Source of the DNA: Sphagnum compactum
Taxonomy: Eukaryota
Length of the DNA stretch: 64,000 bases
Assembly: GCA_965153455.1 (NCBI GenBank)
Contig: OZ234493.1
Location: 24,480,213 to 24,544,212 of the forward strand
Direction of reading: 5' to 3'
Each line of letters opens with the position of its first letter. Positions within the stretch are counted from its first letter, which is position 1. The notes beneath the pieces are model-generated. The model did no database searches. It was given only the letters and a program-made list of their open reading frames with translations, and had not been told where the DNA came from. Shown here one piece after another: positions 1-64,000 of the stretch. Made by a program: the position numbers and the translations under genes.

Positions 1-330
1 ACAATTTATTGTGAAATGTCAAAACTTAATGGATTTCCATGCTCTTTCTAGCAAAGAAGGTGTATGCTAAATATTGCCCTTTGGTTGTCAAAATTCATCT
101 TAAATCTACAGAGAGTGAGATTGCTTTGAAAAACCTAAATGCATTATGTGATGTTGGGTTCATTTTGGGGTTACCTTGTATCCTACCTTTCCTTAAGTGT
201 GTGCATACATTGATAAAATTTGCACAAGGTAAGGGTGTGTTTGTTTATAATTTTGTGAACACTATCAAGTTGGCCCAGCAAGAGTTGTTTGAACTTTATT
301 AAGACTCCTTTATTAAGTATGAATATCCAA
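1..330 (+). mobile_element. Degenerate hAT/ZNF862-like transposase fragment
   Basis: Translation WISMLFLAKKVYAKYCPLVV...LCDVGFILGLPCILPFLKCVHTLIKFAQ resembles the (TR)WISML / LL-L-CI-P-L region of ZNF862-like hAT transposases; it is stop-interrupted and lies in AT-rich DNA. Confidence 0.5.
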
Positions 331-2190
331 CAAATTATATTTTTTCCCAAGTTGATATACTCATCTATTTTTACCTTTTGTGGATCAAATTCTAAATTTT
401 TAAGGTCATGGTAGGATTCTAGAATCATGGCACATGGTCTAGAATCTAAATGTTTCTTTATGTTTGTTGCAAAAAAAGGCCAATACTTTCATTTTGTTTC
501 TAAATGATGATTTTGCAATTGATGAAGAAGAGGAATCAGAATTCGATTGATGCAAAGAATAGCAATGATGACTCATGAAGATTCAGGAAGCCAAAGCAAA
601 GAATTTTTTATTAACCTTTATTTTTTATAAATGTGTTTTTTGCCCCACTCGGAGTCCAAAAGTTTTTGAATTTTTATGTTTTTGTTTGTTTTTGAACATG
701 TGTGTTGATTGTGTTTCTAAGAATGATAATGCAACCAAAATATAAAATAGTAAGGTTTATTTTTCCTTTTCTTTTCATGGTTATGGTTTTACCCAAATTT
801 TGAGGTGCATTATCTCTTTAGGGTGCAAGAAAGGCTTGAACTACAATGGGTAGCACACGCTTGGTGGTTGGGGTTCAAATCCCCTTCACTCAATTTAGGA
901 TTTACATCGTCTTCATTCATGTATAGTTCTTATGATTAATAAGTCTAGTTAGAAGATTATTTTTTCAATTTCTCCTTTCCATCCATATGCCTTCTAGGTG
1001 AAAGCATGCTAAAGGTCTGCCACTTTTCACCAAAAAGGGTGATGTATAATGAATATCATAGTATGTAATAAATTAAAATCTTGATGACATCCTTTGGTTA
1101 CTCTAAACATAAGCAAAGAACTTTGGAATTTGCATGACAACATTTTAGAACTTAAAGTTCATTTTGAGTCAATTCTAATGGTTAGATGAAGAGGATTAGA
1201 TGAAATCAATGTGCATAAAATGCATAATTTACATTTTTTTGATGTCCATAAGGCCTCATGTTTGTGATTCATGAAACATTATCAAACAAAAGAAAATTGA
1301 AAAATAATGCAAAGCCATCTATAAAATCTCCACTTCATTCATATGGTAATTTTTTTTCTTTTAAAAAAAGATTATTATGCATTTATTGCTAAAAATGAAA
1401 AAAAAACACATTAAAAAACTTTCAATTTTTAAATGGTCCTAGATTTAATTGATGTATATCAATACCATTGACTATAAAAAAAAATTAATCCAAAAATTTC
1501 ACCTACAATCTAATTTTGAAATATACATGCAATTTTTCAAACTTTATGACGTGCATTATTTTGTTGAACAATTATATTCCATACATTCAAAATTTTCAAT
1601 GTTTTTTAGATTTAAAAAAAAATAATGGACTAACTTAAGTTTAAAGCTAATCAAATATATATAAAATTAAAAGAAATTTCAAAATGTGATATCCATATGT
1701 TACCAAAAAAAATAATTACAAAAATATTTGAACTTGTGACTACAATTTTGGAGGGACTTAATGTGCTTCCACCCTTCCATCCATATGCAATTGTAAAGTT
1801 TATTTTCTATTCCTAAACTTGTAAATTGTGACTTGTATCTTATATTAAGTGGTCACTAGTGAGGCTTACTCAAGTTTACGGTTGCAAAAAGTTTTGCTTG
1901 TATTAGCCTCTAGTTTGTGTTATATACCAAATCTACTCTTTGCAATAACCTTGTAGCCAAATATATGCAGTCTCATGCCAACTCACATGTCATCAATGTT
2001 TTTTGAAAAAATCTCACTTATCATGGCTATAGCCAATATGCAAACAGTTGCAAAATTTGACAATTTGCCAACATTATAGCCACTCTTTGAGAATGGAAAA
2101 AATCGGTCAAAACAGCTCCAACTCAAAAATAAAAATAAAATTAGCCAACTCTGCAAAGTTAACTTTGAGTTGTGTAGCCATAAATGGGGA

Positions 2191-2610
2191 AAACACAGGA
2201 TTAGTGGGCGCTAATCGTAATCCTGGTGTTGTGATTAAGTATTGGAAAAAAAAAACACAGGATTAGTGGGCGCTAATCGTAATCCTGGTATTGTGATTTA
2301 AGTATTGGAAAAAAAACACAGGATTAGTGGGAGCTAATCGTGATCCTGGTGTTGTGATTAAGTATGGAGAAAAACAGAGGATTAGTGGGTGTGGGTTTGT
2401 GTTAATCAAATAATTAAGGAAGGAAGAACAAAGAGTGCAGGATCGATGAGTAAGTAGCTCGGTGTAAAACTGAGGATTAGCTAGCAACTGGGACGCTAAT
2501 TAATCGTGATCGTGACCCAGGATTTTTGATTAAGTATCCAAAAACACAGGATTAGTGGATGTGGGTTTGTGGTAATCAGCCAATTAAGCGAAGAAAATTG
2601 CAGGATTAGC
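2191..2610. repeat. Tandem ~61-62 bp repeats with internal inverted repeat, just 3' of the fucosyltransferase stop
   Basis: ACACAGGATTAGTGGGCGCTAATCGTAATCCTGGTGTTGTGATTAAGTATTGG recurs at 2193, 2255 and 2316, with diverged copies at ~2374 and ~2544. Confidence 0.9.
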
Positions 2611-2681
2611 AGGATGTAGTTTGGATTAGTGTTGTCGGGTCTTGCTGCAGCAGGAACCGCAGCTGTAGCAGCAGCAGCAGC

Positions 2682-5318
2682 TCAGGAGTCGGCGGCGGTG
2701 ATGAGCTGAATCCCAGTCCGGACGTCCTCCACGAGACACTCTTGCAAGTAGGGTGCAAGGCCCACGACGGAGATGTCATTGAACTGGGGATCATGCGGAC
2801 ACTCGAACTTCTTCTGCGGCACATGCTGGCAAGTGTCGATGGTTTGTCCTCGGATGCAAGGAGGACCAGTGGGCTCACCGTAGTCGTCTGGATGATCCAC
2901 AAACCATGGAGGTGTTTGCACAAACCATGGCACCAAAGCGCCGTAGGCGTGCGCAACTCCGCCAAAAGTGGACATGGGAGTGACGACGATGTCGTCGGAG
3001 AAGCTGAGTAGAATAATCTCTACTAGCGCTTGTGCATCTTCCTCTACTGTCCACCCTTGCTGGAATTTTTGTGTCAACTGTACCACTGTCACTTTCTCGC
3101 CGTTTGCGGGCGGGTTTCGTAAGTAGTCTAGGGTTAGAGACTTCTCGAAACTGTCATAGAGAGACGCGATGAACACTGTGGTGCGAATTGGAGCAGTTTC
3201 TGTTGTAGTTTTAGTTGTAGCAGCAGTACTACTGTCTGTAGAAGATGTCGAAGAGGATTGGAGTGATCTATCCGCGATGTTTCTGGGTTGTCGATGTTTG
3301 GATCCGGCAGTTGAGGATGTCTGATTTGTTGTAGTCGTGGTGGTGCTCGCGGAAGTGGTATTGACGACCGGCGGCGGGGGAGGAGGAGGAGGAGCCCCTT
3401 GCTTAGGAAGCAAACCGTTGTCCAAAGTGCACTGCTTGATGCGGGATTCCATTCCGTCGTGCAACCTGTCGAAGGATTCAGGCCCGCGGAAGTAGCGAAT
3501 CTGAACACCCAAGCGCCGATCTGCATGATCGGGTTGCATTGCCTCAACGTTTTCGACTGAGCGCCAGACGATATCTGTAGGGAGCATCAAGCTTCGGAGC
3601 AGATGGGTGAGCACCATCCGAGTGGGAAAGAGAGCCTCTAGCGTCGGCCGGAAGATCGGAATGGAGAACAGCTTGGGGATGAGATACTGACAACCCACTA
3701 AACCCACACACGTCACATTGCTCAAGAATCGCTGCTCCGTGGGACAGTAGAATCGGTTATGGGGTTGGAACTGCGTTAAGTCACTCACATCCGTAGCATA
3801 GATCTCGACGTTGTTGCTGCTGCTGTGCAGTAGCTGCTGCGACTCCTCTTCATCGTCTTCTCTGCTGCCGGCAATTGTTGCAGAAGACTCCAAGAAGACA
3901 TCATCGACAGACTCGAAGAAGGCAGAGCCGGGGCCCAGACCAAGGAGTATCGGATGCGCTAGCTTCCAAGTGGAGCCTTCGAAAGGCTCACACATGACAT
4001 CGCTAAGGAGGCTACCAGAAGGAACGAGCAAGACGCGTTGGGTGAGAACCGCATACAGAAAACACGAAGTGGTGAGCAAGATCTTGTTACCCAAGCCCGA
4101 TCCGGGTGTAGGATCACACATCATGAACTTGCAACCAGTGCTTGTATTCCTGTCATGGAAGTACTGCGCCAGATCCCCAATCCTGGTGGTACAAGTGCGA
4201 TGAAGAATCGTGTACTCTCTGAAGATTAGCTCCCACGCAGGATTGGGCTCTACATCTTTAGCGAATTTTCTTCTGGAATATATTCTTGGTAGCTTCTCTC
4301 GAGAATTGCAAGGATTCCTTTCGTGCCATTCCTTCTTGGCCGCTTCACTCAGAGGTTGTACTGCCTTGCCTCCATTCGCTCTTACTGCAGCTGCTCTTAT
4401 ATCCTTGATCAGACCCTCAACACTTGCAGGCAGCTGCTGCTTCGTGGTGGTAGTACTACTATGATCTGCGCCAGTCGAAGACTTGACGTCCTGCTTCCTA
4501 CTCCTGTTTTCACTACCGTTGTCCTGCATTTTATGATCCATTGCAGCTGCGCCTGCTGCTGCAGGCATCTGATCAACGGAGCCTACAAGTACTAGGCCTG
4601 CTGCAGGCAGCTTTCGATTTGCACCTGGATCATTGTGGATCTGAACTACAGCTGCTGGTAGCTTCGTACTACTATTTGCAGCAGAACCTGCATCGTCCTG
4701 CATCTGAACTGCATGAACCGCTGCCGGCTTTGTCGTACTACTATTGGCAACAGAACCACCATTGACCATCTGGACTGCAGCTTCTGCAGCTGGTGGATCG
4801 AAGGACGTAGCTATATTAGCGCCCCGGGATTCATCAGCTGCGGAACCACCATCATCATCAGCTGCTGCACGCAGCAGTGGCAGCTTCATACTAGTTTTTG
4901 CAACAGCAAGATTCACGGTTGTTGCAGCTGCATGATCATCAGCTGTAACAGCTGGTTTGATTCTAGCTTCATGCAGCAGATGATCCGGCCTGCTGGCCGA
5001 AGTCATGATCGAATCTGCTAAGCCGACAGTAATGTCGAAAACATGTATGGGCTGATGATCAATATGTCGCGCCCCCGCGGCCGAAACCGCGGGATCGACT
5101 GGACTATGGTTCATCGCCTTGATCCATAGCAGCAACAACCAAATGAGCACCGTGCCAAAAACCACAGATTTCCACAAAGTTGAAGATCGGATTGAAACTA
5201 TATTGCGGCCACTTGATATTCTGGTGTGATCCACACCTAGTGCACGCTTGTTTAAAGCTGCCGCCTGCAGTATGGCGGTACTAGCTGCTTCCATGGACAG
5301 TCTCTTGATACGAGGCAT
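2682..5318 (-). CDS. Xyloglucan/galactoside 2-alpha-L-fucosyltransferase-like protein (GT37), 878 aa, intronless CDS
   Basis: Long ORF with an N-terminal TM helix (VVFGTVLIWLLLLWI), giving type II Golgi topology. GT37 motifs: SGLGNKIL...FLYAVLTQRVLLV, CEPFEGSTW, RLGVQIRYF, VFIASL, QALVEIILLSFSDDIVVTPMSTFG-VA. A probable 5'UTR intron has its acceptor near 5344. Confidence 0.9.
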   Translation of the reverse strand: MPRIKRLSMEAASTAILQAAALNKRALGVDHTRISSGRNIVSIRSSTLWKSVVFGTVLIWLLLLWIKAMNHSPVDPAVSAAGARHIDHQPIHVFDITVGLADSIMTSASRPDHLLHEARIKPAVTADDHAAATTVNLAVAKTSMKLPLLRAAADDDGGSAADESRGANIATSFDPPAAEAAVQMVNGGSVANSSTTKPAAVHAVQMQDDAGSAANSSTKLPAAVVQIHNDPGANRKLPAAGLVLVGSVDQMPAAAGAAAMDHKMQDNGSENRSRKQDVKSSTGADHSSTTTTKQQLPASVEGLIKDIRAAAVRANGGKAVQPLSEAAKKEWHERNPCNSREKLPRIYSRRKFAKDVEPNPAWELIFREYTILHRTCTTRIGDLAQYFHDRNTSTGCKFMMCDPTPGSGLGNKILLTTSCFLYAVLTQRVLLVPSGSLLSDVMCEPFEGSTWKLAHPILLGLGPGSAFFESVDDVFLESSATIAGSREDDEEESQQLLHSSSNNVEIYATDVSDLTQFQPHNRFYCPTEQRFLSNVTCVGLVGCQYLIPKLFSIPIFRPTLEALFPTRMVLTHLLRSLMLPTDIVWRSVENVEAMQPDHADRRLGVQIRYFRGPESFDRLHDGMESRIKQCTLDNGLLPKQGAPPPPPPPPVVNTTSASTTTTTTNQTSSTAGSKHRQPRNIADRSLQSSSTSSTDSSTAATTKTTTETAPIRTTVFIASLYDSFEKSLTLDYLRNPPANGEKVTVVQLTQKFQQGWTVEEDAQALVEIILLSFSDDIVVTPMSTFGGVAHAYGALVPWFVQTPPWFVDHPDDYGEPTGPPCIRGQTIDTCQHVPQKKFECPHDPQFNDISVVGLAPYLQECLVEDVRTGIQLITAADS

Positions 5319-5964
5319 TTTTATAACTACTACTGTAAGTCCTCTGCAAAATCAACACAAAAACACACGCACACACCCAAAATCATGGATCATGCACACA
5401 CATATATATCCTCATTGATCTCACACTAGATTCTCCAATACAACAAGGTACATGGACTCTTTGAGAGTCACTCAGGTCTAGAGCTCTACTTTGTATGTTC
5501 AAAATTTCACACAAATCTGACAAATTCTCTCAAAAACCTTCTGTCCAGACTGCCAAAAATCATTACATGTATGTACAAATCCATACAGAAATATATGTAT
5601 GTATTCTGTCGCCTCTCTGTCTCTGTCTGTCCCTCTCTTCGTGATCTTCTTCTTAGACTTCCTACACAAGACATTCTAATTGAAAGTCTTACCCTTCTCC
5701 ACTTACTTTCGGGGGCAATCTGCATGGTTGATTGGAGTGTAGAATGTGAAGATCTAGAAGGCCTCATTGAGACCCATGTGCAGCTGATCCATGAGCTAGT
5801 ACCACACCCACCTTGCAGAGCTTGGGAATACTAGTCTGTGGCGCAGCTGAGGACTAGAGAGAAGAAAATCACATTTCGAAACCAACCCAGAAAAGAAATT
5901 TAAAATTTTAAAGAATTGTTGGATCTCAGGAGCTCCTGGAAGAGCTCATGATCTATCTGCAAGC

Positions 5965-5968
<4 letters not shown>

Positions 5969-6008
<40 letters not shown>
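5969..6008. repeat. (AG)n microsatellite
   Basis: Direct reading of the AG run. Confidence 0.95.
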
Positions 6009-7132
6009 TCACAACAGCTCATGAATGTAGTGATCTAACTCATGCCAAGGTCAATAAATTTAACAACACAAATACATGAGTTTTGATCAAATTTCCCCAC
6101 ACTGGAGTAATTGGAACACTTGTGAAGTGATCAATCTAAAATCCCACACTTTTACCAACCACCCATGATAGAATGTACACCAGAATTTGAATGTAAATAG
6201 AGTAAATATTTTATGATCATCTCTTCTTTATGATGCACATCAAGCAAACAGCTCCCTTTCATGCCATGTTTTTAACTAGTTAGTCATGGCCTGTCATTAA
6301 AGTATTATTCTTAAATTTCTTAAGGCTATTTTGGTCTGCAAGAAATTTGATTCAACCATGCAAAACACAGTACTTGGACCTAGATCCTTGCTTGCTTGCT
6401 TTCTCTCGTCCTTTTCCTTTTAGGTGTATTTTTTGGGGAATTTTTGTGTATGTTGACTTCATGAATTTCATGCACTAAGCTTTTTCCAGCTTGAATCCCA
6501 GAGTGTTGCAACACCAGATTTTCTTTTTTTTTAAAAAATTAGCTTAATTGTTGGTTTTCTACTTAGTACCTATGTTCAACTGAAATCTGTTGTCATGCAT
6601 GTGTGGCCTTCATGACACACACAGGCACATGCATGTCAGATTTCAAAGAGGAATATCATGCCATGATCTTTGAAAATATCAGGCAGATTCTGAGATTTTA
6701 ATTCATTGAACCAGAACTCAGCACTTCATCTACTACATCTAACATCCCATTGGATAGAATCATGGGATGTAGATCAACTCAACAATACTGTTCAATTTGA
6801 CATGTAATTTTTGGCCAACAAAACTTATAATTCTTTTAGACAAGATATATATATATGTCACAGCTCATGAATCTCAATGTTTTTTTTTCTTGTGAAATTT
6901 CCCCATTTGGCGACAAAAAAAAGGGCTGTGAATCCAATAAAGGTTTTTTTTGGGGCGAAAAAATGGTGCAAAGTCTTCATATTTGGAGAGAAAAAAAGGG
7001 TAGAAATCAGCAGATTTAAACCATAGCTTCTACCATGTCCCATGCCAGGTAAAACAAGAGTGGACAAATTTTGTAAGTGTATTTAGAGGGCACCTTACAT
7101 CTGTGAACACACCTCCTAGAAAAGAGGAAAGA

Positions 7133-7220
7133 TCTTACACCTACTCCTTAAGAGCGGGAGGCATCTTACACCTACTTATAGGTGTAAGACACCTCCCATT
7201 CTTAAGGAGTAGTTGTAAGA
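7133..7220. repeat. 88-bp inverted repeat (42-bp arms, 4-nt loop)
   Basis: Left arm TCTTACACCTACTCCTTAAGAGCGGGAGGCATCTTACACCTA versus the reverse complement of the right arm TCTTACAACTACTCCTTAAGAATGGGAGGTGTCTTACACCTA (5 mismatches). Confidence 0.9.
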
Positions 7221-8445
7221 ACCCCCCACCGCGTAAGCCTAGTCAAGTCATGATAACATTGTTTGCTTCATGCTTTAAAATGGTTAAAGCCGAAGGGTGG
7301 GGAACATATCCAAAATTCAAGGCCAGACCCAGCTACAACCTCATCCTAGGCCTCTTTATTTTGCGAATGCCCCCCATGTTGCGGCCTTACCCAATATGTA
7401 AACAACACTTTGAAAAACTTTCCATGATTGAATTTGGAGAACACCTTATATCCATGAATATCCCTAACAGAGGAGGGATAACATTACACCTACTCCTCAA
7501 GAGTGAGAGGGTCCTTAGGGTTTAGGGTTTGGGTCGACCATCTGACAACGGATCTGCATGTAGTGTGTTTTAGTTCCATGAAGCAAGGCAGGGATCTCTA
7601 CCAGAGCCTTTTAAGACTGTAGCTAGCTGAGGAACTTTATGTGTGTGCATAATTTGGAAGGTTTTACACACAAAAGAATCAGCGGGTCACTGGCACTTTC
7701 TCATCAGACCTAGCAAAATTCAAGTTGAATGTACAGTTCCTTTGCAAAATTTGCTCTGCAATAACAATAAAGATAGAAAAATAATAATGGGAAAAGAGTA
7801 ATAGCAATAAAACAAGGAGTAATAGCTATAAAGAGAGAAGAATAATAATGGAAGAAGAATGGTAATAGAAGTAAGAGAAATAAAGTAATAGGGTACAACT
7901 GCCCATTGTCGATCACTACCTTATCACCGATCGCTTCTTTAGATCTGTCATCTGTGCTTCATTTTGAATGATTTAAAATGTTATGGCAGCATTACCTTAA
8001 GCTTGAGAAGTCATCTTTGAAGTGCAAAGGAAAATGAGTAATTAAAAAATAACAAGAAGAAAAATTAAGCTTTCCAACTCACAAAATGAATGCGTTTTTT
8101 TTTTTTCTTTTTGGACCCCTCTTACTTTCAAAGCTGCTCACTTTCTCATTTCTTATTCATTTTAAATGATTTAAAGTGCTATAAAGGTGTCGCCTTCAGT
8201 TTTACAAATCATCCTTTGAACTCTAATAGTGACACAATAACATACAAGCAATTTTTTGGGTGATTGGGTTTTAGGCTTTATAATCTTTGGTGGTTTTGTT
8301 TTTCGAGTTTTTAACTTTCTTTATTTTGGAGGGCCATAACTTTTTCAATTTTAATATGTTGTTTAACAATTTTTGATGCGCCAGATGCGTCAATAGGAGG
8401 GGTTCAAGGTTTGTTTGGACACCAAAAACAATGGAGCCCTCCACT

Positions 8446-8519
8446 TGGATCCCACCTGCCCTGACCGCTCTACCCTAGCAACTGGATCCCACCTGCCCTG
8501 ACCGCTCTACCCTAGCAAC
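8446..8519. repeat. Perfect 37-bp tandem duplication
   Basis: TGGATCCCACCTGCCCTGACCGCTCTACCCTAGCAAC occurs twice in tandem. Confidence 0.95.
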
Positions 8520-11500
8520 AAGAGGAGAAGAGTAGCAGCCCCAACTGTGAAGAAAAACAAGAAGAGCCAATAAGCCAGCCCCATGTAAGAAGAAGAACAA
8601 CAGAAACCAATGAACCAAATTTGGGTTTTCATGTGAAAACTCATCCAGTTCTCTCTTTTTATCAACTTTTTTTTCCAGTTCTGGTTCTCCTAGTTGGTTC
8701 TCACATGGCTGAGAACCTTAAACCCAGTTTTCAGCTCAGTTTTCACCTGGATTATTTCATAGTATAAGCAAGTCAATTGCAATAATTCTGGCCTTCTTGG
8801 AAGGCTGGCTATGGTTGTTTGAGTACTGAATGTGGTTTGCTTCTCTGGTGCCTGACTGATGTGCTTCAGGTGACAGCCAGCAACTCTCATGGTCTGAATT
8901 GGAGCATGACCCCAAAGACATGATGTGAGTTTTGTACTGTTCATGAATTGCTGTCTGTATGTTACAGGTTTATGTTAGGAAAGTCCCATGCAGACAGAGC
9001 CCATGGTCATGTGTTGTTGGCATGTGATGAAGCTGTATAGATTATTATAGTTCAATTCAAGAGTACACATAGAACAGGAAACAGAGTGGAGTATCGTATT
9101 GTGGAGGAGGCAGGCTCACTGGAATCTCTACTTGAACCATGCAAAGTAGAGGAGTCCCTCACATCTTCAGAAGAATTGGGCAACCTGGGCATCAAGCAAG
9201 AGCTTCAAGTGGTGCTAAAAAGTGAGTTGACTTCCCTTCAGATGAGTCTGTGTGTGTGTGTGTGTGTTGTTGAACATTTGTTTTAGGTTTGTCCTTCAGG
9301 TTCTGTGGATAGTGGAGGCAGCGATGTTAGATCCAAAGCCATCACTGTTTGTTATGCCAGTTTGATTTCAAGCTCTTTGTAATTCCATGTGCCGATTGTC
9401 ATTAAAGACCTTTGGAGAACCCTGGGTAATGTCTGTGGAAGTGGGCATCCATGCGCTGATGTTTACACATATTTGGTGTATGTAGGGGTTAGATTTTGAA
9501 CTGATTGTTGATGTGCCTTATTGGTCAGTGTACGGTTTCATCTATGACCTAGAGATGAGGGCCCAGCTTCCACTTCTAGAGATGGACCAGCATGACCTAG
9601 GACATGAGTTTCTCATGAGACCTAAATACAAGTCTTGAATTGTCTTTCTTGAAGTTGAAGAGTTACCCTGCTTTCATTGTCACTACAATTCGTTTCCAAA
9701 ATCCATGTCTATAGCACTAGCCAAGGATACTACTACTGATGAACTCTTTGGGTAGTAAGGGCAGCTCCTCACTGCAATTCATGCACTTCATGGTGAAGGT
9801 CATGGTCTGATACTTTGTGAGTGACTCTCATAAAGTCATGATCTACACTCATTGTTGTGTTACTGTCTGTGTTGTTGTAGAGATTTCTTTGCAATCTCAT
9901 AAGGATGGATATACTTCTACACAACCTTCTGCCTTTCTGCTGAAACTTTGTTGTGCCAACTGGTGTATGCAGGTGAGAGCTATATTCTGGGTATGTGGAG
10001 TATTTGTTGACAAACTAGCCACTAACATGGGGATCCAATATCTGATTTATCACAGGTATCTGAATAAAATGCAGATTGAGTCGAGAGGTGGCAGAGTGCA
10101 GGGGATGGTATGCTCTAGTTTCGGATGCTACCAAGACCCATTGCAAGGATGCAACAACAAATTTTGGTATGTGGTTTCTGCATATCACCTTCACACAATC
10201 TCTTTATATTGGCTAAGTTTCTTGGTTTGGGAATTGGTTGGTTTTGCTGGAAACTAACAGAACAGTTTAGGGTTGAAGCATTATTGTGGAGTTTTTTCTG
10301 CAGATTTCTCAGAGACATTTCCCACAAACAAACTGCCATTTCTGGATTCGTTGGTTCAAAACACAAGATTAGTTTCACCATCATTTTTCTACAACTCAAT
10401 TGTTCAAAGTTGCACTAAGTTTAACATGATGCATGTCATTGTACTTAATAATGGCATAAATGGTGGCAGGCGCTACGTTTGAAGTGCCTTGAAGATTTAA
10501 ATTGTGAACCCTTGTGATCAAAATGAAGGATTTGGTGGAGACCCGCCTTTTACAAACACTACATCAAGAAATTTTGGGTATGTCTCTTCAAGATTAGGAA
10601 TTGATATGCATGGTATGTCCATCATTAGATAATGTAAATACATTTGCGGAAGTTAACTACAATTGGAAAATATGGTTTCAAGTCTTTCAACATGGATATT
10701 GACACAAAAGTATAATGGATTAGCAAAATCTACAATATCGCACTAAGCGAGGATGCTCCATGCTTGTGTGTTAACTTGAGTCAAACCACAAATCATGGGC
10801 AATTAACTTTGAGTTACAAAGCACAAATCTTCTCAATGTTTCTAAAGTTAGTACCATTCTTATGACTTTGTAAACTATTTTAGGGACTTTAAAGAATCAT
10901 AAAATAATCAAACAAATGCAAAAATGGTTTGTATGGATCGAGCTAAGTCCAAATAGACTTTTCAAAATCATAAGTCTTCAACAATTCAAACTCCTAGTTC
11001 TTTGACCCCTTCCCATTTGACAAAGGTTAAACATGATATATTAGCACCAACAAGTTCAGATGTCTAGTAGGGAAGCAACCCAACAACATAGTGTACACCT
11101 CTTGATGTTTTTGATGAGGTTTTTGTTAATTAAAGCCTTGTTCACATGACAATGTACTTCTTGGAATGCAAAGTATAGCTCACCATAATGACATGAGATG
11201 ATCATATATCCTCCTTCAACCTCATGCCCACAAGGATGATTACAAAATACCCTCCAAGCTTCGACCGTATTAAGAAAATGTACATATATATATATATGAA
11301 GATAAACTTTTTTTCAAGTGCCTTTTATTTTGAAGGATTCATTGGATTATTGTGTTTTGAGTCTCCAGGACAAAAGGTTTTTTGCTATGAGTTTGAAGGA
11401 TTAAATACCCATGCAATAGATTATGACCTTTCACTTTTAAACCTTGAGTACCGGTGGTAATTTATTTTTTAATATTCAGAAATTGTATGATTAAGTTTGG

Positions 11501-14500
11501 AAAATTTGTCCTCATGATTCCAATTTTTATTTTAGTTTATTTTATTTTATTATTATTTTTGAGAAGTATTGTTAGCATTACCCACCCCAACAAAAGGGCA
11601 TATGGTTATGAGAGTGTCTTGAAGTATATCCAACTTAATACCCCTTTTTTTTCCTTTTACAATGGACTTTGGATGGAACTTTGATGGATTTTTTTGGGGG
11701 CAGCAATGTAACCCTACCTATTGGTAAATATTTTGAGTTTTGTTAAATACTTGATAGGGAAGGGTGAAAATATCACGTACCCACATTTCCCCTTTTTTAT
11801 CACCTTTTAATATGGTAGTGTTCTTGGGCTTATCATTTGATTTATACATATGTATATTATTTGAGGTGCAAATATGTTCAAAGGAAACAAAAATCATGTT
11901 GGATAGGGTTGAAATTTATTTATTTTTTTACATTTTAAAATTATGTTAATCATTTCAAATTGTGTTAAATGACTAATATAATTGTTGAGAAATTAAATTA
12001 AAATTTTATTAAATTTAATGTTGGGTTTTGGTTTTAGTAAAGGACTCTTGAACTTGAACAATAGGTGTATCAAAATTAATCAATTTTGCAAAGGAATAGG
12101 GAAAAAGACTTCTTTTTTAAAAAAATGAAAATAAAAAATATAGATATAATAGCTTACTATCCACACTTGAAAACAATTCACAATTTGGAATTAAACTTTT
12201 TTTAAATTCAAATTTTGTTCTAAAATCTCAAAATTTCAAAACCCTTTTATCACATGTAAATGGGATGTAATGCACATGGTATACAAAACAAACTTGTAGA
12301 TTATGATTTATGATACATGAAACAAAAACTTAAAATAGTTAGCATATTTTTATAAGATTCAAAATTATGATACTTTTTCAAGATGAAATACAAAATCTAG
12401 CAAAATTTGCACATTTTGAAATTTTCATATTTATTCAACAATGATTAATATAAAAAATGATATATTGAGATAACTATTTGTATTTTTAATAAGAAGTTGC
12501 AAAAGATTTCACTCAAAATAAAAATCATATGAAAAAGTGAAAAATGACTAAAAAATACTCAAATTCTTTTTATGAAGTAATATTGTTGACTCCTCCAAAT
12601 GTATTTGCACCTTTTGGGCATATATATATTGTTAAAAGAAATGTATGGAAATTGTGTAAAATTTTCAAGCTAAGTTAGAAATTAAGGGAAAAATATTTTG
12701 CAAACTTATCCACTTCTAACAATGTCCATTTTCAAAGTTCAAAAATATGGACTAATTAGCTAATTGGAATGGTAGAGAATTAAACAATTCGTATCAATTG
12801 TCATTAGTGATTTAATATGTGATGTAATATGAATTAATACATGTTGATACGAAAATTTTCACTCAAAAATCATAACCAAATTCGAATTGAGGACTTTTGA
12901 ATAGTCACATTGAATTATATTTTCACAAGCCCTCAAAATCAAAATCTTTTAATTTTCTTTTTTCATAAATGCATGTTCTTGAAATCTCTACCTGACCTCT
13001 TATTAATATGCAATTTAGTACTTTTGGTACATGGATGATATTATTATTCAACCAATGATACTAGATAAAAACTATCACTTTTAAATTGTCCAATGAAATT
13101 TGTGTGAATTTTTTCATTTTTAAAATTCAAAAAAAATTGAGCCACTCAACCATGCATTCACCTTCTAGTATACAATTATTGTATTTAAACACACCATAAA
13201 AAAAAAAAAACTATAAATTTCATGACAGAGTATATTGTGCAAACACACCTAAAACACTTATGGGAATCCCAAGAATAGGTATGCAATTTTGTATTCAATT
13301 TATGCTCCATAATTTTTGAATCCCCACTTTACCAATCAATCTTTAAACTTGTTAGTATTACACTTTGTGTTTTACATATGCTTCCTGAAAGCTATACAAT
13401 TATCTTCAAACACATTCAATTTCCACATTCTTGAAAACCAAATTGAGCTCATGATATAGTTATTAGAGGATTCCAATAGTAGAATGATGGGAACATTCAC
13501 CAACCTTTGGAAGTGTGATTAAAGCTCACACAATATGGCTTTGCGTATATGACAAATGCTATAGAGATTTTTGTCTCAATACATGAAATCCAAAAGAATT
13601 CATTTGATATCAAGAACTAGCAGATCGTCTACAAATATTTTCATTACGCATATCTTAGAAACAAAAGCTGCACAAGAAGAGTAGAACTGACAAACAGAAT
13701 ACCCAAGAATCGAAACAAGTATGAGAAGAGGTAGAAATTATCTCAAAAGACTCCCCACATCTGAATGCAGTATTCAAGATAAGTGCTTGCATGAGAAGAG
13801 GTTCAAATTGGCTTGAAAGACTGCAACATTTTAATGCAGGAATCAAGCAAAATGCAAGCACAGTTAAAGAAAGTTGTTCAACTACCCCCAAAGAGATTTT
13901 TAAGCACCAAACTATTTTGCATAGTTTGCAAGAGCTTCCTGCAACTTGACAACCCACAGATCATTCACCACTGATATAGGTAGCTTTTCAATGACGCGTA
14001 GCCACTTAGAAATTTCTAGAAGAGAAGATTCACAAGTTCAAACTTTAGACAAGAACTGGAAGCAGAGAGACAATGAAGCTAATACAAACCATGGGTGCAG
14101 AGCAGTGTTGGTCTGGTATCGACTTTCAATCATTTACAAGATCAACACCAGTTCAGAGCATGAAGAACAAATGACCAGTCTTTTGATAAACAGCTAGGAA
14201 AAGTTGAACGTGATCAAGAACAAAAATTTTACAGAAAAAGAAAGACCCATCTTGTACAGAAGGGACAAATACCTTGATCAGGCGTTGTTTCTCTTGTCCT
14301 CGGTGTTTCATTGCATGATTTCCAATCACAAAATCAATGTGAATGTTGTGTATCTGAATCTCAAGGTGGAAGGATGTTCCACAACTACAAGCCTTTGGGG
14401 GAAAAAACAGAGTTTCTCTTGTAAAGTAGTAGAGAGAGAGCTAAAGAACTATACCCAGAACTCCCAATATGGGTCCAAAGGGTCACCACAAGCGTAACTC

Positions 14501-14781
14501 AAGCTTGCATCGCCCACATGCACCAAGGGGATTAAATAAGTCACTAACCCATTGCTGCTGCTTGATTGCAGCAAATGAAGGAATATTTACCTGTAACATG
14601 ATGTGTGAAACTGTTCTTCTCCAAAGTCTTGCATGTTGTGTCGGTGTGTTTCAGTTTCCACATCATTCCCAGGCTGCTCCCCCCTGCCAAAGAGGAAGGA
14701 GAAAATGCTGCCAGAGTGTGCCTCTTTATCTCCCTCTCAATCTATCTGTGTCTTGATCTATGAAACACAGAAGACAACTCA

Positions 14782-17700
14782 TTATGCTCGTAACCGGTTG
14801 ACATAAGCCAAGAATCCAGTGAGGCGGGGAGCTGTGCGCACACGCTCCGAACGTCTGACTGATGCCTCTTCAATTGCATACCGTTGTGCAAGCTCCTTGG
14901 ACCTCTTTTGCAATGCAGTACTGCACTTACTCAACAAGAAATTCCAAATCAAACTGGGAACAAACATAGATGATTCACAGATAGGTCAAAGCACAGAAAA
15001 TCTGACCTTCACATGGATAAGGTTTCTCAAACCATGGCTGCTCGATTCAGGGTTGTGATATTGCAAGACTGCCCTCTTGAGACATATGTGCCAGCAGGTC
15101 ACAATCTTTGCATCCCGACTGATGACACAGAAGCAGAGATGCAAACAACACCATAACTACTACAGCTTCGCCATGAAGGTTCAGAAAGATGTACAAGTTC
15201 TAGAACAGATTTAGAAACAAGGAGGCAACTAACCTGATCTTGCCATATACTGTCTCCATTTGCTTGTGCAAAGCTTTCTCCCTGATCCCTTTGACATTCA
15301 AGGAGTTGAATAAGGCATCCAGCTGCACATACACAAAATGCTTCTTGAAAATTGTGCAGAGAGGGCAAAAAGAAAAAAAATCATGGACCAGGGAAGACAA
15401 CAACAATATCAATAATATAAGAGGGATGTTTTGCGCCACATATACTTGAAAAGCGGTTACCTCCTCTTTGGCACTATAGTAGCCCCATCGTTTGCAATCA
15501 TCACTCTCCACAAACAGTCGGCCCTCCCTAAAAAAGAACCAAAATCGATTGTGAAAGCGATCTTTCCCAAGGGGCATAGTCCGAATGTAATGTTTCTCCA
15601 TCTCTCGCTCCAAATGTTCTTGCTGCACCTCCAAAGTTTCAGAGTAATTAAAAACCCAGATAGTACTACTGTGAATCAATAAAGATTTCAAATCTAGAAG
15701 TTTTCAGGATGAAAGCAGAGGTGCACTGTTCTACATTGCATTACATTGCAATGGGTCAGTAGTCATGCACCTTCTTCAGTCTCTCAGCCAGTTTTTGCTC
15801 CTGGACCTTGCGCTGTGCTAGTGCCTCAGCTTGCTCTTTCCTCTTCTCCTGGAGTTTCTTCTGTTCTTCACTGCGTTGTCGCTCCTTCTCTTTCTCTAGT
15901 GCTAACTTTGCAGCAACTTTTTCCTTCAGTAGCATGTGTCTTGATCTACTGACTGATGCACTTTGATGGTGACTTTCCTCTTTCCTGAAAAGCTACCCCC
16001 AGAGTTAACTTGACAGAAACAGCTGCTTAAGACACAACACACAATTCACTAGGGTTACATGCAGAATGGTTCTTCATATATCAGGATTACATTGCAGATG
16101 TTTATGCAAACTTCTGGAGGTGTAAGAGGTGAGAAGGTGTACACTATAAGCCCATTACTGATGATTGTTGGTGAATGGTTCCCCAAAGAATTGCGCTTCC
16201 CTTTAACTGTCCAGCCTGTGGGATGCTCATCCTCCAGGACCTGACCCTGAAGATCCTTTGCATCATACTCTTCACCACCCTCTACATGAACAAGGCTTTC
16301 CAGATGGTCAATTGTTTATCCTTTTGCATAGCAAAAGCCAGACAACAATAAGAGTGAGAGAAAAATGCAGAGGCCACAAGCAAGCAGTGAAACAAGTAAT
16401 CTAAGGAACAACTCATCAAAGCTGCAAGTACCAGTCTCTGTGGTCAAAACCAGAACCATACAGCCTCCATGGATCTCAATACCCGTATAAGCATAAATGG
16501 AGCAAGAAGTCAACAAAACTACAACAATGATGTATTATCACCTTCTAGATCTCTGTCTTCTCTGCCATTCTCTAGATTTTTGCCTTCCTGGTCACCATTC
16601 TCTAGAGTCAGGCCATTGGTATTCCCAGTACGCTGTCGCTTCAGGATCTCTTGTTCTTCCTTCCGTTCTTCCACCTCAGCTTCCCGCTTGCTAGCAGCAG
16701 CAAGCTGATGTTCCTCAATATTTTCATCTATTTGGGTTCTGATTGCATTCGAGCTAAGGCAACAACCTACCAATTCAGTAAGAATCTTCAACTTTACAGA
16801 GGCATCCAGCTGTCTGTACAAGCCCTGACGGATTGTAGGAACATGTGCTGTGAATTTGCATTCGTTTGGTAACTCTAAGAAGTCACAAAGGTCATCCTGC
16901 CAGTTCACCATCATGATCTGCAGCAACTCCATAATCAGAAAGCTCATAGAAGTTCTATTGAGAGACCAGAAAGACAGAGAGGATTCTCAGAGTAAAACCC
17001 TAACCCATCACGAAAATTGAGGCAACAAGTGTAAGAGCTGACCTCAATCCGCCGCTTTCTTTTATGGCAAAATTCTTCTCGGCGTATGGGGTCTGTCAAA
17101 GCAACCCGGAGCAGTGCAAAATTCATCTCAATCAATAAGGGTGCTTCACCTTCCGTATAATCAAGTGATTTTTCCAGCTCCTCTATGGTTAAAGGTGACA
17201 GATGGAGTGCCTTGCTAAATAAACAACAAAAATCCCAAACCATCAGCAGGTCACCCATGCACTCCATAGGCAGGATAAAATCTGTGGATGGAACTGGGCG
17301 ATCAGCAAGCTGGGGATCTTCTGGTGATGGCTTGACTTGAGAATCCTCAATTGGGTATTGGATGGGCTGCTGGAAAATAGCTGCAAAAATGTCCAGATAT
17401 GCTTCAGTTCTCCAGAAACTACAAGTTATCAGAAAGACAGTACCATCATGAAACCTCCACTCATGACATTCATACTGTTGATGTTCCAGTCTTACAAAGA
17501 GCAACACTTGCACATAAGAATGGGTCTGCTCCACTCAATCTGCTTGTTGTTCAGTCTCTCCCTGATTTGTAATTCTCAGTGTAACAAGTTACCCTTTTTT
17601 TCAACATGTTGTCTTTTCTTGTCTCCTTTCTTTTCAGTTGTTCCACCCTCAGTTTGCTTGCGCTTCCTTTGTGAGTTTGCTTGTCTCTTCGTTTCATCAA

Positions 17701-19333
17701 CCTGTATCTCAAAGTCAATGCGTTAGGAGGCACTCAAGGTTTGGGCACTTGGTGTTCACAGCAAAATAAACAAACACAAGAAAGACAAAATTCTTGTGCA
17801 TGTGCAAAAACCCAAGTCAGGACAGTTCACAAATCCTCTATGCATTCTAGGAGCTATGATACTGATGCTTGAATTCAATTCCCTACGTCCTGAGCTACAA
17901 AGAGTTCCATAAGCATAGTCAATGCATTGCAAGAAAAGAATCCAAATTACTCACTTCGTTCCGTCGTCCCCTTTCACTTGGAGGTGTACGTTTTGATGGT
18001 GTCTCTTTCGGCTTTATCTGTTCTGGAGCAACTAACGCTATCTTGTACTTCCTGGCATGTTTGTCATGCACAGACCATGGTGAGTTCCTGGAGGGACCTG
18101 AGGATGCTGATTCCCTGACAAAAGCTTTAAGCAATGCCCGAGAGAAAGGCACTTTCTTGCGTTTGAGGTTGTCTGCAGATTCCTTGGATGTACCAATTCT
18201 TCTATTGTCATCATCTAACCACGCAACCTCATACTGATGGGATCCATCCTTCTCATCCTCAAGAATTTTCAAAATCCGGCACATACATGGTGAAGCTTCA
18301 CGGACACCTACCACCACCTCCCCTACTACAAACCTTTCCTTGAAATTCTTGTAGAGCCTATCAACCAGCTCATCGATCCGAAGTCGACCTGCACCCATAC
18401 ATACACCCAGATCTTGCAACCATTGATCAGGCCCAATGTTTCTGAAAATGTAACACCCCTGAGCTCTGCCGGTGTACGCCATAATGCCAAAAATCTAGCA
18501 AAAGACAGGCAATGTAAAAAGTTGAAAGCATTTTTTGCATGTTATACGTATCTCTAAGGCGCAAACTGTCCAAATTTGCTTCAAATTTCAATGTTCCACA
18601 GACATGGGGATGAAAGAAAGATTACACAACTGAATTGGACCAAATGTAAGACTGGTCCCATGAACTCCTTTGGAAATTGTTGAACTTTCTCGGTGGCTTT
18701 GCGCTCCGATACTACAGCTTCTTCGTATGTCAGATTGGACTTCCCTGATACCTTACAAGTCCAAACCCTGCGTCGATACAAATTCATGCAACTCAAATAA
18801 TCTCTGTGAATCCAAAAGTCAAGGATTGTTCTCTGTGCAAAAACCAAAGCACCTGGAAAAACCAGCAATACACCCCCAAAAATATATATCCCCCCTCCTC
18901 TCACCTTCAATAGAAAAACCAACTGCTCTGTGTGTGTGTGTGCATTTCTCTCCATAAAATTATTCATTCATGTATGGGCATGTGCTGCGACATCTAATCC
19001 TTCAGTTAGATGCACAGAATTCGACGAAAAACAAGAAATTCCTGTGATCAGACAATCCATGGCAACGACGACGACGACGACGACAACCCCCAAAAGACAA
19101 GAAACGCAACACCCAAAACAGAGAAGAGAAAAAACAATCAAAAGACCCATTCAAAGAAAAAGCACAACAACCCATTCAAGCAAAAGAATGCAGCACCAAA
19201 AAAACAAAATGACAGGATACTGATAGTCCCTGAAAATCTCTTTAGTGAAGCGCACTTGAAAGACTTCCTCATTAGGCTTCAGATCCTTGGGAGGCTTCAT
19301 CACAGTATACGGCCTTCGTTTCAACAGTGGCAT
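14782..19333 (-). CDS. WAC/DDT/WHIM-WSD domain protein (ACF1/BAZ1-like ISWI accessory subunit, plant DDT-domain family), 11 coding exons
   Basis: WAC start MPLLKRRPY...EEVFQVRFTKEIFRDY/QDYLSCMNLYRRRVWTCKVSGKSNLTYEEA; DDT motif GDLLMVWDFCCLFSKALHLSPLTIEELE; WHIM motifs YRQLDASVKLKILTELV and PLGKDRFHNRFWFF...WGYY...LDALFNSLNVKGIREKAL. Phase-consistent exons with GT-AG introns: 19333-19221, 18803-18631, 18388-17955, 17701-17593, 17380-17043, 16917-16542, 16281-16143 (donor least certain), 15984-15771, 15622-15461, 15322-15234, 14920-14782. Confidence 0.9.
18804..19220 (-). other. U12-type (minor spliceosome) GT-AG intron, intron 1 of the DDT gene
   Basis: The 5' splice site reads GTATCCTG. A branch site TCCTTGAC (18825-18818) has its A 16 nt from the CAG end, with no long pyrimidine tract. 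Splicing joins RDY-Q-DYL in frame. Confidence 0.85.
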
Positions 19334-20024
19334 TGTAGCTCCTGTGAGCTGCTGCTGATGCCGCCTTCTTCCGCCCTCTCAAACCCCCCACCTCCCCTTG
19401 TCCCACTTTCTTTCACTCCTTCCCAAATGCTGCACACAAAACAAACACACACACATATGTAGGTATCCACACTTCCTTTCCCTTCTCCTCTTCTCTCTTT
19501 CTCTCTGTCTCGGTCTCTCTGAGGCTCTATCCGTCTCACTCTCTGCAAGTGAAATTCAGCAATGATATGGGTGCTTGCAGTACAAGCAATTGCGAAATCT
19601 GCATCAAATTCAGGGAGCAAACAATTAGGGCTGGGAGCTTGGCAGGTCAAGCAGTAATGAGATCAACATGGAAAGGAAAGAAGGGGGGGGGTAGGGTGGG
19701 GAAAACAGGGGACGGTAGAGGGGGGGGGGAGAGACCGACGGAGGCAGAGAATGTCCAATTTCTATGCAACTGAGTTGTTGGGTGTGCGGAAAAAAACGGC
19801 GCACGATCGATTTCCGTTGCAACACGAGTCTAGGAATCCGAATTAGATCCATGCGCGGAAGAAATGCCTCAAGAAATTCGCGAGAGAGACACAGACTGCG
19901 AGAGAGGAGAGGAGGAAAGGGGGGCTTTGGGCGTTGGCGCTTTTGCGTTCCCGTTTCCCTCCCTTCGCTGTGCCAATGCTGCTCGTCTTTTCGTTCGTCC
20001 CTTAGCTCTCTTCGTCCGTCCAGA

Positions 20025-20645
20025 ATTTCCGTTCGTCAAATTTTCGTTCGTCCAGTGGCCGTTTTTATAATTGTTTCTTTAGAAGTCGACTGATTAACTT
20101 ATTTCAGTTCACTTTCTTATTCTAATTCGTTTGCTTTTAACTTCCGTTCGTCATTTGATCGTTCGTCCAATGGCCCTTTTTTTAATTGTTTCTTTAGAAA
20201 TCGACTCGTTAACTTATTTCAGTTCTTTTTTTTCCCTAATTCGTTTTCTTTTTCACTTCCGTTCGTCTTTTGATCGTCCTTCTAGTGGCCCTTTGTTTCA
20301 ATATATTTCTTGAAATTTCGATTCAATAAATTGTTTCAGTTCACTTTTTTATCCAACTCGTTCGTCCTTAATTTTCGTTCGTCGTTTGATCGTTCGTCTA
20401 TTGCCTGTTTTTTAATTATTTCTTAAATTTAAAAATTGTTTCAGTTTACTTTTCTTTCTTTTTATTCCAACTCGTTCGTCCTTAACTTCCGTTCGTCGTT
20501 TGATCGTTCGTCTAGTACCTTATTTTTTAATTATTTCTTTAAATTCTTAAATTGTTTCAGTTCACTTTTTCTTGTTTTTTAATTCCAACTCGTTCGTCCT
20601 TAACTTCCGGTCGTCGTTTGATCAAACGTTCGTCCAGTGCCTTTT
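20025..20645. repeat. Degenerate ~115-bp tandem array (about 6 units) rich in CGTTCGTC
   Basis: The TTCCGTTCGTC...TTTGATCGTTCGTC core recurs at ~20027, 20141, 20256, 20372, 20486 and 20604. Confidence 0.85.
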
Positions 20646-20882
20646 TGTTAACTATTTCTTTTAAAAATCGCGTTGCTTTATTCATTCATTTATTATACCG
20701 ACATTTTTAATTATTAGATTAATTAATTTAGGTTCACTTTTTTATTCCTTTTTTGCCCTTTTGGTAAGGTTAAGGTGGGGATGTTCATGAGAGTGGTTTT
20801 TCATCCCCAATTTTTCATCATAAAATTTTAAGAATGTTGGGAAATCTTACCAAGAATAATAAATAAAGAATTGGATTTTTTT

Positions 20883-20884
<2 letters not shown>

Positions 20885-20926
<42 letters not shown>
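20885..20926. repeat. (AT)n microsatellite
   Basis: Direct reading of the AT run. Confidence 0.95.
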
Positions 20927-20932
<6 letters not shown>

Positions 20933-22091
20933 TATGAAGAGAAAGATGGGAAATAAGAATAATGCACCTTACAAACCATAAATACTAAAACCCAAACTCG
21001 CCTCCCCAAGTGTCAAACCTTACACTTAAATTGTAGAAATTTTCAACCAAATCTTTTTTAATGAATTTTTAAAGCTTTAATCCATAAAATGTTTTATTGT
21101 TATCTTTTAGAATATATTAAATTAGAATATTATTTCTTTTCATTTTATGCATATTTGGGATTTATTTATTTTTCATTTTAGAAGTTTTAAAAATGTAATA
21201 ACATATGAATCAGATTATTATTATTGTAAAGTGATAATCAATAATATTATTGCCATTTGATCCTCTTGTATAATTAATTAACCATTTGACATTCTTATGT
21301 ATGGCAAGGTAATCCCATGGTTATGCAATAGAGTTTTGGATGGAATTCTCACAACTACATAGTTTTTTCATTATTTTTTTTTTTGTTGCCCAATACCAAT
21401 AATATCTATGGTTTGTTTACATTTGTCGAAATATCAATATTTGATCCAAGAGACACTTGTAAAAAAAGTAAAAAATATATATTAATAAAAATATAAGGTA
21501 CAATATATTGATTGTTGAGTAAAAACTATAAGTTGATTAAATAAAAAAGGGTACATTTTATTCAAATAATGAATTTAATTATAATTTAAAATATTTAAAA
21601 ATTTGAAAATAATAAATTATGATTAATATAATATAACTTTTATATGTATATATGTTAAAAGTAAATAATAATAAGATGATAAAAAATAGGTTATACCAAT
21701 TATCTTATCCTCTAAAAATGGTGGTTTGATGCATGTAGATCTCAAACTTTACACTAAGTGTTCTTTGATATTATTAAATTAAATTTATGAATATTTCAAA
21801 CAACAAGGTTCTTATTACAGATTATTAAATAATTTGCTCTTCAATTATAGGTAGTAGACCAATCCTTGAAATCGGTCCAAAGTTTTACAACAAGGGTTTG
21901 TTGCCACACACATTGTTGTCTTCTAAATTTCACACCACCTTTGAGCCAATACCAAAGCTTACTTCTACAATTTGCCTCATTATGCTTTATAAACCTAATT
22001 GAATTCCTTAAGTTTATCATCTTTCACAATTCCATATTCCATGCACTCTTGAGAGACATACTCCAAAAGCTGGAATTTGAACACATGAAAA

Positions 22092-22616
22092 GAGATCACA
22101 CCACTCATTACAAAAGATTCCCGTAACCCATGCGTTTCACATTAACAAAAACTTTCAATTTTTGACATACTTAGTCAATCACAAAGGAGCAAAACTAGAA
22201 CTAAGAACTAACCTCCCTTCGAGATCACACAATTCAGTACAAAAGATTTCTGTAACCAATGCGTTTCACATTGATCAAACTTTCAATTTTTGACATACTT
22301 AATCAATCACAAAAAAGGAGCAAAACTAGAACTAAGAACTAACCTCCCTTCGAGATCACACAACTCGTTACAAAAGATTTCCGTAACCCATGCGTTTCAC
22401 ATTGATCAAACTTTCAATTTTTGACATACTTAATCAATCATAAAGAAGGAGCAAAACTAGAACTAAGAACTAACCTCCCTTCGAGATCACACAACTCGTT
22501 ACAAAAGATTTCCGTAACCCATGCGTTTCACATTGATCAAACTTTCAATTTTTGACATACTTAATCAATCACAAAGAAGGAGCAAAACTAGAACTAAGAA
22601 CTAACCTCCCTTCGAG
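22092..22616. repeat. ~131-bp tandem repeat, 4 copies
   Basis: GAGATCACAC...CCATGCGTTTCACATTG...GGAGCAAAACTAGAACTAAGAACTAACCTCCCTTC starts at 22092, 22221, 22352 and 22483. Confidence 0.95.
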
Positions 22617-24174
22617 TCACAAGTGTAATCTATGGTTGGACATGAATAAAGGTGCGCGCACATGTGAAATTAGTAAGTGGTTTTGCACTTCCCAACATTC
22701 ATCAATTGATGGCCTCACAAATGTTGGACCTTCTTGCACAACTACCACTTCCTTTCCTATGTATCCATATGACTTTCCAAACATGTAGAGCAAAAACTAA
22801 AATGTTCAACATAATGGTTGTTTTTTGAAGCAACTAAACACAATAAATTTCAACATATATTTTAGAAGTTTGTGAAGAACCAGAAGCTTTGGACAACCTA
22901 CTTCAAGTTGGCCCCATATTCAATAATTCTACTTTTGAAAACAAAAGACAAAAGAAATGAAAAAGTTAACAATGAAAGAAAAGATCATCATCAATTCAAA
23001 GCTTTCCTTGAAACCTTCAATTTAGTATCAAGAAGGGATCCCTTTTGATGAATGGGTTCACCTAAATTCAAAACCCTTATTTCCTAACCCCAACACCCTA
23101 CCAACAACATATGCCTACATCAATTGAAACCTAACCCCTATAAAAAGACCTTAAGACTCATTAGGTGGGGTTTGAGGATAGATACAGCTAACCCTAGGAT
23201 TTTTCAAATCGAGCTCAAGGCCAAGTTTATAGGATATTACATGCCTTAAGGTGAGTCTTGTGGTGAGACTTTCCCCATCTAGAATTGTTGAACCAAGTAC
23301 CCGAACTCAACCAACATTGGTTGTTAAAATATATTCACCTTTGCAATAACTCTTTAATTATAAGATGCCCACATTTTGACCTTACCAATTTCTGAGTTAT
23401 ATTTATTAACCATATTTTCACATTAAAAAAAAATTCATGCTTCAAATTTTGGTTAAATAGGTACCCATTGATGTTGGTTGAGGTAGGGTTCTTTAGAAGA
23501 ACCATTGGGTTTGGGTCTAATGTGTTTCTTTAAATGGACGATACATAAGTTCTTTTTAAAACCTGTTAGTTTCGGGCAACAATGCTTGGGCAACAGTGCT
23601 AGCTTGTGAAAAGGTGAACATGAGGAAGTGAGCTTAAAGGAATATTTTTAAAATGTTTATTACCACATAAATAAAAAAATTTGGAATATATTTTGTCAAT
23701 CAAAAAAAATTTTGATTATGTGAAAAAATATTTTGTTGCATAGTAATTTTCTAAACATGGATGAAAATTTTGGAACATTGAAATGGATGGAAGTTGAAAA
23801 GTTGATATGTTTGAGGCCTTAAGTAATTGAGATTGCATCTAAGACTTATAACGCATTTCACATTCATGAACAAAACTAAATTTCAAAAGATAAGATAAAT
23901 GTCAATAACTATTATGTATTGTCCATTTGCACATGTCACAACAAGTCTACCATTTTGGATTATGTTTCATTCTCTACATGGGACAAGAGTCAAATCACTT
24001 AGCACAACTTGTTAAACATTGAACTTTGTTTCACTTCCAAGTTGAATGATTGGGTTGCAAAATCCATGGTCTTACAAAATTCTTCCATCTACGAATAATA
24101 AATTACATGTTGTAAAATGTAATACATGTGCTTACAATGCACACATTTCCCTTGCTTGCCCAACAAACTTGCCA

Positions 24175-24715
24175 TCATTTATTTATGCAAAGGTAGTTTG
24201 TTTTATTTTGTTTTGTTTTGTAGGTACGAGATCCATCGAACCGGGATGCTTCAAATCGTGTTTTTGGTGTCTTTGGAAAGCTCTCAACAAGAAGGGGTGC
24301 ATGGGCTTGGTTCTACGATGTTTGGATTTGTGGTGCAAAAGCTTTTGAATATTTTTCACTGAGAATTAAACTAAATTATATTGAAAATTTCAAAGGAATT
24401 AGAATGTGCCTTTGGTGTTGTTGGAAAGATCTTGATGAGTAATATTTAATGGAATTTAATTTGGAATGTGGGGGATATTGATTTTTACGTGATTTCTGCT
24501 CTTGAAAATTCAAATAAATTCCAAGTTTTGGAAGGAAAAATACATTGAGAATGTGGTAACACTTGAAGGCTTACCATTCAATTCAAGCATGATTTCCTTT
24601 CATATTTGGTTGTTCAAAAAATCAATACATACATTGCAAAACAAATTTCACATTTTGAGTTTCTTTATTTTGTAATTTGGGTTCACACTTGGGCCAACAA
24701 CACAAGCCACATTAG
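24175..24715 (+). mobile_element. Possible non-autonomous Helitron-like element
   Basis: Starts A|TC and ends ...GGGCCAACAACACAAGCCACATTAG|T, read as a degenerate GC-rich subterminal motif plus CTAG>TTAG at an A/T target. It has no coding capacity and the ends are degenerate. Confidence 0.3.
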
Positions 24716-27700
24716 TTGTCAAAAAATCCATGCAAGTGTAGGTTAACAATCTCCAATTGTCACATCATATTTTTTTTTTGGGGTTAACCAAAGGTAATGT
24801 TGTAAATGGATCCATACATTAGTGGAGGAACCAATGTGGGTGGCAAAACAATTGCTTATTAATCATGACTGGCCTCCCACTTGTTTTGATGATAATTCAA
24901 AAGCTTGAACATCCCAAGTTGTCATTAGTAGAAAATTCCCATTTTTAAACCAAAAAGTTTTGAGATGCACATCATTTGCAACTTTGTTACAATTGGGATT
25001 TTTTTAATTTTAAATAAAATTATGGAAATTATTAATTAAATCAACTCATCTATTATATTGGTATATAGTTGAAAACAATTTTCAACTAGGTGGTCATTTG
25101 CTGAATATTCCTAGCATCAATAATGTTTCCAAGTTGAACACCCAACTATGTTGGTAAATAATGTGAAACATGTTTCAACTAAAGGACCATTCTCAAAATA
25201 TTCTTAACATCTAAGGTTTTCTAGTTGGCACATGTAATCAAAACAATGAATAATGTTCAACTATTTTGATGACACCATCAACACACATATATGGATGATA
25301 AAATGTTTTAGAAAATAGATGAAATGTAATCTTATTTAATAATATTGCTTATTACTATTTATTTACTCTTAAGTTGTATAAATCATTAGAATAATTAGTA
25401 AGGATATTTAATAAATTATTATTTATTTGAAAAAAATTATTATTATTTAACACCACCATATTTACAAAAATATCTTTTCTATATTTTTTTATTTAGTATT
25501 TATTATATTAATTAATAATATTTATAACAAGTTAGGTAATAATACGAATAATAATAGTTAAATAACTAGCCTAGCTTAATTACAATATTATTATTAATTT
25601 TTTTGTCATAATTCTAGCCAATTATTAATTATCATGACATTATAATAATAATTGTAATTAAAATATCATTAAAAATTAGTGAGTTTTTACATTTTAGTTA
25701 ATTAGTTGTTTTACAAAAGCTTAATAAGAAGTCATAATGAATTAATATTTATAAAAATTGACCAATTATTTATATTTATTTATTTAATAAATAATTATAT
25801 TTATTTGCTCAAATTTTAAATTAAAAAAATCGTATTATTTAATAAATGATAATAATAATTAAGTTTTTAATTATATAACTATACAATTTAAGGTTGATGA
25901 ATATTACTACAAATAATTATCGTAATTAACAAAACCTAGGCTGGTAGACTATTAGTCTCGTTTTAGGTTTAGACTAGTTTGTAATTTAATTGCAACTAAA
26001 TTATACTCATTTGAGTTGCAATTAGGTTACAATTCCGTTTCAATTGAAATGTTTATCCCATGTTGTTTGGTTTCCATTCCAAAATCCAACCTATATAAAA
26101 AAATGCACTAGAATTGTTGGAAAAACACAATAATCATGAAAATGTGATAGTCATTTTGGATGAGCCAATTGAAAAGGTTGAACCTTAAAGGCTAAACCAA
26201 CTTAAATAAGATTTCATTTATTAAATGCCATGTGGCTTAAATCTAACCCTAGTTTAAACCTAAAGTAAATGGCCTATTTTAAGCTTAACCTAGTTTCTTA
26301 AGTTTGGACCTAACTTATGTTTAAGCTAGGTGGCCAATGTTCAAGCATCATATGGCTTAGCTTATGGATGTGGATGTGCCATGTGTCATTTATTCGTTAA
26401 CCCCAAACTTTGTCAATGTGACATCTGTCAACATTGTGAATGTGCCACATCTCACCAAACCATTGGCCAACTATTCAATTTACATAGTTATAGCTTAATC
26501 AAAATTGTAACGAAATTTTTGGTGCATATCATGCCCAATCAGCAAATGAAGTTCATCCACCAGTTGAAAGTAATTGAAAATAATTCTCAACTATAATGGT
26601 ATGCAATTTGCAATTGAAATGGTAAATAGTGGGTATTGTTGTGGTGTTCACACGTGGTTGTCATTTTCAACTAGAATGTCATTTTTGACTTGTATTTGTC
26701 GACTTTCTTGGTTTATATTTGAAAAAAAATTCTCCAATTGCAAAAAATACTTTGCAACTGAATTTTTTCTTTTCAACTATGTTTTTTAGTTGAAATGTAA
26801 TTGAAGATGTAATTCTAAATTGCATTGATGATGAAGTTTTCATTTGGATAATTTTCTAGTTTATTATGTTAAGATTACAAATGAGCTTGAGGGGGGGGGG
26901 CTCAATCTTTCTGGTACACTAGTTTGGTGGGTAGGTCTATTGTAGTTTTTTTTTTTTTTAATGGAATGTTTTATATGTTACTTATAGAGTTCACAAATGT
27001 GGATTGAAAAAGATCGCGAGGTCTTCCTTTGATCCATGTATTGAAAATAAAAGTGGACGCCATGCTTATATATCAATTGTAATATAATGTTCTATAATAA
27101 ATAAATAAATTCAAGGAAGTTGAAGGTTCCTTTTTAAAAAAATTCATTCCACAAATCTCTTATTTTCTCCAAGTTCGCACACAAATTAATGACAAATAAA
27201 CAAATACCATGAAATTTATGTACCCATTTGTTGTGTAAAAATTATCCTAGCCTACATTCAATTCTATTTCTTTGAATATTGGAAAAAGTGGCCCCTTTTT
27301 AACATCTCCATTGTTCCTTTGAATATTTTGATACCCTAGGTCTTTACCCTTTTACACATTTAATTGTTTCATTCCTCAAGATATAGTGAAGACGTACAAA
27401 TTATTTTCATGGATATGCAAATAATGCTCCTTCTCCACCATTTCCATAGGTTCTTTCGTTTTATTTAAAACTTACAAATCCCTTTCACGTACTTGTATGT
27501 TAATTCAACTAGATCAACCAAATCCTTTCTTTTTTAAAACAAACCTTTGGCTTTCATTCACATGCATGATTATGTATGCACATCAATATAAATGCATCTT
27601 CTTTCCATATTTAAAATTGTTACCATAGGCTATAATGTGTTGAATAATTACACAATGTTGAAAACACCTACCCTTTCACATTTATAAGATGGCTAACATC

Positions 27701-28619
27701 TATCTATTTTCAAACATGCATAAAAAATGATTATTGGGTTTTAATGGATTCAAATATTGAAAACCAAAATGAACACCATCTATACATCAATTTCAAATTG
27801 ATTTATATAATTTTTAAAAATCATGTTTCATTTCTAATCCAACAAATCCAACATCCCCAATGGTTTCAAACAAATCTTCATGTTGTAGCATAACAAATTT
27901 TGGGTTTTATGACTGGTTTAAAAAACAACTATTGTTTTTTTTACTATGTTTATTTTAAATATAATTTATATTGATTTAGTTATACATAAATAATTTTCAA
28001 CCATGCTCAGCTTAAATAATTGTGTTTAAAGGTACCAAATAATTGTGTTTAATTTCATTTATGTTCTTTTAATCATGTTTTATTTAAATAATTGTGTTTA
28101 AAATTGTTTAGCCATATTTAGTTTGAATTTTTTTGTTTAGTTTGATTTATATATTAATTTAACTATGTTTAGATTGGGTGCAGTCATATTAACATGTACC
28201 AAAAGCAATCGTAACCACTACTTAATTTTTTGAACTTTGGATTGTAAAATAATAATAATAATAATAATAAATGAATAAATAAATTTTTTTTTATAAAACT
28301 TTATTGTGAATACATTATGTACATATCATACAAATTTGGAATTAGTCTAATGAGTGAAAAATACATATAAGGCCTTTTAACCTCTTGTAACCATTGTTTT
28401 AAAATTACATAAAAGTAGTTAAAAGCAGTTTTGACACTAAAAACATAATTTGAAAATATTTTTAATGACATATTTTGGGATATTTTTAACATAATAATAT
28501 TAAAATTTTAAATAATAATAATTTTTAAAAAAAAGACATATTAAAAAGATTCTAAAAATATTCCAAGAATAAAATAATGGTTTTAAAGGGCACACGTGGC
28601 TCCTAATAATGTGGTTGGA

Positions 28620-29240
28620 CCCAGATTACCTTAATCTATGTCTAGCCTAAATTAGTTTAGGTCTACCCTAGTTTAACTTAAATCTAGCTTGGAGCCTAAG
28701 TAATCTTAGTTAGGCTAAATAATAAATTAATTTAATTTATTTTTAACATAGGGAGGCTTAGGTTAATTAAGATCTAAAGCTTATAGGTAGTCTAGGTTTA
28801 TTTAATTCATCCTAAGTCAATTTAGGGAGGCCTAGGTTAACCTAGGCTAGGTTGGTAGGTAGTAAGTAGGTTGACCTATGTCAACTGAGGGTGGCCTAAT
28901 TTAATTTGAAGCTAAAAAAAAATGAACTTTATAACTTTGTGTTTAATAGACATAATATATATAAATGTGGTAGTGCAATGGATGAGGACTTGAACCGCAA
29001 AATGGAGGTGAGAGGTTCAAGTATTTATTCTTGCAACTTATAATACCTAGGTCACTTAACCTAGGTTAGGTAGCTTAGATTGGTGTTTGTTTTTAACCTG
29101 GGAAATTAAGAGGTTAATGTTTGTTTTTAACTTAGGCCACCTAGCCTAGGTTAAGTAGTTTGGGCTAGCTAGGTTAGGTTAAGTAAACTTTGGTTATGTG
29201 AACTACCTAAGCTACCTAACTTAGGCTAAGTTGACTTTTT
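28620..29240. repeat. Low-complexity degenerate TAGGTT/CCTAGG repeats, probably a TE subterminal region
   Basis: Many AACCTAGG/TAGGTT variants; similar tracts occur at ~26240-26330 and 57835-58040, the latter inside the CACTA-like element. Confidence 0.5.
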
Positions 29241-32200
29241 TTCGTGTGTGATGACTCATAATTGAACATGTGTTTAAAATTTTTAACAAGTGTCATCCAT
29301 TTATCAAGGTGTATTTTGTAACTTCTAATTGAATAAATGACTAGGTTGACATGACATACACTTTACACATCAAACCTAGGTTAATGATGACATGAAATTT
29401 TAATATTATAAAAAAATAAAAAAATCTTAGTTGATAAAATGATTAGGCTTTGCAACTATATTAAATGGGTAAAACAACATGGGTTGAACAATTCAATAAT
29501 CATTAGTTGCAAATATTCCTTTTAACTAATACATAGTCATAAAGGCAAGTTGCAAAACCCAATATGTGTTTTTGTGTTGATATGCAAATAATGTTCTTTG
29601 TCCTTAACAACTATCCATTTTTACATATTTATATGTTAATTCATTCAATATAACTTTGGAAAAAAAATCAATCCATGAAATTTACAACCATGTTGCCCCA
29701 CCAACATAAATGCCACATTTACATGGAAATACATTCAATTTGATTCAATATTTAGAAATTTTACCCTAGCTTATAATGTTTTGAATAGTTACACAATGGT
29801 ACAAAATACCCATCTACATATTTATAGGATGGCTAGCATTCAAGGTGATTTTATAAAACATAGACCACCAAATTTGGCAACCCTATTGACTTCATAAAAA
29901 ATCTTATGGCCTGCATTTTATTTTAGTTGAATGTATAAGTTTCTTTGGATTCTTGTTTTGGTGTCAAGTTGCATTGTCTTCCTTTTAGTTTAATTTACTT
30001 CATTACAAATATCAAATGTTCACCCAAACACAAATATGTTTTCCCCTAGTTCACATATTAAGTTTTTTTTTGTCAAACCCTATCATTTCTTACCATCAAA
30101 TCTTATGTTTAATTTTAATTTATTTTGGGTGTTTTATCAATCCAACACACATTAGCACCAAATGCAATCAATCCCAACATCCAATTATTTATATTATTAT
30201 GGATACATCGTAAAACAAAACAAAATCATGGAGTTTTTCACCCAAAGTCTAGTTGTGATTTGGATTGTATTTTCATTCACACCACTTATATCTAATTTGG
30301 ATGTATTAAGGTGAACCACCCATCATTGGCACCTTCCCCTCATTTTCATCACTACTTGAATTGACCTTTTACATGAATGCATCCAACTCCTTGTTATACA
30401 TATGTATAGGTGATTCATAAGCATTGTTGACCAAATTTGATTTTCCAACCATTTCTATTCAATGACATTTTTGAAAAAATATTTTCACAAGTTTTCAAAT
30501 CCCAAGAAATAATCACATTGGTCGTGAAATATTATTTTGTAATTTCAATTTATTGGCTCCATAGGCCATGGACTATCCCCTGAAGGTTAGGGCAAACTAT
30601 TCAAAAACTCTAGAATGAACAAACATATAACAATTGAATAAATATTGTAGTTTTGAAGCCCGTATCTTTCACCGGAACTTTCATTTGTAACTTGAATTTT
30701 GGCTTTATTATCTTCAATTCTTTTTGGTCCATAAGTGGATATGATTCTAGGTTTGCTAGAGTGCAACATGAGTGTGGTAAATCAATAGTAGACATGACAA
30801 AAACACATTACAAAATGCAAAGATGACGAATTAACTAGATATAAAAAAAAAGGTGTTGTGCTCTTATCAAAAGGACTAGCAAAAAATAAATTGGTTTCAA
30901 ATGATAATCACATTATAAACGTCCGGAGGTTTATCACCCACTCCTATTATAAACTACTTGACATTAATTTATGCCACAACAAAAAAATAAAATGTTAACA
31001 AAATAGTTCAAAGATTTTTAAGTTGTTCTATTCACAATTTTTTTGCGTATATGGAAATTTTTCCATTGATGGTTACTATGACAAAATCCGTTCTTGACCA
31101 TTCTTATAAGTTGTTGATTTTTTTTCATTTATGTGCACTCCCCCAACATTAGCAATATCCATGGATAATCACATGGACATTGCCATGTGGATGTTGGCAC
31201 ATGGACATTTTTGCTAACATGATGGAATCAAAAAATTGTCAAATTATATTCCATGCGCATTTGAAGAATCTATTAAAAAAATTCTTTTGACATGGATGGA
31301 ATTTATTTGAAATATTTTTCCTATTCATGTTGATGTTCATATGCTCATGAATAACGTTCGTGATATGATTAAGTTTGAACATTAGTCACAAACTGTTTTA
31401 AGACTTCATAAAACCACCATGCTTTGGTGTAATGTATGTCAATTATTCCATAATGAATGAATAATTGGTGTTTATTATTGATTGTGAACGTTCAATAGAA
31501 TTTTGTTTTCACAAATAAATACAAATAAGGATAAAGATTAGGGCAAAGATATCTTTGGATGAAACAAAACGATTTCTTACATTTCAATCATTGTATGTCC
31601 ACGTATGAAAGAAATGGAGATGTAAAATGCTTATATGAAATGATTGAATAACAAATCATGAAATTAAAAATTTATTCATGACTATGATTTCTATGCCATA
31701 TAATAGTTATAATTTTAGCTACATGTTGACTCTTTGTATATAATTGACAGTTGAGATAAGGTGCACTTGCTATAACTTGAGTTTTTGTTCCATCCACACA
31801 AAACAACTTGAAATGATTCTAATTACAAAAACTAGTTTTAAATGACTAAGTGGACCATTTCATTCAATATTTCGAGTTGAATGATGATCATCTATCCTTA
31901 TTTTTCAATCCATTGTATACTCTTTATAAGTACCATAATTATAAACCTTGATTGACCATTGAAAACAACAAAGTTTTGTAAAGGAATGAATCTTTGATTG
32001 TAATTGAATAATTGTGATCCCAACTTCATTTTGTTTGGTTCTAGTAGATGGGGACCAACTATGATTCAACCAAAGTCTATACTGTTTCTTTTAAATTAAT
32101 TACAACTCAATGCAAATTTTGTTGCACAAACAAAACTATGATAAAGCCCGAAAAATGTGGTTGTTATAATATATTTCACAAGCATCAACTTGAAGTTTTA

Positions 32201-33519
32201 AAAACATGACATATAACACTTATTCGAAAGCATGTAATAGTTAGATTATGATGACTACTTTAATATATACATTAATCTGGAACATGCATTGGCATTGAAT
32301 GGTTTCCAATATTTGGAGCATTGGAAGTTTCGATCTCATGAACAATTCATGATGATTATTTTCCCATCACAAAAATACAAGGTTCCATGTGAGAATTGCA
32401 AACATCATCCATACATTTCCATTGTCAAGTGTAGCAAGGGAGATGAAAAATAACATATGTTGAGTATGCACCACCAACATGTAATAAGTTTACTCAACCA
32501 ATATGCCAAAACAAATATATTGTGAATTAAAAGAGTGATTTACCTGATAATTACTGCCAAGAGGACAGTGCAATTCCATCAGATGAAGTGTGGTAGGACT
32601 TTGCAAAATATCTAAGACAATTCAAAAAGAAAAACTTACCTCTCAACTACTATCACTAAAACAACAGGACCACAAAGTGTGCAAGACAAACCAAAGATCA
32701 ATTCCAGCAATGATGATAGCATCAGTAATCCAACAAGAAAAAGTTTGGGTACAAGTAATATAAATTTACTTTCATCTGATAACATTTGTCTCTCTCCTCT
32801 AATTGGAGCTTGATCAGTTATGTTATTGGTGCTTTAAGTGTCTCCCCTTGTTCCTTGTTGACAGCAAACATGGGTTGGAGAAGTAGTTCTCTAGCCCAAC
32901 GCATACCTGTTGTTGTTGGGGAGGCCGGAATGAAACACTTGATATCTGTCAAATTGCAAAGAAGTATTGAAAACAACTTGAGGTTAGTATGTAACACAAC
33001 AATGAGTGCCATCATAATCTTATGAGCATTTGCTCACAAAGTGTCAGACCCATCACCTCCATCACAAGTAGCAGTGATGAACTGCCATGAATATGCTTGG
33101 CAAATTTAACTATAATTTTAGGCTAATTTCATTGATCATTAATTTTTAATTCAATGTATTAATACCTGCATTGCAACCCACACATCATTACCTGAAAGAG
33201 CTCCAGCTTGCTTTGAACATCAATAATTATGGACAATAATCAGTCCACAATTGAATATGATGAACTTATGAATAAGAGCTTTACCAGGGCTGATCATAAT
33301 TGCAAATTGATTCTATCAAATGGCCAGTTTTCTTAACCATGAATAGAGCAAAGCTTCCACAGACTAGAAGTTGTATTCGTTGCTTTAGAACAATAACTAG
33401 ATGTTGCATTTGTTCTTTCAGAATAATAAGCTTAGAGTAGATGTTGTGGAGCATGCCAATGGCAACAGAAGAGTTCCACTAAATTATGGTGAAACTTTCA
33501 GGCAGTTGTGATTCTGTTA

Positions 33520-35350
33520 TGCACATAGATTGCCACAAACCTGCAGATTTTTCTACTTCAGAGAGGACTACCAGGAGTTGTGTTGATGAGCCCAAATCCA
33601 ATAGTCAGTTTCTCACTATGGTGACACAAATGAGACACCTGTTCTTCTTCCACATCATGCAGAACAAATTTCATACAAGGCACTTACCCCGCATCATGCA
33701 TGAGCCCTGACAATATCTGCACTTCTGCATGAATTTCAATCAATTGGGGGTGGTCTTGATCTTCTACTACAAAGTTATGCACCTCATTATTCACTTCAAT
33801 CCAGGTATGACCCGGCTGTTTCTTCACACCTTTCTCCTTTTTCTGCCATTCAAAATTCTCAAAGAGACGCCTATTGCCAGAAGCAGCACATAACCAGCTG
33901 CATTTTCAGGCTTCATTTCAAGAATTTGTTTGGCAATGTGTTCTGCCATCTCCATAATACCAGGGATTCTGCATGTGCTGAGCAAAGCCATCCATGCAGC
34001 GACATCTGGTCCAAAGGGCATTGCTATGAGCAGATTCTCTGCCTCCTGTAGCTGGCCAGCATGGCCAAGAAGGTCGACCATACAGGTGAAATGTTCCAAT
34101 TTTGCAGAAATCATATAGTCTGTGACCATTGAAACATAGCAGCGCGTGCCTTCATCCACCAAACCTGCATGGCTACAAGCTGACAGCAGACAAATAAAAG
34201 TGATATCATCTGGCTGTACACCTTCTGCACACATCTGTTCAAAATATTTAGGAGCATCCTTACCATGCCCATGCATGGCACATCCTCCCAGTATGGTGGT
34301 CCAAGTTACCACATTTCAAGATGGCAGCTTGTTGAACACACTCCAAGCATCCTCCATGCTTCCACACTTTGCATACATGTCAACCAAGCTACTTCGCACA
34401 GAGACCTCAGACTCACAACCGCTTTGAATCATTTGCTGATGAACATACCTGCCCTCTTCAAGTGCAACTACACTGGCACATGCATTCAGCACCCCCACAA
34501 AAGTGACAGAGTTTGGTGGCACACCCTCCTGTTGCATTTTTTGAAATAGTTCCAATGCCTTCTGCCCTTGCCCACATTGCACATGTCCCAATATCATGGT
34601 GGTCCAAGTGACCACATTGCGAGATGGCATCTTGTTGAAGACTCTCCAAGCCTCCTCAATGCTCCCACATTTTGCATACATGTCAACCAAGCTATTGCAC
34701 ACAAAAACATCAGACTGCAAACCACTTTGAATGATCTGCTGATGAGCACACCTGCCCTCTTCAATTGCAACCACACTGGCACATGCATTCAGCACCCCCA
34801 CAAAAGCAACAGAATCTGGTCGCATACCCTCCTGCTGCATTTATTGAAACAGTTCCAGTGCCTTCTGCCCTTGTCCACATTTCACATGTCCCAGTATCCT
34901 GGCATTCCAAGTGACCACATCTTGAGATGGCATCTTGTCGAACACTCTCCAAGTCTCCTCAATGCTCCCACATTTTGCATACATGTCCACCAAGCTACTT
35001 CCCACAAAGACATCTGACTCACAACCACTTTGAAGGAGCTGCTTATGAACAAGCCTGCCATCTTCAAGTGTCCCTAAACCAGCACATGCCTTAATCACTG
35101 GAACAAAGGTGAATTTGTTAGGTCTCACTCCTTCTCGTTGCATTTGTTGAAAAAGCTGCATCGCCTTCTGTGATTGCCCATCCTTCACATATTTTGTAAG
35201 CTTCTGATTCCATGCAAAAATGTTCAATTGCACTGTGCCTGGTGCCATTGCAGCTATCTCTGATGCCACACACCCATGGTGGGTTTTGTTGGTCCTCAAG
35301 CCAGAGTGCTTCCTGTGTCTTCTTGTGTTTGAAATCCGGATACCTTGCAC
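33520..35350 (-). pseudogene. PLS-class PPR gene with E and truncated DYW domain (RNA-editing factor type), pseudogene
   Basis: Repeated P-L-S motifs (SLVDMYAKCGSIEEAWRVFNKMPSRNVVTW). In-frame stops at 34841-34843 (TAA) and 34316-34318 (TGA). The E domain is deleted and frameshifted after AAGYVLL. The PG box GVKKQPGHTWIEV is followed by HDAG*VP, LCHHSEKL, SPL* and loss of the CxxC/DYW end. Confidence 0.9.
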
Positions 35351-36019
35351 TTGTCTACAACCAGAAAATCCAGATCAAGCTGATCAGTGATGTATTGTCC
35401 ACAGCCCAGGCATAAATGGGATCATAAGAACAGAGAAAGCCGCACTGAACTTCTCAATCAGCATATTGGATTTACCTACCTTCTCAAGCCTACTACTACT
35501 ATCTCACCAGTGCTAAGCACTTGAAAAGAATGTTTAGATGAGGGCAGGATAGCAACTAGGAGAGAGCAACCAGATTGACACCAACAAGAGTATGGCTCCA
35601 GGGACTGCAGAAAACCTTCATTTCAAATGATGTGCTTTGATCACATAGAAGCCACGAGGAGGTCTCGCATTTTTGCATAGATTTTGTAGAACCCTTCCAT
35701 TTGACTGAGAATATATCATTGTAATAAAATCAGGTCAAGATTTTTCGGGAAACAAAACACATATTGTGAGAAGGCAGTACACAGAGAAGAACAACACTGG
35801 AAAGCTTACAATTGAAGTGATCTGTGAGTGCCGCCTCTGTTTCTATTCGGCGCGGTCCGGAAAGAAGTGCGGTGTACTGCGAAAGTTGTTGATGGGTAAA
35901 GTGGAATAGCGGGTGCACACAGACACTTAGGAGCAAGTTCCTCCTCGTGCACCTCCCTCTTCTGCATGAGGTGGTGGAGCAGCTGCTTTTGTGGTTTAGA
36001 AAATAGTTAGATCTTGCAC

Positions 36020-38240
36020 ATGGCAATTGCTCTTGTTGCACTGCTGACGAAGACATTGCTTCGCAAAAGCGTTGCCAATCTCGCTCCTCACAATCCAAGA
36101 GTATCCCAAGTACAGATCCAAATGCAATTCTCTCTCGAGCGTGCCAAGTCGACGCAAATGCAATCTCTCTCCTGCCGCCGCCACCCGTGCAACTCGTGGT
36201 GGGACAATTCCGCATTGAACGTCACCCCTCCGCTTGCAATTGTCCTAAAACCTCCAAAACCCCGGCACCCCAAATGCAGCACCAGTAATCTGATGCTACT
36301 GTTTGTCAGTGGGGGATTGTGCTCTGCGGATACCCAATTTGGGGTTTGTGGGAAATTTTGTATGTGTTGTGCAGTGGCGAAGATCGATTCAAGATCTTCA
36401 TCTTCAGTCTCTCCTTGTCAACCACATTCGGCGGCACTAGGGTTGAGGCAAGATCACCATATACGCTTCTTCTGGCAAACCTGAATACCCTGATGGCCCA
36501 ACCCATCTTTGTCTTCCTCAGTGGTGCAGGTGATCATCAGCTCTCTCTGTGTCTTTCTCTCTGTCTCACTGTCTCTCTGTCTCTCTTTGTGTATCTCGCC
36601 TCAAGAGAACTATTAACATTGATTTTGTTTGTGAACTTTGACATCTTTTGAATACATTGCAATTTGATTTGCATGTTCTTCTTCTGCAGAAGTGGGTTAC
36701 TCATGTGCTGTCCAACACAATGGCAACATTGATTGCAGTATTTCACAGGTTATCACAACCGTCAGAGCTGATCTGCTCGTCAGAAGTAGCGTTTATCACG
36801 AACGAGGACACAATATTTGTTGAAATCTGAAGAGTTATTGCAAACAATAGAGGAGGAATTCAGGGTTTCTTTTCCATGTTTCATTGCCAGGTAACTTCAG
36901 TCTTTAAACACACCGCCAAAATGATCACTAGTGCTGCTGCTTTCTTTATGCTGGATTGACTTTTTTGGAGCTTTTGTTGCTCAATGAATGGGAGCTTTGG
37001 GGTCCTTCACAAACAGGAGTATCCACCAGGTGTATTTGTTGCCTCAATTTGGCATCATCAACTGCAAAACCCTTTAGCAGAACCAACCTGGTTGTTTTGC
37101 TCCCATTGCACCTCTGGAACATGCAATCAACACTACAGCTGCTGATGCATTTGGTGATGTTTTCATCTGTGACTCTGGTTGTCACCCAGGAGCAGGTCTG
37201 CAGACCTTCCAAATTTGTATGTTGGGTTGTTGGATCAAGGGTTTTTATATGCTGGGATTATATTACTTTCTTGTGCAATTCCTCTGCTTTGCTTGGTGGA
37301 ACAATTCCTTATCTCTGAGCTTACTAGCTCTAGTGCAGAGCAGCTTGCTAAGTTTGTTAATGAACTCCCAAGAAAGCTGCTTGTCTTTCTGACATACCAC
37401 AATTATGATCACATTGATGGTATGGACAGTCTTAAGCTCATTAACACCAAATAGTTTCTTGTGCTAGTCTGTGCAGTATATGTATGGAGAAGGGTTGTAT
37501 TGCACTGAATTTGTTCTACCACCTTGACCCTTGAACTACATAGAGGATATAAATGTAGTTTAAATGGTACCCAATTACAGCCTGCGGGGTACAAATTATC
37601 AGTTTGTCCCCGAGTCTAGTTTCTTATATTGGTAGGTTGAATTGTCACAGGATTGCCAACTCACAAGCTATCATCATTGCACACCAGAAAACCCTGAAGT
37701 GCATGGGGAAAGGTGAATTTTTGCTCAAGCAATATATGGCTGTTTGATGGCTGCCTGTAATGCTCATGCTCTTGTCATTTTCATGAAGCTCCTTACTTGG
37801 TATACTGGAATTTGGGACAGCTAAAAAAATTGGGTTATATTGCATTGTTGTAGGAGGCAGCTCCAAGTTGCTTATTGCTGGTCAAGAACTTGAAGTTATA
37901 GCAGCCCCGATGTGTGCACCTCTGCAAGTAGCTGTCTATCGGAACTAACCAGTTCTTATGGCAAATGATGCAATTGCTAGCAAAGCAAATTGTTGTTAGT
38001 GAGTTGCTATATTGCCCATCTTCTTGAATTGAATATGATGGCAGGTTTAGTGTTGACAGTGCTGTCTGATTCTGTCAAATGGAGGTGCTAATGTCATGGT
38101 CTTGGAATGGACTGCCAGTTAACTATTCATTTGAATGCTTCTCAACAATCCTTGGTTGCATGTGTGCAGGGTCACACAGATGGTCATCTTGCACTTTTGC
38201 ATTACATGACACGAACTCTCCTTGGTGATCACTGTGTGGG
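36020..38240 (+). pseudogene. Decayed multi-exon metallo-beta-lactamase-fold (LACTB2-like) gene
   Basis: Fragments EYPPGVF, SSTAKPFSRTNLVV, QLAKFVNELPRKLLVFLTYHNYDHIDG (degenerate THxHxDH), IIIAHQKTL, LLIAGQELEVIAAP and GHTDGHL occur in the expected order, with frameshifts between them. Confidence 0.7.
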
Positions 38241-39146
38241 GTAAGTAGTGCATTGGGGATGAGTAATTCAAAAGAGTATGAAGACTTTGCCATGAAAAAT
38301 CCAGTTATTTGGTTGGCCAGCCAGTGCCACATTCCACAGACTCCTCTGGCATACATAGCCAAATTATGGAATCGCACAAGATTTGCAGCCTTCTGGATAT
38401 GGATACCAAGAACAAGGCATAATTCCACAACTATGTCCTGATGCCATTCCAGAAACTAGATGCTGGAAGTAGGTCTTGAACAGAGAGATAAACATGCTGG
38501 ATTGCTTCAAGTTCCATATTGGTCATACATAGCCAAATGAAATTGCACCTTTGCAGCCTTTTGCAAATGGATACCTCCAAGAGTTCAAGGCATTTGTTCT
38601 CCCATTCCAGAAACTAGAGAAGGAACTAGGGCTTCAGAGAGAGAGACAGAGAGACCCTGGATTGTTTCAAGTTCCACGTGCATGCACTTATGCACACGAA
38701 CTAGGGTGTGGTCAGAGAGATTTCAATGAGTTTGTGCCTACGAGCCAAGTGCACCTTGCTGCTTTGGTAGCACACATCCTATCATGCATGTACATCAAGA
38801 GACTTTGATGAGTCTCATGTGCCTAAGAACCAAGTGCAACTTGCTAGTTGGTAACACACATTCATACATTCAAGAGGGAATTAGGGTTACAGGATTTCGT
38901 AGTCATTCTTAATGAAAGGCCTCAAAAGAATTTTCTTCTCAATGAAACCTGGGAAATGAAAGAACTTGATCCATTTGACAGGAAAATCCAAGTCAATTTG
39001 GGAGCTGTAGAAAACCCTTCACATGAGATGAAGGATAGTACTAAATCCTGATGCAGGTGGATCTGCAGGCCAGTGAGCTATGTGCAATCGGCTGTGAGAC
39101 GGAGCTCCAGTGATCCTGAAGCCATTGTCAGAGATATGCGCGATCA

Positions 39147-39479
39147 TCAGCAAGAAGGAGCGATACAGGCTCCTCCGCCGCAATCGACATAGAGGTCACT
39201 CACATAGCCAATTAGGGTATTATCGCTTTGGAATCCAACGTAATCCCACTGATAATCACCGTCGACGTCTACGCCGCTGGTTGTGCAGTTGATGAACACC
39301 GCTGTCCCTCCGGGGATTGTGGCGACGAACTCACAACCGGCGTCAGGACACGCAAAAGCGTTTGCATCGACCGCCACGGAGTCGCAGGTCACGTAATTAG
39401 AAGCCGTCGTGATCATCAGAAGAAGTGATATGCAGGCGAACGGTAAGAGAGTAAGAGGCACTAGTCTGCACACATCCAT
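39147..39479 (-). CDS. Small secreted cysteine-rich protein with an SH3b-like (microbial cell-wall-binding type) module, ~110 aa, intronless
   Basis: Signal-peptide-like MDVCRLVPLTLLPFACISLLLMITTAS (alternative ATG at 39500). The mature part has 7 Cys and the pattern ACPDAGC..VATIPGGTAVFINCTTSGVDVDGDYQWDYV...GYVSDLYV...C-terminal C. The ORF is GC/CpG-rich and uninterrupted. Confidence 0.7.
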   Translation of the reverse strand: MDVCRLVPLTLLPFACISLLLMITTASNYVTCDSVAVDANAFACPDAGCEFVATIPGGTAVFINCTTSGVDVDGDYQWDYVGFQSDNTLIGYVSDLYVDCGGGACIAPSC

Positions 39480-40825
39480 CCATCCATCCAGCCAGGCCAT
39501 AAATCTTTTCAGTCTCCACCTCAAAACACCCAACTTCCAACTCTCCTCAAACACAAAAGAACAACGATCAGGCTGAGCAATAACAACGACGACGACGATG
39601 ACGACGACGACGAGGACGACAGAGCAAGGTGCATCATTAAGAAGATCACTAGGTGTAGAAGAAAGCTAGTGTTTTTTTACAGCATCAGCGTACTTGACTG
39701 TTTTTGTTCTCGCCATGGTGATGTCGTCTCCCCGCTGTGACATACAGAAAGCTGAGTAACCAAAAGTAGGAGGAACAATTGAACTGAAAAATGGAAGGAG
39801 GAGGAAGAAGAGGAGGAAGGAAGACTTAATGGAACAAAATGAAACTGTATAATAAGACATCTCAGCTGGCAGACTGACAAGTCAACACATAAAGGATTGC
39901 AAATAGTGCAGCTCCGCGTTTCATACGTCTTCGTTATGCAATACCATTTGCTCGGTTATTTTGCCAAGTTGATGTTTCTTGTTTGTCAAAGTTCACTTTG
40001 TCAAAATGCTAACTAAAGTCCACATCCACTGTGCCAAGTTGCCTTTGCTATAAGTTGCCAAGTCCACATTGCCATATCCAACTCCACATCGTCAAATGGG
40101 CCAACTCTTTGAGTGCCCACTGTAAGGGCGGCATCTCCAGCTGTGCTTAGCATGTGATCCTGCTCAGTAAAATGGAATGAAGAAATGTCAAAATATGTCG
40201 GTTTGCGTTACGGAAATGGTTTTGGCTCAACATAATTGCACAGTTTGCGGTCACTGGTCAAAGGCTCACCAACGGTGTGCACCTGCAGATCTGACTGGCT
40301 GCTCATAATGGTTGCTCATTGAAGCATCATATAATTGGTCCAGGTGGTTTGCTATTAGTAGTCCGCAACCTATTTGCCGTCCCAGGTTCATTTTTTTTAC
40401 GGGTGGGGTTGCAAAAAAAAAGTAAATAACTAAACTTGGGTCACATACTGAGCACTGCTGGGGATGTTGTAAGGAATATTCGGCGGGGTTTGTCAACTTG
40501 TTTTGATTTTTTTAGAAATTTAGGAGAGTTTTGAAAGCAAAAACTGCACATACGTAGCTCCATAATTGGGCCTCCTCTTTCGTCAGACTATATTTGGCGC
40601 TCTTTTGTGTTTCCAGGCTTTAAATAGGTCTGCTGGTATTTGACAAAGAGTGTTTCTAGGCTTTAAATAGGTCGGCTGGTATTTGATTTTGCCTGCCTGT
40701 TGAGGCACGGTGTCCCCATTAAGGCAACCTTTTCAGAATCCTTTTTAAAAAGAGACCCTGAGTCTAATGTATGTCAGACAACCCCAGTCCCTGGGCCCTG
40801 TTATCCTCTCAAGTTTGCACTTATC

Positions 40826-41260
40826 AAGGTGTGTATTCACACATGATGTTAAGTCAGTGTTAAGTGAAAATCTCATTGGCATCCTAGGTGGCACTGGATG
40901 TCAAATGGGCATGATAGCTTGATGTTAAGTGAATGTTAGCTTGACATAAGATTTTCATGGTAAGATATTTAAAAGGTGTATTCACACATGATGGTAAGTC
41001 AGTGTTAAGTGAAAATCTTGGTGGCATCCTAGGCGGCACTGAATGTCAAATGGGCTTGATAGCTTAATGTTAAGTGACTGTTAGCTTGACATAAAATTTT
41101 CATGGTAAGAGATTTAAAGGTGTATTCACACATGATGGTAAGTCAGTGTTAAGTGAAAATCTAGGTGGCATCCAAGGTGGCACTGAATGTTAAATGGGCT
41201 TGATAGCTTAAAGTTAAGGGAATGTTAGCTTGACATAAAATTTTCATGGTGAGAGATTTA
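40826..41260. repeat. ~145-bp tandem repeat, 3 copies
   Basis: AAGGTGTATTCACACATGATG(G/T)TAAGTCAGTGTTAAGTGAAAATCT... starts at 40826, 40973 and 41117. Confidence 0.95.
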
Positions 41261-42649
41261 GGGTCCTCGGTGACAACAAGCTTGGTGTTAGTAGACTAGA
41301 CAATAGAGTCTTGGTGTGAAGGCACCTCAAAAAGACTAATAGACAAGGTTTACAGTTTGAACTTATTAGATAATAGAGATCTCCAGTAAGTTAATTAAAG
41401 TAGACAGTGGCAGACTGTCCAAATGGGGCTGAGTCCTGACTCCGGACACAAGGGAATTGATTAGGTGCAACTAGTCCCCCACACTCTCGTATCAGGAATG
41501 AATGCAGGAGGACTTTTGGGGGTATTGTCAGGATATTTTCTTTTGTGGCGAATTGTTTTCCACTTGGCTCCAAAACAAAACAAAGGGCCAGAGTGAACCA
41601 GCACCCACCAGTGCACCAGTTTGGCCATTCTGTCCGTAGCTAAACTTTTACGGTCTCGTCTATGTCACCAACCGTTTGGACCCCAATTTACAAATTGAGT
41701 ATTTTTGCATTCAAATAACAACCAAAACTCAGCATTGGCATATTTAGTGTTATTTATTTTGAAACGTAAAAGATGATATGCACGACACAGATATCTTCCA
41801 CCATCACCAATCAATACAAGGATTTTGGGCATCAAAGTCACACATGATTCATGCTTGAATTTTTAATCAATAATCAATGGTTGAAAATCGAAAGATCTTG
41901 TGCATCATATTTCATTCCACTATTTTGCACAAGGTTGGATTCTTGAGGAATTGAACCATACATTTGATGGCATCTTCAAAGAAAGTTCTTAAACTTTTCT
42001 TGGGCATGTGCACATCTCATGATACCCTCACACAGTTTGGATCCAACTTTAGTGTTGTAGTGCTTTCTTTTACCACTTTTGCATAATTATTTTGCATTGG
42101 GCCAACTCATCGCAAGATTAGAGGTCAATCCAAATGCCCTTTCCTATTAGATCCTTCACCACAACTATTAGCACTTAGTTATTCATATGAAATCCTCAAT
42201 GTTCCTGCACTGTACTAGGCATTTCATCAGTAATGCAAACCTTACTTTTACCTACTAGCTAATTGAAACACAAATAGTCCCAAATAATTATCTTGTGACA
42301 TAAAAAATATATGGTCAAACAATGGACCCTTGATTTCCAAAGGGAAAGAGAAAATGAGGACTTATGAAATTTGGGGACATTTAAAATTAAAAATCAATTC
42401 AATTATTTTTTGAATGTATTTGTAATTTGAGTATGTTGTGACATACAATGATTTTGCGCATATATATTCTAACATCACATCATATGAATTTTTAAAAATA
42501 TAATTTTCAGTATTTTGATCAATCATATGCAAACATATTATGAAAAAATATTTTCATAATGACATGCTTGAAATTCAATTATGGATATGCTGAAAAACAA
42601 TACAATATGACAACAATTTTGACCTTTGGCTGTGCTTTCAAACGTTTGT

Positions 42650-43520
42650 GAGAAGTGACTTAGCTTGAGCCTTTGGATCAACGATTCCCAATAGTTCTTT
42701 GCTCACTAGAAGAGCAAGGGAATCCCACCAGACTTTTGCCCTTGACTTTTCCAACAGTTTGGCATCACCTCATGGAACTGATGGCACATCCTTGGGTCAG
42801 GGTTCCAACATGTAGAGATATACCACAAGGAGGCTAGCATCACTTGATTGGCCACCAAAATTTGGCCAGCCAAAGAAAGCTTGCAATTGTAATGTGCAAT
42901 AAGTTTTGATTTGAGAGATAACATAAGCCTATCAAGATTAGCGTCAACGGCCAAGCACTTTGCAACCTGATCCCAGCATTAGGGTGGTCAGCAGCCCAAA
43001 TAATGACTAATTTTCTCTGGTTAATCCTAGCTCAAGAGGTTTTGCAAAATAAAGATAGGACATATTTTACCCGATCTAAGTTCTCAGCTGAGCACTAATA
43101 AATAAATTGCAATATCATCTGCAAAGGACTGATCATGAAAAATTCCACCACTTGGAGACATTACTTTCAAGAACATATCCAAACATTAGTGGCGAAAATG
43201 AATATGTAGGGGCAACCTTGCTTCACTACACAGATAGTTGAAAAAGGGGTCTAGGTTATCCCCTTGAACTTAATGGCCCAAAGTAGCAACATCATAGAAG
43301 AGGATAACCATTTTATCCAAGGTTAGTTGAAGCTCAACTTCTCCAAGGCTTGAAATAATAATCCCCATTCAATCTGGTCAAAAGCCTTCTTAAAGTTCAA
43401 AAGCAAAACAAGTAGCTCTTGATTACTTTCCATGACCCACTCCATAGCTTCTTGTGCCAAGAAGTTTTTGTCCAAAATTCATCTTCTTGCTAGAAAACTT
43501 GTTTGGTTCAGATAAATAGT
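42650..43520 (-). mobile_element. Old degenerate LINE reverse-transcriptase remnant
   Basis: Fragments AQEAMEWVMESNQELLVLLLNFKKAFDQIEWG, FADD and LSLAGQILVANQVMLASLWY are typical of the L1-type RT domain; many stops and frameshifts. Confidence 0.8.
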
Positions 43521-43663
43521 TTTCAGCATCCTCCATCTTAAGTCGGGCAATAGCAATAGGTTTAGCTACTTTTCGACTTTCACCCTTTCAAGACACACCC
43601 CATAACCACGTCCCCCCTATTACAGGCGGTCAGTTGTCCACATGGAGAGATTTCGACATTTAG

Positions 43664-45113
43664 TTTGAGTTAACTTGACATCCTGTAAATTTTCCCTTTT
43701 CTTTTTCCTTATTCCTATGTACATTTTTCAAATTTACAGTGTGTTTATAAATAAAGTTTTGCAGATTTTGCTGAATTCTCCTTGCCAGTAATTTAGCAAG
43801 AATTTTATAAATGCTACCAGGAAATGTGATGGGTCTTCAATTCCCAATTCATGAGTGGTCACCAGATTTGAGAATGAGTGTAATTAGCCATCTCTTCTAA
43901 AACTCTGCCACCAGGAAATGCCCTTGGGCATGATGGGCTACCCATTGAATTCTTCAAAGAAATTCTTAAAGGAAACCTTTAGAGAAGAAACCCCCAGAAG
44001 GGGAGGGAGGCAGCAGCCCCATCAAACATTAAAGAAATCCAAGAAATACAAGGGGGGCAAGAAGCACCACACGATGGTGACGCAATCAACCCCAAAGATG
44101 CCTAAGTGGTACCATTCCACCCTAAAGGCTTGCTCAATCCTATCTTGAATACTAGGGTCCCGGGTGGACCAAAGGGAATTAATGGCCTTCCAAGTGGCCA
44201 TTCCAACCTCAACGGTAGCAACCCAGGCTTGTTGAAGGATTTTCCTAGAGGAATACTGGTTATCAAAATGCTTCCGGCATCGCTCTGTCCAAAGAAAGTA
44301 GAGGATAAAACTGCGAAGGATGTCAAGCGGTTGTCTGATGTAGGAGAAGCCTCCAACATGGTACCCTTGGACTCCAGGGGGGTCATCTTCTCTCTCGAAG
44401 ACAGCTTCACCAAGCATGACGAAAGGCCAGGAAAGAATGATGTCATTTGGCGCTCCCCATTTTTGCCTAAAGGAAACCTTTAGGGGCTATCAAATAATGA
44501 GTTAAAGGACCATTTTGAGGAGTGCTACAAAACATGAGCTTTTTGATCTAAGATTTAGAATTCTTGAAGATTCGCCACCAAAAATAAAACTTGAACTTGG
44601 GAGGCGCCTAATCTAATTAATAGGAGAGTTGACCAGGATGTTGCTGAAAAGCTCTCAACTTTTGTTTCCTTAGGCCCACTTTAGAGGAGGGTTCAGGGTC
44701 CAATTTCCTAGGAACCAATTTGGACTCATTTGAAGCAAATTGAATTCTTGAGTTGGACTATACCTTGGTCCCTAGCTTGATTCTTGGTTCTCCAAATCAG
44801 GAGCTCTCCTTTTAGCACTTTTTTTTGGTTTTTCCCTCGAAAACAGGTGCCATTTAGGTTTAGCCTCAATTTGCCACTTTTTGGTCTTGAACCCTCATCG
44901 GAAGGCCTTGTTACCAATAAAATTGCTTGAATTCATTGGTCCCTGGACCTTCATCTAAAGTCAACCTTGGCCACCCTAGTCCAGGAAATTTTAGCACTTG
45001 GTGAGTTGATATCATCAAACACCTGTAAATCTTTACTGAGAAACACATTGTAAATTAGGGAAATGTAAAATAAAGGAAAAGGGAGAAGTGACAGGATGAC
45101 AAGTTGGCTCAAA
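43664..45113. repeat. Pair of ~95-100 bp diverged inverted repeats (43664-43765 and 45022-45113)
   Basis: TTTGAGTTAACTTGACATCCTGTAAATTTTCCCTTTTC...AATTTACAGTGTGTTT matches the reverse complement TTTGAGCCAACTTGTCATCCTGTCACTTCTCCCTTTTC...AATTTACAATGTGTTT. Confidence 0.7.
43983..44467 (-). mobile_element. Young 5'-truncated LINE (ORF2 C-terminus plus 39-nt 3'UTR) with a 16-bp target-site duplication
   Basis: Uninterrupted ORF2 C-terminal peptide (DILRSFILYFLWTERCRKHFD). TAAAGGAAACCTTTAG is repeated exactly at 43967-43982 and 44468-44483. Confidence 0.85.
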
Positions 45114-47675
45114 GTGGCTATTCAAGTTTCTGCATGTCCATACAAAGTGGCTATTCAAGTCTCTGCATATCCATACAGAGACATGTCCTGAGTCCGGACT
45201 CAGCAAAGTGTCTGTTGCTTGGAAACAACACAGGGATAATAGCAGGGATAATAGAAGGGGCTTGGTGTCTTCGTATCAACAATTGTGGGCTTGATTGTGA
45301 ATTCAGTCTATGTGGGATTTCGTGGAGTTTTTCCGAGGCTTGATAGTGTTTCAGTGGGCCTATTGGGCATTTTTCCTGGAGTCTTTCCTGGGCTTTTGAT
45401 AATGGTGTGTTTAAGCAGATAAAGGGATTTCCCTGCAGATTAATAACAGCTCCCCAGAATCAGTGTTTTGTTTTTTAATTTTGTGATGTTGCTGAAGAAT
45501 TTTTAAAATATTTGAAATTTGGCCACTAGAAAGAAGCCCAAAAGACCCTTTCATTTGCCATTTTGACAAAAAATCAACAAACAGTGAAAATTTGTCATTA
45601 TTCAAAACGCTGCCCAGAATGTCACCAGCAGGGGATTTTGATTTTTAGTTTGTTTTTTTTATTTAGCTGTATTTTTTTCATTTTTCTGATGGGGAGTGAA
45701 TGGTGATCATCCATAACAAGGACTGACTATTTTTAAAATAAAATTTATAAAATTCAGGTATACTTCTATATTTCCGACTACCTATATATACTTCTATATT
45801 GGCCTATTTTTCAAAAAAACTCAGAAACCTCTAAATCATCGTTTTTAAAAAATCAGCTTTTTGGAAAAGAAAATCTCCAGTATCCTAAAATTCGTGAAAA
45901 GGGGAAAAAAAAACACTAGAACTTACTAGTGGATTCACAGCCTGGAATTTCCAGGGATTCGGTGGAATCAGCCTCTTTGGGGCTTTCCGGGATTAAGCAG
46001 CCTAACGGAATTTCTTGGACGGTTATTGCTATAAAACGTTTTGTTTTGTTGTGGAAGAGAAGCAAGGCAGGCTGCTGCTTCCACGAAGGTCACCAAAGCT
46101 GAAGTAGCACTCCATGATAATTACGCCGAAAAAAAGTATCATCAAAGTGTCTAGTACTCGTAAGCACAGGTGCTGTGCAATGGTTTTTCTCTTTGTTTTT
46201 TTCAATTTCACAACGTATCTAAAGTGGCGACCATTCGTATGAAGATTTCGCCAAATTTGTTTATAAAGGAGAAATGATAGTATTTAAAAAAAAAACCTTC
46301 TAAACTTTTGGCTAATTAGATGAAAAACATGTGTGTCAAAGCTGATTATTTTTCTTCAATCTTGGTTCGAGATCTGGTGATTGAAAACCCCGAAATTCAC
46401 TTCATTTTCGACTTTTTAATTTCATTTAAATCTCGCCAGTTATATTTTGGCATAATTTTGATATAAAAATTTAAGGCCATGTATTATCGTCAGGGTTTTT
46501 TTTTTCAAATTCCTTAGTGAGGTCCACTGGCCAGCATTAGTTCGCATTAAATGGCGACAGTCCTAAGTCGGTTGTAGCATTTTTAAAAAAGTGCTGCTAC
46601 AAGTGGCGACCCTAGGAAGGAAGTGCCTAGGTCTAGATGTGGCTAATTTGTTTATTTTAATTTCGAAAAATGGCGGAAAAAAAATCCTTAACATCGCAAT
46701 TTTTTCATTTTCTGAATAAAAGTTCGCCAAAAACAAAAACCATTGATTACTATAAGCCTGAAGGAAGAAGCGTCTGCTGCGCGGGAGCTCGTGAGGGCGG
46801 TTGAGAAGCCATCCCGCACCCGCGTGCACGCGGACACATTGTCCCACTCTTCGACTTGACGTCCTTGCTATATTTAGCTATTGTCCGTAGCTACTGTCCG
46901 TCCGGATTCAAGAGAAGCTACTTTGTTCCTTTACTATATGTAATATATAGGATATCGAACTCGATCAAATGTGCGTAAATAGTTGAGCGGAGCAACTCGT
47001 AGCTAATTTTAATTTCACTCGTGAAGAAAAAGGGGTGGAACTTCCGTGATCGTGAGATTACGCCGTCTTGCTTGCTTGTTGCTGACAAGTGACGCAATCC
47101 AAAAGAAGAGAAACGGAAACTATTCGTTTTGATAATTTTATCCTCATCGCTCGAGTTCAAATATAGTAGCCGGTGCAATGTCGCGTGCCCAGGGTGTCTG
47201 CCCACACTATTTCATCGCGGGTTCCTTGGGTTCACACGTTCTCCCACTCGGAACCTCGACGTGTCTAGAACCTGCGAAGAACATGGCTTGATGGATACAT
47301 ATAGGATCCATTAGATTTCTCGTCAAGTAAGTTTGTGTGCTCGCGGATTTTTGTTGAATGTTTGTGGAAAACGTCAGATTTGGAACGGAGTCTTCAGCTT
47401 CCTGCTCAAGAAAAGCACTAGTTTTACGCACTCCAAGTTGTTGTACAGAATTTTTTTTTGGGAGATTTCAGTGACCTTGTAGATAGAACATAAAACTTTG
47501 TGAAGGTTTGGGAGTTTGGGAGTTAAGGAATTGGTTTGGAAGAGCCTCGTAGAGAGATAGGAAAATTTGGAAAAGTTTGAGTGTGTCGAGAATTTGGGAT
47601 TTTTGTGGGACGATAAGAGAGGAGCTTAAATTTTGCACAAGAGGAGGAGTTGGAGGAGAGTGTGCAACGATTAAC

Positions 47676-48723
47676 ATGGAACAAAGGGCGATAGAATTGA
47701 CGATCATCTCCGCACAGGACTTGAAAAATGTGAAGTCTTTTAGAGGGAAGATGAGCCCGTACGCAGTGGCATGGGTTTACCCCAACATGAAGGTGCCGAC
47801 GCCCATGGCCCCTAGCGGAGGTGAAAACCCGACTTGGAACGCCAAACTCAAGCTCGTCTGCGAAGAGAGGCTTGTGGAGCAAGGGAATTTGGTGATCACC
47901 ATCGACGTTTACAACCACAGCTCCTTCTCCAACAAAAGCATCGGCAGTGCCAGCTTGCCGCTGCCCCAAAACATGACCGGGGACGGCAAATCTCAGGGTT
48001 CCAAAAACGGGACGCAATCCCAAGTCATTTCACTGCCGGTATGAATTTTTTCCCCGTCTGCTACAATTGACGCTTGCTTGCTTAATTCTTTTCCCTTTAG
48101 ATAGATAATACTGTTGCATCCTGCAATTCTTGCTAGCTAAGAAGCTGCGGCTAATTCGAATTCCTCGAAGATGCATGCATGTGTGACACAATATTCATGT
48201 AAGAGGTTTGAAATTGGGGATTGGATGTATACAGGTGCGGAGACCATCAGGACGTGTGCAAGGGACTTTGAACGTGGCAGTGAAGCTAGGTGAATTAATA
48301 ACGAATATGCCAGCAGCATGGGGATCATCAAACGTAGCAACCGATTACAACGCCACTGGAAGGGGAAAGAATGAGCCAGTGACAGCATATCCAGCTGCAG
48401 GCTACCCAGGAGGTTTTAACCCGCAAGGCGCTGGAGGCAGCAGCAACCAGCAATATGCAGCAGCATACCCACAATATCCTCCACAGTATGCATCACAACA
48501 GGTTCCTTACTATCCACCAGCTGGAGCAGGAGGTGGGTCCTATATGCAGCCACCACCACCTCCTAGGCGCAATGGGTTTGGTGGTGGGGGATTTGGAACT
48601 GGATTGCTGGGTGGTGCTCTAGGAGGTCTTCTTCTTGGGGATGTACTTGGTGGCGGCTTTGGTGGAGGTGGTTGTGGTGGTGGTGGAGGTGGGTGCGGTG
48701 GTGGTGGATGTGGTGGTGGTTAA
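47676..48723 (+). CDS. SRC2-like C2-domain protein with Pro/Tyr- and Gly-rich C-terminus; exons 47676-48038 and 48235-48723 (283 aa)
   Basis: C2_SRC2-like motifs IELTIISAQDLKNV...MSPYAVAW...GGENPTWN and VRRPSGRVQGTLNVAVK, followed by EPVTAYP and GLLGGALGGLLLGD. Canonical phase-0 GT-AG intron. Confidence 0.9.
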
Positions 48724-48881
48724 AACAGAGTACATTAGGTTAGAACTGGACTCTGACCCAGACTGCTACCCTAATAGCAATCTGATTAAGGTTGAGAAAT
48801 TAGAATTACGTAGCAGAAGAAGTGGACCGTAGTGGTGGTTTACACTGGTAAATTAGCTTTAGCAGCGGATAGCTTGCCAAG

Positions 48882-48969
48882 AGAAATTTGAAGCTCAAGG
48901 GAATAGGATTGTAAAGCATGAGTGTAGAAATTTGAAGCTCAAGGGAATAGGATTGTAAAGCATGAGTGT
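48882..48969. repeat. 44-bp tandem duplication in the 3' region of the C2 gene
   Basis: AGAAATTTGAAGCTCAAGGGAATAGGATTGTAAAGCATGAGTGT occurs twice in tandem. Confidence 0.95.
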
Positions 48970-51900
48970 TATGTAACTATGTGTTGTTGCATCAATGGTT
49001 TTCCTCTGTCACTGGAAGACATAGACACTTGATAGTGATGTGATTGGTACATAAGTAGGTCATGGCAGCTTTGAACTTACAATTGTCCTTTGCCTCTTTC
49101 AGATACTGATAGAAACAGGTAGTGAAATTATTCAGGACATGACTACTGGAACTTATGCCTTCACAAGTGTAGCTAAATTAGGGTTAATATCTTGCTGGTT
49201 GAACTCTGACATGTTCTCTGATCAATTTAAAGTCATTTTACGGCGGGGAGTATTTTTCTTGTGAAATTTGTATCCAATTTTCATTTTATTTTTTTCTGTG
49301 GGGGTTCTTGTGAGGTACTCAGTATTTAGGAGATGGATATGAAGGCACAGGAAACACCTTAACTGAATGAATATTATCCATTTCTTGGATATTGTACTTT
49401 TTATTTCTTGAGTGTTCTTTAAGGTGTTTTGACCTATGTTGGTGAAGAGAAGCTGGAAAAGGACTGGAATACCTCATGATGATGATTCTGGAGCATATGA
49501 TCCTACAGAATCTGCTACAGTGCATGAGATGTGAATTCATGTTGATATATATATTGAATGATTGGAGGGATAATAAAAACTGCCCTAAATTTTTGGTGCC
49601 AGAACTCATTCTGTGCTTTTGGTTCCACCTCTTCCTCTTTCTTTTGAATGTTTTGGGTGCTCACTCTTTGTCAGCATACAAATCCATCTTCTCACTCGTA
49701 AATCATCCTGCACCTAATGGCCTGCTGAAAGGACCTGCAAGTTAGCCTACTACTCCTGTTACCAACACTGATCGATTTCCTGCACTCTTCCTCCACATGG
49801 TGAATGTAGACACAGGAGACAGTAGAAACAAAGAAAAAATCAAGCGCACATTATACAACAATGCTTTGAAGGAAAACATGCTGTTGCTTATATGAATACT
49901 TCACCAATGATCTCAGCCACAAAACCCATTCTAGTTTGTAAGCAAAGATTGAAGTAGTGTGTCGAACAGACCAGAAATTTTAAGCTTAATTCCATTGTAA
50001 TTAAGAACACAAATTTATAGGTCTGAAAGCAATGAAGAGAATGGTCTTCAACCTTGAATGTAATAGTATGTAATATCTGAAGCCAACATTCCAGACAATA
50101 GAATCCTGCATTCCATGCCTCAGCTCCATTCCCCATTCAGACATGAGCCAAACATTGTCAGCAGAGCCCATATTGAGTGCTAGACAGTGGGCTGCATAAT
50201 GCTTGATTCTGGCACCAAAACATGCCATGGGTTGTGCCCACCTTGCAAAATCCAGCATATGCCTTTGGTGTTAAAGGCAGGGGTAATATTGCAGTTTTGG
50301 AGAATTGGCCACTCAGGCAAATTCGGACTTGGCACAATTATAGAATCTCAAAACTTGGCCGTCTTGCCCAACTTCAACATATGTGGTGAAAGCATGCATT
50401 AGTAGATGAAGCAATTATCCGAAGTGTTGGTTTCTATGCATTGTTGATAGGGTTTTGCACAATGAGAAGGATGGATTTGATTCTTTTGCATCATTGCCAA
50501 TGTATGAAACAATTTGTCACAAGCAGTCAAATTGTGTATAGGCAAAGACCTCTTGTAGAGGAGCTCCCCTAACTTGAGGGTCAAGGCCTGGGGGATGTAG
50601 CCCCAAGGTACAGGCTTAAACTGGTATGGTAAAAGGCACTAACACGCAAATGGCAAAAAGTCTTTTGTGTAGGGTAATTGTTGCAAACTTAGCCTTGGGT
50701 TCACAACCAGGCTAGGGAAAGACAAGGGACACATGTCAAAAAGGAGTTAGACAGCACAGAAATCGAGATGTAAACAGTCTTGCTTTCTTCTTGTTGCAGT
50801 CCAGAGCAGCTTCAGGAAGTTTCAGAATGTTTGACAAGTCAACAGCATTTGTCTTCACTTGAAGCTCATTGAAATTCATCATCTCTTCAACTTATGTAGG
50901 GAAGGGCATGAAATAGAGAGAGAGTATTTTGCATTAGCTACTCCTACAGAGTTGACGATAGACATTTAGGAACATAAAAAGATAGGATGACAATCAACTC
51001 ATCTTGGTGCAATATTGCTTTATACATCTGAAGCTCCTTCACACATTTTTATGCAGCAATTTCAACCTTAGACATTTGAGTAGTACTTGAGTTACAACCT
51101 TTAACATCACCAAGATGATGGGGGGAGTTCATTTGTTGCAATAGTTTCAGAAAAAATAATTGTGGCTGAGGTTAGTAATCACTTGGTTATATTTCTTCTT
51201 GGAGGTTCTGTTGCTTCTTTACTTGTCATCCTCCTGCATCAAAATCCAAACCTGACACTTTCTTGAGTTACAATGGAGACAAAAATTAGTAAACCAAAGC
51301 CGTGGTGGAGAGAGGGAAGCAGAAAAGAAAAATTACTGCTGGTCTTTACGTAGGGGAAGGGTCTGAAAATAGACCCTTCTGGATTTGAGATCCCAGCCCG
51401 AGGCCTATACAAAACTACTTTCTCATCCATTATCTCCATTCAATTCCTTGCTTTGTAACTTCTTCTTTTGCAGAGAGCATCAGCAATGTCCACATTGTCA
51501 TTATTGTCAGCAGCAATACCAATGCAGAACTGTTCTTATTTCGGTTTTGAAGGAAATAGTTCAGCACATTCTTTTATGGTTTAGTTTCAAGCAGTCGCAG
51601 TTTCAATAGTACAGTTGGTTTCAATAGCAGGCAGCGGGATCAATAAGTATGTTTAAGTGCTTATCCCTTTTATCACTCCCAATTTGGCACATCAAGATTT
51701 TTGGAGTGCTCATGAGAGAAGAAGCCACACACAAGTTTGTATTCTATTCTATTCTTCTTTGATCCTGATGCAAATTGTGATTTGTAGTCTGTAACAGGTT
51801 CGGAGCACATTTGTTGATTCAATTTGAAGAATGAATGATTATCTTGTGCAAGCAGTAACACTACTGGTAACAGAAACTTCTTTTGGTAAATTGTTTGTAA

Positions 51901-52069
51901 GCTAAGGATTGTTGTTTGTATGTGCAATGTAAGAGGAACTAAACGATTGCATAATTTCAGATGTTTGTAATATCAAAGAAGCCAGGAGAATCAATGAATT
52001 GTGGATGAAGAGGAGTTTGAAGCTTGCTTCAAGAAAGATCTATCACTCCTGTATTCTCCAGTAGAGCTT

Positions 52070-54313
52070 CTATGATCTGCATACATCTATATAGATGTTT
52101 TGGTCACAAGGGATGCAGAGTGGCAGAAACCACAGGCACAAATTGCATGGCTGAAACACTAATGATGTGACTGTGTCCATCAATATTTTTTGCACAATAG
52201 AAGAAACCTCATATCCATGGGTGAGGAGACAGTGCGAAAATGCTGCTTGACTAGGAGTGCATGGCACAGAATTTGTAAGTTGAAGAATCTGGAGAATTCA
52301 TAATCTTTCTTTTTCTCATCTGCTTAATATCAAATCAGCCACTGAATGGTAGAATACCTATGTAGATGCCTTTGTAGTATAAAAGCATTTTAGAGCTTTA
52401 GAGGCCATGAGCAATTTTGTTACTGCTTAATAGTGATAGTAGCCACAGACAAGAAGTTTATACAATATTTGGCTAGATATTGGCAACAACAACTTGCAAA
52501 TGAACAAGGATGTTGGTTTCATCCAGTGCAAAAGTCTTGGTTATCTTTTTGAAGAAACATAGCTAGTAACCTGTTTTTTAACCTGTTTTTTTCCCTCACA
52601 ACTACGTCAAGGAGATAGCCGTAAAAACTAGGCAAAGTGTCTTTGTCCCAGAAACACAAAAGCTTAATTTCTTGTTTTGAGGGATAGGTGAGTGTGCAAT
52701 GCATGGGACTGATGAAGTGCACTACTCTGATGTTGTCTTCTACAACAAGCTCTGTAGAGAATAGAGACAAACTGCTGGTCCAACATTGTAGCACAAGAGC
52801 AAGAATAGGAGAGACAAATTCTGTGAGTTTGACTGCAGAAGATCTGCATCTATCTACATAGATGTTTCAGTCACAGGGGATGCAGAGTGGACCGGTGGAG
52901 AAATATTAGGTGCAAATTGAGATCAATTAATATTTGAGGAGACTCTTGATCAACACGATTGTCAACAATCGGACAGTGTTCCTGATTGTCAAGAGGAGGT
53001 TCAAGAGGAATCCAATGCAGATCCTGCAAATCTAAAATCAACAGAGCATATGTTACTTAAGGATGAACAGAGGAAGCAGATTAGTGATTTAAGTCATTGC
53101 ATTTGTCTTGCCAAGGAGTTGTCTCAAAACATTCTTGAGTTTGTCAACTGGCAGTACATCAAGGTAACCTTCAAAAAAGTGTTCTCTTATAATTTATTTT
53201 TATTCAGACTTTGCACTTTACTAAATATCCTCTTTTGTTGCAACACAAGATGAAGTATGTAGCTTGATGGTTGATACTTGGATTTGGAGCACATAGCTCC
53301 ATTTATCCAGTATTTTCTGTGATCAGAGATGAGATCCTATGTGCATTTGACATAGGCTTGTCAGATGCACACACCAAGAAACTTTTGCTAAAGCATTGGG
53401 GCATTCACACAGATACAAAGTCTGGCTATCAAAAGCCAATTCTATGGTATCTATGAGATTATCAGGGCAAGAATATTGGACATCTAGCACTGAGCTCTAC
53501 CATCATCTTCATATTGAATTGTTCTCTTTACCATCAATTCTTTGGACTTCCTACAAATACAGACACTATTATGTCTGCTATCCTACATATGATACTAAGT
53601 CTTCTTTAGTACATACTTCTTTGGGAAGGGTTGTCTATGTATATGGCCAATCCATGTGGCATGAACTAGGTAACCTTCCTGGCTTTCAACTTTTTTGTTT
53701 CAAGGAAGCTAATGAAAATGGTGGCATTTGCTTGATAGCCAACAAGTGATTGGCGTTGTCAATGGACCATTGCACCTCATTCATCTCTTTTGAATAAAAC
53801 AATGTTGGATCTGTGTCTGGGACAATCTCGATTTCATGCAGATTATATGTGTGGGAAATGAGAGGAGGACCAAAGAGATGGTTGTGTGCAAAATGATGAA
53901 TTCTTTCTTACAGGCATCTCTACTTGCAAATACTTTTTGCTGAAATTAGGATTAAGATTTGGAGAAGAGGGAAAAACCTTTTTCCTAGGTTGAGTTCTTT
54001 CAAAGTTGAATCCATCCATTGTTGGAATTCAGTACCTAATTTGTGGATCAGGAAATGCATGCTTCACTTTGTAGAGGAAAGTACAGCAGCAATGCCAATG
54101 CGACATTGTGCATTCAAGTTTGGGCTTGAGGTAATTGACTATTTTTTATTGAATTCCAGTCCTAGAATTTTCAAGTTGGTGAAAGATGCTTCAGGTTTGT
54201 TGGAAGATGCTTTACATCTACAATATGTTTCACTACGATGTGGAAACTATGGCTCTCATTTCAGCTCTAAAGTACATAGAGAAGCAGGTTTGTATGAGCA
54301 TCGCTATGTATAA
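52070..54313 (+). pseudogene. Unidentified decayed multi-exon gene
   Basis: A mostly open protein-like frame at 52840-53163 ends at AAG|GTAACC; a probable acceptor TTTCTTTACAG lies at ~53913; an internal ~50-bp repeat occurs at 52074 and 52841. Stops are scattered throughout. Confidence 0.3.
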
Positions 54314-55809
54314 CACCTCTTCTCTTTTAAGACTTGATGCTGCACCTGGTTACACCTATTAGCTGCTTTACTGCTCATATTCCTAGCTTTTTAGGGTTGC
54401 AGAAAAGAAACACTTTAACCTTGTGCTATTTCAATGAGTTTTGTATCATCATATCTAGGACTTAGGTCAACATCAAGAGATTAAAAGTTATGAATTTGTG
54501 TGATTGCATTCTCAAACAAAGGGTTAGGGCTTAAGACAAGATGTGCGTTGAGAGCTGGTTGCCTACATTGTAATTTGTAACGTCAGGATAAGGCCAGACA
54601 TTGAGGTTGGTCATCAATGCTATATGCAATGACATAATTGGATGCAATGAGACATTTCAATGTCTGGCCTTATTAATGGTACATTCCCCTCTTTTTTCAT
54701 TTTGTTTCTCCAACTGCTTTGATTTGATAATATGTGAACAAGATTTTGTAGAGGAAAGCCATCTGAGAGCATGAACACCAAGACAATTAAATAAATGGGT
54801 TGTATTCACTCTATGTTTCTTTGTCTCTAGTTTGCAAGGAATCTCATAAAATCTTCTCTAACAGTAATCATTGTTTCGACGGTTAAGGTTGGGAATTTTG
54901 GTGAGAGGGAGTTATGAGTCATCAGCACCAAATGTGCAAAAGTCGCTAGTAAGTGTATGAAGATATCCTTGTTGTGGTTTCCATGTATGAGTAAGTCCAT
55001 AGCTGCTCTCTATGTGTCTGAGATTGATCAATGATCAAAAGGTGGATTTGAGGTCATTTGAACAAGAGGAGATTGATCATAGCCTAAATAGTAGTTGAAA
55101 GCATGCATCCTTTTTGGGCTGATTCTCATGGTCCCCAAGATGGAGTGATGGTGTGCAGTAGTTTTGTAGTGTCCATAGCACATAGTTAGGTGGTGTTTGA
55201 CTTTGAGGTACGTTCAAGATGGATTTCAAGTATTGTAAGGACTCAAAATTTTGCCCATTTGTACCAAATTTCAAATGTTTCTTGAAAAATATATTCAAAT
55301 TAAATGAATGGCATAAGATGATCAAATATTTGATTAGGAAATGATATTTATTTTTGTCCTGAAATATAGAAGTTTAATAATGGAACATGACAAAATATTA
55401 TTTAAGGACATGAAAGACTAGTAAAAACAATTGCATTCTTGACTTTTTGGACTCATACAATGTATGAAGGTCATATTTACCTACTTAATCTACTAAAAAA
55501 ATTCATGGATCAATATTTACAACAAAGGACTCCACAACATCAAAAACGTTGTCACAAGGTTAAGGACTACTAAATTTGGTCATTTTATGGTTTTGAAGGG
55601 CACAATAACTTGTCATCATTAAAGCTAAAGCCCATAATGAAAATCAAGGAAAATATCCAACATTCTAAATAATAAATGAATAATAAATTCCAAAAAGTCC
55701 TAAAAGTAAAATTTTAGGACTTTTAGTGGCGATGCTCCTTGGAATGTCCTAGTTTATTGCATTGGCCACAAATCACATCTACCTACCTTCCTTTCCTAGC
55801 CTTCTCCTA

Positions 55810-56480
55810 CTTGTTATCTGTTTCAACAATCTTCGGTATTAATTGGCGTCTCCCATACTTTCTTCACAAGTAACTGCAACTTCCTTGTGTTCAAACAAGG
55901 AGTCCATTTTCATCCCTACCATGGCTATCTAAAGGTACAGCTACAATCCTGCTAAAAAAAAAGTGGTCAGCAAATTGTAGTCTACTTGATGATGAAAGCA
56001 ATTTACTAATTTTAATATACGTTCATCATATACTTCCACCTTCTTGTCTCCGCCTTGCTTTATCACTTGTAATGCCATGTACACTTGTTCATCCATTTGT
56101 ACATATCAATAATGCTTATAGAAGCAGCTTCTAACTCTTCAAATTGACTAGACGGGCTCTCATAAAATTCTTTCCCCACTCAGATATGGCGTCGCGAAAA
56201 GTAAAACAAAACAAGTTGACATATCTACATCATTCTTCTTTCCATTGGCCTAAATGCAAAAAACTCGTACATGAGCATTGATATTCATTTCTCGCAAAGT
56301 AGATGGGGTAGGGTAAGGATTTCTTACTTGGCAAAGAATTTGGTGTTATAGGTGGTTGAACAAGATACTACGGAAGGTACTACAGATTCCAAGTAAGCCC
56401 TATTCACGATCCTGCTGGTCTTGCAACGAATGATCTTGGATTTTGGTCTCTTGGAGTTCCAGTACCACCACCTCCTAGAG
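55810..56480 (-). mobile_element. Degenerate LTR-retrotransposon gag remnant
   Basis: Minus-strand fragments EQVYMALQVIKQGGDKKVEVYDERILKLVNC...LLTTFFLAGL match the retrotransposon gag LxQ...VxxY pattern; several stops. Confidence 0.65.
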
Positions 56481-57407
56481 GATCACTATTGCCGCCTCCT
56501 ATTGGAAAATCTGATAACTGGTTTTGGTAATAATAGTTCGATAAAACATTTGTAGTGAAATTCTACCTTCACCAAGGAAAAGAAGATCCCTTTGTAGTTC
56601 ACAAGCTGCACCAAGGAAAGTGGGCAAGGCCAAGCAAAAGGCTTTAGTGATGGCCAAGTCAAAGGGTAAAAAGAAGTTGAAAAAGAAGGGCAAGGTTAAG
56701 GGGAAGTAGAAGGTCAAGGAACTAGCCAAGGAAAAGGATAAGGAGAAGGCGTTAGGGAAGAGGAATGTGTTGGAAGAGAGTTGCAAAAGCGTCTAAAAAA
56801 GAAGAGCAATAAAGATATAGTTCACCCCACATGCACCCATGTATTTCCATGTCATGCATTTTGTGTTGAAATGAATGTTCATATTTGTGTCATTGGTACA
56901 ACTTTGTTAAATGGTTAAATACTACTGGGTTTCGGTAAATGGTGAAAAAATGTATTATCAAATGAATATTGTGAATAACATAAATCAACATGTTGTCATA
57001 ATCAATGAACCCCAACATAGGTATTGCATATTTCCGGCATACCCCAATCATAAGTATTCCAAGCTCTAAGAAGGGTTAATTGAATCACGACATAATTGTT
57101 TCATAATTAACATTATTTTGGAATGAATATTGTGATTATGTTAAAATCAGCATGTTGCAATTATGGAACCCCAACATAAGTATTACCTAATTAATGTTTT
57201 TTTATGCTACACACCACCAATGATGGTGATTTTTTCAGTTAATTCAAAAAATGAAAATTGTATATATATATATTGATTCAATTGAAGATAGAGAACAATA
57301 TTTAACAAGCATATATATTAAACTAAATTAAAGTAAACTTGTTTACATTATGTTATATTTGATTATATTTTGTTAGATTAAATTTCAATTCATTAAAGTA
57401 ATTAAAT

Positions 57408-60400
57408 CACTACTACAAATCATGTCTTTTAGGCCATCTTTTTCCACTAATATTTCAGTCACAATGGACAGCAAACAAAATTGGGGTTAGTCACAAGAGA
57501 CCAGTCATTTATGACAGGTCTTGTTAGCAAAACAAACAATTACCATGATTGAAATCACTCGACTGAAAATAGCACTATGCTAACATGGCATGTCTGATTT
57601 GACATAAAAGGGGAGTCTTCTGGGTGATGTGGCATCCGATGTGTCATGTATGTTCTAACTAATTCTATGACTGGGTGATGTGGCCATCAAAGTCCACTTA
57701 TTCTATGACTAAAAGTGATTGATGTAACATGTCTAATGCAACTAAACATATGACTAAATATGCCAACTAATCATGTCTTATATGAATAATTATTTCATAT
57801 GAATAATCCTATTAAATTAGATGATGTGGTTAGTTGGATTAGGTTTGCGTTAGGTCTGGGTCTAACATAGGTTCAGGATAGGTTTGTTTTGGGTTAGGGA
57901 TAGGTCTTGGTTAGGTTTGGTGTAGGTTCAGGCTAGGATTGTTTTAAGTTAGGGATAGGTCTAGGTTAGGTTGGGGTTAGGTATGGCTTAGGTTTGAACT
58001 AGGCTTCTTAAAGGTTAGGTTCGTTTTAGGTTTGGGGTAGGAGTTTTTTTTGTCTATACCTATTTTTGTGACTGACTATGCCTATGTGGCATGTCTAAAT
58101 TAACTAATATTCTTATTGAATGTGATGAAATGGATTATCCTATGTGACTTAACATTAGACTATAAATGTTGACATGGCATGTCTTTTATGACTAATTTCC
58201 TAACTGATTATGATGACATGTTTCAACTTTTCTAACTAACCATGTGACTAATTGCAACATGGGATGTACATTGTGACTAATATTCTGTCTAATTAATGAT
58301 GTGTTTGTCCATTATGACTTTCTCTATGACTACATTATGACATGATAGTTCCATATTATTAATTATCCTACTGATTTTGCCAATGTGGCATGTCTTATTC
58401 TACTAATTACTTTGATTAAACATTTTAACAGGGCAAGTTTCATCTAACTAGTTTCTTGACTAACTAATGTAAGAGGATATTCAATGTAAGTAATTACTCG
58501 TTAAATAATGTCTAATATTATGACTATATCCTGACAGATTGGACTTATATTAGTGATTAATATCTAACTGATATCAATATATATAAAACAATGGACTAAT
58601 GATTAATTGCATATCTAATTCCCTGAATCTTAACCTGCTAGCTATAGCTATCTTTTAACAACACATATCCACAATTGATGCACATAACTAAATAAAAAAC
58701 AATTGTTGCAAAGAAGAACTTAGAGTTCATGTACTAATACTGAAGTTCTTACTTTAGAAGTTTGAATGTACACAAACCACATATAAACTACATACATTAC
58801 AACTAATATATGGGTACAGAATGGCTACACATATTTTTGTGTTAGGTTCAATGGCCACCTCACTATGTATCGCATTGCATCTTATATTATGTGGATTGGA
58901 AGATCCTGATCAAGTAAGGGATATGGCAAGGCAAATAAACCTTCATACCTTGTTGAAATTGCAACAATGATGTAGTCACTAACCACATCTTTCATGTGGC
59001 ATTTAACTCCCTTTCCAGCATGTCTAATGAACATACCAACTGCACAAGGTTTGCCTCCACCTTTTGTTAAAAAACGAAGCCGTTCATTTATTTTATATTG
59101 CAAAACAATTTTGTACATTCAGTTAATAAAACCAAATTGACACAGGCCTCATGAACAAACTCAATTACAAAATTGACACTTAGCTTACTATATTACATTT
59201 CAATGACTTTCAATTGGTCAATATTCTTCTAACTTTGGTTCTTGACTTTTTGATTTGAGCCAAGTAGCTTAAAGCTTCTGTATAATTTTTTTTAGCAAAT
59301 GACTGCCATTTCGAGGGTTCTTCTGTAAGTCTGAGTTTTTTCTTGACAAACTTACGTGCTTCAAATCATCCACAACTTTGTATTAGATGTGGTATTCAAA
59401 TGACACATCGTTGGATAGTAGCATCAAGAGATAACCTTAAACACCCAAGGCATGAATAAGAAATTATATAAATACAAATAGGTTGACTTAATATCATATT
59501 AATCCCCTACTTGATGTTGGTCGTCGACCATGCAAATTTGGACACTTCTTTCCAATGTGGGCTCTCTCCTGCGAGCTGCATCTGCCCATGTGGGTGGGAT
59601 TCCACATACCCTATAGTGTCTAGTGCCTTCGATAGTCCTTTCAAATATGGCCATAGGGTGTTCATCAAGTAGTTATCCTCTACTTCTGAGTTAAAAAGTA
59701 GGGGTAGTATGTAGAAGGATGGCATGTTTCCTATGCACTTGAATGGGCAGTCATCTATCAACAACGTATTATGAGGACCTAGATTCCTAAACTCAGGACT
59801 TACCTCATCCCACACTCTCTACATGTTTTTTAGAACAAGATCCCGATCTCTATTTAATGGATGTTTGATATGTGTACATTCACATTTTTCATTCCCCCAC
59901 ACAAAATTGGGTTCAAACCTTCGACCCCTGCAAACAAATGTCGAACCTTGGGAACCAAGTTTGGGAGGGTTGTTGATGACCATTTCTCGATATCAAACTT
60001 GGTGCTACACATACGAAAAAACTCATGAACACCCAGATGTGGGCTTACTAACTTATTTCCACATTGTTGTGCAGGCACTAATGGACCCCATCTCTTCCCA
60101 AACTTCAAGTGTTTTGCATCACATAATAACCCGTTGACATCTAAGACCAACAAGTACCGTACATTATTTGGAACAAGCTTGCTTGAAAAACCAATGCAGG
60201 CATTCGTTGGATCATTGAAGTTCACCTCTTTAGGGTCATGTTTGAGCACGATGTTCTGCCACCCCCCACTTTTTGAGCCTGTGATTTGGATCAAGTTTAT
60301 TGGTCAAATCTTATTGAAATTAAAAGATCATCCCCATCTGAGTTCTTGAGAGAATGTACCACTACCTGAAGATGCTCCTTGTTTACTGTTATATCAATTG

Positions 60401-62830
60401 GATCTATAGATGGCTTAGATCCTGTAGAACATGTGTTCATTTGTTTAGACGCATCTCATTGTAACGGCTCGGGTGGCTTACATGATAAATTGTGTTGGGG
60501 CTGATCTTGCAACAACTATTGTGACTGAATCACATGATCATCTTGCATGTAATCCAGTAGTGAACACACATTAGGCTAGGAGATAAAAACACAATCCAAT
60601 GTCTATCAACATGCAAAAATAACAGACTACAGAATTGCATGTCTATACTTACACATGAACTAAACATGGAACACCCATATTTAGTTCAATTCAAATTCTT
60701 TTCCTATTTTCACATACTACAGCAACCAAATTAATGTTCTAAACTTCAAACAATTTTGAAAGAGTTAACAATTTAAACTTGTACAACATGCAAAATGCCC
60801 ATGTACATATATAAATTATCTACAAAATTTATAAATATTTCAGCACAATCAATAGTTGATTTTCAAAAAAATTACATTCACCCACAATCTTTTTAATTAT
60901 TGTTGGAATCATAAAGGTATTAAGGTATTGTATGATCATACCCTCCCATACTCCCAATGTCTAATTTTGCAATATCAATGTCCTTCTTCCCTTCTGATGT
61001 GGATGCAGATTTAAATGTATTAGTATTATTCGATTTCAAAAATTTCCACATTTCCTCCATCATATTGGACATCTTCTTTTGGCCACGCATTAACTCATTA
61101 ATGACCTTCTAGTCATCATGGTTTTGTTCCAAGGTTTCAAAACGCACATCAATTTCTAATGTCAAATAATCCCCACTAACATGACCCACATTGCCATTAT
61201 CCAATTGTTCTTCCTCCTATAAAACCACGCCACAAATTCAATTTGACTACAATACATTCTTAGAAACAAATTGATAGTCGACAGTACCTGCATCCTTTAA
61301 ATGTTTAACTACTTCACATAAATTGAAGTTCATCAACAAATCATGAAAATTGCAGCTCTTCTTAAGGTACAATTTACAAAGATCATGCTAGCACGCAAGA
61401 TCTAATATCCAAAAACTAGTTCTAATCTAGTTGCAATCAATCTAATAGACATTAGGGTTCGAAAAAAAATGAAGACAATCCCAAGAATCTAATAAAGAAT
61501 TAACTATCTAACATTAACTAGGGTTTACTTATTTTACTTTGATCTCATATTCCTCTATATTTTCTCGTTTGTGTTTGCTAGTATTCTCTCGTTCACATTC
61601 CGCTTATACCTCCACTAATGTTGTTGGCCGTCCAAGATCTATTGCCTAGAAACCTCATAATTATCCACATTCTATGTTAGTCAGCCACATATGAGTACAA
61701 TCAGAAAGCAACCAAACACATGTTAGAAAACTTGTAAAATAACAAAAATTGTAAAAACAGAGAAAAAAACATACTAATCGTTTTGCAGTTCCAATTTCAC
61801 CTGACCACCTACTGCATTGGCCACTTTTTACATTGGCTTGGGCTTTTGTCATTTGAATTGCTTGCTCTATTTTTGTTTCTTTTTGCAACACAACTTTCAT
61901 TGGATTCTAGTGTGCCTCTAAAACATCTAAAGGTTGCCCTTCACGAGCTTCAATTTTTTTTTTGAGCCATCCATGCCTAGCTTTCAAAATTGATGCCACT
62001 TGATCCTTGACATGTTTAAAGGCTAGCAGATGGTCTAGGTAATGAAACCCATGTTCAAGTGTTTCCTTTATCACTTCCATTTCTTTTGCAGGTTGTTTTC
62101 GTATGTCATCAATGGCAAGGTTTAGTTTTTTTGCATACCCTCGAAGTTATGACAGCTAATGGTTCTTGCCACCACTCATCGGTTTCCCCTTTACATCACA
62201 CTCTACAACAAGAATGGCCTGCTTACCAGTATGTTGAGCTACTTCAATCCCCATTTTCTTCATCACCTTATTTAAAGCTCGATGTCTGACCTTTTGTTCA
62301 GTGCCTTTGGAATGCACATATGATGAAACCACTTGTGAATCTAGCTTAGAAGACAAATCTCCAGCTGACGTATAGTCAACATCCTTACCTTGTGTTGTCT
62401 TCGGGTGCTGACAAAAACTTGGGAATGTTGACATTATTGGAGTAGTATGATTAACATCTAGTTATGTACAAATGGTAGACATTTGCTGCCATGATGAAAC
62501 TTGGTTAGGATATGATACAAGTGTTGAACCTAGTATAGATGTGACTGTTGAATTTGCAAACTAAAGATCAGGCATTTGTTGGGATGTAGTTGGGTCCCTA
62601 CATTGGATGCAAACTAAACATCAGCATTCCTAATACGACGTACGTGGGTCCCTACATTGGAAAAATTCCTCGCTTTTCTTCCTGCCTGCTGTGAAGAATA
62701 TCCGTCCTTGACTTTCCTCAGCTCTGATCTTCGCACAAATTTTCTTCATCCCTGCCTGCCGTGACGAATCTGTCGTGGACTTTCCTGAGCTCGTGCCCTC
62801 GCCTTCTTCTTCTTCAGCTACATCTGCCAT
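57408..62830 (-). mobile_element. Degenerate CACTA (En/Spm)-like DNA transposon
   Basis: CACTACTACAAA terminus at 57408, then ~1.2 kb of degenerate subterminal repeats (ATGACTAA / ATGTGGCATGTC). Decayed minus-strand ORF pieces resemble CACTA TnpA-like proteins (ECDVKGKPMSG...LRGYAKKL at 62240-62100; CAVG...CH...YIIVAI...LPYP at 58882-59118). Confidence 0.55.
59507..60294 (-). pseudogene. FCP1/NIF-homology HAD phosphatase remnant within the CACTA-like element
   Basis: LLVLDVNGLL (motif I variant), GVHEFFRMCSTKFDI..WSS and PHNTLLIDDCPFKCIGN; split across frames by a frameshift. Confidence 0.75.
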
Positions 62831-62928
62831 TGTTCTCACACACGCAAGAAAAATCAACAACCGCAATGGTCATGGTCCAGTTCTCGAATTCTTATCCGAG
62901 ACGACACTTCCAGCTAGAAAGGACAGTC

Positions 62929-63409
62929 ATGGGTATTATCGTTCGATATCTGCTCATGCTCGCCGCGGCGAGCTTTCTGGCCGTTGCCAAGCCAGTACTC
63001 CGGCTTCAAGCTGGAAGACTACAATTTCACCGACATAATCAACGGCGACGTTTGCATCGTCGGGGGCGGCTCGAGTGCCACCTATGCAGCCATCCGCCTA
63101 CGCGACTTCGGCAAGAGTGTTGTTGTAGTGGAACACAAGGACCGCATGGGAGGACATACACAGACTTATACAGATCCCCAGACCGGAGGTACAGTCGACA
63201 CCGGGGTGCTGGTCTTTCATAATTTCGACATCGTCAAGAACTATTTCAAGCGCTTCAACATCCCGCTCGTGACGGTGAACGGTTCCAGCCCTGGCCTGAC
63301 AAACAAATATGTGGACTTGCGCACAGGGAAGGAATTGGCGGGTTACGTGCCGTCGGACCCTACCGCGGCTCTGGTCGGGTACGCTGCACAACTCGCGAAG
63401 TACCCATAG
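62929..63409 (+). pseudogene. Fungal-type secreted FAD-dependent oxidoreductase (flavin amine oxidase / CpaO-like) 5' fragment, frameshifted and truncated
   Basis: Signal-peptide frame MGIIVRYLLMLAAASFLAVA from ATG 62929. Removing one A at 62989-62990 joins it to SQYSGFKLEDYNFTDIINGDVCIVGGGSSATYAAIRLRDFGKSVVVVEHKDRMGGHTQTY (Rossmann GxGxxA plus GG motif). It ends abruptly at AKYP. Confidence 0.75.
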
Positions 63410-64000
63410 TGTAAGCAACAAAATATAAGGGTCTTTGAATAAAAGGACTAACAAGTAGATGATTTTCTAAGGATGATAAATAAAAAATATGGTACATTAT
63501 TTTTTAATTCTTATTCACATGAACTTCAAAACCTAAACTGTTATAATCATATTTTCAAAAAATATTTGCAAATACTTGAATTGAACCTAAAATTTGTGGT
63601 AATTCAAAAAATAAAGTTGAAGTACTTGAAAGTAGGTGAAATATTTTTGCAAGTATTTGGTTTTTTTTTTCAAGCACCTCAATATTGATGTGGTGAACAT
63701 TTTAGTATAAGTATTTTGGTTAATATAATTTGTTTTCATATCTAAAATCATCCCCAACCTTCTGAAAAGTAACATTATTGTTGGGGATACTTTTGGGGTA
63801 TTATTTCAAGTTCAAATGATATGAGACAAATTGTTTTGAAAAGCTAAAGGGAGGCTAGAAATGCCCATGAAAAAACTAAGGATTTCATTTCTTTTGAAAT
63901 GCTAGAGAAAGGTTAAAACTTAGAAGTTTAGAAAATTGTTTTTTTCTTGTTTTCAAGTAGAAAACTTGAGGTAAAAGCATTTACAAAATATTTTACTTAT

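Follow-up and report, generated by a model that had tools for sequence, protein, structure and literature searches.

The gene described here lies on the minus strand of a 64,000-nucleotide stretch of DNA from Sphagnum compactum (hereafter the window), where it is marked by an open reading frame of 110 codons at 39147-39479 that runs without interruption, as the initial annotation had described. It is present in a single copy in the window, as a tblastn search returned one match at 6.5e-71 and the runner-up among the nine matches listed had an E-value of 0.66. The same annotation had called the gene intronless, and this was contradicted by RNA data. In run X24 (stranded polyA RNA-seq), 39465 is spliced to 39694 in 19 reads, which skip 228 nt, with CT..AC on the plus strand reading as GT..AG on the gene strand, and the identical 228-nt splice is found in one transcript contig from each of three other runs (X4, X5, and X1). 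Because the splice removes 39693-39466, the ATG at 39479-39477 that had been taken as the start codon is intronic, and the main start is provided by an upstream exon, at 39716-39714. The locus is a real nuclear Sphagnum gene that is expressed and has two coding exons, and its features are as follows.

39717..40034, minus strand: 5' UTR part of exon 1, with an uncertain upstream limit, placed from transcript contigs and read depth.
39694..39716, minus strand: coding part of exon 1, with ATG 39716-39714 (context caccATGg) and the first 7 2/3 codons, MARTKTVK, the K being split by the intron.
39466..39693, minus strand: GT..AG intron of 228 nt, with ends GTACGC...GTGCAG, defined by RNA-seq joints.
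39147..39465, minus strand: coding part of exon 2, including the stop codon TGA at 39149-39147.
39402..39465, minus strand: exon-2 share of the predicted signal peptide, with the hydrophobic core LVPLTLLPFACISLLLMI followed by TTA; cleavage placed by eye.
39150..39383, minus strand: predicted SH3b-like domain of cell-wall-binding type, residues 33-110 of the 110-aa ORF, from the AF2 model, VIA-align, Foldseek, and a profile match.
38900..39146, minus strand: 3' UTR, which extends below 38900; depth 20-58 in run X24.

The absence of expression had been named in advance as evidence against the proposal, but transcription is clear in polyA RNA. In run X24, read depth is 38-58 in exon 2 against 3-4 in the intron, and a single read orientation is seen throughout 38900-39817 (first_mate_on- depth is 0 in every bin, with 307 reads on the whole stretch). 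An alternative donor is used by 8 of the 27 junction reads of this run, which join 39465 to 39681; this lengthens exon 1 to 39681 and shifts the main reading frame. The joined coding sequence from the main start codon is 342 nt long and encodes 113 aa, and its exon-1 N-terminus is present in the spliced protein forms P0003, P0004, and P0020. Further upstream, the transcript contigs of X4 and X5 extend to 40034 and that of X1 to 40067, whereas raw X24 reads, which a masked repeat at 39791-39825 cuts short, have zero depth from 39818 to 40123. Upstream ATGs in the same frame lie in the 5' UTR at about 39744 and at about 39860, and it is from the latter that the public 160-aa gene models begin. 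An ORF occupies 39666-39860. The intron carries a (GAC/GAT)n-type trinucleotide run at about 39574-39625, and on the 3' UTR side roughly 266 nt of the X4 and X5 contigs extend past 38903.

The bacterial type of the protein family, together with the name 'YraI' that prokaryotic gene callers gave to copies on metagenome contigs, could raise the suspicion of bacterial or fungal contamination or of mis-assembly in the plant genome. This explanation has a vanishingly small probability and is refuted by three observations: the spliceosomal GT-AG intron, which is removed in polyA RNA; the host genes that flank the locus within the same 64-kb window (PPR repeats at 33824-34840 and a C2 domain at 47553-48044); and the presence of orthologues on chromosomes of 23-25 Mb in the assemblies of five species. 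The orthologues are found in S. fallax (BDL97_08G101900), S. magellanicum (CY35_08G098500), S. jensenii, S. troendelagicum, and S. balticum, on contigs of 23.1-25.3 Mb. The same observations confirm that the gene resides in a genuine plant chromosome.

The precursor is made up of a hydrophobic N-terminus that resembles a signal peptide when judged by eye, in agreement with the initial annotation, followed by one SH3b-like domain with no catalytic partner. If cleavage occurs after ...TTA, a position also chosen by eye, the mature part contains 84 aa with 7 Cys, 11 Asp and Glu, no Lys or Arg, and a pI of 4.05, which is close to the acidic domain of about 83 residues and seven cysteines that had been claimed. 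As seven is an odd number, one Cys would be unpaired or take part in an intermolecular bond. The reported richness in CpG is likewise real, with an observed/expected ratio of 1.2 and a GC content of 0.53 versus window-wide values of 0.41 and 0.375. The GC3 of 0.54 falls within the range of the neighboring genes (0.31-0.61).

Within Sphagnum, the family is divided into two paralogue groups that are about 53% identical, and in both of them the signal peptide, the core motif, and the full set of 7 Cys are retained. The paralogue P0038 shares with this gene an exon-1-type N-terminus and the position of the junction, as seen in comparison with the unspliced-type calls P0070 and P0071. The frame is open through the domain in all 37 Sphagnum-group proteins retrieved, which reduce to 21 unique sequences and then to 18 unique sequences of the same length; across these 18, there is no variation at any of the 7 mature Cys or at 59 of the 82 positions. 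Such conservation, its persistence in both paralogue groups, and the clear polyA expression make it very unlikely that the gene is an expressed but functionless relic, acquired and now decaying under neutral drift. Relic status would fit the comparison between the window and the X4 contig, in which divergence is about equal in the coding sequence (at least 13 substitutions in 319 nt) and in the 3' UTR (at least 9 substitutions and 2 insertions in about 244 nt), and it would also fit the use of the frameshifting donor and the rough dN/dS of 0.59 for this pair. The two rough dN/dS values, 0.59 and 0.25, rest on 9-13 listed substitutions and are a hint at most.

Both sequence and predicted structure argue for an SH3b-like domain. 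The single sequence matches PDB entry 8b2f_A at an E-value of 2.7e-4 in a PDB sequence search in which 5 of the 9 rows had E-values of at least 0.68 and were unrelated. A profile of 7 sequences matches the 8b2f family at 4.1e-11, and a profile built from 18 relatives matches 8b2f_A, the cell-wall-binding domain (CWBD) of a fungal muramidase, at 1.1e-15 over chain residues 3-72 of 74. Antibody heavy-chain rows that appear in the PDB sequence searches were dismissed as chance or compositional matches. The AF2 model has a mean pLDDT of 80, with values of 85-96 per 10-residue block across the domain. Its fold is SH3-like, which is what the initial annotation had expected of a predicted structure, and the three best Foldseek matches are 8b2s, 8b2f, and 8b2g, with TM scores (target) of 0.84-0.85 for the single-domain chains 8b2f and 8b2g. 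VIA-align places residues 33..110 of the model on residues 1..72 of 8b2f with a Z score of 13.2-13.3 and an rmsd of 1.4 Å over 72 residues. The Z scores of its best three matches are 13.3, 13.2, and 12.7, versus 10.2 for the next, an SH3b domain of a Trichomonas vaginalis NlpC protein.

Pfam family SH3_3 (PF08239) is matched by the ORF at 14.1 bits and an E-value of 0.053, under the gathering cutoff of 27 bits, while it is matched at E<=1e-3 by 21 of 32 phmmer relatives, of which 14 exceed the cutoff, so membership in SH3_3 is by transitive homology only. Several of these relatives additionally carry NlpC/P60, CHAP, or Amidase_6 domains. With the profile match and the structural superposition in hand, the proposed assignment holds: the protein is predicted to be a stand-alone, secreted-type SH3b-like domain homologous to fungal and actinobacterial wall-binding modules. 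Two NCBIfam candidates were rejected. The match to GsmA, a wall hydrolase of sporangiospore maturation (NF038016), reached 19.6 bits against a cutoff of 240 and covered only the SH3-like part (positions 76-152 of 316), and the match to SlaB was partial and far under its cutoff. A search for longer or fused forms, weak in its reach, scored 8000 candidates and gave one protein, a bacterial CHAP protein, with no longer plant form among them. The Protein Atlas clusters nearest to the mature domain are an Ascomycota 'putative SH3b' cluster (0.95), Actinomycetota (0.94), and Chloroflexota (0.94); these are leads that identify no donor.

The reference for this family is the CWBD from T. saccata. This domain is depleted from solution by cells of M. 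lysodeikticus and not by Avicel, it binds triglycine, and the activity of the muramidase drops once it is removed (PMC10394673). Homology between the fungal CWBD and the Sphagnum protein extends over the whole domain of about 73 residues, with 31-32% identity, the same predicted fold, and a common W...G-Y-V-x-D-x-Y-V core. Both appear to be secreted eukaryotic versions of a bacterial-type module, secretion being a prediction in the case of Sphagnum. The fungal family has two disulfides, Cys9-Cys53 and Cys33-Cys72, which every member identified is said to share (PMC10394673). In Sphagnum, the counterparts of the T. saccata pair Cys33-Cys72 are kept and invariant (C65 and C110 of the ORF), but Cys9-Cys53 has no equivalent, as Ala41 and an invariant Gly91 stand at the aligned positions. 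In comparison with the fungal domain, the Sphagnum protein has five other conserved cysteines (C32, C44, C49, C100, and C105, in ORF numbering) and a different C-terminal tail, D-C-G-G-x-x-C-x-x-P-x-C. It also lacks basic residues, unlike the fungal CWBD. For the fungal domain, three contacts with triglycine are reported, one through the side chain of Arg10 and two through the main chain (PMC10394673). At the position of this Arg, the Sphagnum gene has Phe42 and the paralogue group has Leu or Tyr, whereas Arg is found in the sister clade described below and in actinobacterial proteins. The setting differs as well: the fungal CWBD is joined to GH24, GH184, amidase, C40, or M23 domains, while the 113-aa Sphagnum protein stands alone, in a plant host, and is encoded by a gene with an intron in the signal-peptide region.

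The top-scoring named relatives are actinobacterial SH3_3 proteins, which include NlpC/P60, CHAP, and amidase hydrolases as well as small secreted proteins from Pseudonocardiaceae and Micromonospora that stand alone. The Pseudonocardiaceae-type proteins (129-131 aa) consist of a signal peptide and one domain, like the Sphagnum protein. The actinobacterial proteins are 24-26% identical to it and come from high-GC sequences; they carry Arg in the RT-loop motif, and they have 4 Cys with an insert after the first, a pattern different from that of Sphagnum. The next structural matches, the SH3b domains of T. vaginalis NlpC/P60 proteins (6biq and 6bim; Z 10.2 and 8.7, identity 12-16%), are fused to the catalytic NlpC/P60 domain, whereas the Sphagnum domain is unfused. 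We take these Trichomonas domains to be a bacterial wall-binding module gained by a eukaryote through lateral transfer.

Where the Sphagnum family came from was addressed with a phmmer search of 1.84 billion protein representatives, which gave 33 matches at E<=1e-3. Among the 21 matches whose names were looked up, the only plant names are those of Sphagnum, and the other names are those of Pseudonocardiaceae, Propionibacteriaceae, and Streptomyces. Because Sphagnum are the only plants among the named matches of so large a search, it is likely on sequence grounds that the Sphagnum lineage gained the family by horizontal transfer from a bacterium or a fungus. It should be kept in mind that small genes are frequently left unannotated. 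The nearest non-Sphagnum sequences are P0044, P0056, P0058, and P0061, and the identity of the sister clade to Sphagnum is 28-31%. In an unrooted tree of the domain (52 rows, 83 columns), a Sphagnum clade (support 98/96) is joined by the sister grouping (95/84) and then by Pseudonocardiaceae-type proteins (91/81). The initial annotation had foreseen bryophyte sequences nested among fungal and bacterial ones; in this unrooted tree of Sphagnum and non-fungal sequences, the Sphagnum clade lies within a set whose other named members are actinobacterial. The claim of microbial origin is plausible. The names of plants and of other relatives, the latter being actinobacterial, speak for it, but the root is not fixed and the two candidate sources score alike, with a profile of Sphagnum plus sister sequences giving 46.3 bits for fungal domains and 49.6-53 bits for actinobacterial ones. 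At E<=1e-5, this profile finds matches in 14 of 401 sampled Actinomycetota genomes, with a best score of 49.6 bits, while the score of 53 bits comes from a Pseudonocardiaceae MAG outside the sample.

Vertical descent would instead make the family old in plants or in eukaryotes at large, retained by Sphagnum after many losses elsewhere, with eukaryotic sister sequences and no transfer into the moss. Several features of the sister sequences could be read in this way. P0044, P0056, and P0058 lie on contigs of 908-942 nt that code for only 103-111 aa, which is compatible with transcripts that include UTRs, and they share the C-terminal Cys triad with Sphagnum; the Sphagnum gene itself has an intron and a host-like composition. 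When P0044 was scanned against bacterial species genomes, none of the 427 pattern matches was a relative, but this blank is weak evidence because the scan finds close relatives only. Against vertical descent stand the lack of any plant besides Sphagnum among the named matches, the low identity of the sister clade, and a wider family whose members are in the great majority bacterial and combine SH3_3 with wall hydrolases; we consider it quite improbable. A corresponding search of metagenome contigs with P0061 gave 155 pattern matches and no relative. The search with P0060 led to three actinobacterial loci, one of which is neighbored by sensor-kinase-like and response-regulator-like ORFs that offer no functional hint. 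The sister-clade protein P0056 is nearest to bacterial SH3 clusters in the Protein Atlas (0.93-0.95), which again are leads only. Our literature search found no report that links SH3-type domains with horizontal gene transfer in Sphagnum or moss, or SH3b with bryophytes. Gene transfer into bryophytes has been reported to be frequent (PMC12513842), and the main text of that survey has 0 mentions of SH3, although its supplementary catalogue may list the family.

Returning to horizontal acquisition, we hold with moderate confidence that the whole is best explained as an expressed two-exon Sphagnum gene for a stand-alone, acidic SH3b protein that was acquired and serves as a putative wall binder. 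In this explanation, a microbial module would have entered the Sphagnum lineage from a bacterial or fungal donor, long enough ago for an intron to be gained, for composition to become host-like, for duplication into two groups of about 53% identity, and for inheritance by at least five species. The protein would be secreted into the acidic, water-filled apoplast, where its lack of Lys and Arg would keep the polyanionic wall of the moss itself from retaining it. By analogy with its relatives, we tentatively suggest, at a little under an even chance, that the secreted protein is a non-catalytic, lectin-like binder of microbial cell walls that recognizes stem or bridge peptides of peptidoglycan. 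In this role it may aid moss-microbe interaction. The putative binding site has probably been re-tuned, as Sphagnum has another residue in place of the Arg with which the fungal domain contacts the peptide.

That replacement also bears on the possibility that gene and fold are as described but the domain has been repurposed. Peptidoglycan peptides would then no longer be recognized. The ligand would instead be a wall polymer of fungi or oomycetes, the wall of the moss itself, a protein of microbial origin (a lysin, for instance), or a receptor, for which the protein would act as a small Cys-rich signal. The Arg is Phe, Leu, or Tyr in all aligned Sphagnum sequences but is retained in the sister clade and in actinobacterial proteins, and the extra conserved cysteines and the C-terminal Cys tail point the same way; in the fungal domain, the site that this tail adjoins was suggested by the authors to affect specificity (PMC10394673). 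SH3 folds accept many types of ligand, and the structural matches at Z 6-7 include the teichoic-acid-binding SlpA and SlpX and eukaryotic SH3 domains. However, the nearest relatives in sequence and in structure are all modules of cell-wall hydrolases, and of the three contacts that the fungal domain is reported to make with triglycine, two involve main-chain atoms (PMC10394673) and are thus independent of side-chain identity. On balance, such repurposing is on the unlikely side, if not strongly so.

A more specific version of the wall-binding explanation is that the module was domesticated and re-engineered for bog water. The protein would then be diffusible, disulfide-locked, and non-basic, with the Arg of the ligand site exchanged for an aromatic residue, and its role would be that of a soluble lectin in the hyaline cells, capturing, agglutinating, or selecting bacteria there, for instance cyanobacteria and methanotrophs. 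With no basic residues, it could not be trapped by the cation-exchanging wall of the moss at pH 3-4.5. We put this version forward as a speculative and rather doubtful one.

The gene is not a new kind of system, as its domain family was known already and bryophytes are reported to receive transferred genes frequently (PMC12513842). It does offer a clear case in which a module of microbial type has turned into a spliced and duplicated plant gene. Peatlands are built by Sphagnum, which depends on an intimate microbiome, and to our knowledge it is largely unknown how the moss recognizes or arranges its microbes. Lineage-restricted, expressed, and secreted by prediction, this lone fold of wall-binding type is a tangible candidate for the moss-microbe interface, and one that is easy to test. 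The lost disulfide, the new cysteines, the lost Arg, and the absence of basic residues could reveal how the specificity and stability of SH3b domains are re-tuned under strong acidity. If the protein does work as a soluble lectin in bog water, it would be a plant-encoded factor that structures the peat-moss microbiome.

Structure prediction confirms the protein encoded by the minus-strand reading frame at 39147-39479 as SH3b-like. In Pfam, the SH3_3 family scores only 14.1 bits, below its threshold of 27. When PDB sequences are searched with phmmer, the top four chains all come from one study of a fungal muramidase cell-wall-binding domain (CWBD) from T. saccata, with 8b2f_A first (2.7e-4), followed by 8b2s_A, 8b2h_A, and 8b2g_A. 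A profile of 18 relatives matches 8b2f_A with an E of 1.1e-15 over residues 3-72 of 74, and the AlphaFold2 model made from this alignment has a mean pLDDT of 80, with the domain at 85-96 per 10-residue block. Foldseek returns 8b2s, 8b2f, and 8b2g as its top three (target-normalised TM 0.84-0.85 for 8b2f and 8b2g), and VIA-align of the model gives Z of 13.3, 13.2, and 12.7, with an rmsd of 1.3-1.4 Å over 71-72 residues. The next VIA-align entries fall clearly below these: Z is 10.2 and 8.7 for SH3b domains of Trichomonas NlpC/P60, 8.7 for the endolysin of phage phiSM101, and about 8 for Bacteroides peptidases. Since sequence, profile, and model all match the 8b2f family, the SH3b pattern cited in the initial annotation was a true lead, and the fold it expected of a predicted structure is the one found. 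An exhaustive phmmer search over 1.84 billion representatives gave 33 matches at E<=1e-3. Excluding the Sphagnum cluster, 21 of 32 carry SH3_3 at E<=1e-3 (14 of those above the cutoff), often in several copies and linked to NlpC/P60, CHAP, or Amidase_6. Some copies already bear the automated annotation "SH3 domain-containing protein" or "YraI."

The reading frame is open throughout, as first described, and translates to 110 residues. It is present as a single copy in the 64-kb window, where tblastn gave one match with an E of 6.5e-71, far ahead of the second-best of nine listed (0.66). The frame is CpG-rich: its GC is 0.53 and its CpG observed/expected 1.2, while the window as a whole has 0.375 and 0.41. 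A CpG ratio of 0.8 is nevertheless seen in the first exon of the adjacent C2-domain gene. At the N-terminus, T-T-A comes after a long hydrophobic core, and signal-peptide cleavage was placed by eye behind these residues. Assuming this site, the predicted mature chain has 84 residues, an odd number of cysteines (7), 11 Asp and Glu, no Lys or Arg, and a pI of 4.05, which agrees with the secreted acidic domain of about 83 residues proposed earlier. A mature protein free of Lys and Arg (39150-39401, minus strand) is unusual in a wall-binding module.

The gene is not intronless, as had been claimed, and its proposed start codon at 39479 is intronic, given the following RNA-supported structure.

39716-39714, minus strand: start ATG, in the context caccATGg (from sequence)
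39693 (GT donor) to 39466 (end of AG acceptor), minus strand: intron of 228 nt (from sequence and RNA splices)

The spliced coding sequence of 342 nt encodes 113 residues. Database relatives have two N-terminal forms, one that of the genomic reading frame and the other an upstream-encoded M-A-R-T-(K/T)-T-V-K fused straight to L-V-P-L. RNA reads and contigs were aligned to 38900-40400. In X24, a stranded polyA run, all reads across the gene (38900-39817) have one orientation, which fits minus-strand RNA, and depth drops from 38-58 in exon 2 and the 3' UTR to 3-4 in the intron, with exon 1 at about 16. The junction 39465->39694 is crossed by 19 X24 reads and 39465->39681 by 8, both CT..AC on the plus strand and so GT..AG on the gene strand. 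The 228-nt splice recurs in three other runs, X4, X5, and X1, in one contig per run, and these contigs extend upstream to 40034-40067. The alternative 5' donor (39681-39693, minus strand; 8 of 27 X24 junction reads) adds 13 nt and shifts the main frame. In this isoform, an ATG at 39686 would yield the M-L-L-V-P-L start of two 107-residue database proteins, P0015 and P0036. Public Sphagnum gene models of 160 residues start further upstream, at an in-frame ATG at 39860. X24 has no reads over 39818-40123, but a masked repeat truncates its reads there, and the contigs of the other runs do cover part of this region. Either transcription starts differ within 39717-40067 (minus strand) or the annotated 160-residue start is over-extended. 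A (GAC/GAT)n run within the intron (39574-39625) was masked as a repeat in read mapping, and a CT-rich low-complexity run lies in the 5' region (39791-39825). At 40131-40164 and 40334-40377, RNA and contig depth is very high in all four runs, with many loose ends on both sides; these resemble fragments of dispersed repeats or of RNAs transcribed at other loci.

Pfam places the gene between two others.

33824-34840, minus strand: PPR repeats
47553-48044, plus strand: C2 domain

These neighbors, the intron, and polyA RNA together rule out contamination. In named Sphagnum species, orthologues sit on contigs of 23.1-25.3 Mb. Exact-sequence clusters include S. fallax (BDL97_08G101900), S. magellanicum (CY35_08G098500), S. 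jensenii, S. troendelagicum, and S. balticum. The gene is real and moderately interesting, and the initial annotation was largely right apart from the intron and start codon. Downstream, long PPR-repeat frames at 33824-35374 (minus strand; Pfam was run on 33824-34840) point to a plant pentatricopeptide-repeat gene; in the stop-to-stop listing they are broken by stops and frame changes. On the other side, a C2-domain frame at 47553-48723 (plus strand) continues in a second frame with a Gly/Pro/Tyr-rich, poly-Gly/Cys tail, which suggests a two-exon gene. Segments at 44022-44486 and 42706-42978 (both minus strand) resemble retrotransposon remnants by eye and have no Pfam match at E<=1e-3.

A second paralogue group, represented by P0038 from S. 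jensenii (four accessions), is 53% identical to the studied gene and has the same exon-1-type N-terminus and junction position, as opposed to the unspliced-type P0070 and P0071. The intron is therefore older than the duplication. The P0038 sequence occurs in four protein accessions and 17 contigs, the longest of 18 Mb, pointing to several identical copies that may form a tandem array on a different chromosome. The 37 Sphagnum-group proteins reduce to 21 unique mature-domain sequences; all 7 Cys, and 59 of the 82 positions, are the same in the 18 that match the window's in length. Rough dN/dS values of 0.59 (X4, 13 substitutions) and 0.25 (X1, 9 substitutions), from tiny counts of read-table differences applied to the coding sequence with 15 table rows omitted, give only a hint of purifying selection; in X4, divergence of the coding sequence and 3' UTR is similar. 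At 39229, 47 of 47 X24 reads have A for T, so that residue 87 of the 113-residue protein becomes Leu in place of Gln. The other runs have Leu for the adjacent Phe86, and the two residues form a variable surface patch.

Names were looked up for 21 of the 33 phmmer matches, and the only plants among them were Sphagnum; the others were Pseudonocardiaceae, Propionibacteriaceae, and Streptomyces, while Amycolatopsis and Micromonospora relatives turned up in separate look-ups. An unrooted maximum-likelihood tree of 52 domain rows and 83 columns (few for that many rows), with repeat proteins like P0039 that match only in part left out, joins five chromosome-8-type Sphagnum rows, P0038, and P0040 in one clade (98/96). 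Its sister (95/84) is a set of small secreted proteins, P0044, P0056, P0058, and P0061, that have the C-terminal Cys triad in common with it despite an identity of only 28-31%. Contigs of about 900 nt are the source of three of these, and contig scans for P0061 and P0044 found no related loci. Stand-alone proteins of Pseudonocardiaceae type come next (91/81), and the rest are multi-repeat proteins, the named ones actinobacterial. Of 401 sampled Actinomycetota genomes, 14 match a profile of Sphagnum and sister-clade sequences at E<=1e-5 (top score 49.6 bits). The same profile gives 53 bits with a Pseudonocardiaceae MAG (a figure based solely on this genome, G001, flagged unpublished) and 46.3 bits with the fungal domains, so neither kingdom is singled out as donor. 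The horizontal microbial origin proposed initially is likely on these sequence comparisons, and acquisition probably preceded the Sphagnum paralogue split; an improbable alternative is that the family is older in eukaryotes and was lost in other lineages. A GC3 of 0.54, within the neighboring genes' range of 0.31-0.61, fits long residence in the genome. We found no paper on a Sphagnum SH3b-like protein, and SH3 is absent from the main text of a bryophyte HGT catalogue (PMC12513842), whose entries are in its supplements.

The Sphagnum protein is homologous to actinobacterial SH3_3 modules and to the CWBD of fungal muramidases, and it would work like both. The T. saccata study (PMC10394673) describes a 73-residue domain with disulfides Cys9-Cys53 and Cys33-Cys72, conserved in all the authors' examples, that is depleted from solution by M. 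lysodeikticus cells and not by Avicel and that, when attached, increases muramidase activity. The Sphagnum protein retains the Cys33-Cys72 pair as invariant C65 and C110. In contrast to the fungal domain, it has Ala41 and an invariant Gly91 at the Cys9 and Cys53 positions, five other conserved cysteines (C32, C44, C49, C100, and C105, the last two in a C-terminal tail D-C-G-G-x-x-C-x-x-P-x-C), and no catalytic partner. Lacking the fungal family's first disulfide and enzyme attachment, and missing the Pfam threshold, it is filed as a divergent relative and not a typical member. The equivalent of Arg10 is Phe42 (Leu or Tyr in the Sphagnum paralogue group), with Arg kept in the sister clade and actinobacterial proteins. 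This change and the new Cys tail, which adjoins a site that the authors link to specificity, suggest that its ligand may differ from the fungal one. Repurposing of the domain for another ligand is a reading we consider less likely than a retained microbial-wall ligand.

The protein would be secreted co-translationally and its signal peptide cut off, releasing an 84-residue disulfide-locked SH3b barrel into the acidic water of the apoplast or hyaline cells. Sphagnum walls are polyanionic cation exchangers, and it is a matter of speculation that the absence of basic residues keeps the protein mobile against them. By homology, its most likely ligand would be a peptide or glycopeptide part of microbial walls, which it would bind but not cleave. 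Coating, agglutination, bacterial retention, or competition with microbial wall enzymes could result.

Follow-up and report, generated by a model that had tools for sequence, protein, structure and literature searches.

Results

The locus

The window (the whole stretch of DNA that was analysed, 64,000 nucleotides from Sphagnum compactum) carries open reading frames for a xyloglucan fucosyltransferase (XG_FTase), a PPR protein and a DDT/WSD protein, which bears out the plant DNA setting given by an earlier reading of the letters alone (the sequence-only reading). Toward its right-hand end, at 62929-63409, lies a fragment of a gene for a FAD oxidoreductase of fungal type, preceded by an upstream region common to other Sphagnum genes and followed by AT-rich DNA. 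The features of this region are the following.

62555-62661, + strand: two direct-repeat units of ~53 bp each (families D1 and D4 of the repeat search), at the left edge of the paralogue-shared segment
62637-62661, + strand: the second repeat unit, where homology to most paralogous loci starts
62637-62928, + strand: upstream region (promoter and 5' leader) common to the Sphagnum paralogues; identity to the paralogue L001 is 94.6% over 62643-63408
62866, + strand: in-frame upstream ATG, the start in some gene models (MVMVQFSN...)
62929-62981, + strand: start codon and signal-peptide codons in frame 1 (MGIIVRYLLMLAAASFLA...), from comparison with P0001 and P0004
62982-62988, + strand: site of an 11-bp deletion, where one CGTTG(C/T)C direct-repeat copy is left and frame 1 passes into frame 2, from paralogue alignments
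62984-63406, + strand: 141 codons of the N-terminal FAD-binding (Rossmann) part in frame 2, the GxGxxG motif reading GGGSSA
63407-63409, + strand: TAG stop made by the breakpoint, from paralogue and repeat alignments
63407-64000, + strand: AT-rich repeat-derived DNA in place of the remainder of the gene (25.9% GC, no CpG)

Tandem Repeats Finder reported nothing in 62300-64000, the ~53-bp repeat being seen by another repeat search only, and self-blast of the tail and the upstream region gave no second copy of either within the window. For 9 of the 11 paralogous loci that reach the upstream region, the blastn left limit falls at 62637-62662. Residues 1-41 of P0002, a full-length protein of 492 aa, align by tblastn to 62866-62988 at 95% identity.

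The fragment has a GC content of 55.5% and 42 CpG dinucleotides (CpG observed/expected 1.13), and the composition changes abruptly at both of its edges. The 591 bases on its 3' side have 25.9% GC and not a single CpG, and the entire window has 37.5% GC. A GC content of at least 0.555 is found in 4 of 3176 sliding 481-nt windows, two of these four being the fragment, and 42 CpG are reached by one of the 3176, the fragment itself. Its GC3 is 0.70, and its CpG observed/expected ratio compares with 0.15-0.80 in host open reading frames. The hand counts of the sequence-only reading were exact (56.0% GC over 63061-63360 and 26.7% over 63421-63480), and its description of the fragment as CpG-rich was accurate. 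A composition so unlike that of host genes would fit a young arrival, as would an intronless copy of a fungal-type family, and recent integration of fungal DNA directly at this site was the main explanation offered by that reading; but L001, an intact paralogue, does not differ from the fragment in composition.

The enzyme family

The fragment matches the Pfam families NAD_binding_8 (PF13450; E 8.5e-13, 48.8 bits against a cut-off of 21.9) and Amino_oxidase (PF01593; E 6.1e-10, 39.4 bits against a cut-off of 19.8), the latter over profile positions 6-93 of 443 only. Among solved structures its best matches are 9kp8 (E 1.7e-18) and 9vex (E 4.8e-18), other amine oxidases following at E 2.5e-7 or worse, so that the likeness to beta-cyclopiazonate dehydrogenase (CpaO) noted in the sequence-only reading holds. 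With CpaO, PMC13003489 defines a new subfamily of flavin amine oxidases in which the FAD is attached covalently to His373 (8-alpha-N1-histidyl); it names His165, Tyr283, Trp317 and Asp412 as the substrate-anchoring residues and gives the FAD motif as GxGxxG(x)17E. The fragment matches only residues 3-105 of the 431 of CpaO. It keeps the acidic residue 17 positions 3' of the motif, the Glu of VVVVEH, and the motif itself reads GGGSSA in the window as against GGGS(S/T)G in all three paralogues compared. The position of His373 lies beyond the truncation, and those of His165, Tyr283, Trp317 and Asp412 are likewise all absent from the fragment, which lacks the complete substrate-binding and C-terminal FAD-domain segments. 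A tblastn search of the whole 64-kb window with four family proteins yielded no further gene piece or exon.

The fragment alone cannot show where the family belongs; it is the full-length match of an intact paralogue that places the family near CpaO. Residues 36-466 of P0004 (470 aa) align to residues 3-426 of the 431 of CpaO with an E value of 1.1e-83. Read by eye, the alignment sets a His of P0004 opposite His373 (FSSHTP in P0004, FASHTP in CpaO), and Tyr, Tyr, Tyr and His opposite His165, Tyr283, Trp317 and Asp412, with one of the four kept. With three of the four substrate-anchoring residues changed, P0004 is likely to act on a different substrate, to judge from the alignment. CpaO and the intact Sphagnum paralogue thus have in common a secreted or N-terminal leader architecture, the GxGxxG(x)17E motif and the aligned His373. 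Unlike CpaO, the fragment is without His373 and both substrate domains and has Ala for the third Gly of the motif; the host is a moss, and no CPA gene cluster was seen. The family is CpaO-like, but we do not class it as a beta-cyclopiazonate dehydrogenase.

Two lesions and the anatomy of the break

Two lesions disrupt the coding sequence. In the first, the 11 bp between two CGTTG repeats, just 3' of the signal-peptide core, are missing from the window; the deletion is present in none of the seven distinct paralogous loci that were aligned (L001, L004, L005, L009, L010, L025 and L029). The "+1" frameshift that had been read after the signal peptide is therefore real and corresponds to this deletion. 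From the ATG at 62929, frame 1 now gives a 97-aa out-of-frame product with its stop at 63220-63222. The second lesion is the truncation, which had been put at about 159 codons: family homology stops after ...CCATA at 63408, inside a Tyr codon (TAC), at residue 163 of P0004 and residue 184 of P0002. The TA at 63407-63408 is a 2-bp microhomology of gene and repeat, and the G that completes the TAG comes from the repeat. From 63407 onward the tail is 80% identical, in inverted orientation, to positions 7648-8222 of the locus L007, and parts of it stand at 17-100 times single-copy depth in three runs. Copies of the repeat in L007, and loose ends of contigs from the public run X1 that fit from 63406/63407, run leftward past the junction; the break accordingly lies inside the repeat.

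A different reading of the same junction is that the gene was interrupted or rearranged, the repeat being an insertion or one end of an inversion and the 3' two-thirds of the gene lying beyond position 64000. Because the window stops there, only 591 bp past the break, and because the tail resembles, inverted, DNA situated in L007 about 6.4 kb 3' of a full-length paralogue, this reading has some appeal, as it does from the GT directly 3' of the last homologous base (63409-63410). Against it stand the repeat copies that extend leftward over the junction, which leave no clean-insertion terminus, the presence of the repeat in only one of the six paralogous loci whose downstream sequence extends for 6.4 kb or more, and the lack of any 3' part in the 64 kb seen. 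We consider an interrupted gene unlikely, and it would in any case still be a pseudogene through the 11-bp deletion. An intron at the break, suggested by the same GT and by a GTAAGC two bases on, was set aside as a rescue of intactness, since the full-length paralogues are all intronless, the 11-bp deletion breaks the frame and the junction lies inside the repeat. Insertion of a 770-bp gene piece into a copy of the repeat was also rejected: the window left of 62637 is unlike the leftward continuation of the repeat.

The substitutions point to relaxed constraint on this copy. The dN/dS ratio between the window and L001 is 0.71, compared with 0.24-0.34 for three pairs of intact paralogues. When changes were polarised, the window branch carried eight nonsynonymous and one synonymous and the L001 branch two and three, with four ambiguous, all of them small counts. 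One of the nonsynonymous changes on the window branch is that of the third Gly of GxGxxG to Ala.

Relatives in Sphagnum

Intact relatives of the fragment occur in several peat mosses. Among the best 120 of 247 protein matches, the top ten are Sphagnum or Sphagnum-like proteins, full-length at 470-492 aa and 80-89% identical to the fragment; the rows that carry a Sphagnum name are P0004, P0010, P0068 and P0078. Full-length entries of S. magellanicum, S. fallax, S. jensenii and S. compactum are located on contigs of 18-37 Mb, and the cluster of P0002, the second-best match, also includes entries of S. troendelagicum, S. balticum and S. tenellum on contigs of 23-24 Mb. At least eight named Sphagnum species have the family in multiple copies. 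In the same best 120 of 247 matches, rows of fungal type show 55-66% identity to the fragment, and the non-Sphagnum rows that carry an organism name are eight fungi and one bacterium at 52-63%. The fungal matches include Geoglossum, Glutinoglossum, Chaenotheca, lichen-forming fungi and Leotiomycetes. Among the organism-named rows of the best 120 of 247 and the best 120 of 943 matches, most rows being nameless, there was no plant other than Sphagnum.

At the DNA level, a scan of metagenome contigs gave 33 loci, 17 of them Sphagnum-type. Sixteen Sphagnum-type loci match the window, and they do so solely within about 62637-63408. The closest is L001, at 94.6% identity over 780 aligned columns. 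Its upstream flank has no match to the window, so L001 is a paralogue at a different locus; the low dS between the two (0.056, with 0.19-0.26 to deeper paralogues) marks the window copy as a comparatively late duplicate within the family. L001 to L006 are uninterrupted, intronless open reading frames, that of L001 running to 1476 nt and 492 codons, and the intronless state that the sequence-only reading ascribed to the fragment is thereby upheld for its nearest full-length copy.

Decay is also seen in other Sphagnum-type loci. L008 and L017 are cut on their 5' side within the GGGS motif, L017 having an internal deletion as well. In L010 and L011 the signal peptide is disrupted by a different frameshift, of 2 bp, and a stretch of 2.5 kb interrupts the gene close to its 3' end; stops occur in L029 and L009.

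The window and the Sphagnum paralogues also have in common ~290 bp of non-coding, plant-side DNA 5' of the ATG, and this shared upstream DNA excludes a fresh arrival from a fungus. Recent integration is opposed as well by the identities, the nearest fungal proteins reaching only about 55-66% as against 80-89% for Sphagnum proteins and 94.6% at the DNA level for L001.

Residence in the moss genome

An abrupt shift in composition at both edges could also arise where a fungal contaminant had been fused to plant DNA in the assembly. Public sequencing runs speak strongly against such a chimera. Contigs of 6898 nt (X1), 2980 nt (X3) and 3711 nt (X9), from three separate public runs, lead from single-copy upstream DNA into the fragment as far as 62970-62977. 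Unitig depths over the fragment equal those of the flanks, both in X1 (32.1, 29.9, 27.6, 23.7 and 25.8) and in X3 (47.3, 49.5, 48.2, 46.4 and 44.1), as the read-depth check proposed with the sequence-only reading had anticipated for integrated DNA. Of the sampled words, 64-96% occur in DNA runs that come from three studies of organism A. A chimeric assembly is thus extremely improbable, and linkage to host genes together with host-like depth makes the fragment a resident of the moss genome.

The 11-bp deletion is present in X1, X3 and X9, whose contigs cover 62952-63157 without gaps, and the same frameshifted copy recurs in another study of organism A and in the related organism B, for which the share of sampled words is 47%. 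Its presence in a second, related species is a further argument against recent integration. Organism B has in addition a 2-bp deletion at 63167, so that decay of the copy had begun before organisms A and B separated. The break itself is less widely covered. A contig from X1 spans 63133-63456 with 0 differences and is the only listed contig across 63408, X1 possibly being the source of the window itself; none of the listed X3 pieces crosses 63408, and the contig of organism B fits up to 63408 and is then followed by 59 unlike letters. On these contigs the break could be of any age relative to the split of the two organisms, and it may or may not be shared between them.

Phylogeny and the donor

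Two trees were built, a quick one with 66 rows and a careful, unrooted one with 44, of which 18 lack an organism name. All Sphagnum rows and the window form one clade (SH-aLRT 100 in the quick tree, 100/100 in the careful tree), within which the window falls in a subclade with P0002, S. jensenii and S. troendelagicum, supported at 100/99. This nested position again argues against recent integration, which we regard, in sum, as very improbable.

In the careful tree the sister of the Sphagnum clade is formed by the Leotiomycetes Phlyctema and Chlorociboria, with weak support (66/80); next outward come a clade of six nameless rows and then Lecanoromycetes (70/93). Support for the exact fungal sister is weak throughout this part of the tree (66/80, 54/60 and 70/93). 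The Sphagnum clade thus branches among ascomycete rows, in keeping with the nesting that the sequence-only reading had predicted, in an unrooted tree with a weakly supported sister. Among the matches listed, the closest relatives outside Sphagnum are uncharacterised secreted ascomycete flavoproteins annotated as "amine oxidase domain-containing" in Leotiomycetes, Lecanoromycetes and Geoglossomycetes. They agree with the Sphagnum family in length (about 465-480 aa) and in Pfam content; they differ in being 55-66% identical to the fragment, the Sphagnum copies having their own upstream region and a separate 100/100 clade. A single transfer from a fungus to Sphagnum, before the divergence of the sampled species, would account for this placement.

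The donor could instead have been an actinobacterium, since full-length proteins of Actinoplanes, Micromonosporaceae, Mangrovihabitans and Promicromonospora match the fungal ones in identity (58-60%). In the tree, however, the actinobacteria form a separate clade (100/99) beside Piccolia and Geoglossomycetes, set apart from Sphagnum by branches with 96/81 and 99/92 support. Forcing Sphagnum together with the actinobacteria, a group picked after the tree had been seen, was rejected by the AU test (delta lnL 45.3, p-AU 0.0009). Of the Atlas feature clusters, the best four (scores 0.99) consist of 97-100% Eukaryota and are overwhelmingly from Ascomycota, their commonest phylum; in the largest of them the phylum is known for 1243 of 1406 members. 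We therefore hold an actinobacterial donor to be improbable.

Transcription of the remnant

Nine polyA RNA reads of organism A, at 99% identity or better, cover 62810-63419; the run comprises 14,688 million letters, of which ~12% was analysed. The cover starts in the bin 62810-62870, with the first mate on the minus strand. At 63075 and 63224 the reads have C, in agreement with organism B, and for this reason they probably derive from this very locus in another genotype, not from the paralogue with 94.6% identity. The remnant is, on the evidence of these nine reads, not transcriptionally silent, and the retained promoter probably still yields a low-level transcript. Three of the nine lie only partly on the stretch and none extends past 63420, both of which would fit splicing away from the junction and so count toward an interrupted gene.

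Conceivably the remnant serves a new purpose, coding for a basic, Cys/Arg-rich secreted peptide of 97 aa (62929 to 63220-63222) or acting through a regulatory or chimeric transcript. In favour of this, the remnant keeps an intact start codon, signal peptide and upstream region, polyA reads fall on it and its CpG content is undecayed. The 2-bp deletion of organism B, though, lies inside this reading frame, so that the frame-1 product is not conserved, and the reads number only nine from the portion of the run just given. A new role seems to us a slim prospect.

Discussion

The fragment is very probably a non-functional 5' remnant of an apparently Sphagnum-specific, ascomycete-derived, CpaO-like gene family, disabled by two lesions. 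The history that we propose for it is the following. A gene of an ascomycete would have passed to an ancestor of Sphagnum before the sampled species split, and the family would then have evolved through duplication and decay. Its intronless genes are predicted to encode secreted FAD oxidoreductases akin to CpaO, within the flavin amine oxidase superfamily. The window copy derives from the subtype of P0002, S. jensenii and S. troendelagicum, with a dS of about 0.06 to L001, and what is left of it is the upstream region of ~290 bp and the first ~160 codons. Of the two lesions, the presumably earlier one is an 11-bp deletion, through slippage or microhomology between the CGTTG repeats, that shifted the frame just past the signal peptide. 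The other is an illegitimate-recombination breakpoint at 63408 with its 2-bp microhomology, by which codon ~163 was joined to an internal point of a dispersed AT-rich repeat, creating the TAG.

In this combination of a frameshift deletion, a stop codon made by the junction, truncation, raised dN/dS and intact paralogues elsewhere, the fragment resembles unprocessed (duplicated) pseudogenes, which likewise keep the upstream region of their parents and show a nonsynonymous excess. It differs from them in no basic way, the sole unusual point being a parent family derived from fungi. Birth and death of copies continue in the family, and the fragment is one result of this turnover.

The sequence-only reading had left two ways open: fungal DNA integrated recently, or a duplicated piece of a gene acquired earlier and intact elsewhere. 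Its view that the gene is of fungal type in origin stands, as the family branches among ascomycetes; its view that the integration was recent does not, Sphagnum genes being far nearer to the fragment than those of fungi and occurring in at least eight named species of the genus. The second of its options is the one that the evidence supports. There is a lesson for triage here: a motif of donor type and a foreign composition are, by themselves, no sign of recent transfer.

Transfers from fungi to bryophytes are a recognised source of lineage-specific genes. We found no paper that names this family in Sphagnum; the large catalogues of horizontally transferred genes (HGT) in bryophytes lay outside that search and may list it. 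The main text of PMC12513842 has 0 occurrences of "amine oxidase" or "oxidoreductase", and the family was not found in that text. That main text describes HGT genes of bryophytes in general as intronless, lineage-restricted and microbial-type, with repeat-rich surroundings. The Sphagnum family is alike in these respects, its restriction to the lineage being judged from the organism-named matches; the object in the window differs from the genes of that account in being a decayed copy and not a working acquired gene.

A broader proposal can be put forward tentatively, as one that we would sooner doubt than assert. Sphagnum may possess a genus-wide, expanded family, not yet specifically described, of secreted, probably covalent-FAD flavoenzymes of the CpaO subfamily. 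It might stem from a single donor similar to Leotiomycetes or Lecanoromycetes, retain a fungal-like composition (GC3 of about 0.7, CpG undepleted), have a conserved promoter of its own and turn over fast by partial duplication and decay, the window holding a still-transcribed relic. If this were true, the intact members would be candidates for the extracellular oxidative chemistry of peat mosses.

The fragment itself is an ordinary pseudogene that needs no special explanation, and it is of low interest beside the family behind it, which is of moderate interest. Its value is as a pointer to a fungal-type flavoenzyme gene that appears to have been long resident in the chromosomes of peat mosses, where it has multiplied and is still being duplicated and destroyed. 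A Sphagnum-wide family of secreted oxidases, akin to a covalent-FAD alkaloid cyclase, would make a sensible subject for research into the extracellular chemistry of these mosses.

Composition and neighbouring genes

The CpaO-like FAD oxidoreductase family of Sphagnum differs in composition from the host genes around it. Both the frameshifted 5' remnant of the fungal-derived gene (window 62929-63409) and its nearest intact paralogue, on a metagenome contig (L001 6060-7535), have a ratio of observed to expected CpG of about 1.1 and a third-codon-position GC of 0.70-0.73, whereas the CpG ratio in the host open reading frames of the window is 0.15-0.80. The family, pseudogene included, seems to have escaped the CpG depletion of neighbouring genes. 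The other genes of the window include the following reading frames:

2682-5351, minus strand, uninterrupted open reading frame of 889 codons, encoding a xyloglucan fucosyltransferase domain (E 6e-52)
33824-34315, 34316-34840 and 34841-35374, minus strand, three abutting stop-to-stop open reading frames in one frame

The fucosyltransferase frame, with 51.6% GC and a CpG ratio of 0.80, forms the window's other GC-rich island. The latter two of the three abutting frames (34316-34840 and 34841-35374) have strong PPR matches, and the whole (33824-35374) resembles a PPR gene interrupted by in-frame stop codons, whether or not it is a pseudogene.

Repeats and partial copies

Two pairs of direct repeats lie upstream of the remnant:

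62555-62661, direct-repeat pair with a unit of about 53 bp, the second unit marking the left limit of homology to the paralogues
62681-62769, 19-nt motif CCTGCCTGC.GTGA.GAAT, directly repeated at a spacing of 70 bp

The repeated 19-nt motif is common to the paralogues, with one copy missing in locus L005. Two other Sphagnum-type metagenome contigs carry family copies that are cut at the 5' end exactly inside the GGGS motif (L008 1-115 and L017 1-84). Since an identical, unrelated sequence precedes both, these partial copies are of a second kind, independent of the remnant.

The AT-rich repeat to which the remnant is fused (63407-64000) is also found, inverted, at L007 7648-8222, where it lies downstream of a full-length paralogue at a distance of about 6.4 kb. 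The other five paralogous loci whose downstream DNA extends for 6.4 kb or more lack it. At a copy number of roughly 17-100, the repeat would not be expected to turn up near a second family member when the DNA sampled amounts to only about 150 kb. Its presence there could be a sign of a local inversion or of a larger duplicated unit.

Relatives of the family

Four actinobacterial homologues (P0114, P0275, P0309 and P0315) form a clade with unnamed metagenome proteins (support 100/99), nested in the tree beside ascomycete sequences from Piccolia and Geoglossomycetes. This placement points to a possible further transfer between kingdoms in the CpaO-like family, the second one, in either direction. 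Another, tight clade of unnamed proteins (P0012, P0014, P0285, P0291, P0298 and P0305; support 100/100) adjoins the group made up of Sphagnum and Leotiomycete sequences, and some of its members occur on many Logan contigs and also on NCBI contigs longer than 1 Mb. The taxon of this clade would sharpen the inference of the donor to Sphagnum.
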